From contig NW_025767301.1 in the NCBI RefSeq assembly GCF_003918875.1, positions 3,596,001 through 3,660,000 on the forward strand: DNA of 64,000 nt, in the 5' to 3' direction. The translations under genes and the position numbers were made by a program. Below are positions 1 through 64,000 of this stretch, one piece after another. The notes under the pieces are model-generated. The model searched no databases and was not told the DNA's origin. It saw only the letters and a list, made by a program, of their open reading frames with translations. How positions within the stretch are numbered: position 1 is the stretch's first letter; every line of letters starts with the position of its first letter. This DNA comes from Haliotis rubra. Lineage: Eukaryota.

Positions 1-41
1 TGGGATATTCTCTAATTCTGTTCAACATTGGAATAGCTCAC

Positions 42-118
42 CATGAAGAAGATATGAATGAACTCAGCGTCTGAAAGGGCAGGGTACTGTGTGTGCGTAG
101 CCGCTTGCCGTAATGCCC
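42..118 (-). CDS. Candidate 77-nt exon (ALRQAATHTQYPALSDAEFIHIFFM) of a gene running off the left edge
   Basis: T-rich acceptor ending ttttcag and ATG|gtgag donor, with an open frame; no homology recognised. Confidence 0.3.
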
Positions 119-1269
119 CTGAAAATCAATAATGAAATCATTAAAGCAGGATCGTCTGCGAGATGGTTGGATGAAGGGGGACGGGCACGTGCGGTGTTGC
201 ACGTGATGAACGGTTTCGTGGGATTCCGTTAATGTCCGCAATGTCTCTCCAATCAATGTTGTATTCGGGCGAAGTGATTTCGCTTTGTCTGTGTTCTTGG
301 CTTGTATGGTAATGTTATTTTCGGCACATGGAGCTGTTCCATATTAGTAATATTCCGGGGGTGAAAATATGCAACATCAGGGCTCATTTTACTGTCAAAA
401 CATTGCCGTTTTGTTTTATCAAGAGCAGTGTTTGCGGGTGTCGGGGAACATTGTCACATTCGCTCGAACACATCATAATAACCGACACGTGTCCCCCAAA
501 CGCATTTTTCTAGCTTGAACGTTGTATCATGTTTGTCAACGGTGCCATGTGAAACAGTGCACGTGTGTTAGGTATAGGACCTGATACATATGCTGATCTA
601 ACCTTTCTATTTGTGGATATGGACCGATTAGTATTAGGCTATATCTGGTCGTGTCAGACGTACATACCAAGTTATTCCATTGCACGGCACTTCAAAGTAA
701 GATTGTGATAAGATAAAATAATGATAATAACTGATAATAAACTATTAGTCTAGGGCATGTTCATGGCCACGTGACCGGCGTATGTGTTGACATAAATGCG
801 TGCATCGCGTTCCCATTCCCCGTCAGTTCCCCTCTGTTTCAGAATGGGCATTCCCTGAAATCAGATGTTATTTATGCAAGGTAGATCAAGACAATGTATA
901 AAACTTCAACGTCATTCATCTGGGTGAGGAAGAGATGTCACGACGTTTGCTGCTGCAGACCCAAGGTAAGAGTTACCCATCTAATGCTTTATCTTACCTG
1001 AGAATAGCCTAGTGGACTTTATTTCTTTAACTTAATTCATGTTAGCATCTTCATGCAGCACTTGTGATGAAACAGATGCACTTCCTAACTTTGCAGAAGT
1101 TTGATAGTTTGGACTGGTACCTTCCACCATTGGTGTTTGTTGCAGTATGTAAAAAGGAAGGACATTTTTTGTGTGCTTGTTTTCGTATGTTTCTTTCAGG
1201 TTTGCGTGTTTGACTTTATTTCATTAAAGCCTTCCCTCTTCTGCAGCTCTCAATTGTATAAATTTCCCC

Positions 1270-1710
1270 TTCTAACCAGAGCTCTCTTAGGTGCAGCTTT
1301 CCTGATCTATCCAGAGCTCTCACTGGTATTGAGTTTCATGATTTAACCAGTGCGCTCACTGAATTTAACAAGTGCTCAAATGGGTATAGAGCTTGTTGAT
1401 TACACGGGCACTGTGACTGGTAATGCTTTGTTCAATGTGACCGTTACTTAAGTTTTGCTGAATTTTACCAAAGCTCTCATTGGTATTGTGATGGTGATTT
1501 AACCAGTACATTTTTGGTATAGCTTCGCGGAATTTGACAAGTGCTTTCATTGGTATAGTGTTCCTGGATATAGCCAGTGTTCTCATCGGTATGGCATTGG
1601 TGAATTAAAACCATGTTCTCACTGGTATGGCTTTGCTGAAGTTGAATAGTGCTCTTATTGGTATTATTCTGCTAACTGAGCCAGCATAGCTTATTATAAC
1701 CAAAGCTCTC
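1270..1710. repeat. Old degenerate tandem repeat of about 36 bp
   Basis: Recurrent TTAACCAGTGCTCTCATTGGTATAGC-like units. Confidence 0.65.
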
Positions 1711-3555
1711 GCATAACAATGGTATCATTCATTTCTGGACTTCTTCAGCTTTGATTAACATGCATGCATATTAAAATTATATAATGCTTAGAATATTTAA
1801 TTATAAAATTAAACTATATTAATATTGTATGCATATTTAGAAACACGTTGTGTCGGAGTTAAAACAAGGTAAGCTATAACGCTACCGTGTAGTATGGTTT
1901 TTTTTATTGCTCCTACATTTTATTTGAAAGATGCAAAAATGTACAGCGATATCGCGAGGGCCACAAAATATTGTAAGGCTTTGGGGAAGGTCAATCTTTT
2001 CACAACAATAGTGCACCAAGAACCTCAGACTCCCCAACCACCCCACTCTCTCACCCCTCCTGTAATAAATGGCCGCTCCCTTGATCTTTAGCCCACCAAT
2101 AAATCACTTCAGTATTTGTCTTCTGGGTTGCCCTAAACTAACACTCGTCATAGTGAACTTGTGATCACTGATCAGCTGATCTTTCCTTGACCTTATGCTG
2201 AACTTGTCACTGTTACTTGTATTACAAGAGTACTTATTCATATATGCAAGGAAAACAACAAATGACCAGCGTAACCTTTGTTTGCTGCTATGCCTCTGAT
2301 CCCCCTGAGCCACGTGGCGCGGGGCACGTGACATCGCTGTACAGTTCAACATACCATCACTTGTCGATAACTGCTGAGAGCATTTCTCCCTTGTTGGAAC
2401 CATGGGCAGACATGATGCATACCACAGATCTACATATCGAGTTCAACAGAATGTAGTAGTTATTTCATTCTGACCGCTGACTGGTTATTGACGGCAACGT
2501 CCTTGGCTACTGGGCATCATTAATATGCTCACACCTAAAGAATGGATTATTCGCAAATTATCGTGTCAATAATTAGGGGCCTACAGGGATTTTCATGTTA
2601 TCTCATATCGCCTCACAGCTCCTGGTCAGGTGCGAGAGATGGGGAATGGTGGGGGAGATGATGATGATGATGATGCTGATGCTGCTGATGATGATGGCGG
2701 CGACGATGGTGCTCTTGGTGGTGTTGATGTGGGTGGGGTGGCACATTGACCGAGTCTCAGGCACAATTCGCTGGAGAGAGTTGCGGCCCTTTGGCTCGCC
2801 AGGAACTAATGTTCTAATCCTCGTTCATCTGGATTATGTATTTAGGTTTATCTTGACCGTATCCATGCTCGTGGATTGTAACCTGTCATATTTCAGGAAT
2901 ATTGTTAAAATCAGCGGAAACCACACTTACGCATTTCGGTCCTTCCTCCCGCATTAAACAGACCGACATACTGATCCATCGTTAAATCAAACCCACTCAC
3001 TCACAAGATCAGTTAATTCAGAAATACCTGATGTAATTAACATAACATACTTGCCACGCAGATGAACAGAGATCTGCCTGTTGGGAATCATCCCCATCGG
3101 TCCCTTATACTAGAATAATGGCCTAAAATTTCAGGTAAAATATAATATATTCCTCTTTAGCCGCTCGAGCGAATGATTCACACCCATTCCTTTGTTTCCG
3201 AATTATAATGCTGTCATAAACAAGTAAACACTTCTCTCAAGCTTATTGCACTTACGTCACAATGACATAGGCGTGTCCGAATATCCTATGTAATAACACT
3301 CTTTTAACGTCACTGCAGGGGATTTGCTATTAACAGGTAATGATCCTATGATCCTACTATAGTACCCCCACAATGGATATAGAAAGACACGGTGGTGTCT
3401 CGTGTGGATCAATGTGAATGTTTGTTATTAATAGTTTGGCTACGATCAGCTGATATATTGAGTGTCACCAATAGCAGCTGGTCAGTGTCATGCAGCGGGC
3501 TGACATCGATCTGTACATAACGGTAAACACTGGGACTATACATATGACGGATGCT

Positions 3556-3556
3556 C

Positions 3557-3594
<38 letters not shown>

Positions 3595-4180
3595 CCTCTC
3601 TCTCATGGATACTCAGGGTTTTTTTTATCTATATGTATATAGACGATATTATGATATTTATTACGATATTTAGGCACGAGTGTCGTAAACATAGTATGAT
3701 ATGGGCACGAATATAATATTCTGTTTATTACCATTACCCGCAGTAGCCGCATGTAGAACGCAACGTCACAGAAGAAACGTGACGTCATAGCCTTGTTCAT
3801 GACGTCACGTCACCATGTCAATGTGATATTTTGCCCTAGGGCATCGTATGAAAAATATGAACCCCGATATGTTCGACCTCGTAAGTAATAAAATGTAATC
3901 CCTCTCTCTCTCTCTCTTGGATACTTAGGATTTTATATTTATATGTATAATGTAATCTCTCTCTCCCCCATGAATACTCATGATTTTACATTTATATTTA
4001 TGATATAATCAATATCTTTCTGTCTCTCTCTGTGTTTTTCTCTCTCCCTCATGAATACTCAGGATTTTATATTATATTTATGATATAATCAATCTCTCTC
4101 TGTCTCTGTGTGTGTGTGTTTCTCTCTGTCTCTCATGAATACTCAGGATTATATATTTATATTTTTAATATAATCACTAA
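3556..4180. repeat. (CT)n-containing minisatellite (ATGAATACTCAGGATTTTATAT..)
   Basis: About 5 units of variable length. Confidence 0.75.
3640..3893. mobile_element. Non-autonomous insertion splitting a minisatellite unit
   Basis: Unit TATATGTATA|ATGTAATC is interrupted; weak inverted ends TTTATTACGA / TCGTAAGTAATAAA. Confidence 0.45.
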
Positions 4181-4613
4181 TCCCCTAGAACCGATCTGGA
4201 AACAGAACCCTTACTTCCTTCCTCCGTGATAGGATATTGTTCAAGAAATCAGATGTACAATTCAGGAATATAGGCCTACTTGCTCATCGTATGTAAACAG
4301 AACCTGATTGGAACGCTCAAAGTGCAAACGAACCAGTGAATGTGTATTACTGTATCGACGAACGGCCACGCAGACTAAAGCCAGGTCGACAGTAATGCTA
4401 CATGCATGCCGCGGACGGATTACCCGCTGTAATATACGTGTCTATCTCCAGTATGAGACACATCGATATGTTCCAGATGACTCAGTGTACTCGGCGGCGG
4501 GGTATTGATCGGGGATGAACGTCGGCCGGAAGTAGTCGCATCAATTAACTCTGTAAATCTAAGTGTGCTTTTATCATATGTGTGTAACGCCGAAAAGTTA
4601 TTATGCAACTTAT

Positions 4614-4948
4614 GCTTCCCTTCAATAAGCAAAACCTAGAGGGATTGAACTATACCTTAGTCATCATAACTCTATGATGTTATGCCAGAGTATGTATTGT
4701 TTAGCTTTCATGGTTGTTAGTGGTAGCAAATTTAATGAAAAACTCATATAATGGTCTGATAACCTATGGTGTTACTTAACCGCTTCCCTTCCATAAGCAA
4801 AATCTAGAGGGGTTACAAATATACCTCAGTCATCATAACTTTATGATGTTATGCCAGAGTATGTATTGCTTAGCTTTCATGGTTGTTAGTGGTAGCAAAT
4901 TTAATGAAAACCCATATAATGGTCTGCTAACCCATGGTGATACTCAAA
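4614..4948. repeat. 168-bp tandem duplication
   Basis: Units start at 4614 and 4782. Confidence 0.9.
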
Positions 4949-5047
4949 CAGCAGCTCATATATAGTTGCCTCTCTTAACTGTTTATTGTACAATCTCCTT
5001 CCAAGAGCTTGACACCTTGGTTACCGTCCCTGGATGCTTCAAGGAGC

Positions 5048-5200
5048 CTAGTTACAGGCTTGTTGACAGTTATCGACATTTGCTCCACTACACAGTTCAA
5101 TACGTTCCGTGAAGGCTTGCTGTACATATGGCGAGTTAGACGAGGTCCAACTGAGGCCTCCTTCTCCGACGTGATCTATGATTACTCTACTTGCCCAGCG
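5048..5200 (-). CDS. Candidate terminal exon RWASRVIIDHVGEGGLSWTSSNSPYVQQAFTERIELCSGANVDNCQQACN*
   Basis: tag acceptor with weak pyrimidine tract, 50 open codons, stop, AATAAA at 4982-4987 on minus. Confidence 0.2.
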   Translation of the reverse strand, partial: RWASRVIIDHVGEGGLSWTSSNSPYVQQAFTERIELCSGANVDNCQQACN

Positions 5201-5482
5201 CTAACAGCTGCATACATACACATACCCACCCAGAAACATATACACACACTCCCACACAGACATACGTACACACACATTTTGGTTTACATATTTTATTATT
5301 TGCATGCACACCACGCACGCACATAAAACACACACACACAGGATACANNNNNNNNNNNNNNNNNNNNNNNNNNNNNNNNNNNNNNNNNNNNNNNNNNNNN
5401 NNNNNNNNNNNNNNNNNNNNNNNNNNNNNNNNNNNNNNNNNNNNNNNNNNNNNNNNNNNNNNNNNNNNNNNNNNNNNNNNNN

Positions 5483-5585
5483 GTGTCAACCAAGTCAGCG
5501 AGCCTGACCACATGATCCCGTTCTCGCCTCTTACGACAAGCATGGGTTACTGAAGATCAATATTCTAACGCGGATCTTCACGGGT
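5483..5585 (-). mobile_element. SINE family B, partial (runs into a gap)
   Basis: Matches the 50641 copy. Confidence 0.75.
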
Positions 5586-5761
5586 CAGTATATATAGGAC
5601 TTGATTCCCTGACTGGGATTCATGTACCCAGAGTTTAGGTCATCAGTAAAATGTAATTTGAAAGGACACCGCCTGGAATACCGAGTGTCCACTGCAGTAA
5701 TACATATATGTCATACATGCATGCACGCACAAACAAACAAACAAACAAACAAACAAACATG

Positions 5762-6093
5762 AGGTGAGGTGAAATTGGGTTTAACGGGTTTAACGTCGCT
5801 CATATGACGACGTGCATGCGTGTATACGTGTATGTGCGGCTGCTTGTACTAGCCCAGACTTAAGCTGGTTTTAAAGTGCTAACCCACTGAGATACCATGC
5901 CGCAGTGAAGCATGAATACCCCACTCAGACACATTATACTGACTCCGAGCCGACCAGTCCTTGTTGTACCCATTAATGCCGAGCGCCAGGCAGGGACCAG
6001 CAAGTACCATATTTTAACGTCTTTTGGTTTGACGCGGTCGGGGATCGAACCCGCGACCTTCCGCTCTCCGGGCGGACGCTCTAACCATTAGGC
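5762..6093 (-). mobile_element. tRNA-derived V-domain-type SINE
   Basis: A/B boxes (TAATGGTTAGAGC, GGTTCGATCCC) and central GACTGGTCGGCTCGGAGTCAGTATAATGTG. Confidence 0.7.
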
Positions 6094-6302
6094 AGTGAGA
6101 GAAACACGGTGGGCATAGGTGTGTGGAGAAGACGAAGCTGTTTGATAGGTAGTGTTTGTCGTAGGAGGTTCAAGAGTTTAGACGTTGATGCAGCTGTTTT
6201 TGTTTGGAGATTTGTGAATGTTGTGATGGAGACCTATTGGACGAACAGGAGGCAGACAAGTTACAACAGGCTGCAACATTGGAAGATCGTTTCTCGGTTC
6301 AT

Positions 6303-6988
6303 CACAGAGTACGGTTATTGTCTCAGGAATGGTCAGGGCACTGCAGGCCAGTAACTCAGGTCAAGAAAGGCCAGCTACATCCGTCCAGGCTGGTTCAACC
6401 CCAGCTAGGTCACAGAGTACGGTTATTGTCTCAGGAATGGTCAGGGCACTTCAGGCCAGTAACTCAGGTCAAGAAAGGCCAGCTACATCCGTCCAGGCTG
6501 GTTCAACCCCAGCTAGATCCCAGAGTACGGTTATTGTCTCAGGAATGGTCAGGGCACTTCAGGCCAGTTATTGTCTCAGGAATGGTCAGGGCACTTCAGG
6601 CCAGTAACTCAGGTCAAGAAAGGCCAGCTACATCCGTCCAGGTTGGTTCAACCCCAGCTAGATCCCAGAGTACGGTTATTGTCTCAGGAATGGTCAGGGC
6701 ACTTCAGGCCAGTAACTCAGGTCAAGAAAGGCCAGCTACATCCGTCCAGGCTGGTTCAACCCCAGCTAGATCCCAGAGTACGGTTATTGTCTCAGGAATG
6801 GTCAGGGCACTTCAGGCCAGTAACTCAGGTCAAGAAAGGCCAGCTACATCCGTCCAGGCTGGTTCAACCCCAGCTAGATCCAAGAGTACGGTTATTGTCT
6901 CAGGAATGGTCAGGGCACTTTAGGCCAGTAACTCAGGTCAAGAAAGGCCAGCTACATCCGTCCAGGCTGGTTCAACCCCAGCTAGGTC
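6303..6988. repeat. 108-bp tandem repeat, about 6.3 near-identical copies
   Basis: Unit starts at 6305, 6413, 6521, 6666, 6774 and 6882. Confidence 0.95.
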
Positions 6989-9900
6989 ATTTCCTAGGAA
7001 ATGAGATTCCGCAGGTGTGTTATAACGCTCTTTGAAATCTTCTTAAAAAGAGCTGCTGGAGCTGTTGGAATATTGCTCGACACGAATGGAAAGTTGTCTA
7101 TTTGAAAACTGAAATCGTCCCGTTTGTCAAACAGACTTGTGTACTCAGTAGAGTTTTTGTCACTCTGAATCTTTATGCAGAGGCAGTTGCGGCGCTGTCA
7201 CTTGTCTCCTTAATCAAGGATTGTTGGGGGATTGGGATTGTTATGTTCATTACGCTTATTTACGTTTTATGACCAAATGTTTCACGTCGGGCGCCAAGAC
7301 CACGTTCAAACTGCTTTCATTTCATGTATATGGCAAGAAACGTAAAAGAATTACCATCCTCACAGGTACTACCACAATGTGGGTATCAGTTTTCTGATTC
7401 TGTTGAGTATATCTGGTTTTTCTCAATGTATTCCGCCCCGTCCAATAGCCATATAGTGCATTACTGACAGGCGAAGTGTTCAAAAAAAATACTTGTTTTC
7501 GGCGGTTGACTCATGCTGTTTAGATGTACTGTTTACACATGAACTGTTGTATTGTAAAACAAATTCGTAACATTGAAAGGATTATTGTCATGAGTTCAAT
7601 AAATGATGAAACTATGTGAAAATTGGCGAATTCCTAACAAAATTTTACACCAAAATGCGGCTGTTCACATGCACGATATTTGCACATGCTTTTCAGCAAT
7701 TTGATGCATGATCCTCGTGCAATTCATCTACATAAGGTTTGTAGTTGGTTCCCCAAATTAGTGGAGAAATTTATCTTCGATGTAACCACATATATATACA
7801 TAACATATAGTGAGTGTTTTAAGTGAGTCTAAACTTTAGATGGGTAGTATATTTAACTTCATTGGGATATTTTAGTTTGATGAGTTGATCTATATATTTT
7901 ATATGTTTCAAAATTCCAACAAGGTTAAGCCACTAAGCCAGGGGTCACATACAATTTTCAGTCAACTGGACAAGCGCCCTTTTGATTTTGTACTGGCAAA
8001 GATATACCTATATTAGGACTTGTGACAGAGGTGAACAAATATGGAAGCAAAATGATTCACACAGGGAAATGTGAGGAAGTTAATTTGCATAAACATTCAA
8101 ATATTGTCTGTAACCGCATTTAGAAATAAACATTAGGTAATACACGATGGACAGCTCAGAATAATTGCGTTAGTATGTTTTCCACGGTTACTCAGAGGCA
8201 AAAGTTAGTATAACATGGAATTTCTTCATTAGTAATCATGTGAAGGACTGTTTAGATTTGAACCAGAGAAAGGCTGTTTTAAAATACTCGAAGTAAAGTT
8301 GTTGTTGGCAATGCACGAAATGTGCAAGAAACACGACCTATTCGAGAAAATGGCCATCAATGTTCAGTTTTCAGACAACCAAACGCTTATCGTTTTCACC
8401 CAATGCAGTGTTAACTAAAGCAAAAACACCCACCTCTATTCATAGTTCTGGAACAAATGATAGTCTCATATCTCGCCGATTCAACGTCCTCAGATACATC
8501 ATTTGGCACTTATGGCGATTGTTTTTTCGCAAAACAAACAAGTTATAGACCGTTTCAGTAATTGCTTCTCATCAGTAACGTCCCCAAGTTAAGACTGATG
8601 GTTTCGAACCACGCATCTCCGACACAGGTTCCAGTCAGCAACCCTTACAGTCCGTACAGCCAATTCTGACACCAAAACATCAACATATTGTTAACAACAC
8701 CTGTTTGAGCTGCTATCTTATTCAGAACAATGCTCAAGAACGCATAAACTTGGGTTTTTGGTACTCTTTTAACCATTACATATGAAAGACTTGTCGTTAG
8801 TCTTAAGTGGAACACCAAATTCATACTTAAAAAAACTTGTAATTAATCAATACCGAGCGATTAATAGTTGCCAAAAGTCGTCTGCTTCACTCTCGCCCGC
8901 CAACGAAACCACAGACAGGTTACGTAACTCTGTCGCCAGAGGCACCGCAGCGAACCAGCAGTGACGTTTGGTGAGGAAGGATTTTCAGTTAGATGTATAT
9001 AAAGTGTGTAACAAGCTCGTAAGTTTTCTGATTTCTCGACGTATTCGTCGAGTCAGAAAATCAAAACTACATACTAGTTGGAGTAAAATATGTGTATGAT
9101 TGATGAGCAAAAGGATTTTGAATGACACAACTTGTAACATAACGATTTCTTCCTCGGAAGTGAGGTTGTGGTCGAAGTGAAAATAATATTGAAGTAGTAT
9201 TATATTGACACCCACCTCGCTTCCAAGAGAGAAATGCAAAATCCTACTGGCCATCAATCAAGTACATGTTTTACTACCAGTAAAAAGTAGTTTTGATCTT
9301 GTAACTCGGTGAAAACAAACCTCCCAGATTGTATCACCTATTTCAGCACGGCTCCCTTGGGAGCTGCATAAATCGCCTTACACGCGCATGCTGCGTGTCC
9401 TTGGATAGCTGGATCCTGGAGCTACACGGAGAATGTTTCCGTTTGTTTTTATGCAAATGTATAGCCGAGCAATTAAGGTTTCTGTGATTTTAAGCTGTGT
9501 GTTTTTCTTCCACGTAGGTCCCGGTGGAAAAAGATTGTTCCACCCAGCCTCCGTCGGAAGTCGCCCGCATTTTGGAAGCCTTGCACTTGTCATATCTATG
9601 CATGTTATACATTGTTTGAAACCCGAGGAAACGCTCTCTCCAAATATGCAAACGTGAAAATTATGCTGCCCCTGGTAATCAGTTGTAATAGCATTTATTC
9701 TCAGACTGGCAGATTTTTAAAAGACGGGCTAAAGTATGTTCGAGAATCAATGAGATTATGGTTTGTTTTCATCAAGTTAAATAATAAAAACTACTTTCTA
9801 CTCGTAGTTAGATATGTATTTGAATCATGACCAAAAAGATTTTGCATGACACAACTTGTAACATAATGATTTTTCCACGGAAGCGAGGTGGGAGTCGAAG

Positions 9901-10660
9901 TGACAATATTGCGCGCTAAATTTCTTGCTACATTCACGTGGTTAACGTCCACTCACCACTATGTAGGTACTAGTCGATCTTCTTTCTGTAACCATGATGA
10001 GCGAGGCTGATCATCGTTTTCACTAATACAAGCGTCTGGCTTGAACAAAAAGGCCTAGCGATTGTTTCTTCATTGAAGATTGAATGGAAAGATTGTCGCT
10101 GTCTGAATTACTTCCGGTCATGTAAGAGTCTGCTTTGTTCCGAAATGCCAACCAACTGAATTGACCATATTTATATCACTTGACATAAATTTTTAACACC
10201 CGAGTAAATTGGGAAACAAAAGCCAGACCTAGCTAACAGGTGACTTTATGATAACAAGCGATTTTGACAGATTCGTCCGTGAAAACAAGCTGTAACTCGG
10301 AAGCTAGGCAAAGCAGGCGACAAGATTAAATGACAGTAGAAAACATAAAGCTTGCATATTTCACAACAACTGTCACAATTTCAGGTTTAGACAAACCTGT
10401 AAACAAGATAATTTACCCTCGGAAATGTACATGGATTCTACAGCGCCCCTCACATGCATACCCCACATTACGTCATGGAGACGCGCCCCTCTGATTGGTT
10501 GAAAGTTCGTTCGCGGGAGAGAATTGTGCACTGTTGTCAAAAAGGTCGATTTAAGTTAATTAAATGTTGAAATGAGCAGTGTTAATGAGGGGGTTTCATT
10601 TATAACAATGCCAATAAATGATTTATGTATTTCTACCCCCCTAGAGTATATGTGGTCTTT

Positions 10661-11025
10661 AATGTGTTACCATGGCCCGCAAGATCCCCTGATTTGTCAC
10701 CATTTGAACACGTCCAGGATGAAATGGAACAATGCTTACGACATCATCCGAATCATCAAAAATGCTGCAAGAACTCAGCCAAATCCTTCCTCGGATGTGG
10801 GCTGATCTTCCCCAGGACCTAGTGACCTCAATGAGGCGAAGGTGCCGGGCCTGCGTCTATATACAAGGTGAGCACACTGCCTGTGAGATCTTGCTTGTGA
10901 ACCCTCTCCTGTGGCTCATTTACATGTGTCAGGCGGGCTGTTCTTATAGACTGTTGACACATTTCATTCGCGGCATTAAAAGTTAAATACTGATTCTGCT
11001 TGTTGTTTGCCTTTTTGTATATCAT
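10661..11025 (+). mobile_element. Tc1-like transposase C-terminal remnant
   Basis: NVLPWPARSPDLSPFEHV.DE, then after a frameshift LQEL..W..LPQ..SMRRRC.AC...G.HT. Confidence 0.8.
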
Positions 11026-11589
11026 TTACAGATTAATATCAAAATCGCAAAGAGGGTTCGGGTGATCCTGACACAGTCAGCCTGTTTATATTCATCACCA
11101 CCTCAGGACCCCTGCACTCATTGCCCAGACAGTGAAAGAACTTCACACATAACTTTGAACTTTGAAAATTCATATTCTAGTGTAAAAGCTAGCTTTATTT
11201 ATTAAACCCTCTAACAAAAACAATAAATGCTGATAGAATGGGTTTATGGAAATACAAGTAGTAAATCTAAAAGATTTGAATTATAAAACTTGATACTGAT
11301 ATTTGATTGTGTATTGGTAAATATGTTCCAGTATTTGGACATATCACATCTAAAAAATGTTATTGTAATTCCCTAGTCAAAGAAAAATGATTTTATCTGT
11401 GATTCTGAAGTGTCAGGGAAATTTGAAGAGATTGATTTACACTGAATAGACATATCGTACTCTTTAAAACTTTAAAATTTCGTTTTTGAAATGCAGCAAT
11501 ATGCGAGTGTTATAATTATTGGAATTACACAGAAACAGAGTAATTGTTCTTGTTTGAAGTTGTTCAAGTGTTCATGCGCCAACATAAAG

Positions 11590-12760
11590 TCCTTCTTAAG
11601 GGGTTCGGGTCGATATTCGACTTACATCGGAATAACACGAATTGATCACGATTGGGTACGTACAGGCCTGACCTTCGACGGGATGGTTAATAACTCCTCC
11701 CCAAAGTAAAGGGACTCATCCTGCCTCTTCTATCTTGTACAGTTCAGATGAAGAATGTTGCAATTAACGAGCCCTAAGGACATATCAATGTTATAGGAAA
11801 AGGACTCGACAAGCAGAATCTGTTTTTCCATTGTGGATTCTCCCTTACCAATAAGTTCAAGATCGTCCTTGTCAAGATGAGTAAGAGGTGTTGGGGAGGT
11901 CCGTGATAATAACTTTCCTCCTTGGGGAGGTCCGTGATAATAACTTTCCTCCTTGTTAAGAAACTAGTGTTAAGGCTTTTAACAGAAAAGCAAAGGACTT
12001 AAAGAATCGCCCTGAAATACTCCTCTTCTAAGAGAAATTGGTCAGTAATCGATCAGGTAGGTCAGAGGATTCCAGTAATATCAAAATGCATTCATGAGGT
12101 ACAGAATCATAAGCATTTATGTAGTCTTTCCAACATATTGAGAGTTTATGACAGTAAGTGTTTGCTGATATGGATAAATATTGCCGATGTGACTAAATAT
12201 CTTAACTCACATAATGCTTTTAAAGGATCATGTTTTAACCAACAATAGATCCTCGCAACCTCAACATCCCTTTCTGGGCCATTTTGCTAAATTTTGTTTA
12301 TATCAATGGAGGTGCCGTATGATGACACAATACCCGTAATACACCCGTAAACATTTTGTATTGTGTATTCAGACATGAAATGGGTTGGGAGTTTTGGGAT
12401 CAGTCAAATCCCCTTTCTTTCGGAGAAGTATTGTTCGACATTTGCAAACCCAAGGCGGAACGTCCCCAGTATCCAAACGAGAATTGAAACATAAAAGGCG
12501 TTTGGACTCAAGGGAACAGTTTCCAGTAGCGTGATTGAGTTTTACGCCGTTGTTAGCAGTATTCCAGCAATATTACGAGGATACCAGAAATGGGTTTCAC
12601 ACATTGTACCTATGTGGGGAATCGAACCCGGGTCTTAAGCGTGACGAGCGAACGCTTTAACCACTAGGCTATCCCACCGCCCCGTTTCCAATACCGGAAA
12701 TCAGGTGTAACCAATGGCGACATGCCATGTGCATTATCATTGTTATCTACTACTCATGGT
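11590..12760 (-). mobile_element. Old R4/Dong-like non-LTR retrotransposon RT remnant, interrupted by a SINE
   Basis: Minus-strand PISCLNTQYKMFTG, RRGVFQGDSLSPLLFC and LTHL..DDLEL..VESFS..IDMSLG..C motifs; many stops. Confidence 0.7.
12528..12683 (-). mobile_element. SINE family A (tRNA head, about 165 bp)
   Basis: GGGGCGGTGGG.TAGCCTAGTGGTTAAAGCG..GGTTCGATTCCC head; TSD GTTTCCA. Confidence 0.85.
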
Positions 12761-13274
12761 TCCTGGAGGCTGCAGTAGCAAGTGCTTCCAACACGGTGTA
12801 AGGGGGTAATAAATGACCTAATCATACCCCTTAAGGTACTATGCTCATGCCGGCATCGCTGGGTTTCCACTGACAAGGACATTAAATTCATTGCAGAATC
12901 TGCATTTCATATTTACATTTGGAGGCCAAATCACAAACTGCTGGTTACGAGCAGGAAGTGACTGGTCTTGAGCAGCAAACAGAGAGCCATTCACTGCACT
13001 CAGTGCAGCGGTGGATCAATAATATATAAATACATTTACATCAGACTAGCTCTGTGATGTTTATTTCTACTGGAATTAAACTGAAAACAAGTTATCGTTC
13101 TTGTTTAAAATAGTTTTTGTTCCTACATCAATATGAATTCTTCTAGAGGGACACGGGTCGCTTTTCGGCTTGTCCTTGAACAATACGAAGAGTTCACGAA
13201 AATTATCCGGCCTTTGTTTGACTAATTGTTACTCGTTTTACCTGATTTTTCATTTGTACTGTACAGTTGTTTAC

Positions 13275-13445
13275 AGAACAAAGCACTACCCGAGCTGTAT
13301 GACGGCAGCCAGTAATTAACCGTGTCTAACGTGGACAGTCCAATGATTGATAACATGAGCAACTGCACAATCATCCAAGTCTCCGAGCCTGGCCACGTGC
13401 TCCATAAAGCCGTTCCTGACGACATAGGTATGGTCGCAACCAAGG
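13275..13445 (-). mobile_element. Degenerate SINE family B
   Basis: Diverged match. Confidence 0.5.
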
Positions 13446-13467
13446 TGAGCTACAGCACCCAGGCTCT

Positions 13468-13600
13468 ATATTCTAACATTAGGGACCCTTCATAATTTAT
13501 TCTGACATTAGGGACCCTTCATAATTTATTCTGACATAATTTATTCTGACATTAGGGACCGTTCATAATTTATTCTGACATTAGGGGCCGTTCATAATTT
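13468..13600. repeat. 29-bp minisatellite, continuing at 16476-16570 after the LINE
   Basis: ATTCTGACATTAGGGACCGTTCATAATTT. Confidence 0.9.
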
Positions 13601-16475
13601 TTTCACCCAGTTCTAGTACATTAATTGATCTTATTTTTGTTTCAAGTGTTAGCGCTGTACTAAAATCGGGTGTTCTATATCCTGTATGTAGCGATCATTG
13701 CCCTGCATATGTCACCATCAATGAGTCGATTGCAAAATCGATTAATTACAAGATGAAAATACATAATTATACTCTAGCTGATTTTGACGGTATTAAAAAT
13801 GCCTTATATACTCTTGATTGGCATGCTATCTTTGCCTCTGAAAATATTAATTGTATCGCAAGCGACTTGACTGGTGCAATTCTTGAATTATGCGATAGTT
13901 ATATTCCTAATAAAGTCGTTACTATAAGGCCATGGGACGCCCCCTGGATGAATAATGAGGTACGTAAATTGATTCGTAAACGCAATCGCCATCATAAAAT
14001 CGCGAAAAGGCGTAACTCATCATCTGACAGGGCAAGTTTTAGACTGAGCAGAAATAAAGTTATATCCGCGGTAAGAAATGCAAAGAAGATGTACATGAAT
14101 AAAATTGATGAATAAATAAACAATGAACACGGTACAAAATCATGGTGGCGTTTAGTTAAGAATTATATAAAAAGTAAACACACCACCTATATTAATACTT
14201 TTCCCTCGATAAACCATAACGATAAACTATATGATGATAGTGCTGAAACAGCAAACATTATGAACGATTTCTTTGCAGATCAGGCAAGAGTAGCTGCTCC
14301 TAATAGGGATATTCCTGAAATTCGTTCAGAGGTAGATAACCCATTATGTGACTTAACACTCAGTCCGCAAGAAATCCATGATATTCTCTTCTCTGTTGAT
14401 ATCACTAAAGCAATAGGCCTAGATGGTATTGACAATAAATTTCTGAAAATGAATGCAAGACAATTAGCAGTTCCCTTATTTGAAGTTTTTAATTTATCAT
14501 TAAAGAATAACGCGTTTCCTGATATCTGGAAGGAGGCATCAGTTGTTCCTATACACAAAAAGGCAGTATAAATGAATGTTCTAACTATCGACCAATCGCA
14601 CTAACAAGGTGTGTAGCAAAGAATTTCGAAAAATGCATTTTTAAACATGTATTTAATTATTTTAGGGATAATGAAATACTTACAAACTTACAATCCGGTT
14701 TCATGCCAGGCGATTCAACGGTAAATCATTTAACGTACCTGTATGACTTTATAGCGCGTGCATTAGATAGGAGGTAAGGAAATTAGGGCTGTATTTTGTG
14801 ACGTAAGTAAGGCTTTTGACAAGGTCTGGCATAAAGGTATTATACATAAGCTAAGAAGTTATGGTATCGGGGGTAACTTGTTGAAATGGTTTGAGAGTTA
14901 TCTAGACAATAGAGTTCAGCGAGTTGTTATAAATGGTTACACGTCTGATCAAAGATCAATCTTAGCCGGGGTTCCCCAAGGCTCTGTCTTAGGACCCCTA
15001 TTGTTTATAGTTTATATCAACGACATCGTTGAAGGAATTAACAGCAATATCCGTCTCTTCGCAGATGACACATCACTTTATGCTATAATAGATGATCCTG
15101 ATGAAACTGCTCTTTCTCTTAGCAATGTATCTACGTAACATTTCTGATTGGGCTGACAAATGGCAAGTTACATTTAATCCTAATAAAACAGATTCTATAC
15201 AATTCTCTCGTAAAGTACAGCCCAGCCCAAAACGAAACTTAACAATGAAGGATAGTAATATTAAAGACGTTAATAGCCATAAACATTTGGGACTTACTTT
15301 ACAGCACGATTGCTCCTGGACTGACCATGTTAACGGTATCGCCAAAAAGGTTGCACCCATGGTAAACTGTCTTAGAGGTTTAAAATATAGTTTCTCGCGT
15401 AAAACTTTACAAACAATGTTCAAACAATTTATTTTACCTATTTTAGACGATTGTTGTCACATCTGGGACAATTCTACCAAAAAGCAAGCACTAACACTAG
15501 AAAAACTTAATCTTGATGCACTTAGAACTATTTGCGGTGCTGTTCGCGGTACGAGTCATAACAAAATATATGATGAGACAAATTTCCAACCACTATGTAC
15601 TCGAAGACACATCCCAAAACTAACATTTTTTATAAAATGGTTAATAATTTAACTCCAAAATATTTGAGCAATCTCGTCCCTCCTAAGGTATCTGACACTA
15701 CAAACTACAGTTTCCGAGACCGTTTGAAGCTCCAAACTATCGATAGTAAAAGTGCAAATTATGCCAAGTCATTTCTCCCAGATACAGTAAGATTGTGGAA
15801 TTCTTTGTCTACCGATTATAAAGAATCGGCTACTTTGGGTAGTTTTAAGAAACAGATTAATGTGTCAAATAATAATAGTCAAAACTACTTCAATTTAAAC
15901 TCTGGATCAAGATTCTGTCAGATTATCCATTCACGCCTCAGGCTCGGTTGCAGCGATTTAAACGCACATAAATATCAACGATTTATATCTTCAAATCCCT
16001 CTTGTTCTTGTGGCTATTGTTACGAAGATCCAATTCACTATTTCTTTTCGTGCGTTAATTACTCTGACATAAGACATAAAATGCACTTCTATACTAAAGG
16101 ATATGACATCAAATCAATACTATACGGCCACTCTAATGGATCTACTAAAGGTAATCTTGAATTATTAGAATCTATCCATTCTTTCATTGTACTGTCAGGC
16201 AGATTTGTGTTGTAATAGTAAAACCGAAATTGCACTTACTATTAAATATTTTCCGATAATAATGGTTCTAATGTTATAAGCGGCTATATTACAGTTTTGG
16301 ATTGTTACATTTCCAGAAAGTTATTGTTTATTGTTTGTTAATATCATGCTTTTCTCCTCACGATTGTTATATCTATAATTTATCTGTATTCCGGAGCGGT
16401 ATTCAGATAAGCAACATACTGCTTGTTTACCAATCCGGTTCCTCTTTTGGAAATAAATATGGTTAAACAAAAAAA
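13601..16475 (+). mobile_element. 5'-truncated, decayed CR1-group LINE (end of endonuclease + RT + C-terminal Cys/His motif)
   Basis: Motifs TLIDLIF..SDHCP, KAIGLDG, YRPIAL, DVSKAFDKVWH, GVPQGSVLGPLLF, LFADDT, HKHLG, SRLRLGCS..CSCG..E..HYF..C. Several stops and frameshifts; AATAAA plus A-tail; TSD ATAATTT at 13594-13600 and 16476-16482. Confidence 0.92.
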
Positions 16476-16549
16476 ATAATTTATTCTGACATTAGGGATA
16501 TTTCATAATTTATCCTGATATTAGGGACCGTTCATAATTTATTCTGACA

Positions 16550-16841
16550 TTAGGGATCGTTCATAATTTATGGCTAGGGGGGTGGGGTGGGGGTGGGGTT
16601 AGATGATGACTTTTATGGAGACGCATGTGCAATGTGAATGACCCCTCCCCAACCCCTAAATTGTATGTAAGTAAGTGAACACCCCCTTACCCCGCATTTC
16701 CTGCGCAAATTCAATGAACCCCTTCATAATTAAGCATAATTGTTATTACATTCATGACCCCCTACCTCCCCAGAACATAAATGGTGATCCCCCTTAAAAT
16801 CATCATCACCCCTCCCGAGCCATAAATGATAAACCTATCTA
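16550..16841. mobile_element. MITE with TAGGGA(T/C)CGTTCATAATTTATGGC termini
   Basis: Right end GCCATAAATGATAAACCTATCTA is the decayed complement; G-run and C-run subtermini. Confidence 0.55.
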
Positions 16842-17989
16842 GTTATCAGCTGATTCGATGAACTGTCGTAGCATTGTAAGCAATGATGTGTTTGGATTGG
16901 GTTCTTTAAAGAAAAACATCCATTTTGGATTTGGAACGAATAAAGTTCCTGTGTCCGCGTAAAGATAACATGATATAAATGGTCAAGCTGACTTCCACGT
17001 CAGACTATATGATTATACATTTGATGCATAATAACGAGTGAAATTCGTGACAATCTGCGATATCATTCCGGTGACAATTGATCAAAATTATATTTCCATA
17101 ATAATGAGACAATTTTCTTCGTCAAAGATGGCGGCTACTGCAACTGGAAACGTGTATATCTTCGAATTTGCGAACATGTGAAAACGAAAGGTGCCTACCT
17201 CATTTTACAACCATACGTCGCCGGGTTCTCGTATTAGGAACAATTCACCTTCATATGGTTCAGTGTGAGCACTGTAAACAACGAAATGAGGTATCCGAAG
17301 CATAGCGCATGGATACAGTGGGATGCTTTTCTGTGTGATTACACCTTTCCCAGAAGCACTTTTCACCGTCTTATAGTGACGCCGATAGATGTGGATTAAT
17401 AGCTTTTGTCATTGCTAGTTCCGTATAAATCTGTTAATAGAAAGGCCGCTGCTTAAACTTTGGTTGGTTCATCAGAAGTAGAAAAAGTACCTCAATCAAA
17501 AGCCCTCAATAAAGGAACGTGGATCTACTGATCTCTTTATTTCGTGGACCATACAAGTGTTCTAGAAGCGTACCTAAAATCTCTACACCAATATTTGCCC
17601 TGATCTGAAAAGTTGAAATGAGATCAAATGTACAAATATCAAGCTAATGTGTTTTGAAACTACACTTGAAACTAGTTGGACCCCGTTGCACAAACCGATC
17701 TTAGCGTTAAGGCAACCGTAAGTCTATGTTAAAGAATGGAAGTTACGATGATTTATATGATGCAGAGTGAGTATTGTATCAGTGTTGCAGTAGAAAATGC
17801 GAAAATCCACCTTCAGTTAACGAACTTTGTACAATGTCATCGATTGACAATCTTGCACCGAGCTGATGTTGTTTAAATCACTACCTACATTGCAGTCTGA
17901 TGAAAGCAGCATCATGTACACGAAGCGCATGTAAAAGGTTCCTTGTATCAACGGAAGCAAATTATTCCATGGAGGGACCTTCGATATCA

Positions 17990-18238
17990 CGGTAGTAATA
18001 GGAGTAGTAGAAGCAGTAGCCGTGATATTATTGGTTGTGGTAGTAGTAGTGATAATGGTGGATTAAATAGTAAGTAGTAATAGCAGCAGTAGTAGTAGCA
18101 GCAGTAGTAGTAGTAGTAACAGCGATAGTAGTAGTAGTAGCAGTACTGATAGTAGTAACAGCAGGAGGAACAGTATTACCAGCGACAGCAGTAGCAGTAG
18201 GAGTAACACCGACAGTATTAGTAGCAGTAGAAGTAGTT

Positions 18239-18275
<37 letters not shown>

Positions 18276-19850
18276 ATGTAGATGTAGTAGCAGTAACAGT
18301 AAGAGGGGCAGTAGTATTTGTAGCAGTGGTAGTAGTAACAACAACAGGGGCCGTATTAGAAGCANNNNNNNNNNNNNNNNNNNNNNNNNNNNNNNNNNNN
18401 NNNNNNNNNNNNNNNNNNNNNNNNNNNNNNNNNNNNNNNNNNNNNNNNNNNNNNNNNNNNNNNNNNNNNNNNNNNNNNNNNNNNNNNNNNNNNNNNNNNN
18501 NNNNNNNNNNNNNNNNNNNNNNNNNNNNNNNNNCAGCAGTAATGGTAGTAGCAGCAGTAGTAGTAGTAGCAGCAGCAGTAGTAGTAGTCGTAGTAGTAGC
18601 AGCAGCAGTAGCAGTAGCAGCAGCAGTAGTAGTAGTAGTACCAGCAGTAGTAGTAGTAGTACCAGCAGCAGTAGTAGTAGTCGTCGTAGTAGTAGCAGCA
18701 GCAGTAGTAGAAGTAGCAGTAGCAGTAGCAGAGTAACAGCAAAGTAGTAGTAGTAGTAGTAGTCGTGGTAGTAGTGACAGTAGTAGCAGCAAGAGGGACA
18801 GTATTAGAAGCAGCAGCATCAGTGATAGTAGTAGCAGTAGCAGTAGTAGTAGCAGTGGTAGTAGCAGCAGCAGCAGCAATAGTAGTAGTAGTAGCAGCAG
18901 CAGTAATGGTAGTAGCAGCAGTANNNNNNNNNNNNNNNNNNNNNNNNNNNNNNNNNNNNNNNNNNNNNNNNNNNNNNNNNNNNNNNNNNNNNNNNNNNNN
19001 NNNNNNNNNNNNNNNNNNNNNNNNNNNNNNNNNNNNNNNNNNNNNNNNNNNNNNNNAGAGCAGTAGCAGTAGTAGTAGCAGTAATATTAGTAGCAGTAGC
19101 AGTAGTAGTAGCAGTAATAGTAGTAGTAGCAGTAATATAAGTAGTAGTAGCAGCAGCAGCAGTAGTAGTAGTAGCAGCAGCAGTAGCAGCAGCAGTAGTA
19201 GGAGCAGCAGTAGCAGTNNNNNNNNNNNNNNNNNNNNNNNNNNNNNNNNNNNNNNNNNNNNNNNNNNNNNNNNNNNNNNNNNNNNNNNNNNNNNNNNNNN
19301 NNNNNNNNNNNNNNNNNNNNNNNNNNNNNNNNNNNNNNNNNNNNNNNNNNNNNNNNNNNNNNNNNNNNNNNNNNNNNNNNNNNNNNNNNNNNNNNNNNNN
19401 NNNNNNNNNNNNNNNNNNNNNNNNNNNNNNNNNNNNNGCAGCAGTAACAGTAGTAGTAGCAGTAATAGTAGTAGTAGCAGTAGTAGTAGCGGTAATAGTA
19501 GCAGTAGTAGTAGTAGCAGTAATAGTAGTAGTAACAGTGATAGTAGCAGTAATAGTAGTAGTAGCAGTAGTAGTAGCAGTAATAGTAGCAGTAATAGTAG
19601 TAGTAGCANNNNNNNNNNNNNNNNNNNNNNNNNNNNNNNNNNNNNNNNNNNNNNNNNNNNNNNNNNNNNNNNNNNNNNNNNNNNNNNNNNNNNNNNNNNN
19701 NNNNNNNNNNNNNNNNNNNNNNNNNNNNNNNNNNNNNNNNNNNNNNNNNNNNNNNNNNNNNNNNNNNNNNNNNNNNNNNNNNNNNNNNNNNNNNNNNNNN
19801 NNNNNNNNNNNNNNNNNNNNNNNNNNNNNNNNNNNNNNGTTGTAGTAGTA
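17990..19850. repeat. (GTA/GCA)n compound microsatellite with assembly gaps
   Basis: Seen directly. Confidence 0.95.
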
Positions 19851-20649
19851 GACGTCGTATATGTTTCGGTAGCCGGGGGTAGCTTTAGTCGTTAGTACTG
19901 AGTGGATGCACCGAGGCTGATGTACCGATGCTGATATACATCCAAATCAGAAGCTACTATGATCGTTAAACAGCTTAACCGTGTGGTAGTCAAGTCGTCA
20001 TTCATGCAGTCTCATCACAGCTGTTAATCTCACACTGCTTGCTCCGATATCTGGCCTGTCCACCTGGTCCGTTCATTCACTCGTGTTGTCTGTTCATTAC
20101 TTCATTTATTCATTGGACTACGCAAAGACGTAAATACATGCACGTCTTTGGTCCACGTGAATGTATACTTCTATTGGTCCCCCGTTCGGCGTATAACCAC
20201 TTGGCATTTCAGGTTATCGTTCACAACACGTGTATTTTTCGCATCAAGCCCCAACATGCCCGTCTCAGCAACAGTTAACGGTTTATCTTCGCCCAATCGA
20301 ATGGTATTCTGTAGCCATACGCCAGATGTTTGAGCGTAAATAATTCACGTGTCAGGCCAAACGTCACGCTATTCCGCGGTAATTGATAACGCAAAATTCG
20401 GAAAGTCCGCTCATAAAACATTTACCGTTGATCAATGAATTCTCGTGCTGTTTCCCCAATTTATAGCTTGAAACAATGGAAGGAGGCATGTCTGAGGTTA
20501 CACGCTTTGTGTTCCATTGTAACCGACACCCTAATTTCCCTGAGGTACATGAAGCCATATGTTACACTGTTTGATTCGTGTCGGTTCTAAATTAGGTGCA
20601 TGGTATCAGTTGTTGGTGCTGAGGTATGCTGTGTGTGCGTGGGTTCAGG

Positions 20650-22215
20650 TAGCGTTAGGCGTTAGTAACTGGGTAGACGTCGGGTATGTTGTATGTGTAG
20701 TGATGGGGTTAGTGTGAGACGTTAGTTACTGGGTAGACGTCGGGTATGTTGTATGTGTAGTGGTGGGGTTAGTGTGAGACGTTAGTTACTGGGTAGACGT
20801 CGGGTATGTTGTATGTGTAGTGATGGGGGTAGCGTTAGACGTTAGTAACTGGGTAGACGTCGGGTATGTTGTATGTGTAGTGATGGGGTTAGTGTTACAC
20901 GTAAGGTACTGGGTAGACGCCGGGTATGTTGTATGTGTAGTGGTGGGGGTAGCGTTAGACGTTAGGTATTGGGTAGACATCGGGTATGTTGTATGTGTAG
21001 TGGTGGGGGTAGCGTTAGACGTTAGTTACTGGGTAGACGTCGGGCATGTTGTATGTGTAGTGATGGGGGTAGCGTTAGACGTTAGTAACTGGGTAGACGT
21101 CGGGTATGTTGTATGTGTAGTGATGGGGTTAGTGTTACACGTAAGGTACTGGGTAGACGCCGGGTATGTTGTATGTGTAGTGATGGGGTTATTGTTACAC
21201 GTAAGGTACTGGGTAGACGTCGGGTATGTTGTATGTGTAGTGATGGGGTTAGTGTTACACGTAAGGTACTGGGTAGACGTCGGGTATGTTGTATGTGTAG
21301 TGATGGGGTTAGTGTGACACGTAGACATCGGGTAAGGTACTGGGTAGACGCCGGGTATGTTGTATGTGTAGTGATGGGGTTATTGTTACACGTAAGGTAC
21401 TGGGTAGACGCCGGGTATGTTGTATGTGTAGTGATGGGGTTAGTGTTACACGTAAGGTACTGGGTAGACGTCGGGTATGTTGTATGTGTAGTGATGGGGT
21501 TAGTGTGAGACGTTAGTTACTGGGTAGACGTCGGGTATGTTGTATGTGTAGTGATGGGGTTAGTGTTACACGTAAGGTACTGGGTAGACGTCGGGTATGT
21601 TGTATGTGTAGTGATGGGGTTAGTGTGAGACGTTAGTTACTGGGTAGACATCGGGTATGTTGTATGTGTAGTGGTGGGGTTAGTGTGAGACGTTAGTTAC
21701 TTGGTAGACATCGGGTATGTTGTATGTGTAGTGATGGGGGTAGCGTTAGACGTTAGTTACTGGGTAGACATCGGGTAGACATCGGGTATGTTGTATGTGT
21801 AGTGATGGGGGTAGCGTTAGACGTTAGGTATTGGGTAGACATCGGGTATGTTGTATGTGTAGTGGTGGGGGTAGCGTTAGACGTTAGTTACTGGGTAGAC
21901 ATCGGGTATGTTGTATGTGTAGTGGTGGGGGTAGCGTTAGACGTTAGTTACTGGGTAGGCATCGGGTATGTTGTATGTGTAGTGGTGGGGTTAGTGTTAG
22001 ACGTTAGTTACTGGGTAGACGTCGGGTATGTTGTATGTGTAGTGATGGGGTTAGTGTTAGACGTAAGGTACTGGGTAGACGTCGGGTATGTTGTATGTGT
22101 AGTGATGGGGTTAGTGTTAGACGTAAGGTACTGGGTAGACGTCGGGTATGTTGTATGTGTAGTGGTGGGGGTAGCGTTAGACGTAAGGTACTGGGTAGAC
22201 ATCGGGTATGTTGTA
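20650..22215. repeat. 60-bp GT-rich satellite, about 26 copies
   Basis: Unit ACTGGGTAGACGTCGGGTATGTTGTATGTGTAGTGATGGGGTTAGTGTGAGACGTTAGTT. Confidence 0.95.
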
Positions 22216-22238
22216 GTTGAGGGTAGGAGGGGTAGGTT

Positions 22239-22270
<32 letters not shown>

Positions 22271-22519
22271 AGAGAGAGAGAGAGAAATCAGAGAGAGAGA
22301 GAGATTATTGGTACAGAGAATTCAATCAAACATACAACACATTAGTATTTCAAACATACAACACATTAGTATTTACATAAAGGACAATGTTATTCATAGT
22401 TGACAATTGATATGTATGTACAGAAACATTCACAAAAGGATGGCATCACTTGTGCCTCCATTAAAATACAAACTCAAGTTATTGTTTCAAATGATAGACA
22501 TAGTTTACAAAGTTTATAA

Positions 22520-25500
22520 TGACAGCATGTTATGTGTGTATGGTGCGAAGGTGTTAGGGTGACAGCATTTCGGTCGTGGTCTAAGGGTTGACATCCAGTA
22601 TGTTATGTGTGTATGTGTAGGGTATCGTGGTGTTGACAGGTGTTATGTGTGTATGGTGCGAGGTCTAAGGGTTGGTCATGACATACAGTATGTTATGTGT
22701 GTATGGTGCGAGGTGTTAGGGTAGGTCGTGGTCTAAGGGTTGACATCCAGTATGTTATGTGTGTATGGTGCGAGGTGTTAGGGGTCGTGGTCTAAGGGTT
22801 GACATCCAGTATGTTATGTGTGTATGGTGCGAGGTGTGTTAGGGTGGGTCGTGGTCTAAGGGTTGACATGACAGTATGTTATGTGTGTATGGTGCGAGGT
22901 GTTAGGGTAGGTCCTGGTCTAAGGGTTGACATCCAGTATGTTATGTGTGTATGGTGCGAGGTGTTAGGGTAGGTCCTGGTCTAAGGGTTGACATCCAGTA
23001 TGTTATGTGTGTATGGTGCGAGGTGTTAGGGTAGGTCGTGGTCTAAGGGTTGACATCCAGTATGTTATGTGTGTATGGTGCGAGGTGTTAGGGTAGGTCC
23101 TGGTCTAAGGGTTGACATCCAGTATGTTATGTGTGTATGGTGGTTGACATCCAGGTGTTAGGGGGTCGAGGTGTTGGTCTAAGGGTTGACATCCAGTATG
23201 TTATGTGTGTATGGTGCGCAGGTGTTAGGGTAGGTCGTGGTCTAAGGGTTGACATCCAGTATGTTATGTGTGTATGGTGCGAGGTGTTAGGGTAGGTCGT
23301 GGTCTAAGGGTTGACATCCAGTATGTTATGTGTGTATGGTCTAGTATTGGTGTGACATCCAGGTGTTAGGGTAGGGTGGTCTAGTCTAAAGGGTTGACAT
23401 CCAGTATGTTATGTGTGTATGGTGCGAGGTGTTAGGGTAGGTCGTGGTCTAAGGGTTGACATCCAGTATGTTATGTGTGTATGGTGCGAGGTGTTAGGGT
23501 AGGTCGTGGTCTAAGGGTTGACATCCAGTATGTTATGTGTGTATGGTGCGAGGTGTTAGGGTAGGTCGTGGTCTAAGGGTTGACATCCAGTATGTTATGT
23601 GTGTATGGTGCCAGGTGTTAGGGTAGGTTGTGGTCTATGGGTTGACATTGCAGTATGTTATGTGTGTATGGTGCGAGGTGTTAGGGTAGGTCGTGGTCTA
23701 AGGGTTGACATCCAGTATGTTATGTGTGTATGGTGCGAGGTGTTAGGGTAGGTCGTGGTCTAAGGGTTGACATCCAGTATGTTATGTGTGTATGGTGCGA
23801 GGTGTTAGGGTAGGTCGTGGTCTAAGGGTTGACATCCAGTATGTTATGTGTGTATGGTGCGAGGTGTTAGGGTAGGTCGTGGTCTAAGGGTTGACATCCA
23901 GTATGTTATGTGTGTATGGTGCGAGGTGTTAGGGTAGGTCGTGGTCTAAGGGTTGACATCCAGTATGTTATGTGTGTATGGTGCGAGGTGTTAGGGTAGG
24001 TCGTGGTCTAAGGGTTGACATCCAGTATGTTATGTGTGTATGGTGCGAGGTGTTAGGGTAGGTCGTGGTCTAAGGGTTGACATCCAGTATGTTATGTGTG
24101 TATGGTGCGAGGTGTTAGGGTAGGTCGTGGTCTAAGGGTTGACATCCAGTATGTTATGTGTGTATGGTGCGAGGTGTTAGGGTAGGTCGTGGTCTAAGGG
24201 TTGACATCCAGTATGTTATGTGTGTATGGTGCGAGGTGTTAGGGTAGGTCGTGGTCTAAGGGTTGACATCCAGTATGTTATGTGTGTATGGTGCCAGGTG
24301 TTAGGGGTCGTGGTCTAAGGGTTGACATCCAGTATGTTATGTGTGTATGGTGCGAGGTGTTAGGGTAGGTCGTGGTCTAAGGGTTGACATCCAGTATGTT
24401 ATGTGTGTATGGTGCGAGGTGTTAGGGGTCGTGGTCTAAGGGTTGACATACAGTATGTTATGTGTGTATGGTGCCAGGTGTTAGGGTAGGTCGTGGTCTA
24501 AGGGTTGACATCCAGTATGTTATGTGTGTATGGTGCGAGGTGTTAGGGGTTGTGGTCTAAGGGTTGACATCCAGTATGTTATGTGTGTATAGTGCCAGGT
24601 GTTAGGGGTTGTGGTCTAAGGGTTGACATCCAGTATGTTATGTGTGTATAGTGCGAGGTGTTAGGGGTCGTGGTCTAAGGGTTGACATCCAGTATGTTAT
24701 GTGTGTATGGTGCGAGGTGTTAGGGTAGGTCGTGGTCTAAGGGTTGACATTCAGTATGTTATGTGTGTATAGTGCGAGGTGTTAGGGGTCGTGGTCTAAG
24801 GGTTGACATTCAGTATGTTATGTGTGTATAGTGCCAGGTGTTAGGGGTTGTGGTCTAAGGGTTGACATTCAGTATGTTATGTGTGTATAGTGCCAGGTGT
24901 TAGTGTAGCTTGTGGTCTATGGGTTGCATTGCAGTATGTTATGTGTGTATGTTGCCAGGTGTTAGTGTAGCTTGTGGTCTATGGGTTGCATTGCAGTATG
25001 TTATGTGTGTATGGTGCGAGGTGTTAGGGTAGGTCGTGGTCTAAGGATTGACATACAGTATGTTATGTGTGTATGGTGCGAGGTGTTAGGGTAGGTCATG
25101 GTTTAAGGGTTGACATCCAGTATATTATGTGTGTTTAGTGTGAGGTGTTAGGGTAGGTCGTGGTCTAAGGGTTGACATCCAGTATGTTATGTGTGTATGG
25201 TGCGAGGTGTTAGGGTAGGTCGTGGTCTAAGGGTTGACATCCAGTATATTATGTGTGTTTAGTGTGGTGCTAGGGTAGGTCCTGGTCTAAGGGTTCACAT
25301 CCAGTATGTTATGTGTGTATGGTGAAAGGTGTTAGAGTAGGTCGTGGTCTAAGGGTTGACATCCAGTATGTTATGTGTGCATTGTGCAAGGTGTTAGGGG
25401 TCCTGGTCTAAGGGTTGACATCCAGTATGTTATGTGTGTATGATGCGAGGTGTTAGGGTAGGTCGTGGTCTAAGGGTTGACATCCAGTATGTTATGTGTG

Positions 25501-27143
25501 TATCGTGCGAGGTGTTAGGGGTCGTGGTCTAAGGGTTGACATACAGTATGTTATGTGTGTATAGTGCCAGGTGTAAGGGGTTGTGGTCTAAGGGCTAACA
25601 TTCAGTATGTTATGTGTGTATAGTGCCAGGTGTTAGGGGTTGTGGTCTAAGGGTTGACATCCAGTATGTTATGTGTGTATAGTGCCAGGTGTTAGGGGTT
25701 GTGGTCTAAGGGTTGACATTCAGTATGTTATGTGTGTATAGTGCGAGGTGTTAGGGGACGTGGTCTAAGGGTTGACATTCAGTATGTTATGTGTGTATAG
25801 TGCGAGGTGTTAGGGGTTGTGGTCTAAGGGTTGAGATTCAATATATTATGTGTGTATAGTACCAGGTGTTAGGGGTTGTGGTCTAAGGGTTGACATTCAG
25901 TATGTTATGTGTGTATGGTGCGAGGTGTTGGTAGGTCGTGGTCTAAGGGTTGACATCCAGTATGTTATGTGTGTATGGTGCGAGGTGTTAGGGTAGGTCG
26001 TGGTCTAAGGGTTGACATCCAGTATGTTATGTGTGTATGTATGGTGCGAGGTGTTAGGGTAGGTCGTGGTCTAAGGGTTGACATCCAGTATGTTATGTGT
26101 GTATGGTGCGAGGTGTTAGGGTAGGTCGTGGTCTAAGGGTTGACATCCAGTATGTTATGTGTGTATGGTGCGAGGTGTTAGGGTAGGTCGTGGTCTAAGG
26201 GTTGACATCCAGTATATTATGTGTGTTTAGTGTGAGGTGTTAGGGTAGGTCGTGGTCTAAGGGTTGACATCCAGTATGTTATGTGTGTATGGTGCGAGGT
26301 GTTAGGGTAGGTCGTGGTCTAAGGGTTGACATCCAGTATGTTATGTGTGTATGGTGCGAGGTGTTAGGGTAGGTCTGGTCTAAGGGTGGTCTAAGGGTTG
26401 ACATCCAGTATGTTGTGTGTATGGTGCGTATGTTATGTGTGTGTTAGGTGTAGGTCGTGGTCTAAGGGTTGACATCCAGTATGTTATGTGTGTATGGTGC
26501 CAGGTGTTAGGGTAGGTCGTGGTCTAAGGGTTGACATCCAGTATGTTATGTGTGTATGGTGCGAGGTGTTAGGGTAGGTCGTGGTCTAAGGGTTGACATC
26601 CAGTATGTTATGTGTGTATGGTGCGAGGTGTTAGGGGGTCGTGGTCTAAGGTTCGTGGTCTAAGGGTGTGTATAGTGACATCCAGTATGTTGGTCTGTGT
26701 GTATTCAGTATGTATGTGAGGTGTGTTAGGGGGGGTGGTCTAAGGGTTGTGGTGTGTAAGGGTTGACATCAGTATGTTCTAGGTGTGTCATGGTGTGTAT
26801 ATGGCCAGGTGTTATGTGGTCTAAGGGTTGACATCCAGTATGTTATGTGTGTATGGTGTTAGGGAGGTGTTAGGACATCCAGTAGTTATGTGTGTATGGG
26901 TCTAAGGGTTGACATTGCAGTATGTTATGTGTGTATGGTGCGAGGTGTTAGGGTAGGTTGTGGTCTATGGGTTGCATTGCAGTATGTTATGTGTGTATGG
27001 TGCGAGGTGTTAGGGTAGGTCGTGGTCTATGGGTTGCATTGCAGTATGTCATGTGTGTATGGTGCGAGGTGTTAGGGTAGGTCGTGGTCTATGGGTTGCA
27101 TTGCAGTATGTTATTTGTGTATGGTGTTAGGGTAGGTCGTGGC
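22520..27143. repeat. 62/58-bp satellite containing TTAGGG, about 75 copies
   Basis: Unit GTTGACATCCAGTATGTTATGTGTGTATGGTGCGAGGTGTTAGGGTAGGTCGTGGTCTAAGG. Confidence 0.95.
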
Positions 27144-27974
27144 CTTAGCGAGGTCTTGCTTGTCTATCAATGATCATGGCCTACACTGGATGTAGGTTCA
27201 GCTTGGATGTAAGGGTGGTTGCACAAGCATTATAGGGATGTATCTAGGGTGTCTAGGAAGTTTCGGGTTGACTTCGGGTTGTTTGTATACAGTGGTGAGT
27301 TACCGGTATGGCTTTAGGGGAAATGTTTCGGGGTTGATGTACATGTGATGTGTGGTGGGGATACTCAAGCTACACCAGCTACATCACACCAGAAACTAAC
27401 TTCACACGTTGTTATCGTGTAGGGCACCAAACCCGTGTGTTCGGCGTCAAATCTTTATCCACTAGACTAACCCACTATCCGACGACGGCGTGCAAATGAA
27501 CAAATTCATTTCAATTAAACACGACCTTGTGATAATTCTAAATTATCTAAACGGTTTTTTTTCTGGTTCACTGATCACCTGATTGTCTGGTTTGTTTACA
27601 GGACGCCGTCGCTTAGGCATATTGTGTGAATGGAAATGCCTTCCCTTTTCGCGAACACCAGGTGTCATGACTGATTTTCAAAGTCAATTCGTATGCTGTC
27701 CACAGCTATTTTCCCGTTTACACCAAACATAATTATTCTGGGTATTCTGTACAGTGATGTTTGTATCTGATTATAGTGCGATAGTAGGCCACTTGTAAAT
27801 ATGTATCCCAAGTTCCAGTTTAAATTAATGCCTGTCAGTGCAACAGGGATGGTGATAGAGGTTGGGTTACATGTCGGGTGTACGGGTGGATATCCAAATA
27901 GGGCACATTTCCAATGTACATCAGTTAGGGTCATAGGTTATACTTCACCCTATAACTTTCAAATTAAAATCCAT

Positions 27975-28098
27975 GTTTAGCAATATTCCAGCAATATCAC
28001 GGCGGGGGACACACATTTTGTACCCATGTGGGGAATCAAACCCCGGGTTTTAGGCTGACGAGCGAACGAATTGACCACTAGGCTACCCCCACCGCCCC
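27975..28098 (-). mobile_element. SINE family A
   Basis: Matches the other copies in this window. Confidence 0.75.
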
Positions 28099-28504
28099 GT
28101 AATCCCACAACGAGGCTTATATTGCCATATATATATAGCTTCAACTTGGTTTTTCTTCTGCAAATGAGTCCCTCGTGGTAGCTACGGTACTGGTCACCAG
28201 TACAGATAGGTAATCGTGGAGTTTGTAGGTCACGTGTTGCTTCCAGTCGCCGATCGCTGACTTCCTTAATACATGTATATGTGACAGTTAGACATATTTT
28301 CTTACGGAGGCAATGCAGGTGTTAATCTATGCTGAAAATGATATGTTCGGCGTATGTATGTTAATCTGTGTGTATATATATATCAACATAATATGCTATA
28401 GACCACTTGTCTGCAACTGGGCGTGAGCGGGTTGTGGTGTATGTGATTACACGGCGACATGCGTATTGCTGGAACACATAGCAGTACATCACATAGCATC
28501 ATAG

Positions 28505-28667
28505 AGGAGGCGACGGGTAGCCTTGTGGATAAAGTGTTCACGCCGAAGACTGGGTTCAATTCCCCAAATGGGTACAACGTGTAAAGCCCATTTATTGTGT
28601 CCCCTGCCATGATATTGCTGGAATATTGCTAAAAACGTCATAAAACCAAACTCACCCACTCACTCAT
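28505..28667 (+). mobile_element. SINE family A
   Basis: Matches the other copies; (ACTC)n tail. Confidence 0.8.
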
Positions 28668-28764
28668 CCTAGCATAACCTGCATCACATGCTTTAACACA
28701 CAACCTGTGTAGGATAATCACCACCAGGGTACAATCGCTTCACGAAATCTTCATGTTGTATAAG

Positions 28765-28945
28765 AGAGTTAGGGTAGTTGGTCAAGCGTTTGCTCTGCAG
28801 GCTAGATTCAGGTTCGATTCTTGCATGAATGCAATGTGTGTGGCCCAGTTTTGCTGTCCCCACGCTCAACCCTCCTCCATGATGTTGCTGAAATGTTGCG
28901 AAAAGCAACATAAATCCATACTCACTCTCCACCTACCCATCCACT
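28765..28945 (+). mobile_element. Degenerate SINE family A
   Basis: GGTTCGATTC B-box and diverged 3' end. Confidence 0.55.
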
Positions 28946-29290
28946 CACGCGCACAGTCGCCATTACCTGCCCCTGAAACAAACAACCGTGTAACGCGGTA
29001 CCTGCTATGTACATGCATCATTAACTTTGAATATACATTAAGCCTGAAATTGACATGAAACACGACATCGATATGGACAAGGTGGCACTCGGGACTCTGT
29101 CATAGCAACTTGCAGCGCGCATGCGTTGAAACATCCGTCGTTGCATCACCGACATGTCATTGACTTGCTGATTTGTGCCTGTGTCAATATTGACAACCGA
29201 TGGCACTCCGCGACTAGGGCAACTGATATCGATTACAATATGTACTCAGGTCGTTTTGTCGTTCCGTACTGCGGGCATAATACACAAAAC

Positions 29291-29416
29291 TCTAGAAATA
29301 TTGTATTAATAGTCTAGAAATATTGTATTAATAGTCTAGAAATACTGTATTAATAGTCTAGAAATATTGTATTAATAATCTAGAAATAATGTATTAATGC
29401 TCTAGAAATATTGTAT
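29291..29416. repeat. 22-bp minisatellite
   Basis: TCTAGAAATATTGTATTAATAG. Confidence 0.9.
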
Positions 29417-29779
29417 CGTGACAATGTGTATATTGATTATAGTCCGTGGTTAAATTGTTGCTTATTTCAAAGGACCTTTTGTGTTCAGGGTAATTAAATG
29501 GTACTTAATTACATCTCAAATGCATAGTTTGTGAAAATGGCTTTTCAGTATTAATTATGAATAATTTTGGCAAGTTTACACATGTTCTAGAAGCGATTTA
29601 TATCGATGTCACAGCTTCGTCTCCTGGGGTGCGAGAGCCCTGTGATTGTGAAGGAATTCCAATTTCACTCTGATTTTGGTAGCTGGTGTGTCTGCATGCA
29701 CTGCAACAACTTTCATCCCACGTCTATCAAGCCGAGATAATTGGAATGCACGTACATACATAAACCCTCGATTTCAAAA

Positions 29780-30420
29780 TTAGAATTTCGTTTTAGTTTC
29801 TCAGTCCACTTGATCAAGTGATACAAAATTCCTTCAGTAACGTCTTATCATGAAACAGGTATGTCATATACGCTTCAGGGTAAAATTCTAATTTTACAAG
29901 ACTTTAATTACTCAAAAAAATGTGAACCATACGTGTGAATACCCACAGGCAAACAGTAAGAGACGGATATCTGAAACCCAGTTCCTTTTACCTCTATCAT
30001 CCAGTTCTTTCAACATGTTGTAACATTGATGTGGATATCTGTTTACACCCATTCTAACCAATTTAATCCATCTGTGTCTACTTAAAACAAACATATTGGT
30101 ACGACCAATTTCGCCTAATATTGCCTTATTCGATGCGAATTTCCCAACACACAGGAAACGTTTGAAATAGGATGTTTGCACCTTTTCAATACAGTCATGG
30201 TATTTAAGGCCCCATATTTCCGATGCATACAACAAATTAGGTGCAATTTTACCATCGGAGATATTACATCGAAAAGGACAAGAACTTGTTGTTATAAAAC
30301 AGTCTGTATACAAGTGCCACGTGACGCTATACTTAGAATAGCTAACTTAGACTGTTAACGCTTCAATATCTATCTCACATTGGTCTCCTCAAATATAGTT
30401 CATGATATTTCGACGACCAA
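29780..30420 (-). mobile_element. RTE-X-like LINE fragment
   Basis: KIAPNLLYASEIWG..IEKVQ..KRFLCV..ILGEIGR..RYPHQCYNML..NWVSDIR, homologous to the element at 56 kb. Confidence 0.75.
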
Positions 30421-30751
30421 GTGGTGCAATGGTGATAAATTGTACTTTTGAATTTTATACAAGTTCATTCATTAAACTGGATGAAGTGCACTCGAGCCGT
30501 TTGATGATAGGTCGCGCAACGTGAATGTGTATTGGTGCACGTGTACTTAGACAACGTGCTGAAAAACTGTGTTTCGCTATTTATGGAAGAGAAGGATTGA
30601 CTCCATGACGCATACAAACTACAGACACAATATCTACAGTTCTGTCTTAATGAATACTTGCAGGTAAAGGCGACACGCCTACGAGACAGGAAAAGTCAAA
30701 GGTAGAGGTAGCTGGAATATAAAGTTATTTGCACTGGCTTACTTCAACGCT

Positions 30752-30900
30752 GGGGGCGGTGGAGTAGCCTAGTGGTTAAAGCGTTCGCTCATCACGCCGA
30801 AGACCTGGGTTCGATTCCCCACATGGGTACAATGTGGGAAGCCCATTTCTGGTGCCCCCCTCCGTGATATTGCTGGAAGATTGCTAAAAGCGGCGCAACA
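30752..30900 (+). mobile_element. SINE family A
   Basis: Full tRNA head and body. Confidence 0.85.
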
Positions 30901-31291
30901 AAGAAAATTTACCTGTCTTTCTATATGCGAGCAAAGCGAGCAAAGGTTGGCAAAATATTTTTTTAAGCGAGGGCAGTAAGTGGCAACCTTTACTCTCTTC
31001 GCTCGCATATATGAAGACTGGTCATTTTCTCTTTGTTGCGCAACCGTATTTGCGCTACAGTTTGCCTGTGAGCTAACTCACTCACTCAACGCTGGTTCCT
31101 ACCAAGTGAAAGTTTACATGTTTCGTCTGGAAGAAGAATGTGTACACACAAGAAGTGGTTATAGGGAGGTGATGTATCTGCTACGGCTATCATAGATGCA
31201 TTTTGGATCTTAGGTTTGGAATGTGTCAGGTAGGGTAATAACATTTGTAATATTTTGCCACATCCAATTTTCAGTTGTATACTTTCTTTGG

Positions 31292-31448
31292 GAGTAAATG
31301 AGTAACTATGGTTTTACGCTGCTTTTGCATCATTATCAAGGCGGAGGACACAGACATCGGCCTCACATCTTTTACGCATGTGAGAAATCGAACCCGGTAT
31401 TCTGCGTGACGAGCGGACGCTTTAACCACTAGGCTATCCCACCGCCCC
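31292..31448 (-). mobile_element. SINE family A (diverged)
   Basis: Matches the other copies. Confidence 0.7.
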
Positions 31449-31703
31449 ATTCTTTCTTTGATCAGCAGTTTATAACAGTATTTTCTTCCTTAACTATCGA
31501 CAGGATAGAATCTGTCAGCTGTTATCAAACCATCAGATCGTTCATTATTAACTCTACTAAGTGGTCGTATGATTGACTCTTGAGTGTCGTGAGTGAGTTA
31601 GAGAGAGTTGTTTCACGTCCCCTTTTCACAATTTCCATGCAATATCATGGTGGTGGAAAACAGGAGGGACCTTCGAGTTTCGACATATAAGTTAACACAT
31701 AAG

Positions 31704-33420
31704 CAGAGGCGGATCCAGGAATTTTCAATGTTATGTGTGTATGGTTCGTTAGGGTAGGTAGTGGTCTAAGGGTTGACATCCAGTATGTTATGTGTGTATG
31801 GTGCGAGGTGTTAGGGGTCGTGGTCTAAGGGTTGACATCCAGTGTGTTATGTCTGTATGGTGCGAGATGTTAGGGTAGGTTGTGGCCTAAGGGTTGACAT
31901 CCAGTATGTTATGTGTGTATGGTTCGAGGTGTTAGGAGTAGTGGCCTAAGGGTTGACATCCAGTATGTTATGTGTGTATGGTTCAAGGTGTTAGGAGTAG
32001 TGGTCTAAGGGTTGACATCCAGTATGGTTCAAGGTGTTAGGAGTCGTGGTCTAAGGGTTGACATCCAGTATGTTATGTGTGTATGGTGCCAGGTGTTAGG
32101 TAGGTCCTGGTTTAAGGGTTGACATACAGAATGTTATGTGTGTATGGTGCGAGGTGTTAGGAGTCGTGGTCTAAGGGTTGACATCCAGTATATTATGTGT
32201 GTATGGTGCCAGGTGTTAGGGGTTGTGGTCTAAGGGTTGACATCCAGTATGTTATGTGTGTATGGTGCGAGGTGTTAGGGTAGGTCGTGGTCTAAGGGTT
32301 GACATCCAGTGTGTTATGTGTGTATGGTGCGAGGTGTTAGGGTCGTGGTCTAAGTGTTGACATCCAGTATATTATGTGTGTATAGAGCGAGGTGTTAGGG
32401 TCGTGGTCTAAGGGTTGACATCCAGTATATTATGTGTGTATAGTGCGAGGTGTTAGGGTCGTGGTCTAAGGGTTGACATACAGTATATTATGTGTGTATA
32501 GTGCGAGGTGTTAGTGTCGTGGTCTAAGGGTTGACATCCAGTATGTTATGTGTGTATAGTGCGAGGTGTTAGGGGTCGTGGTCTAAGGGTTGACATCCAG
32601 TATGTTATGTGTGTATGGTGCGAGGTGTTAGGTAGGTCGTGGTCTAAGGGTTGACATACAGTATGTTATGTGTGTATAGTGCGAGGTGTTAGGGGTCGTG
32701 GTCTAAGGGTTGACATACAGTATGTTATGTGTGTATGGTTCGAGATGTTAGGGGTCGTGGTCTAAAGGTTGACATCCAGTATGGTATGTGTGTATAGTGC
32801 GAGGTGTTAGGGTAGGTCGTGGTCTAAAGGTTGACATCCAGTATGGTATGTGTGTATAGTGCGAGGTGTTAGGGTAGGTCGTGGTCTAAGGGCTGACCTC
32901 CAGTATGTTATGTGTATATAGTGCGAGGTGTTAGGGTAGGTCGTGGTCTAAGGGTTGACATCCAGTGTGTTATGTGTATAGTGCGAGGTGTTAGGGTAGG
33001 TTGTGGTCTAAGGGTTGACATCCAGTATGTTATGTGTATATAGTGCGAGGTGTTAGGGTAGGTCGTGGTCTAAGGGTTGACATCCAGTGTGTTATGTGTA
33101 TGGTGCGGGGTGTTAGGGTAGGTCGTGGTCCGAGGGAGGACTTGATTGTCTTCCATTGATCATTTCTTATTTTGGGTGTAGGTTGAGCTTGGATGTAGGG
33201 TTTGTTGTACATGCATTGTAGGGGCTTATGTAGGGTGTTAGGGGAAGCTTCAGGTTTAAGGGTACACTTCGGGTTGTTTGTATACAGTGGTGAGTTACCG
33301 GTATGGCTTTAGGGGAAAGGTTTCGGGGTTGATGTACATGTGATGTGTGGTGGGGATACACCAGCTACATATGGGGAGTTGTCAGGGAAACCCCGAACCA
33401 CCCCTGTGGATCCGCGAATG
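31704..33420. mobile_element. Non-autonomous TIR element enclosing satellite cargo
   Basis: TIRs CAGAGGCGGATCCA / TGGATCCGCGAATG; ATAAG direct repeat at 31699-31703 and 33421-33425. Confidence 0.7.
31728..33130. repeat. Second array of the 62/58-bp satellite
   Basis: Same unit as 22520-27143. Confidence 0.95.
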
Positions 33421-36400
33421 ATAAGTCGGCCTTAACCACGTGTTTAAGGCATTCATGCACAGACAGTTAGCACAGATGTGAAGATGCATCGTCGACACGT
33501 GATGACGTACACAGTTCGATATTATCAAAAACATATCTTGTCAAAATCTTCACCTACAAAACTGGAACTCAATAATCAGCTCGGCACGGCACCACTCCCT
33601 GTGTATGCGCCCGTTTTAATAACTGTCCGGGAAAACGGTTAACAGGAGTATGGAGTGGTGCCCTTTTATATACATGTATACTTCCTGAAAGAGACGATCT
33701 TAAGTGAAGAGGGTTTACTGGGCGGGGTCGAGGTATTTAGTCGAGGTGGGGTCGTCCTGCTAAGACAATAACTTGTGTTTGCCGAAGTCAAGGGATATAA
33801 AGTAGGTGTAAATTGGACTGTGAGACAGGTAACGATACTTCAGAGGACAAGTCTCTTAAAGTGGGGAAGGGGTCACTGCTATATTGCAATAATAAGGTAA
33901 ACGTTATAAATCCACGTGTTTCTCTCACTCTCAAACAAAAGGTGTTAGCGAGCTCTAAAATTGTTTTCAAGTCCAACAAGTTCTGTAGACATTCGCGAAT
34001 AATTTCGACTAGGCTCTTGAATTCGATGTTCACTCGTTCAGAACATATGGAATATCAAGAAAAACTACAGAACTTGGAATCGAAGAAAAATACAAAATAT
34101 CTGACTGTATTAAAAAACCCACTCGCGGAAAAAAGCCGAAAAGGAAATTCCTTCCTAGAATACTTTAGAATAAAATATGGAAATGTTAATTTCAGTTAAA
34201 GGCATACATGAATACAATCACAAGTATATAGATATCGTTATTCTTCAAAAAGGTTGTAGCATGGTAAAGTGGTAATCGTTTAAATTTGAAAAAGATGTAG
34301 AAAATGCCTTTTAATATTGAAATATTCATAGCAAAGACGGGTAAATATGACCCAAATATTAGTTACTGTTATTCTGTTCTCAGACGTTGTGAGCATATGA
34401 TGTCAGCACAGTACAGTTATACAAACAAATACTTCTGAGCAAAGGAAAGTATTCAATATAAATTACAAATGTTGTTGAAACGTTACTAGGCTGAAACAGT
34501 CGCCGAAATACTGCAAACCTTGTCCGAAACGCAACCAGGATACCCATAACACCATCCAATAATATTTTCTGGTTTGTTTACTATTTTATCCACCAAAAAT
34601 TGTTTTATACGTTCATTTGCCCTGCACTTTAGAAAACAAGGGGAAAATGTAAAGCGCTTTCAGGTGTAGGCTGAACGCCGGACCTTACAAATTACAGCCA
34701 TACCCGCACGCACGGCCGTGTACCGAACACACAAATCACAAGCACATTTCAGCTGCCTCTTACAATGGCCGGCACACAAGAGCCGTGGAGCAGGACGTGG
34801 TGGTTCTATAACGTCGACCCCGAAATACCGGACCCTGTAAATTAGAAACTAATCTATTTCTCGTGTTTGACTTAGGATTTTGACATAAGTTTAGAAAAAT
34901 GGACAGAGGATGTAGTTGTAGAATATAGAAGGAATTAAAATATAATGACAAGGAACCCTGAGACTGACACTTGCATGGGCTTTCTTGGATATATTTGTTT
35001 CAGGGTCTGTATGACAGACTATTACCAACTGTGCTCTTTTAGATGTTATCTCAAGTACTGATGGAAACATGATCTGCCATAATTGAGGGAGTCTTTGGTT
35101 TCGCAGCTTTTATCAATATTCCACCAACGTAACCGCGGTGGGTTGAGCGGGACCACAACTTGTAGCAGTAATGGACGTGGCGGACGCTATAACTACTGTG
35201 CTGCCCACTGCACCCAAAGAGAGAGATATATGACAATGACTCCGGAGATTGTGTACAACATGCACTTGAATTACATTATCCCCAGGCGATACATACATTG
35301 TATGGTGATTGTGCGTCTACACTCTGCGCTGGACTATAATGGACCCTTGTTAAACCGGACAGTGTTGTTTATGATTAAATCCTCTTGATTCTCGTATGTG
35401 GAATCAGGGACCATATAATAGACTCTGGTGTAATGGGGTATTTTCTGCCCCTGCTTATCTATTTTTAGCTTCTTGACGATTATATGTATCAATAAACTTC
35501 AGGACGTGTTTTTCCAAAGTTCGCTATTCTGCCATCTTTTCACTTCGCACATGCGATGTGCATGTTGCTGATGAACATCAGAAGATGCTGTACAGACATG
35601 CGCAGACTGACCCTATCGACCGGAGCCTGCTCCACGCGCCTGAAATAGACATGCGGAGATCGTACAGCACCAGTCATGAGTGACGGCTGACGTGCCTCCT
35701 ACCATCTCAACTCGCTCTGTACTTCGGAGGCCACACTCCGTAGGGTTAGAATAACGCGACCTCTTGAGCATCATAAACTGTTGGTAGCGAGTTTGTGAGG
35801 GTCCAGGGAGCTGTATGTTATTGTTGACAGGTGTGAGCTGTGGAGGTACATACAGTTATACTCCTGTCGAGAAATGAGAGCCGGCAGATGAAGGGGATAT
35901 AGCGTAACGGGGCGGAGAAGAGAGAAGGCTTGATTTCAGTGTGTCGTCTGCTCGGCAAAGTTTGGATGAACTTTTCTAGGTGAGAATGACCCTTCTCCGA
36001 TACACCTACACCCACGCCTCAGCTCATTCTGTGTAGACATTGGCATGTACATGCACGAATATAGAAGACATATTCATTGATACCCGGGCGTGTCTACAGT
36101 TTGATTCAAAGATTGACATTTGAAGATCTGTTATTGAAACGAGTACGCTCGACTTTACACCTTGTGCGTTTACGTTTTTGTGAAGCGAGACACAACTGCC
36201 CTGCTATATTGTTAGATATGTTTGCAATGAAACGTTTGTTGCTGAGCTGTGCTACACCGGCAGTTGGGAGAGAGGCATACAAATCCCAGTGGTGAGGAAA
36301 CCGGTGAAGAGTGAAATATCCTGATCTCTCATGGATCGGACGGAAGCGAGTTACACAGCGAATTAATCTCACCTGGATCTCACCTGGGACGGGTAATTCG

Positions 36401-36738
36401 ATTTGTAGTTGTACAATGGTGGAAATTGACCGAAGGATATAGGATTTGTGTCCAAGGCTCAACGGAACCGTGCAGGTATTACAGAATGCATGCAGATTGA
36501 TCGCAAAGCTACACATGTAATCAGAGACCAACCGTTTACATGTTGGTTTTGATAGACTGGGTGGCTTTTCTGATTGAATAGAAGACGGGACGAGGCCTCC
36601 GGACGATGTGATGTAGGGATCAGCGGTGTGGTAAATGCGGATAGTTTGCACAGAGAATTGTGTTTGCTGTGGAAATTGAGAGGGATTCGTTGACGGTGTG
36701 TGTGTCAAAGGTCAGAACGGTTCGGAAGAATAGGAATC

Positions 36739-37728
36739 ATGGGTTACAGTATCAACAAGTTCGTCAGTGCGGTCGATCCTAACTTGATATGCGGTATTTG
36801 CGGCTGTGTTTTGCAAGACGCTGTGTTGACCCCGTGTGGTCATACATTTTGTTGTCTGTGTCTGGACACCTGGCTCACCAGACCCGGGACGGACACCTGT
36901 CCGGAATGTCGGACTCACGTCGGGGACGACGGGGGCAGCCCCGTCCACTCTCTGCGGAACCTCATCAACGGCTTCGAGGTGGAATGCGACCAGGCAGAGA
37001 GGGGTTGTAAAGTTGTTCTTAAGCTGGACCGTCTCAAGTCTCATCTTGACACGTGTGCGTACTTCCCCGTGGAATGCGCAGGATGCGATGAAGTGATCAA
37101 CAGGTTTGAACTGGCCAGTCATCAGATCCAGTGCGTGGGGATCGCGGCTTCCGTGGAGGAGGGGGAGGTGGACACAACGTGGATTGACCGGATGAGGCGA
37201 CGAAGAGCCACAGAAGCGATCAACAACGCAGAGATAACCGAACTTCTATGCAGGATTAGCTCCCTTGAAATGCAAGTCGCCAAATTTAAACGGGATATTG
37301 AGCTCGCTAATGCCAAAAACAGGATGATAGAGAAAGAATACATTAAGGTGAAGGAGGAACTGAACTGTACCAGACACGAGGTGGTTGAGCTCCAATCCTC
37401 TGACTACGACCCTAAGTACGACTATGGCCACACGCCTCAAAGCATGGCCCGGCTGTCACTACTGATAGCCAAGTACCTACTCCAGAGGCCCAGACATATA
37501 GACAGTGACTACATCTTCTCCGCCGTCAAGAAGTGCTACGAGCAGTACTTCCGCTGCAACAGCGACTTCGAACACGACGTCCATATGCTCCTGGCGACTG
37601 CGTTTGCCAGCAACTGGTTCACGCCGTCTCAGAGATTGAGCCTTGGATGCTGGCTGCAGTGCATTGCCAGATACCGCCATGATACTCGGGATTCAGCCAG
37701 GTACAGCCCGATAGTGATGGTTCGCTGA
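36739..37728 (+). CDS. RING-HC + TRAF/SIAH-type zinc-finger E3 ubiquitin ligase, N-terminus similar to PDZRN3/RNF151/NRDP1; 329 aa, uninterrupted CDS
   Basis: Starts MGYSINKFVSAVDPNLICGICGCVLQDAVLTPCGHTFCCLCLDTWL..CPEC (C3HC4). Followed by C..RGC..V.L..L..H..C.Y.P..C.GC..I.R.EL..H..C, a coiled coil and a helical C-terminus. GC3-rich codons stand out against the AT-rich background; AATAAA at 38043. Confidence 0.9.
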   Translation: MGYSINKFVSAVDPNLICGICGCVLQDAVLTPCGHTFCCLCLDTWLTRPGTDTCPECRTHVGDDGGSPVHSLRNLINGFEVECDQAERGCKVVLKLDRLKSHLDTCAYFPVECAGCDEVINRFELASHQIQCVGIAASVEEGEVDTTWIDRMRRRRATEAINNAEITELLCRISSLEMQVAKFKRDIELANAKNRMIEKEYIKVKEELNCTRHEVVELQSSDYDPKYDYGHTPQSMARLSLLIAKYLLQRPRHIDSDYIFSAVKKCYEQYFRCNSDFEHDVHMLLATAFASNWFTPSQRLSLGCWLQCIARYRHDTRDSARYSPIVMVR

Positions 37729-38042
37729 AGATGAAGATGCAGATCAAGAGGCCATTGTCACCTAGGAACATTGTGTTGATGACTGTGAATGTGCTGTTAC
37801 TGACGGAGGTTCCAAGATTCTGACCTGTTATATGACTGCTGAAATTGGTACAGAGGTCATGTGACTGGCTAAGGTAGCTGCTGAAATAGGTCCATGACAT
37901 CTGGACTTTTGACCATTGCCGGTCAGGTACAGCGAGCATCTCTCGAGTATGGTGAGATGAATTCAGGGATAGGAACAGGTAAAGATGGGAAACGGATCGG
38001 CTGGAAATGACCAGAATGTAGTGAAGCCGATCCAACGAGTCT

Positions 38043-38048
38043 AATAAA
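38043..38048 (+). terminator. Candidate polyadenylation signal of the RING gene
   Basis: AATAAA about 315 bp after the stop codon. Confidence 0.45.
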
Positions 38049-38404
38049 GGGGAATCAGGGATGACAGATGGCGATTCAGGAACGTATCACTGTTCCTCGT
38101 GCTGAACTCACAGATGACTCACATTCACGAAAGACCCACACTGGAGTGGGCAGGCTGCTTGGGTCTCAACAAATGGCCCAAGACGGCACTGATCCAGCTG
38201 TTGAACGAGCTTCAAAGATGAGTACGCGGAACAAAAGATTTACTTGACACGTCCTTCTTCCAACACAGGAACCACAGAGCCAAAAGTCCAGTCAGTGATA
38301 GACAGTCGCTCCTCTGATACTGATTAGCGTTGTTTATGTTTCAACTTGAAGATTTTGTATCTTGCCATTTCATTTATATGCACGTAACTCACATATAATT
38401 GCAA

Positions 38405-38537
38405 TACAATTAAACCTCGTCAATCTGGACAGTCTGTTTTTGTGATCAAAGTGATATAACTCGTATCGGTGGTGTTTGATTCCGTAAATGTGATTATCCG
38501 GATTTTAAAAAGTCCAGATTAGCGGGGTTTCACTGTA
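38405..38537. mobile_element. pogo/Tigger-like MITE
   Basis: TACAATTAAACCTCG..AATCTGGAC / GTCCAGATT..CGGGGTTTCACTGTA. Confidence 0.65.
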
Positions 38538-39479
38538 TATACTAGTAGTTCATTTCGTTGTGTTAAACGTAAACAATCTAGACATGATATTTGGCTCAGC
38601 CAAGCCTCAAAAGTCGTAGTGTACAGGTAAACGCTAGTATATCATTAAACCACAATGTATCCAACCGTTAGTTGTTTAGAAAGTATTAGATCACTGATAT
38701 GATCAGTTGTCTAGGAAATATCATATCGCTTTAAACTGCTGAGATCGCTGAAGCTGCTTAGACCAGCTTAATCTGTTAACCCAGCGCACAATGGAGCTTA
38801 TGTTTTATTTATCGGTTGAATAAGTGCAATATTATTTATTATTCTTTGGTTGTGAGTTTACCATTGACGGCATGCTAGTGTACTTACCCATTAATGCTGT
38901 ATACTAGGTTTTGTCTTAATCTACTTACAATGTTAAGAAACAGTGAGTGTGATCGATAACTAATCGATACTTAATCGGTTGTAACTGATGTATGGTGTTT
39001 ACGCTTCGGGGACCAGTCAACTCACAATGTCACAGAATGCACGAGTGTTTATAAGCTTCCCTGGATACTGTCATTAGCAGTAAAGCCACGATTTATATAG
39101 CGACCTGGTTCGTTCTTTGTTTGGATTATTTGTGTGTCTGTGCGTATGCTCCTTATAATTAAGACTAAAAAGAAGATACTAGATTAAAGTAGTACACAAG
39201 GGTCCTCGTGCTTTAACTATAATAGTTCAGGGCGAAAGTGTGCTTTATTACACTATACATGGTGGTAGAGCGAACTGTAATTGTTAAGTATTTTTTCCTC
39301 CAATATTGTTCCTTGGCTTTGATGGATGTCCTGCACAAGTAACTTAAGAGTCACTCGTAAATATATCATTTTACGATACAATATTTTTTGCTGTATCTAG
39401 GTTTTTTAATAATATTTTCGGCAGAGATACTATTATCGTACCACTACTGATAGCTGTCTCCGCCAACTCGTGCGGTTTC

Positions 39480-39690
39480 GAGTTAGAAATGGTCTTCAGC
39501 AATCCACGCTTATAAGAGGAGACTAACGGGATCGGGCGATCTCTCTGTGACTTGGTTGATACTGTGACATCGTATCTCGATGTAGTAAGCAATTGTTTAC
39601 CTCTGGATTGTCTGGTCCAGATTTGATTATTTACAGACCGCCCTCACGCAGATGGAATATTGCCGAGTGACACGCTAATCACACTCACGC
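39480..39690 (+). mobile_element. SINE family B (diverged)
   Basis: GACTAACGGGATCGGG..GACTTGGTTGA..GGATTGTCTGGTCCAGA. Confidence 0.7.
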
Positions 39691-41134
39691 ATGCCTACAA
39701 AGACACACGTGTAGATCACAGCTTTGGGACAAATGCAACAAGGTATATCTCGAATTGAACATTTTCAACGCAGGACTTCAAAAATATTATTAGGGGAAAA
39801 GTCGGTAAAGTCTTTCATGGATCTTGATGGTTGTAAAACCCAACTACAAATGCATCCAGGAATATAATCAATGAATAATGATGTATTCGTTTGCCCACAA
39901 CAGAGCATAATCGCCATACACAGCTGTCAGATTAGCATCAAACGTGATATGAATCAATAGTACATGAGTACATCTCTTAAATATTGCTATAGGACAAGGA
40001 TTACACAGTATACTGCTTCCCACACGTAACGGGTCGAGAGTGAAAGAAAATGTTGCTACATTAGTCTCATTAATTATCGATTTACCTCACTGACTACAAG
40101 CTTTATTCTTACGTTGACAAAGACGGTGTCGTCAAGTCAATATTCCCAGTAGCCGTTTGAGACAGTGTTGTGCATAATGTTGTTTGAACGGGACGTGTCG
40201 TGATATATGTCATGTACACGGGTGAATAGTCTTGACGAGTGGTTTCTTCAAAAAGGTGGATTTACGGAGACTCGTTAGAGATCATATTCACTGAAGAGAC
40301 TAAAGATCTCTTTAGTGATATGTGTTGGTTCACTAAGGGTCTATACAAGCCTGAGGTTCTGTGTCAGGGGTAGGCCATGAGCCGGTTTCACATACAGATG
40401 TCCATTATGTTGGGTGGTATGTCGTACATCGGGTTAACATATATATGTGACTTTGTCAGAGGGAGGGTATGATAGTTCATTGACTCTGTTGACACAGTTG
40501 GGAACAACACATATATTACAAGTTTGTAACATGTTCTCACCACCATGTGGATCATTAAAATGCATAAAAACTACATGCATGATTTGACTCGTCGATAATT
40601 GATGCTTTTGCTGGTAAAATATTCAGATTTTGAACTAAGAGTTACCTTTCCGTGCCCAAACCTTGACTCTATGGCTGTTGAATGTTTCTACATTTAACTG
40701 AGGGATAAAGGTATACAGAAATGGAATGTTGATAATTCCGCACGTGCTGTTTTATAGTCGGAGAGCCTCTTTAAGATCAGTATTCGTGTGTGTTTAATGT
40801 TGCACACTGCTGTGTAGTGTACACGTTGGAATAGTCTCATTTCGGTTAAGTCAGGGCTGAAGGTAGTCTGTCATACAGACCCTGAAGTAAATATATCCAA
40901 GAAAGTTCTACTAGAATCAAGTCTAGATTATGTGGCAAGTCTACATTGCCACAGTTTCAGGTTTCTGAGAATGAACATAGACTCTGGGCTCCATTTTATT
41001 ATAGTTTATGAAAATAATTTAGGAACTTTTTTTTCGTAATGTGTTCATTTCCGAAACTAGATGTTAGTCTGAGCTGAAGGGCGAAGTCCGAATTGTCGAA
41101 GGTGGTAGCCATTGCGACCTTCACGTGTATACTG

Positions 41135-41412
41135 GGTGCGCTACGGGAGCAACCATTTCAGGACGGTCTCTAAACATTATCACTAACATTATACTGACAG
41201 AAAAATACATACATTAAGTTGGCATTGTTGGACAAACTAATATAGTTCGTTATATAGATATATTTGATTTGAATTGCAATTTAAACGTGAACATATTTAC
41301 AACTGATCGAACTCCTATTTGTGTTGGAAGAAATATACGAGATCAAAACTTTTCAAAATGCTCTCACAAACCAACATTTTCTGAAAATGAAATGGTTGCT
41401 GCCTAACGCACT
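41135..41412. mobile_element. MITE
   Basis: TIRs GGGAGCAACCATTTCA / TGAAATGGTTGCTGCC. Confidence 0.65.
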
Positions 41413-42269
41413 ATAAGTAATTTTCGGGGATAAATCCTGTATTCAAAGCCAAGAACAGCGAAATCAGACAGCTAGGTTGCACTTCTGAAGGTCACGTGTA
41501 TATATATGATCAGCTGCTTATATTGCTGTCCACTATGTGGGTCAGGTGACCTGATCAATCTTTCGAAACGACACAATGGGGTGATATTCCGAAACATTAT
41601 CAAATGGGAAACGATTTAATCTCACGCAACATTGTTTTCATTAACCGTGCTTGTCAATTAATTGCTTGATTGATTGCTTAATAAATGCCCCGCGGGTAAG
41701 GTTAGAGCAGCAGAAGCCACAGCTATGGCAATGAACGGGGTATTGACAAGAAATGAACACATAAACACAAGTGTTTGTTCTATAAGATATATTATACCCA
41801 TGCTAAATCAACCTGCGTGACAGTCAGTATTGAATTCTTAAGATTCTAGTATAAATATTGATTCCTATACAAGAACATTTAATTAAGTTGTGTAAATAAC
41901 TGCTAGAGATTTAATGGCAGATGAAAACAATTGCTAGGCGCTTTTATGAGGTTCAAAATATAGGCAGCTGCTTAGGAATGAACACTTACAAGCTCACATG
42001 TTATTGCAAAAATACAATATACAGTGTCAAGTATGTAGTGGTTATTTGGGAGATAGACCAAATAGACTTTCAAAAATGTATTATATTTTTAGAATAAGCA
42101 TTTTCAAACTTGTTAATTCACATTCTGCTTATCAATGTTTGTCTCACATCGAGAACATCGTTATATCTGACTATTTGTACACGTTACCAAGTATGTAAAG
42201 GAAATATAATCTGAAGGGTCATTTTCTTTATTACTCTAATACGCATAAATAACGACATGAAGCCGCCAT

Positions 42270-42380
42270 GGATCGACTTGCACAAAGCGATCTTAGCGCT
42301 TTACGATGATTGTTACTCCCTAACTCTAACACAGACGTAAGATAATCGTAGTGCAAAAATCGCTCGGTGCAAGCAGCCCC
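42270..42380. mobile_element. Short MITE family (related copies near 17678-17760 and 47331-47430)
   Basis: TTGCACAAAGCGATCTTAG...AATCGCTCGGTGCAA inverted ends; related sequences at three sites. Confidence 0.5.
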
Positions 42381-42519
42381 TGGCTTGTTGAGTCTTTAAT
42401 TATATAAATGACTAGTTTTGAAGCTACAAAGTCCATAAGATAAATTATTACATATTTATTGTCATGAATAAATTGATTTGACCACAGTAGCTGTGAGCTT
42501 TCCAGGTACGGATATATAT

Positions 42520-42690
42520 CCCGGCATCTTATCGCAAGAGGCACCTAAATCAGGTGTTCAGGCTCGGGCACTTGGTTCATTTCGATGCTCATGATGTCAA
42601 TCACCGGGATATCACATCCAGACTCGATTATTTACAGGACACCATCATATAGCTGGACTATTTCAGCGAGGTCTTAAAGAAACAGACAAT
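42520..42690 (+). mobile_element. Degenerate SINE family B
   Basis: CCAGACTCGATTATTTACAG..ATATAGCTGG. Confidence 0.6.
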
Positions 42691-43054
42691 GATGTGTGCA
42701 TTACGTTTGTGATGAGTATATATGATTACTCAGGTAAAATGCTCGAACACTGCAGTAAGTAACTAGGGCGTTACATGCAGTTACAATTATAAGGAGGACA
42801 TTTTAAGGCCGCTTCACAAACTAACATTAAAGCTGGTGCATGTCGTTTGTTATGTAGCCAGTCCATTGATCACAAATATGAGTGTACTGTGCTAAATCTT
42901 TGAAACCCACTGGTATTCGTGGTAGGCCAACACGCTGCCAGACAAGGCCACCCAAAACAGCCTGTCAGTTTTGGTCGGTGCAGAAAGAATGAATTCATCA
43001 ACACATTCTATATTTTCTGCCTTTTCATTGTGTGTTGTTTATTGTCACAATCAG

Positions 43055-43722
43055 AAATAACCGAGCTCAGTATGACAACCTGTAATTAACCGAGCTCTAC
43101 ATGACAACCTGTAAATAACCGAGCTCTACATGACAACCTGTAAATAACCGAGCTCTACATGACAACCTGTAAATAACCGAGCTCTATATGACAACCTGTA
43201 AATAACCGAGCTCTATATGACAACCTGTAAATAATGAGCTCTATATGAACCTGTAAATAACCGAGGCTCTACATGACAACCTGTAAATAACCGAGCTCTA
43301 CATGACAACCTGTAAATAACCGAGCTCTACGCTAACCTGTAAATAACCGAGCTCTATGACAACCTGTAAATAACCGAGCTCTACATGACAACCTGTAAAT
43401 AACCGAGCTCTATATGACAACCTGTAAATAACCGAGCTCTACATGACAACCTGTAAATAACCGAGCTCTACATGACAACCTGTAAATAACCGAGCTCTAC
43501 ATGACAACCTGTAAATAACCGAGCTCTACATGACAACCTGTAAATAACCGAGCTCTACATGACAACCTGTAAATAACCGGACGCGCAAACCTGTAAATAA
43601 CCGAGGCTCTACATGACAACCTGTAAATAACCGAGCTCTACATGACAACCTGTAAATAACCGAGCTCTACATGACAACCTGTAAATAACCGAGCTCAGTA
43701 TGACAACCTGTAAATAACCGAG
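43055..43722. repeat. 29-bp minisatellite
   Basis: AAATAACCGAGCTCTACATGACAACCTGT. Confidence 0.95.
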
Positions 43723-44004
43723 TATGGACAAGACATCCGGTGATCGATAGTAGGAACAATCATCCACGATATACAATTTGCCGCCGAATCTGATCACCCA
43801 ATCGTTTTGGGAGCTTTTCACAAGGCAAGCATCGGTTGCACCAGAGACCATATAATAGAATATGTGGTCTCTGGTTGCACACCACAAGATTTCCAGGAAC
43901 CTTGAGGATGTTATTTTAAATCCCAAATCGTCTACTAAACACCCCACTCCTCCCTTAAAATAACTCCAAACCAAAACATGAAACACTCCATATAAAGAAC
44001 AAAT

Positions 44005-45665
44005 ATGAGACACATAGTATTAATTCCTTTTCTCTCTTACCTAGAAACACCTATTCTTCCTCTATTTTCTCACCAAGAAATACATATTCTTCCATTTCTC
44101 TTGAGACAAATGTACTTACCTTTTCTCTCTCACCTAGAAACACAATATGTTCCTTTTCTTCTATCTCACCCAGAGACACATATTCTTCCTTTTTCTCTTT
44201 CATCTGGAGACACATTTCTCTCTCTCCTTCAGACGTATATTCGTCCTTTCTCTCTCTCTCACCTAGTAACACATTCTTCCTTTTTCTTTTTTTCCACTCT
44301 CACGTAGAGACACATATTTATCCTTTTCCTCTCACCTTGAGACACATATTCTTCCCTTTTCTCTCTCTCGCCTAGGGACACGTGTTCTTCTTTGTCCTCT
44401 CACCCTGAGACACATATTCTTCCCTTTTCTCTGTTACTTAGAAACACATTTCTTCCTTTTTCTCTCTTACCTAGAAACACATATTCTTCCTTTTTCTCCC
44501 TCACCTGAAGACATATTCTTCCCTTTTCTCTCTCTCACCTAGAAACACATTTCTTCCCTTCCTCTTTTTCATCTGAAGACACATTTTTTCCCTTTTCTCT
44601 CTCACCTAGACACACATATTCTTTTTTCTCTCTCACCTAGACACACATATTCTTTTTTCTCTCTCACCTAGAGACACATATTCTTCCCTTTTCTCTGGAG
44701 ACATATAATCTTCCTATATTTTCTCACCTAGAAACATATATACTTTTCTCTCTCACCTAGAAACACATTTTCTTATTTTCTTTTCTCATCCAGTACCACA
44801 TATTCTTCTCTTTTTTTCTCACGTAGAAACACATTTTCTCTCTCATCTGAAGACATATATTCTTCATTTTTCTATCCCACCTAGAAACACATATTCCTCC
44901 CTTTTCTCTATCTCACCTAGGGACACATATTCTTCTTTTTCCTCTCACCTTGAGACACATATTCTTCTCTTTTCTCAGTTACTTAGAAACACATTTCTTC
45001 CTTTTTCTCTCTTACCTAGAAACACATATTCCTCCTTTACTCGCACGTAGAGACACATATTCTTCTTTTTCTCTCTCACCTGGAGACATATCTACCATTT
45101 TTCTATATCACATAGAGACACATTTTTACCATTTTCTCTCTCTCACCTAGAAACACATATTCTTCCAGTTTCACTCTCACCTAGAAACACATATTCTTCC
45201 ATTTTCTCTATAACATAGAAACACACATTCTTCTTTTTTTCACCGAGAATGACACATTCTTCCATATTCTCTTTCATTTGGCGACACATATTCTGCTTTT
45301 CTCTATCTCAGCTTGAGACATGTATACTTCCTTTTTCCCTCACCAAGGAACACATATTCTTCATTTTTCTTACTTTTCTCTCTCTCTCTCGCGCGCGTAG
45401 AAACATGTTCTTCATTGCTCTATTTCACCTTGAGACATATATATATACTTTTTCTCTCATCTAGATACACATATTCTTCCTTTGTCTCTTTCACCGAGAA
45501 TAACACATTCTTCCATATTCTCTCTCATTTGGAGACATATTCTGATTTTCTCTATCTCAGCTTGAGACATGTATACTTCCTTTTTCTCTCACCAAGGAAC
45601 ACATATTCTTCCTTTTCTTACTTCTCTCTCTCACGTAGAGACACATGTTCTTCCTTTTTTCTTCT

Positions 45666-45743
<78 letters not shown>

Positions 45744-46500
45744 TTGCGTAGAAACATATTCTTCATTGCTCTATTTCACCTTGAGACATATATACTTACG
45801 TTTTCTCTCACCTAAAGACACATATTCTTCCTGTATCTCTCACACATAAAAACACATATACTTCCTTTTTCTCTCACCTGGAGACATATATTCTTCACTT
45901 TTTTCTCTCCCCTAGAAACACATATTCTTCCTTTTTCTTGCTCATCTGGAGACACATATTCTTCCTATATTTTCTTACCTGGAACATGTATTCTTTATTG
46001 TTTTTTTCTCTCTCACCTAGATACACATATTCTTCATTTTTCTCTCTCTCCCCTGGAAACAATTGTCTCCACGTATTCCTCCCTCACCCAGAAAGACGTA
46101 CATTGTCTCCTTTTTCTCTCTCTCACCTAGGACACATTGTCTTCCTTTTTTCTCTCTCTCATCTGGAGACACATTGTCTTCCTTTTTTCTCTCTCTCATC
46201 TGGAGACACATTGTCTTCCTTTTTTCTCTCTCTCATCTGGAGACACATTGTCTTCCTTTTTTCTCTCTCTCATCTGGAGACACATTGTCTTCCTTTTTTC
46301 TCTCTCTCATCTGGAGACACATTGTCTTCCTTTTTTCTCTCTCTCATCTGGAGACACATTGTCTTCCTTTTTTCTCTCTCTCATCTGGAGACACATTGTC
46401 TTCCTTTTTTCTCTCTCTCATCTGGAGACACATTGTCTTCCTTTTTCTATCCCACTTAGAGACACATATTCTTTTCTTTTTTTTATCTCACCTAGAAACA
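44005..46500. repeat. Degenerate CT-rich minisatellite of about 37 bp, with a homogeneous sub-array at 46130-46445
   Basis: TCTCTCTCACCTAGAAACACATATTCTTCCTTTT-like units. Confidence 0.9.
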
Positions 46501-46559
46501 CTTCCTGCAAACAAGGCGTCCTGTGAATGGCGTGAACCTAATACCTTAACATAAGCCGA

Positions 46560-46765
46560 ACAGGAATAGTCTTCTGTCGGTGGCGGTACAAGGCTCTGCT
46601 CATGGTGGGGAAGGATGGCAAAATTGTGAGCTCTGAGGGTGTGCATCAGTGTACCTCCTCCCTTGATCTCTTCCCCAGGTTACTGACAAACCGGACCTTC
46701 TGACTAGCATCTGGAGGATGGTTATGTTCTGTGAAATTCCTCAGAATGTTCCTGTAGTTATTCAT
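46560..46765 (-). mobile_element. MULE/FLYWCH-type transposase remnant
   Basis: EHNHPPD..V.NL.KR.REE..*..LPSF.TM.RALYR.R.K.IP pattern. Confidence 0.5.
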
Positions 46766-47569
46766 GTTGGGGAATTCCCAGGGTTTTCCCCGTAATGAGG
46801 AGCATTCCGTCTGTGTTTTAAGTCATTTCAAGAACACAGTCTCGTGTAAAACGTATGAACGCCAAAATGTGTCTGTTATACAATTATGAACGTAGATTCA
46901 CGGTCATTAACGGTCATAAACTTCACATTAAAAATTATAACATGTTAAACCGACAGCAACGTATCAACAAAGTATGATGTCAATTGTCAAACTACTTTTG
47001 GACCACAGTTAGGGTCAAAGTTAGTATTATATCAAGCCTGTGCAAATGTGTCAAATAAACAGGGCGTTTTAACAACGAGGTAAGAATTCGAATAATAAAA
47101 TTATTCAAGGCCCGCACAGGTACAACTGATAGCATGAACAACGATCCTCGACCAGTCACAGCCGTTATCAAAACGACTTCATAAACTTCACACACCTACC
47201 TTAATATCCAAACCTTGCACTTTGAAAATGACCATTCCCTTTTCACACGAATCAGTACAACGGCAACTGACTTCGTACAACATGTTAAAAGTATTGTTAC
47301 CATTCTGCTTTCACATACGTTAATAGGTTCGGGTCCCACTTGCATTACGAGATCTTAATCGTAATTCTCATAGATATATCCTTCAGAGGGCCGTAGACGC
47401 TGTATAAGATCGCTTCGTGCAAATGGACTCAGAACCTTGTTGCATCCCGCTGCTACCTACAGCCATTGTTATGACGTCATAGATAGCGTGACATCACAAT
47501 GATATTGTCGTGATGTCACCTCCGCTGCTTTCCGCCAGTGCGTGACGTCACCTCGTTTCACGAAGAAGG

Positions 47570-47723
47570 GTGAATGAGTATGGTTTCACGCCGCTTTTAG
47601 CAATATTCCAGCAATATCATCACGGTAAGAGACACCAGAAATGGGCGTCAGACATTGTATCCATGTGGGGAATCGAACCCGGGTCTTCGGCGTGACGAGC
47701 GAACGCTTTAACCACTAGGCCCC
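47570..47723 (-). mobile_element. SINE family A
   Basis: Matches the other copies; imperfect TSD GTT(T/A)CACGAAGA. Confidence 0.85.
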
Positions 47724-50399
47724 GTGTTACACGAAGAGACGGAACCTAGTTTAAGATGACACACAATGCAAACATAGAGCTGGCATCGTGCATAAATTCT
47801 ATTTTTAACCTTTAGAAATTAGAACAATACTGTTCTGTTATAATGAAATCTTCCATAGTCAAAATGGTGTTTTCTTATACCATGAGCAATGATGAATAAT
47901 GAATAATCAAAAACTTCTGGACACAAAACAGAAATTGAAGTGATGGCCTTGTAGCAGTTGTTTTAAACGGAACCATTTGAAATAATAACACCCTCTCCAA
48001 GGCTATCACTTGGCATATATAAATGAACCCATGGTATTTTTAGATATCACGTGTCTGATTCCACGACACCGGCATCACAATACCGCTATGCCTGTCTACC
48101 AGATTAAAGGTTACGATGTTTGACGACAATAATAAAGGCTCTGATCAAACGCATTTCAGCTTAATCAAACTTGGCGACAATAAATGTAACTAACATGATA
48201 CACTTATTGCCAGTTGATATCTAATTGACTTGATTCCTTCTGACTACAATGAAGGTTTGACTTCTAAAGTTAATTTGGTGTTGTGATATACAACACATGT
48301 TGCGAGAGGTGGATTTCGTTTCCAGTGAGTGATCAATTTCAGAACTTATATTCCGCTTTGATAAGGTAACAAATCGTGCCTGAGGGGGACTCCACTCAAT
48401 ATGAAAACTGCATGGAACCGGAGTTAATACAATTTATAGTATTTGATATATGGGTAAATAAATGACCTTGTGATCTAAGCCGCCGTGTTACAGCTTGAGC
48501 CCGAGGTCGTTTATAGAGCACTTCATTCACATTTGTTAAAGACACCTCGAACTCCTTTCCGGTTGTAATTGCTGATACAAACACGTACTATTTATCTGCT
48601 TTTCATGATAACCTGTTAATTCGTAATATACATGTATAAGATATTTTTTGGGTGCAAAATTGCGTCCCTTAGAAATGTCAGGATTCGCTAGTTAAAACAA
48701 AACATTAATGTGTGTACTCATATTACGCAAACTTCCATACACAATGTGTATGCTCGAAGCGCTAACATCATTAGGCACAGTGGTAAATGGTTCAGTGTGC
48801 ACTACAACCCAAGTTGCCTGGAACACTGGAAGGTAAACAGCAATCTCATTCTACCGGGTACCCATTCATTGCTGGATGCACAGAGGCAGGTGTGAACAAA
48901 GTTACTTTCCTGTTGTGGGAAGTCTCATAAAAATATCATCTAAGTGTTCGCTACCACAAATCATACCTATAATTATAGGTAGCTTGAACTAAAATTTGAT
49001 TTTAATGAGAATGGCTATAGGTTTGACTCTCCGTATTCGCTGGTTTAAACAAAACTGTAACCTATGGTCGCTGTGAATTTGTACCTGTAGGACTCGCTGA
49101 AATAGAGTGACATGGCCGAAATGCTGTTGAATATTTTTGTCTTAAGGTTATTGTTTTAATGGGATCAAGTAAGAAATATATACAATTACAAATATCAAAG
49201 TATAGCAACTTTTACTGATCGGAGTTGCGCCCCTTAGCTACCAGGATCCGATTGCAGGACTGCGACTCTCCACTGTTGTACGCTGGCGTACAACGTCAAT
49301 TCACGTCCTGGCATCGTGGCAACACGTGTTGTTACAGAAAAACAAATCAAAGCACGGTTACATTCACTGCATCACAGAATAATGATAAACTATTTATAAA
49401 CTGTGAGGGCAACACATGTTAATCATTGTTTCATTATGAACTGCCCTTGCTCTCATGTCACCAGTAATTCTCTATGTCGGCGTTCTAGTGTTCATTATAA
49501 AGAGGCATATAATAGCTTCAATACCTGCTATTTACGTCTGTGAATCGCTTTTCTGACGCAATACTTAACTAAATATAATGTTTATGGCGTTAAAAACAGC
49601 CCACACACCTTTCCTCAATCGCTGTATCAGACCTTCACTTACTGCTGCTGGTTTATATTAAGTCACAAGATATACGTTAATAGATCTCGTTGACTGTTTC
49701 AGACTGTTTTCTCAGCTCCTGGTGAATTACTGACGAGTCATCGCACAATAAGAATATCTTGTTTGCGTGAAAGTATCTCTGTACATGATCATCACTGACG
49801 TACGGGGATGTATGTCGCTCTAACGTGTTATATTCCAAGCAGCGACAAACCATCTGCTATCACTTTGAGTGGTAACTGTAGAAAACGTGATGTATTTAGC
49901 CATAGCCAGGCTCTGGTCACATTGCTACAGCCGAGCCTTAATAAGATGTTCAACCCGTGAATAAGAATAATAACAGTTTATTACTGTGTCATATGTTACA
50001 TGTAGTAATACGTTTTGGCACTTTACCTCATACAAACACCGAGCCAGTTCTGGCCTAAATGACACCAGATAAATACATATATTTTTCAGTAAAATTGAAT
50101 AAAAAGTATTATAAAAAATATTCATATATATATATACATCAATCACATCCATTCACACTTCATGATCTCTCACAACTGTTAAAAGGGAGCTATATTATTA
50201 ATATCAACTTTCTCATCTCTCGTACAGTATTTACCACCCGTTTAAGAGACAGTTGGTAATATACGACTAAACACAGAAGGAATAAAATACATTCAAATAT
50301 ACATAAAAGATCTAGAATCACTCATTCACAATACATTCATTCACATACAAGTTACATAGATTATATTGGTATATAGATCAAAGCTAGTCTTGCAATAAC

Positions 50400-50630
50400 T
50401 TCCTATAATACATGAATTGCAGAGATTTACAAAGTCATATTGGATATGGTCTGTTTCCATCAGCCAGCAGAATTTTTCTTGTAGTGGAAGATTAAGAAAA
50501 TTATCATAAATGTGCATGCACTTATAAAACAGTTTTTAACGGATATCTTCATAATGGGCACATAATATCACAAAATGTACCTCCTCTTCAACAGAATTTG
50601 TAGCACACATTGTGCATAATCTCTCATGGA
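50400..50630 (-). mobile_element. LINE 3' fragment (RTE-X-like)
   Basis: ERLCTMC..VEEEVHFVILCAHYEDIR zinc-knuckle motif. Confidence 0.6.
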
Positions 50631-50640
50631 TTGGGCTGAC

Positions 50641-50873
50641 AGGGTTAGAATTGATCTTCAGGAACCCATGCTTGTGGTAGGAGGCGACTAACGGGATCGG
50701 GTGGTCAGGCTCGCTGACTTGGTTGACACATGTCATCGGTTCCCAATTGCGTAAATCGATGTTCATGCTGTTGATCCCTGGATTGTCTGGTTCAGACTCG
50801 ATTATTTACAGACCGCCGCCATATAGCTGGAATATTGCCGAATGCGCCGTAAAACTAAACTCACTCACTCACT
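50641..50873 (+). mobile_element. SINE family B (GTCGTAAGAGGCGACTAA core, Meta-domain-like)
   Basis: Multi-copy in this window; shares the 3' end GCTGGAATATTGC..GTAAAAC..(ACTC)n with family A. Confidence 0.8.
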
Positions 50874-51414
50874 AATAAGATTTTCATAATACTTTAACTA
50901 TACTCTTTAGACCCCACAGAGCAGACAGGCCTCAGTTTGTTTTCTAGGGTTATCTAAGGTCGCCTAAGGTGAGAGCACATGTGTCACATGTACTTCGTTG
51001 TTAGGTCGGGGGGAAGACCTAAGAGCTCCCAGGAGTCAAGCTACCAAACACGGCCCCCTGTCCAATGACTCCGTGACCAACTAAACGTCAACCGATTTGT
51101 GGCATGGGTTCTGTGCACAAGAGCGTTAGTCGGTTATTTCGTCAAGAAGTATAGCGTAAGAGAAATGTGTGTGAGCCAGTGATAATTTAAAATTGGTTTA
51201 GAAGTCACTTAAGTAAAGCAAATCAGTAACAAACGACGTGATACATTTAGAAAATACATCCTTTGATTAATAATTGCCAGCAAAATGTAGACATAAAGTC
51301 ACTTCAACTACAAATTCCGTGGCGAAGATTTTAAACTCCCCAAAATATAGTTCCCCATCAGTTCACTGATCCCCTCGACTGATGTAGTCATTTGTCAGTA
51401 CAAGAGGAGTCTAC

Positions 51415-52030
51415 ATGGCAGCATTACTTGCACCTGTTCATTCTACAGGTGTCAACAAGGTAGCTTTACTTGCACCTGTTCATTCTACAGGTGTCAATAA
51501 GGTAGTTTTACTTGCACCTGTTCATTCTATAGGTGTCAACAAGGTAGTTTTACTTGCACCTGTTCATTCTATAGGTGTCAACAAGGTAGCTTTACTTGCA
51601 CCTGTTCATTCTATAGGTGTCAACAAGGTAGCTTTACTTGCACCTGTTCATTCTATAGGTGTCAACAAGGTAGCTTTACTTGCACCTGTTCATTCTATAG
51701 GTGTCAATAAGGTAGCTTTACTTGCACCTGTTCATTCTATAGGTGTCAGGTCGTTTTACTTGCACCTGTTCATTCTAAGGTGATAGCTTTACTTGCACCT
51801 GTTCATTTTATAGGTGTCAACAAGGAAGCTTAACTGGCACCTGTTCATTCTATAGGTGTCAACAAGGTAGTTTTACTTGCACCTGTTCATTCTATAGGTG
51901 TCAACAAGGTAGTTTTACTTGCTCCTGTTCATTCTATAGGTGTCAACAAGATAGCTTTACTTGCACCTGTTCATTTTATAGGTGTCAGCAAGGTAGTTTT
52001 ACTTGCACCTGTTTATCCTATAGGTGTCGA
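51415..52030. repeat. 42-bp minisatellite
   Basis: AAGGTAGCTTTACTTGCACCTGTTCATTCTATAGGTGTCAAC. Confidence 0.95.
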
Positions 52031-52713
52031 ATCCTAGTACGGGACTCGGAAATTTTACGGCTGCTACATTGGCGCCAAATGTCGGGCTGAAGATGTTTAA
52101 ATGAAATTTGAGAAAAAATAGGTCTAAGTACTTAACTCTACCTGCACCTGTTAGTCATGTAGATGTCGACCTGGCAGTACTAACTGTATCTATAACTTTC
52201 ACTTTTTGCTAAAACTGTGCTTAGCCACTTCTAAATCAAAATACCTACCCATATGATATTGTATTTAAACGACTGTATGTTCTCTATATCATTCTGTATG
52301 ATTTTCGAGAATAAACAATTCTTCTTCTTCTTCTTCTATAAATCTTGCCGGTATTGGTATCTGTAAATATTATTATTGTCGGCCCATTGTAAGGTGGAAC
52401 TCTCCACTAAAACCCAGACCCCTATCTTATATAGTTGTATCCAAACCACCAAACACAGTCTCGTATGCTGTACCGTTCGTTATACCAAGTCCACTGAAAT
52501 ACAAGCACTATTCTAATAACAGTATCAAAACTACTGAAAACTGATGTGATTGTTTTCTCAGAATGCAACTGAGCTGAGTTTGTTTGGTTTCAGGCCTGTG
52601 GCACAGTGGGCAGGGATACTGGCTGTAGTGACGTCAGATGTGTGACACCACACTTAGTTGAAGTCTGTCGCTTATTCTATGTTTAACTAATTAGCGACAG
52701 TCTTTAACCATGT

Positions 52714-52956
52714 ATGGTGCTCAAAAACTTCGATGACGACTTGGATACCCGTCAGCCTGAAAGACCGAGAAGATGGATTTTACGACGCTTCGATCAATAT
52801 TGCAGCGTCAAGGACAAGATGTTCAACAAGAAGTCAATATATATGGAGAGCAATCCCAAAACAACTGGAAGTGCACCCATTACCAACTTCTTTACCATCC
52901 ATGCAGCTAAGGTACGCGAGTGGGTAGACAGTGTGCGTTGTGATCTACATATTTGA
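52714..52956 (+). mobile_element. Possible Ty3/Gypsy gag remnant
   Basis: DDD..P..ILRRFDQYC..K..IY...G..ITNF.T resembles the Gypsy gag core; no LTR or pol seen. Confidence 0.35.
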
Positions 52957-53447
52957 AGGTACCAAATGGAATGTTTAAACCAAGGCGCGCCATGTCTACA
53001 GATCGTAGAGGTAGCTACATTGAGTAAAAGTGTGTATATATTCGACTTTAGAGTATTTTCATCAAACGTACAGTAGCAAGTTTTCACACATAGTAATAAT
53101 CATTTCCCCGCATTGTGTTCATCATGGAAATAAACCATTGTGAGATTACCCTAATGAGCCCCTCTAATATGTCTAAGTAGGGAGACTATAGGTTATCCCT
53201 GCGAGAAGTAATGAAACATGAGAGATCCACCACACCACGGAGTTGTTCGATTCATCGGTATGGCTAACAAGACATACATTGTTGTATAGTATTCCATATA
53301 TGTATAACAGTTCGTTAATGATAGCTTGTTTATAGCTTATATGCTTCAATAAAGTGTACAGAGCAACAGTTGTCATGTCTTTTGTTACAGCTGTTGAGTC
53401 CATATTTTACTGCCTCTTGTTTCAAGTAAGATAGCTTGTCCTTGTCG

Positions 53448-53772
53448 GTTTGTTTGTTGTATAACGCTGAGGCAGTATTCCAGCTATATGGCAGCAGTCT
53501 GTAAATAATCGAGTCTGGACCAGACAATCCAGTGATCAACATCATGAGCATCAATCTACGCAAGTGGAGTGAGTGAGTATGGTTTTACCCCACTTAGCAA
53601 TATTCCGGCAATATCATGGTGGGGGACACCAGAAATTGGCTTCACACATTGTACCCATGTCGGGGATCGAACCCGGGTCTTCTGTCAACCAAGTCAGTGA
53701 GCCTGATCACCCCTCGCCTCTTGCAACAAGCATGGGGTGTTGAAGACCAATTCTAAGGTGGATCTTCACAGG
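53448..53772 (-). mobile_element. SINE family B with a nested, truncated SINE A (53566-53682)
   Basis: B 3' half, then A body, then B 5' half, all collinear. Confidence 0.8.
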
Positions 53773-54151
53773 TCTCCTTGTCTTCAATCAGTGCTCTGTT
53801 TTCACCAATCACATTGCAACATTCAGTTTGTACTGAAAAACAACCTGTTGTTCTAGATTTCAAGTCCATGAATGACTGCTGTGTTTATTGTTCGCTTTGA
53901 ATCAAGTTGTCCTAATCCTATAACAAAGGATACAACTTTATGGATAACAACTTCTTGTATATTGCATGGAGAGATGTTTCAGGGTAGATTCTTACACAAT
54001 TAAAAGTCCTCAATCCTGGAGAAAACGACAGTAATTAGAAGGATAATTTTGCCATGATTATTGTTTAATATTCTGTGGTTTTCATCCCAGTCAACTACAA
54101 TGGCTGCTGAAAAGTGCTGTAACATTAGATAACCTGTTATCAAGATCCAAA

Positions 54152-54285
54152 TGAGTGAGTGAGTGAGCTTTAAGCAGTATTCCAGCAGTATCACGGCGGG
54201 GACACCAGAAATGGGCTTCACACATTGTACCCATTTGGGGAATCGATCAGGGGCCTTTAGCTTGACGAGCCCCTTTAACTAGCCT
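54152..54285 (-). mobile_element. SINE family A
   Basis: Matches the other copies. Confidence 0.75.
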
Positions 54286-54644
54286 CAATGGGTGAGTGGG
54301 CGAGTGAGAGAGTGGGTGAAGTAAGTGAGTGAGTGAGGAGTGAGTGAGCGAGCGAGCAAGCATCCGGTGATGAGGTGTGAGCTTGCTGACAGTGAGTCTA
54401 GCCTTGATTACTTACGTCCATGTTATAACATGGCTATTATGACTATAATGTAAAACAACTTTCACTTATTCACTCACAATTCATAATATTTTCACATCAT
54501 GGCAACAATCAATGACATGAGACTAAAATATTTTAACACAAGTGAGTGAAGAGTGATTGAGTGAGTGAACATCTGGTGGTGACATGTCTGTTGATACTCT
54601 CGGTGGCAATATACGATGTAACAAACAAGCTGTGCAATACATAC

Positions 54645-54650
54645 TTTATT
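54645..54650 (-). terminator. Candidate poly(A) signal of the minus-strand gene
   Basis: TTTATT on + strand, about 1.1 kb past the stop codon. Confidence 0.35.
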
Positions 54651-55761
54651 TACATATCACAGCGGAGTACTGAAATGTTTATACATACGGATAGCACAGA
54701 TTAAATACATATAGACATCACAGCTCTTATCTATAACACATCCTATCTTTAGATTTACACTTCAAATTATCACAAGTGCTGATTCAAAATGACTTAATTT
54801 ACACATTTGTAAAACAAATCTCTCTTCGTGGGGTCTTGACATTGTCAGCCTTGACTTACATTTGCTTTTGTATAAAACTTAAACCGTCAACACAGGATTC
54901 TGTCCTCTATTATCACTGCTCTCATTAAAGACACTGACTCAGCATTAAAACTGTTTACAATGTCGCAATGACAAATAAGCATGAGCAGTGTTAAAGGCTG
55001 GAAAACTGATAAGGTATGCCATTCTGAATAATATTACATTAAATCATCAAAGGACAGGTCTAGGACAAAGATGTGCTTTACAAAAATTGGAAAATATATA
55101 CAAAAAAACATTCCTGATATTATGTCTGTACTGAAGTTCATCACACCTACTTAACACCATAACAGATATGTACTACTCAAAAGTTAAGGTAGGAACACCC
55201 AATCTTTACTATGACTGTAGTTAATATGTCATGGCTGGTGGGTATTGCAACACTCAGTCTTCATTTTCTTGTTTTGAGCAGTGTAAATAAATATGAATAT
55301 ATCCTTCTACCAACACAGTGTTACTTCAAACTTTGGTCATCAAAACTGTATTGCATCTGGTTCAACAAACTTAAAACTGATCAGTCAAGTAAACCATCTG
55401 TTTCTTTTCACCACATATTGATTTTAGAAAAACATTTCCCAAATATTTCTATACATCAGCTGTCATCAAAATAAAATATATCAATGTATTTCTTTTCAAA
55501 ATATATTGAATTAACAGAATGTCCAAACAATTTAACTAATACATCAATATATATTTTAAGAAGTGAAACAGCTGCTATTCAAATTACCCAATGAAATGTT
55601 CGCATTCATTAACCCAAACTTGAGAACTATATTGGATCAATGTCTCCAAAAGCCAACATCAGCACATGATATTAGCTGACCAGCAACAGCAGCATGTATA
55701 AACAACAATGATGTGTGATTGATGTTATGTTACAGTGACACATGGTTTGGTGGATGTTGCT

Positions 55762-55902
55762 TCACACCATCCCTGGTTTGGCGTACATGGGAAGGTGGTA
55801 GTAGTTGTAGCTGATGAAGCTGAGGAGGCGTGTCTCCACGGCCCGCTTCGCTCCGGTGCCAGCGTACGCCTCCAGCAGCTCCCGGAGCTGGGTCTTGGAC
55901 AT
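55762..55902 (-). CDS. Terminal coding exon of an unidentified gene: MSKTQLRELLEAYAGTGAKRAVETRLLSFISYNYYHLPMYAKPGMV*
   Basis: Acceptor tgtttgcag, phase 0, strongly GC3-biased codons, ends in TGA. AT-rich 3'UTR-like region follows, with a minus-strand AATAAA at 54645-54650. Confidence 0.8.
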   Translation of the reverse strand: MSKTQLRELLEAYAGTGAKRAVETRLLSFISYNYYHLPMYAKPGMV

Positions 55903-55977
55903 CTGCAAACACAACATGGTAAATGTTAATGAACCAAAGAATATGGTAGAATTAAGAAACACAAATTACAACTTGTT

Positions 55978-57361
55978 CGCGGTATTTATCAAAGAAAAGG
56001 GGAAAACTATGCCTTATTTGTAGATTTCTCAAAAGCTTTTGATCTAGTGAATAGGTCAAAATTATGGATGGGTTTGATAAAGAGAGGTTTTTTTCCAAAA
56101 ATGTTAAACGGTGTACAAGCTATATACAATCGCAACAATTACCAGTTAATAGTTAATTTGGATAAGACTAAAGTGGTTGTTTTCAAAAATGGGGGTATTC
56201 TCTCGAGAAGGGAAAGATGGTATTATAGAGGAAAACGTCTCGAGTGCGTGCCATTCAATAAATATTTGGGTATTACTTTTACTAAAACATTGTCGTGGGA
56301 TAAACATACTAAAAGTGCAGCTGCCCTGGCTAGAAAAGTTCTGTTAGGCATATTAAGGACATTACATAGATTTAAACCAATTCTGTTTGAATTATTTTTC
56401 AGGATATTTGACACCAAAATTATGCCTATTTTACTCTATGGGTATGAGGGATGGGGGTTAGATAGTGTAACAAATATAGAAACCATTCATATGTTTGCAT
56501 GTAAACGCTTCCTTGGAGTGAAGACATTGACACCAACTTACACAGTACTGGGTGAATGTGGTAGATACCCTTTGAATATTTTTGCATTTAAACGTTCCAT
56601 AAAATTACGGATTAGATTGTTATATATGCCTAATGTAAGATATCCATAGAAGTGTTATAACATGCTTTTACAAGCAGCTAATAATAGTAAAAATAATTGG
56701 GTTTCCAAATTGAAGTACTTATTGTTTCGACTTGGATTTGGCTATATATGGGAGTCACAAACAATAATTAGTAAAGAATCTTTTATTGCGGAAGTTATGG
56801 CAAGATTAAAATGTTCGTTTGAACAGGACTGGCACTCTTCTCTTTTCCGCAGTTCTAAAACTAGAAATAATACTTTCTTTAAAGGTACCTTTGGAACGGA
56901 GTTATATCTCAAAAGACTAACAATTGCAAAATTCCGTGTGGCCATGGCACAATTTCGTTGCAGTTCCCATGGACTCAAAATAGAAACAGGCAGATATGTT
57001 AATACTCCTGTAGATAAGAGGGTGTGCACTGTGTGTAAAGAAGGCTACATCGAAGATGAATATCAGATTTGATGGCTTGTGTTCGGTATAAAACACTGTG
57101 TGAGAGGTATATACCTACTAAATTTATATCATACCCGACGCCTGATAAATTTAACATGCTTTTGGGATCAACTGATGTTAATGTCGTTAGAAAGCTGGCC
57201 ATGTATATCCATTATGCAAACTGTTTCAGAATAACCTGCTGATTAATTATTATTCTCTCTCTATATATATATATCGTCATATACATTATATGCTGACTGA
57301 CCACAGGTATGTATGAACATGGGCCGGAGGCCTACATTCTTCATGAATAAAGATGTCTACG
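55978..57361 (+). mobile_element. RTE-X-like LINE, 5'-truncated and internally deleted
   Basis: Motifs FVDFSKAFD, NLDKTKVVVF, KYLG, PILLYG.E.WG, LGECGRYPL, FRCSSHGLKIETGRY..C..C..EDE. AATAAA at 57346; TSD ACAACTTGTT at 55968-55977 and 57362-57371. Confidence 0.85.
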
Positions 57362-58009
57362 ACAACTTGTTTGCTTGAATCAACAGACCATGATGATGGG
57401 TAAATATTATGACAGACACAGTGTCACGACTGATTACAAAAGTTACATGAAAGAAGAGTTCTCTATCTTCTTTTTAGTAGTATATATTAATAAATACTTA
57501 TAAGGAGACCTGCCATGACAGATTACAGCGATATGACAGAATGGGGCGATCCTTAGTAACTTATGTTTAGTTCTATAAATGGTAGAATGTCTTATCATAT
57601 AATTATTTCAGATACCTTTTTATGACACATATATAAATATTGCAGAAATTTCTCATGATGACACAAGAAGGATGAATTGATGCAGATGGGTACTAATTTG
57701 TTATGAAATCTTCAACATAGGTCAAACAAAATCTTTAAAAAAATGGTGTGGCAAATGTCTACTTGCAATTATATTCCCAGTACATTTTCTGACTGCTGAG
57801 CTGGCAATCAGTTGGGGAATAGTCTAAGTGAGTTAGGTTTCACACTGATTTGAACAGTATTAGCAATCAGCCTATTTATCTTATACAAGTTCTAAATAAT
57901 GTTTATATAATATCTCACCACGGTACACTGACAGGCGTCATGAGTTTGCCAAATAATTGCAAAATGAAATATCCTTTGTCTCAAACAAACGACATGATTA
58001 TAAAACTTG

Positions 58010-58250
58010 TTTCTTTTGTTTGTAGTTTAACACCAAACACAGCAATATTTCAGCTATATGGCGGCGGTTTGTAAATAATCGAGTCTGGATAAGATAATCC
58101 AGTGATCAACAGCATGAAAATCAGTCTATGCAACTGGGATACGATGACATGTGTCAACCAAGTCAGCAAACATGCCCACCAAATCCCAGTCACCTCTTTC
58201 GACAAGCATGGGTTGCTGATAACCAATTCTAACCCAGAACATCACAGGTG
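58010..58250 (-). mobile_element. SINE family B
   Basis: Near full-length match. Confidence 0.8.
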
Positions 58251-59294
58251 TTTAACAACGTAACAAAATGACATAACATCCACATGTTTCAGAATCAGAT
58301 GCTTCTACATCAGTTTTCCATGAACATCAAACATACACCTCTTGGTGTGGAGGATAGTATACAGAAACAGTCTAAAGACACATGTTCAATTTCTCATAAC
58401 ATTTAGCAAAATGGCAACAAAAATAAGAAAAATAGGTAGTTCAGGGTATTTAAGCATTGAAAATACTGTCGTCACATGAGCTCTAATCTAACTTGATGGT
58501 TTATGATGTGGACATGAGCACAAGAACACAACTTGATTTTCAAGATTAAGTTAGTTGATAATGCATTTCAAGTGTGTTTTAGTACTCTTATTACAATGCT
58601 TACTAAGTATATCTTCCTATCTTAAAACCAGTATTGTAATACTGAGTACATATAGCTTGAGGCAATATCCACCACTTCAACAGTAGTATCGGAACAATCG
58701 CCATCTATAAATGTTGCAGCCACACAGGACACGTCCCAGGTGGGGTCCCCTGCAGAATACCCCACATCAATATTTGGCAACAATAAAACCAATATAACCC
58801 CAAGCCTTAGATAGCCAATGACTATTCATGTTTCATACAAAGCAACGCTGCTCTATATCAATCTGGGGTGAAGAACAAACCTGAATATAGATTGAGCACT
58901 TGCTGATTGAACTATTAGTGATGTTTTAATCTGGGATCTCCAAACAACACAGCAAACACGAGAGCACTGGACGACTAGTGTTGTGTTACAACTCTCACCA
59001 CAACTGATACTGCAAGCACTCCATGTATGGACGTGTTGATTGAGACATCCACTTATACGACGCTGCTACGTAGAGTGGGACCCTTTGTTTGATGTCTAGA
59101 ACTGGAATAGTTTAGCTAGCTAGACATTTATGTTTGCATCTGGAGGTTTGGGGATGATGATGACTGCAAATTCCCTGAATATTTCTTCAAACAAACTGCA
59201 TCATGAATACTAGAACTATGTTCTAAATATTGGTCCAGATGTACAGAAAATGACAACTGAATTTGTAATTAGTGTATCTTCATTGAGTATTATA

Positions 59295-59459
59295 TATACT
59301 TATTAAAACGAATAAGGGAACACATGAAAGTACAAGTGTTCCTTTATTCTTTTCCAGGTTTCTTCACAAGCTTTGTATTGCACTGTGGGTGAAATTCTGG
59401 AAAAGAATAAATGAACACCTGTACTTTCATGTGTTCCCTTATTCGTTTCCATGGGTATA
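59295..59459. mobile_element. Palindromic MITE (Tc1/mariner-like, TA ends)
   Basis: Near-perfect inverted arms of about 60 bp. Confidence 0.8.
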
Positions 59460-61894
59460 TCTGCACACCCATTCACTCTGTTTTATGTGAATGACATGAT
59501 GCTAGATATATTTCATGGGCAAGAGGCGAGTTCAACCACACAATTCTAAATGACACTGTCACCATGGTAATCAAATAATCATGCCATGTACAGTTCTGGA
59601 ACACAAGGAACTCTGGGAAATGGGTCAAACAATGTTGCAAGGCAGGGCATTTTCCTGGACAAGGTGAGTCCACTGAACTGTATTTTTGTCCTTGCAGGGG
59701 ATGTTGGAGCAAATAGCAGTTATGCCTCAGGAACTGAGGGATGTACATTCTGGCAATAATGAGAAGCCCTGGTTGGAAGACAGGAACCAGTTCTCTGACA
59801 AACACAACCTACATTTCAGGTTCTGGCTCAAAGAAAACAGAATTTACAGTTTCCAAAACATAGCTTGACACTGCAGCTCACCTGGCCATCAACGTCTAAA
59901 ATTTCTTACAAAACCCCCTTCATGGTGGTCCCAGGACAATGTTGCTGCCTATTGCAAAGACGGCTTCTATACTGAAGCTCTGATCAGACCATTTTCAGAG
60001 GTAAATTTAACATTGCTGAAGAGCTGCAATATATTTAAATATATTTTCCAACAAACACAGGTATAGTCCTCACGATACACAAAGTGTGATCATTAGGTGA
60101 ATGTGGGATGCAACTCTACATAAGGTCAAGGATAAGGGTTCCTTATGGGTCCACTGGAAATTTTATAGTAATGGACACATTTAAACAGTTGGTATGAAAG
60201 CTAACACACTCACTAGTCTGACAAGTGACCTCTGTATTCTTACAGGCATTAACAAGTTACAGTATCAAACAGTTCAAATTAGTGAAAAGGACATTGGTAA
60301 ACAAATCAATTTACCATATTTTTATCAAGAGACAAAATTCAGTTTCATGTGAATTCTCTCTAATTCTCTTACATACACCCAGCAACAATTTTGAATGTTT
60401 TTTGCTATTTTTTAAATTACAGATATTCTGTGGGTTAGAAAGGAAGAGGGCCTTATCATATATCATTTTAAAAAATTAAACATTTAAACCTTTTATAGAT
60501 TAAGTACAGCATGACAGACTACTAAGGTGTGCTAGAAATAATCAGAATTCTGTTTTCAGATGCTTGCTACCACACCTAAAGGAAAGAAGTGTAGTTTTCT
60601 TTCAAGAGCACTGGGCAAATAAAAGACTATTATCCAAACTACTTGATTATATAGATAGTTGACAGTAAGGAGGGCTTCTGTTGAACATCCAAAGACTATT
60701 ACATGTTGATGACAGCCAAAATACTGGATTATTGTACTGATGTAATTTGGTAGCATATTCACACAAATCAAAACCATCTAATATGTTTTAATCTGCCATT
60801 CCCTCCAGTGATGAAATAATACTCCTACTAAACTAAGTGTTTCATCAACTATGCACTGTATGACAACCTTACTATCAGGTCACAGATCCCACTGACGCCA
60901 GTGTTACATATTACATCCTTACATACATGTATAATATTACACATCCTGATTGCATGTCCCTATATTGTTAGTACTCTGTATCACTTTAGAAACATGAGTC
61001 TTAAGCTTATCACTACAAAATGAAAAATGAATGAGTGTTTTTTTCGTATACTATTACCTTCTGATACAGCATGGAAATCATAACATTAGTTGTTTAATAG
61101 GTACATTAAATGATAACAGATGCAGCGAAACCTCATGAAACCTCAATGAAACCACACATTGTTCCGAAACCCTTCTCCCTTGACACTGCTGTACACAAAG
61201 TGAAATTACTTCAAATGCACAATTCATTGATTCAGAAAGTCATGGTATTTCTTAAATTACCTTAATTTAGTCTCTGTAATATTCAGTTTCAATACAAGTA
61301 AGTTAGTTCATATTTTTACATTTTTCTGCTACAGAAAAAAATCCGACAATGTCATGAATCCATCATTAGTAGACAATTAAGCCAACTTCTTGTCATCCAA
61401 GATGACAATCTACTTTGAAGGAACTCCAAAACCTTTCATCAACAGATAAGATTTCCAACTAGGTCAATACACATTTGTCTTTGTGCTTTCCTCCACGGAT
61501 CTACTTAACCTTCTGACTGTATATCATCAGGCGCTATCTCACTGTGGTCTTGTTACAGATAGCATCTTAATGTGGAGACCATGTCATTAGCAGTCAATCA
61601 CACACTCATCACTGTCACATTGTCAATAACCTGCTTGATTTAGCACATAATGAAGACATATTTGTACGCAAGACAGGAATGATTTTGGGCTTCGATAAAT
61701 TAATATTTATGACAAAATATCATAAACATTTGTTTTATGGGTATGAATTAGGCATGGCAGGGTGAATTATGTGTTGCTGGTGCTTGTTGATAGGGAGTAT
61801 TATCACCTAACAACATAACTGCCTGCTAGTCTACTCGGGACAGAACATCCTTATTCCTTGGACGTTTTGGTAAAAGATCCTTATCAGTAGGTTG

Positions 61895-62290
61895 GAAATA
61901 TATCTAAAGTATACTAATATGTCTTGATCTCTTAACTTATCTGAACATCTTGAGCTGAGCTTACCTGGATATGTCTCAGTTTGAACTATCCTGAATGTTC
62001 AGGTCAAACTTATCAGAATATGCCTCGATTTGAGTGAGTGAGTGAGTGAGTTTGGTTTTACACCGCTTTTAGCAATATTCCAGCAACATCACGGCGGGGG
62101 ACACCAGAAATGGGCTTCACACATTGTACCCAAGTGGGGAATCGAACCCGGGTCTTCGGCATGACAAGCGCCTCGATTTGAACCTGGCTAAATGTTTTGC
62201 TCTGAAGTTACTTCAATATATCTGAACTTACTTGAATGTGTTTTGGTCTGAACTGATGTGAATACACATTGATCTGATCTTATCACAATA
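61895..62290. repeat. Degenerate short tandem repeat interrupted by a SINE
   Basis: GAACTTATCTGAATATGTCT-like units on both sides of the SINE. Confidence 0.5.
62033..62169 (-). mobile_element. 5'-truncated SINE family A
   Basis: TSD GCCTCGATTTGA; (TGAG)n tail. Confidence 0.88.
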
Positions 62291-63097
62291 GCAGCATTAT
62301 CTAGGTTCAAGTCAAGTATTATATATTTATATTTCATCCATCCATACTAATGCAACCAAGAAACCTCTTGAACAGTTCATTTAACTGTTTGGANNNNNNN
62401 NNNNNNNNNNNNNNNNNNNNNNNNNNNNNNNNNNNNNNNNNNNNNNNNNNNNNNNNNNNNNNNNNNNNNNNNNNNNNNNNNNNNNNNNNNNNNNNNNNNN
62501 NNNNNNNNNNNNNNNNNNNNNNNNNNNNNNGAGTTAAAAAGTTATTCATTAAAGGGCCAGTGGCCCATCATGGAAAGCACATATCACACTGAATTACACT
62601 AGATCTTCTATGTTACAACATTGGGTTACATAAATATAAAATGGTCAAACCACTTTACAATATGCCAGGTTCTGCAAATGCTTAACTCTGCAGGCTACGC
62701 TGGAGGATGCTGGCTACAATCTGTTACATACAGTTAAGCCTTGTCCATACTGGTGAAATACTTCATTATTACAAACTTAGCCATGCTATATTTAATTGCA
62801 GTAACACATTATCCACTTCACAAGGATTTATTACAAGAGTAGGTATCAATATCAAGCATGAAGCCTGATGCACTCTGACAACTTTTAATACAGCTTAAAA
62901 AAACAAAATGTTGACTCGATGATTTACTATAGTTGTAACACTATGGTATATTTCTTTCTACAAGCCAGGCCGAATGAGTACACCTATCACGATGATTATG
63001 TATGTACGTTTGTGTGTTTGTGTGTGTGTGCGTGTGCATGTGCATGTGCATGCATGTGTGTCTGTGTGTATGTGTGCGTCTCCTTGCGTTTGTGTGT

Positions 63098-63265
63098 ATT
63101 TATTGTCTTAATACCATGTTCAGCAACATTTCAACTCTCTGACAGCGGCCTGGAAATGATTGAGTCTGGCCCCGACAATCCAGTGGTCGATATCATGAGC
63201 AACGATCCACACCATCAGGGTACAAAGACATATAATCAAGATGTGAGCCTGACCACCCAATCCAT
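63098..63265 (-). mobile_element. Degenerate SINE family B
   Basis: GAGTCTGGCCCGACAATCCAGTG..GAGCCTGACCACCC. Confidence 0.6.
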
Positions 63266-63494
63266 TCAGTCAAGACGTCTTTCTCTAGAAAGTGTAAGTT
63301 TCTGTATTGCAAGAATTACAAAATATTACACAAAAATTCACCTGTATGAGCTGTCATTTCCCAACTCAAACAGTTTATCGGTAACAGATTCTCTTCAAAC
63401 ACGGTCTAAAGACAGTTCTCCATCATCAAGCAAACCTTTTTCTGTATCAACATGGTGATAGGACTTAAATTCTCAAAGACAGGAATTTACTCAC

Positions 63495-63554
63495 GGATAT
63501 TTCATCGTCCACCACCATTCGGACCTTCTCCTCCAGGGCTTCCAGTGCTTCTTC
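63495..63554 (-). CDS. Internal 60-nt exon EEALEALEEKVRMVVDDEIS, probably spliced to 55902
   Basis: tgtttgcag acceptor, GTGAGT donor, phase 0-0, in frame with the terminal exon. Confidence 0.75.
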
Positions 63555-63662
63555 CTGCAAACACATGTAACACAGGAGTGAGTGAATGAATGTTGTTTTA
63601 GGCCACTATTCCAGTTATGTCAGCCAGGGTCCCAATCAACAAAATGTTCTTAACTTTATGAC

Positions 63663-63831
63663 TGACTGACTGACTGAGTTTGGTTTTACGCCGCTTTTAG
63701 CAATATTCCAGCAACGTCACGGCAGGGGACACCAGAAATGGGCTTCACACATTGTACCCATGTGGGGATTCGAACCCGGGTCTTCGGCGTGATGAGCCAA
63801 CGCTTTAACCATTAGGCTACCCCACCGCCCC
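63663..63831 (-). mobile_element. Full-length young SINE family A
   Basis: TSD CTTAACTTTATGAC. Confidence 0.9.
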
Positions 63832-64000
63832 CTTAACTTTATGACCTATATTAACTCTATACTATATCATTACGAATGACATAGTGCTACAATGCTTTGT
63901 GGATTGGGTTCCCGACAACTGTAATTAATCTGGTCGAGGAGAACCATTAGTGGGTGCCGATAGTCATGGTGTCAGGAGAAAGATCACAATCTGTTACCTG

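What the first reader, a model, noticed from the sequence alone, without database searches (positions are those of the whole stretch)
31699..33425. TIR element carrying a 1.65-kb copy of a nearby satellite array and its unique flank
Seen: CA(nnn)GCGGATCCA inverted termini flanked by an ATAAG direct repeat. Inside are about 1.4 kb of the 62/58-bp satellite and about 240 bp of non-repetitive sequence (33130-33370) homologous to 27143-27384, the flank of the large array. Inference: either a Pack-type MITE captured local DNA and could disperse the satellite, or satellite+flank is itself a mobile cassette (Helitron/Helentron-like) that inserted into a MITE. The flank copies are nearly identical distally but more diverged next to the array, which argues against an assembly duplication.
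Basis: partly seen in the sequence, partly recalled or inferred. Interest (0 to 1): 0.7.

Follow-up and report, generated by a model that had tools for sequence, protein, structure and literature searches.

The report
MITE filled with neighbouring tandem array
A small non-autonomous DNA transposon holds a 1.64-kb copy of a tandem-repeat array and its edge from 4.3 kb away; this is a single-copy "Pack-TIR" of a kind already described in animals, and it has not spread the repeat.

Summary
Window 31704-33420 is a real member of an abundant MITE family. The 22-base left end has 1,686 genome matches and the 20-base right-end consensus has 2,559; the controls gave 0 and 8. Ten of 13 complete sampled copies have perfect 5-bp target-site duplications, and here it is ATAAG on both sides.

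The normal ~100-bp MITE core is replaced by 1,644 bp: about 23 monomers of a 58-62-bp repeat plus 235 bp of its degenerate 3' edge. This is paralogous to the 4.6-kb array and flank that end at 27384, 4.3 kb upstream in the same orientation.

The "satellite" is not genome-wide. All 74 monomer hits and both flank hits in the 1.38-Gb assembly lie in this window. The cargo therefore has not dispersed and is not a mobile Helitron/Helentron cassette, whose end features are also absent.

The best fit is the single-copy Pack-TIR class of Tan et al. 2021: transposition-independent gap filling by template switching into nearby DNA (inferred, about 0.65). Short-read contigs from two samples of one organism bridge the left junction at 0-1 differences. 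A contig from a second organism bridges it at about 93% identity, so the structure is real and old.

The transposon superfamily is unassigned. No long reads were available. Verdict: a new member of a known kind, of modest interest.

The parts
31699..31703 (.). Left copy of the 5-bp target-site duplication, ATAAG.
   Evidence: The family makes 5-bp TSDs: 10 of 13 complete copies are perfect.
31704..31729 (+). MITE left arm, CAGAGGCGGATCCAGGAATTTTCAAT. The TIR is 31704-31719.
   Evidence: The 22-mer is identical to 10 other genome copies and has 1,686 matches at up to 3 mismatches against 0 in the control. Aligned with family copies.
31728..33136 (+). Captured tandem array: about 23 monomers of 58-62 bp (one of 46 bp), G-rich on the + strand.
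   Evidence: TRF and monomer list. It is 88-90.6% identical to any register of the big array, with no preferred register.
33137..33371 (+). Captured degenerate 3' edge of the array (the 'flank'), paralogous to 27143-27384.
   Evidence: It contains a decayed monomer at about 33233-33281.
33266..33359 (+). A 94-bp block 98.9% identical to donor 27271-27364, probably a gene-conversion tract.
   Evidence: No Rfam hit and no excess RNA structure.
33372..33420 (+). MITE right arm (variable region 2 plus TIR). The TIR is 33405-33420, ending GGATCCGCGAATG.
   Evidence: It is 2 mismatches from the right-end consensus CCCCTCTGGATCCGCCAATG, which has 2,559 hits against 8 in the control. Family alignment.
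33421..33425 (.). Right copy of the TSD, ATAAG.
22520..27142 (+). Parental (donor) 62-bp tandem array of about 72 monomers. It has no MITE termini.
   Evidence: It is the only other place in the genome with this monomer. No other TIR core lies in the window.
27143..27384 (+). Donor flank. Its last ~25 bases appear to run into the head of a tRNA-derived SINE that continues to about 27490.
   Evidence: The SINE assignment of the last 25 bases is weak.
20650..22215 (+). A related, older 60-bp tandem array ('sat A') upstream of the donor. It shows that the donor locus is the native home of this repeat.
   Evidence: Sat A against sat B scores 28, reached by 1 of 500 shuffles.

Best explanation
A ~70-200-bp MITE with TIR CAKAGGCGGATCCAGG and a 5-bp TSD inserted at ATAAG inside an old SINE copy. 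Later a double-strand break or stalled fork in its fragile, G-run and microsatellite-prone centre was repaired by DNA synthesis. That synthesis switched template to the 3' end of a tandem array 4.3 kb upstream on the same strand. It copied about 1.4 kb of array plus about 235 bp of its degenerate edge, then switched back into the MITE's right arm.

The result is a single-copy 'Pack-TIR' made by transposition-independent gap filling. Afterwards the two arrays homogenised independently and are now about 10% diverged. A short gene-conversion tract re-equalised 94 bp of the flank. The loaded element has not transposed.

Shown: family membership, the TSD, the paralogy, uniqueness in the genome, and the junctions in independent reads. 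Inferred: the order of events and the repair mechanism.
For: - Family membership of both ends and the 5-bp TSD.
- The cargo replaces the family's core exactly at the variable region after TTTTCAA. Other copies carry microsatellites or a nested insertion at that point (L033, L021, L032, L005).
- The array and flank exist only at the two sites in this window.
- The donor is 4,320 bp away in the same orientation, has no MITE ends, and sits next to a related older array.
- The cargo ends are arbitrary: inside a monomer on the left and apparently inside a SINE head on the right. Only 1-3 bp (AT or ATG) are shared at the joints.
- This matches the four signatures Tan et al. report for single-copy animal Pack-TIRs: cis bias mostly under 5 kb, median 2-bp microhomology, internal breakpoints, and single copy (PMC8277862).
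- The left junction is bridged by contigs of two samples of organism A at 0-1 differences and of organism B at about 93% identity. The array-to-flank joint is bridged at 0 differences.
Against: - No orthologous site with an unloaded MITE was seen, so in-situ filling against arrival already loaded is not decided.
- The microhomology depends on an assumed ancestral variant, TTTTCAATGGGG. L031 has CCATGGGG, but most copies have CAAAGGGG.
- The flank's uneven identity (68% against 98.9%) needs a second event.
- One organism-B contig joins 33225 to 33385, so the history of the flank may be more complex.
- No long read spans the 1.7 kb.
Confidence: 0.65

Rival explanations
1. Transposition-dependent Pack-MITE. 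The MITE acquired the array edge while sitting next to the donor, for example by fork stalling and template switching or by aberrant transposition. The loaded 1.7-kb element was then cut and pasted 4.3 kb away by the family's transposase, creating the ATAAG TSD.
For: The 5-bp TSD is perfect and both TIRs are usable. DNA transposons often hop locally (general knowledge). A second bounded copy, L012, also carries foreign DNA, so loaded members may be mobile.
Against: No MITE remnant or footprint lies beside the donor. There is only one loaded copy in the genome. In animals, single-copy cis-proximal cases are mostly transposition-independent (PMC8277862).
Confidence: 0.17
2. A DNA fragment, or an extrachromosomal circle excised from the edge of the array, was ligated by end joining into a break in the MITE, with no templated synthesis.
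For: Tandem arrays are known to shed circles (general knowledge). The joints share only 0-3 bp. The MITE centre is a hotspot for insertions.
Against: It predicts the same product as gap filling and cannot be told apart from sequence alone. The same orientation and 4.3-kb proximity are explained more directly by cis template switching (PMC8277862).
Confidence: 0.1
3. Satellite plus flank is a rolling-circle (Helitron/Helentron-type) cassette that inserted into a MITE.
For: Helentron derivatives carry tandem repeats in bivalves (PMC7492417). A small hairpin lies at the 3' end of the cargo, around 33341-33371.
Against: There are only two copies, both local. The 5' end lies inside a monomer and is not TC. 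The 3' end is CTACAT, not CTRR. The site is neither an A/T nor a TT target (criteria from PMC4067079). The hairpin is disrupted by a 9-bp indel in the donor.
Confidence: 0.03
4. Assembly artefact: a mis-joined or duplicated haplotig produced the second array.
For: Tandem arrays are error-prone in assemblies, and no long reads were available here.
Against: The two copies differ by 10-30%. Short-read contigs from separate runs carry the copy-specific junctions 31423-31777 and 33095-33289 at 0-1 differences. A second organism carries the left junction.
Confidence: 0.03

Closest known systems
Single-copy Pack-TIRs of animals formed by transposition-independent gap filling (Tan et al. 2021, Nat Commun, PMC8277862)
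   Same: TIR-transposon ends plus TSD enclose non-TE DNA. The parental copy lies under 5 kb away on the same chromosome. It is single-copy, the breakpoints are internal to the TE, and the joints share 1-3 bp.
   Different: The cargo is a tandem array with its decayed edge, not a gene fragment. The host element is a ~150-bp MITE with a 5-bp TSD and no assigned superfamily. The post-insertion order of events, shown there by primate orthology, could not be shown here.
Pack-MULE, Pack-CACTA and other Pack-TYPE elements of plants (PMC6379663, PMC8903248)
   Same: Non-autonomous TIR elements whose interior is captured chromosomal DNA.
   Different: Those are often multicopy and mobile and carry gene fragments. 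This one is single-copy, non-genic, and probably never moved after loading.
Tandem-repeat-containing MITE-like elements and HINEs of molluscs: DTC84 in Donax (PMC3879986), and Helentron-borne satDNA-like arrays in Crassostrea gigas (PMC7492417, PMC4067079)
   Same: A short non-autonomous element with a central tandem array, in what looks like a mollusc genome.
   Different: In those families the array is an integral part of the family, present in hundreds or thousands of dispersed copies, with subterminal repeats, TT targets and no TSD. Here the array is foreign to the family (no homology), unique to one locus, and enclosed by true terminal inverted repeats with a 5-bp TSD.
Abortive gap repair and filler DNA at excision sites of Ac/Ds and P elements (from memory, not checked here)
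   Same: Internal replacement of a transposon by ectopic sequence through template switching during repair.
   Different: Those were shown experimentally with known transposases. Here it is inferred from one product.

Membership tests
The CAKAGGCGGATCCAGG / 5-bp-TSD MITE family of this genome | Left terminus CA[T/G]AGGCGGATCCAGGAATTTT | tested here: met
   Exact 22-mer at 31704-31725. There are 1,686 genome matches at up to 3 mismatches against 0 in the control.
The CAKAGGCGGATCCAGG / 5-bp-TSD MITE family of this genome | Right terminus CCCCTCTGGATCCGCCAATG | tested here: met
   33401-33420 differs at 2 of 20 bases. The consensus has 2,559 matches against 8 in the control.
The CAKAGGCGGATCCAGG / 5-bp-TSD MITE family of this genome | 5-bp target-site duplication | tested here: met
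   ATAAG on both sides. Ten of 13 complete copies have perfect TSDs.
The CAKAGGCGGATCCAGG / 5-bp-TSD MITE family of this genome | Canonical core (TTCGAACCC...GCTCCGCCAATGCAAAACATTAACTTCAATGTGGTCTTAAGTCATTTTC) | tested here: not met
   The core is absent and replaced by cargo. Some natural short copies such as L023 and L007 also lack it.
Pack-TIR, single-copy gap-filling type (PMC8277862) | TE termini and TSD enclosing non-TE DNA that has a parental copy elsewhere | tested here: met
   The cargo has no homology to the MITE.
Pack-TIR, single-copy gap-filling type (PMC8277862) | Parental copy in cis and close (under 15 kb) | tested here: met
   The donor ends at 27384 and the element starts at 31704: 4.3 kb, same strand.
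Pack-TIR, single-copy gap-filling type (PMC8277862) | Microhomology at the breakpoints | tested here: inconclusive
   One to 3 bp (A, AT or ATG) are shared, depending on which MITE variant was ancestral.
Pack-TIR, single-copy gap-filling type (PMC8277862) | Unloaded TE at the orthologous site in an outgroup (capture after insertion) | not testable with these tools
   The only other organism with reads (B) already has the loaded left junction.
Helitron | 5' TC and 3' CTRR ends, subterminal 3' palindrome, insertion between A and T, no TSD (PMC4067079) | tested here: not met
   The cargo begins GTTATG inside a monomer and ends CTACAT. The outer element has a 5-bp TSD.
Helentron / HINE (DINE-1-like) | Subterminal inverted repeats, TT/T-rich target, no TSD, 3' stem-loop, many dispersed copies (PMC4067079) | tested here: not met
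   The inverted repeats are terminal, the TSD is ATAAG, there are no T runs, and the cargo has 2 local copies only.
Transib superfamily | 5-bp TSD | tested here: met
Transib superfamily | TIR beginning CACNNTG and a RAG1-like transposase in the genome (criteria from memory) | tested here: inconclusive
   The TIR begins CA[T/G/A/C]AGGC, which does not fit. PF12940 found nothing in this genome, but the tool's 14 controls were also silent.
Satellite DNA in the genome-wide sense | Many arrays or dispersed copies across the genome | tested here: not met
   All 74 monomer matches and all BLAST candidates lie in the two arrays of this window.

The most novel reading that the evidence does not exclude
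The loaded MITE may be a transposition-competent vehicle caught at the first step of satellite seeding. Its intact TIRs could let the family's transposase move a 1.4-kb array to new loci. This would show directly how cut-and-paste MITEs, and not only Helentrons, can found new tandem-array loci in molluscs. A side possibility is that the 94-bp block, kept at about 99% between paralogues and apparently between two organisms, is maintained because it is functional.
Probability: 0.07. Interest if true: 0.6.

Novelty: new member of a known kind. Interest (0 to 1): 0.3.

Why it matters
It is a clean, fully bounded example of a TIR element packaging a tandem array from next door. That bears on how tandem repeats might be copied to new places by DNA transposons. 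Here the evidence says the copy was made once, locally, long ago, and went no further. It therefore illustrates the known gap-filling route to Pack-TIRs rather than a new dispersal mechanism.

It also documents an abundant, apparently undescribed MITE family with thousands of ends and an unusual 5-bp TSD. Its G-rich centre is a hotspot for microsatellites, nested insertions and foreign DNA.

Tried and rejected
- Genome-wide dispersal of the cargo. The flank, the right 64 bp and the monomer core were each searched across the 1.38-Gb assembly, and only the window's two sites appeared.
- Satellite born from the MITE. Four MITE copies aligned to a satellite dimer score no better than shuffles.
- A collinear source segment in the big array. 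No register stands out; identities are 85-90.6%.
- Transib as the parent. PF12940 found nothing, but the control genomes were also silent, so this is uninformative.
- A functional RNA in the conserved block. Rfam found nothing there and folding z-scores are positive.
- Fetching 8 kb downstream of 17 'orphan' left ends, to count long or loaded or autonomous copies. The frequency of loaded copies rests on 30 loci with 1.5-kb flanks.
- Literature search for the TIR sequence returned only BamHI cloning primers.
- Earlier scan notes held nothing on this family.
- No transposase ORF lies in the window.
- Long-read confirmation. All the runs served were short-read contig sets.
Full report
**What is in the sequence.** The window is G000:C2411:3596001-3660000 of a 1.38-Gb, 2,855-contig eukaryotic assembly. 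From its tRNA-derived SINEs and repeat style I take it for a mollusc; that is my inference and was not tested. At 31699-31703 and 33421-33425 the sequence reads ATAAG. Directly inside lie CAGAGGCGGATCCAGG on the left and, in reverse complement, CATTCGCGGATCCACA on the right. Between them TRF finds 23.5 copies of a 59-62-bp unit at 31728-33130. These are followed by about 235 bp that align to 27143-27384, the sequence just after the large 62-bp array at 22520-27142. A genome search gives this pair 82% identity, E 6e-62.

**Are the termini more than chance?** Within the window they are not: the 12-base core with up to 2 mismatches is expected 1.45 times and is found once. Genome-wide they are.
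- The 22-base left end has 850 forward and 836 reverse matches at up to 3 mismatches, against 0 for the reversed control.
- The 20-base right-end consensus CCCCTCTGGATCCGCCAATG has 1,290 + 1,269 matches at up to 2 mismatches, against 8. This element's right end differs from it at two positions.

I oriented 30 sampled loci. They show a MITE of about 70-330 bp with this layout:
- a left arm, ...GGAATTTTCAAAG;
- a variable G-run or microsatellite region;
- a core, TTCGAACCC...GCTCCGCCAATGCAAAACATTAACTTCAATGTGGTCTTAAGTCATTTTCAAAAG;
- a second variable region;
- the right end.

Thirteen of the 30 have a recognisable right end. Ten of those have a perfect 5-bp duplication, one has 4 of 5, and one is shifted by a base. 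The element in the window is therefore a bona fide member. It retains 26 bp of the left arm and about 49 bp of the right arm, with the expected TSD length.

**What the cargo is.** The repeat is not a satellite in the genome-wide sense. A 373-bp query finds only two candidate regions, both in this window. All 74 matches of a 41-base monomer core at up to 3 mismatches lie in the two arrays. The flank has just two copies, and the MITE right arm plus junction is unique.

The cargo has no detectable homology to the MITE, so it is foreign to the family. The so-called unique flank contains a decayed monomer at about 33233-33281. It is the degenerate 3' edge of the array.

The big array has no MITE termini. 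A related, more diverged 60-bp array lies upstream of it at 20650-22215. The 20.6-27.4 kb region is therefore the native locus and the donor.

The donor flank appears to run into the head of a tRNA-SINE at about 27358-27385. The homology with the small copy stops about 25 bases into that head (weak similarity). At the other end the cargo begins in the middle of a monomer. Both cargo ends are thus arbitrary breakpoints, not element termini.

**Rolling-circle alternative.** Helitrons have 5' TC and 3' CTRR ends and a subterminal palindrome, insert between A and T, and make no TSD. Helentrons and HINEs have subterminal inverted repeats, TT-rich targets, a 3' stem-loop and no TSD (PMC4067079). Neither the cargo nor the whole element fits. 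The cargo ends are GTTATG... and ...CTACAT. The whole element has terminal repeats and a 5-bp TSD. A small hairpin at the 3' end of the cargo is broken by a 9-bp indel in the donor. With only two local copies there is no sign of mobility. I reject this reading.

**Most likely mechanism.** Tan et al. 2021 (PMC8277862) catalogued 370 Pack-TIRs in 100 animal genomes. They concluded that single-copy ones arise mostly by transposition-independent gap filling. They cite four signatures:
- capture in cis, mostly under 5 kb from the parent;
- microhomology at the breakpoints, median 2 bp;
- breakpoints internal to the TE;
- the TE pre-existing at the site.

Here the parent is 4,320 bp away in the same orientation and the element is single-copy. 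The breakpoints lie in the MITE's interior. The left breakpoint sits at the variable region after TTTTCAA, where other copies carry (GT)n or (GA)n expansions or a nested palindromic insertion (L033, L021, L032, L005).

The joints share 1-3 bases. The product reads CAAT|GTTATG where the donor reads GTAT|GTTATG. It reads CTACAT|ATGGGG where a MITE variant of the TTTTC(A/C)ATGGGG type, as in L031, would supply the bases. This depends on which variant was ancestral, so I score microhomology as inconclusive. The fourth signature, an unloaded MITE at the orthologous site, could not be tested.

I put in-situ gap filling by template switching at about 0.65. Loading beside the donor followed by a local hop gets about 0.17. 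End-joining of a free fragment or circle gets about 0.1. The last cannot be told from gap filling by sequence alone.

**Age and later history.** The small array is only 85-90.6% identical to any register of the big one, with no preferred register. Its monomer variants are its own. The copy is therefore old and the arrays have homogenised separately.

The flank is a mosaic. Positions 33137-33262 are 68% identical to the donor, while 33266-33359 have one mismatch in 94. A short gene-conversion tract between paralogues 6 kb apart is the simplest account. Nothing suggests a structured RNA there.

**Read support.** Only short-read contig sets were served.
- Contigs of two samples of organism A bridge 31423-31777 (unique DNA, TSD, TIR and first monomer) with 0-1 differences.
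- One organism-A contig bridges the array-to-flank joint 33095-33289 with 0 differences.
- A 761-bp contig of organism B covers 31307-31803 with 32 substitutions and 9 gaps. The loaded left junction is therefore present in a second, roughly 6% diverged organism or haplotype.

The structure is thus neither an assembly duplication nor recent.

One organism-B contig joins 33225 to 33385 with 12 intervening letters that match 33371-33384 minus three bases. That is a form lacking 33226-33370. Other, lower-depth organism-B contigs cover 33196-33359 at 99% identity or more. I cannot tell a deletion allele from an ancestral shorter capture or a paralogue, and I leave this unexplained.

**Is loading recurrent in the family?** Among the other 29 sampled left ends, one (L012) lies about 300 kb away on the same contig. 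It is bounded by a family right end (GGATCCACCAATG) with a 4-of-5 TSD and is 770 bp long. Its interior is a 620-bp piece of a different repeat family that has at least 130 candidate loci and its own internal tandem array. Ordinary MITE copies stop at the joint, and the right joint is unique in the genome. Foreign DNA inside this MITE is therefore not a one-off.

**Superfamily.** A 5-bp TSD is unusual. Transib makes one, from memory, but the TIR here starts CA[T/G/A/C]AGGC rather than CACNNTG. A RAG1-core Pfam search found nothing, though its control genomes were also silent. A hAT subgroup with 5-bp TSDs is another candidate from memory. No transposase lies in the window. The only recognisable ORF nearby is a RING-finger protein at 36700-37728. 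The family stays unassigned.

**Verdict.** The Pack-type reading is right in structure. The dispersal and Helitron readings are not supported. This is a new member of a known kind, the single-copy animal Pack-TIR. Its unusual points are a tandem-array cargo and a host MITE with a 5-bp TSD. Interest is modest.

Noticed in passing
L012:1501-2270 (G000:C2411:3932200-3932969): A second bounded member of the same MITE family (770 bp, TSD CACCA/CACTA). It carries a 620-bp fragment of another repeat family that has at least 130 candidate loci and its own ~43-bp internal tandem array. Both joints are unique in the genome.
   Followed up: partly
G000:C191:387210-388667 and 461098-461747: Exact MITE right-end 20-mers recur on the same strand at spacings of about 126-930 bp. 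The MITE itself may be tandemly amplified there. The sequence could not be fetched.
   Followed up: no
window 33225/33385 (run X4, organism B): One contig joins 33225 to 33385 with 12 letters between, which is a form of the element without 33226-33370. Other contigs of the same run cover 33196-33359 at 99% identity or more, although the unique flanks are 93-97% identical.
   Followed up: partly
window 20650-22215: A 60-bp tandem array (25.7 copies, 91% matches) distantly related to the 62-bp array. It is separated from it by (GA)n and about 220 bp of AT-rich DNA, so the locus is a multi-generation tandem-repeat nursery with strong G-over-C skew from 18 to 27.4 kb.
   Followed up: partly
L005:1501-1831: A MITE copy with a ~150-bp perfect-palindrome element nested at the same variable region where the window's cargo sits, with a perfect CGGTA TSD for the outer MITE.
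   Followed up: no
window 30893-31041: A 149-bp hairpin (arms 30905-30952 and 30981-31028, 81% complementary) with sub-threshold Rfam hits to plant and insect miRNA precursor models. It is most likely another small foldback or MITE.
   Followed up: no
window 27385-27490, 27976-28100, 28515-28640, 30750-30890, 31393-31448, 31590-31698: Many copies, in both orientations, of a tRNA-derived SINE (GGGGAATCGAACCCGGGTCTTCGGCGTGACGAGCGAACGCTTTAACCACTAGGCTACCCCACCGCCCC). The MITE appears to have inserted inside one old copy, and the donor flank abuts another.
   Followed up: partly
window 36700-37728 (+): An ORF of 342 aa with a C3HC4 RING finger at residues 31-70 (Pfam E 1e-6), 3.3 kb downstream of the element. 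It is the only recognisable coding sequence nearby.
   Followed up: partly
window 18028-19610: About 1.6 kb of imperfect (AGT/AGC)n trinucleotide-based repeats (GC 27%, strong skew) directly upstream of the tandem-array region.
   Followed up: no
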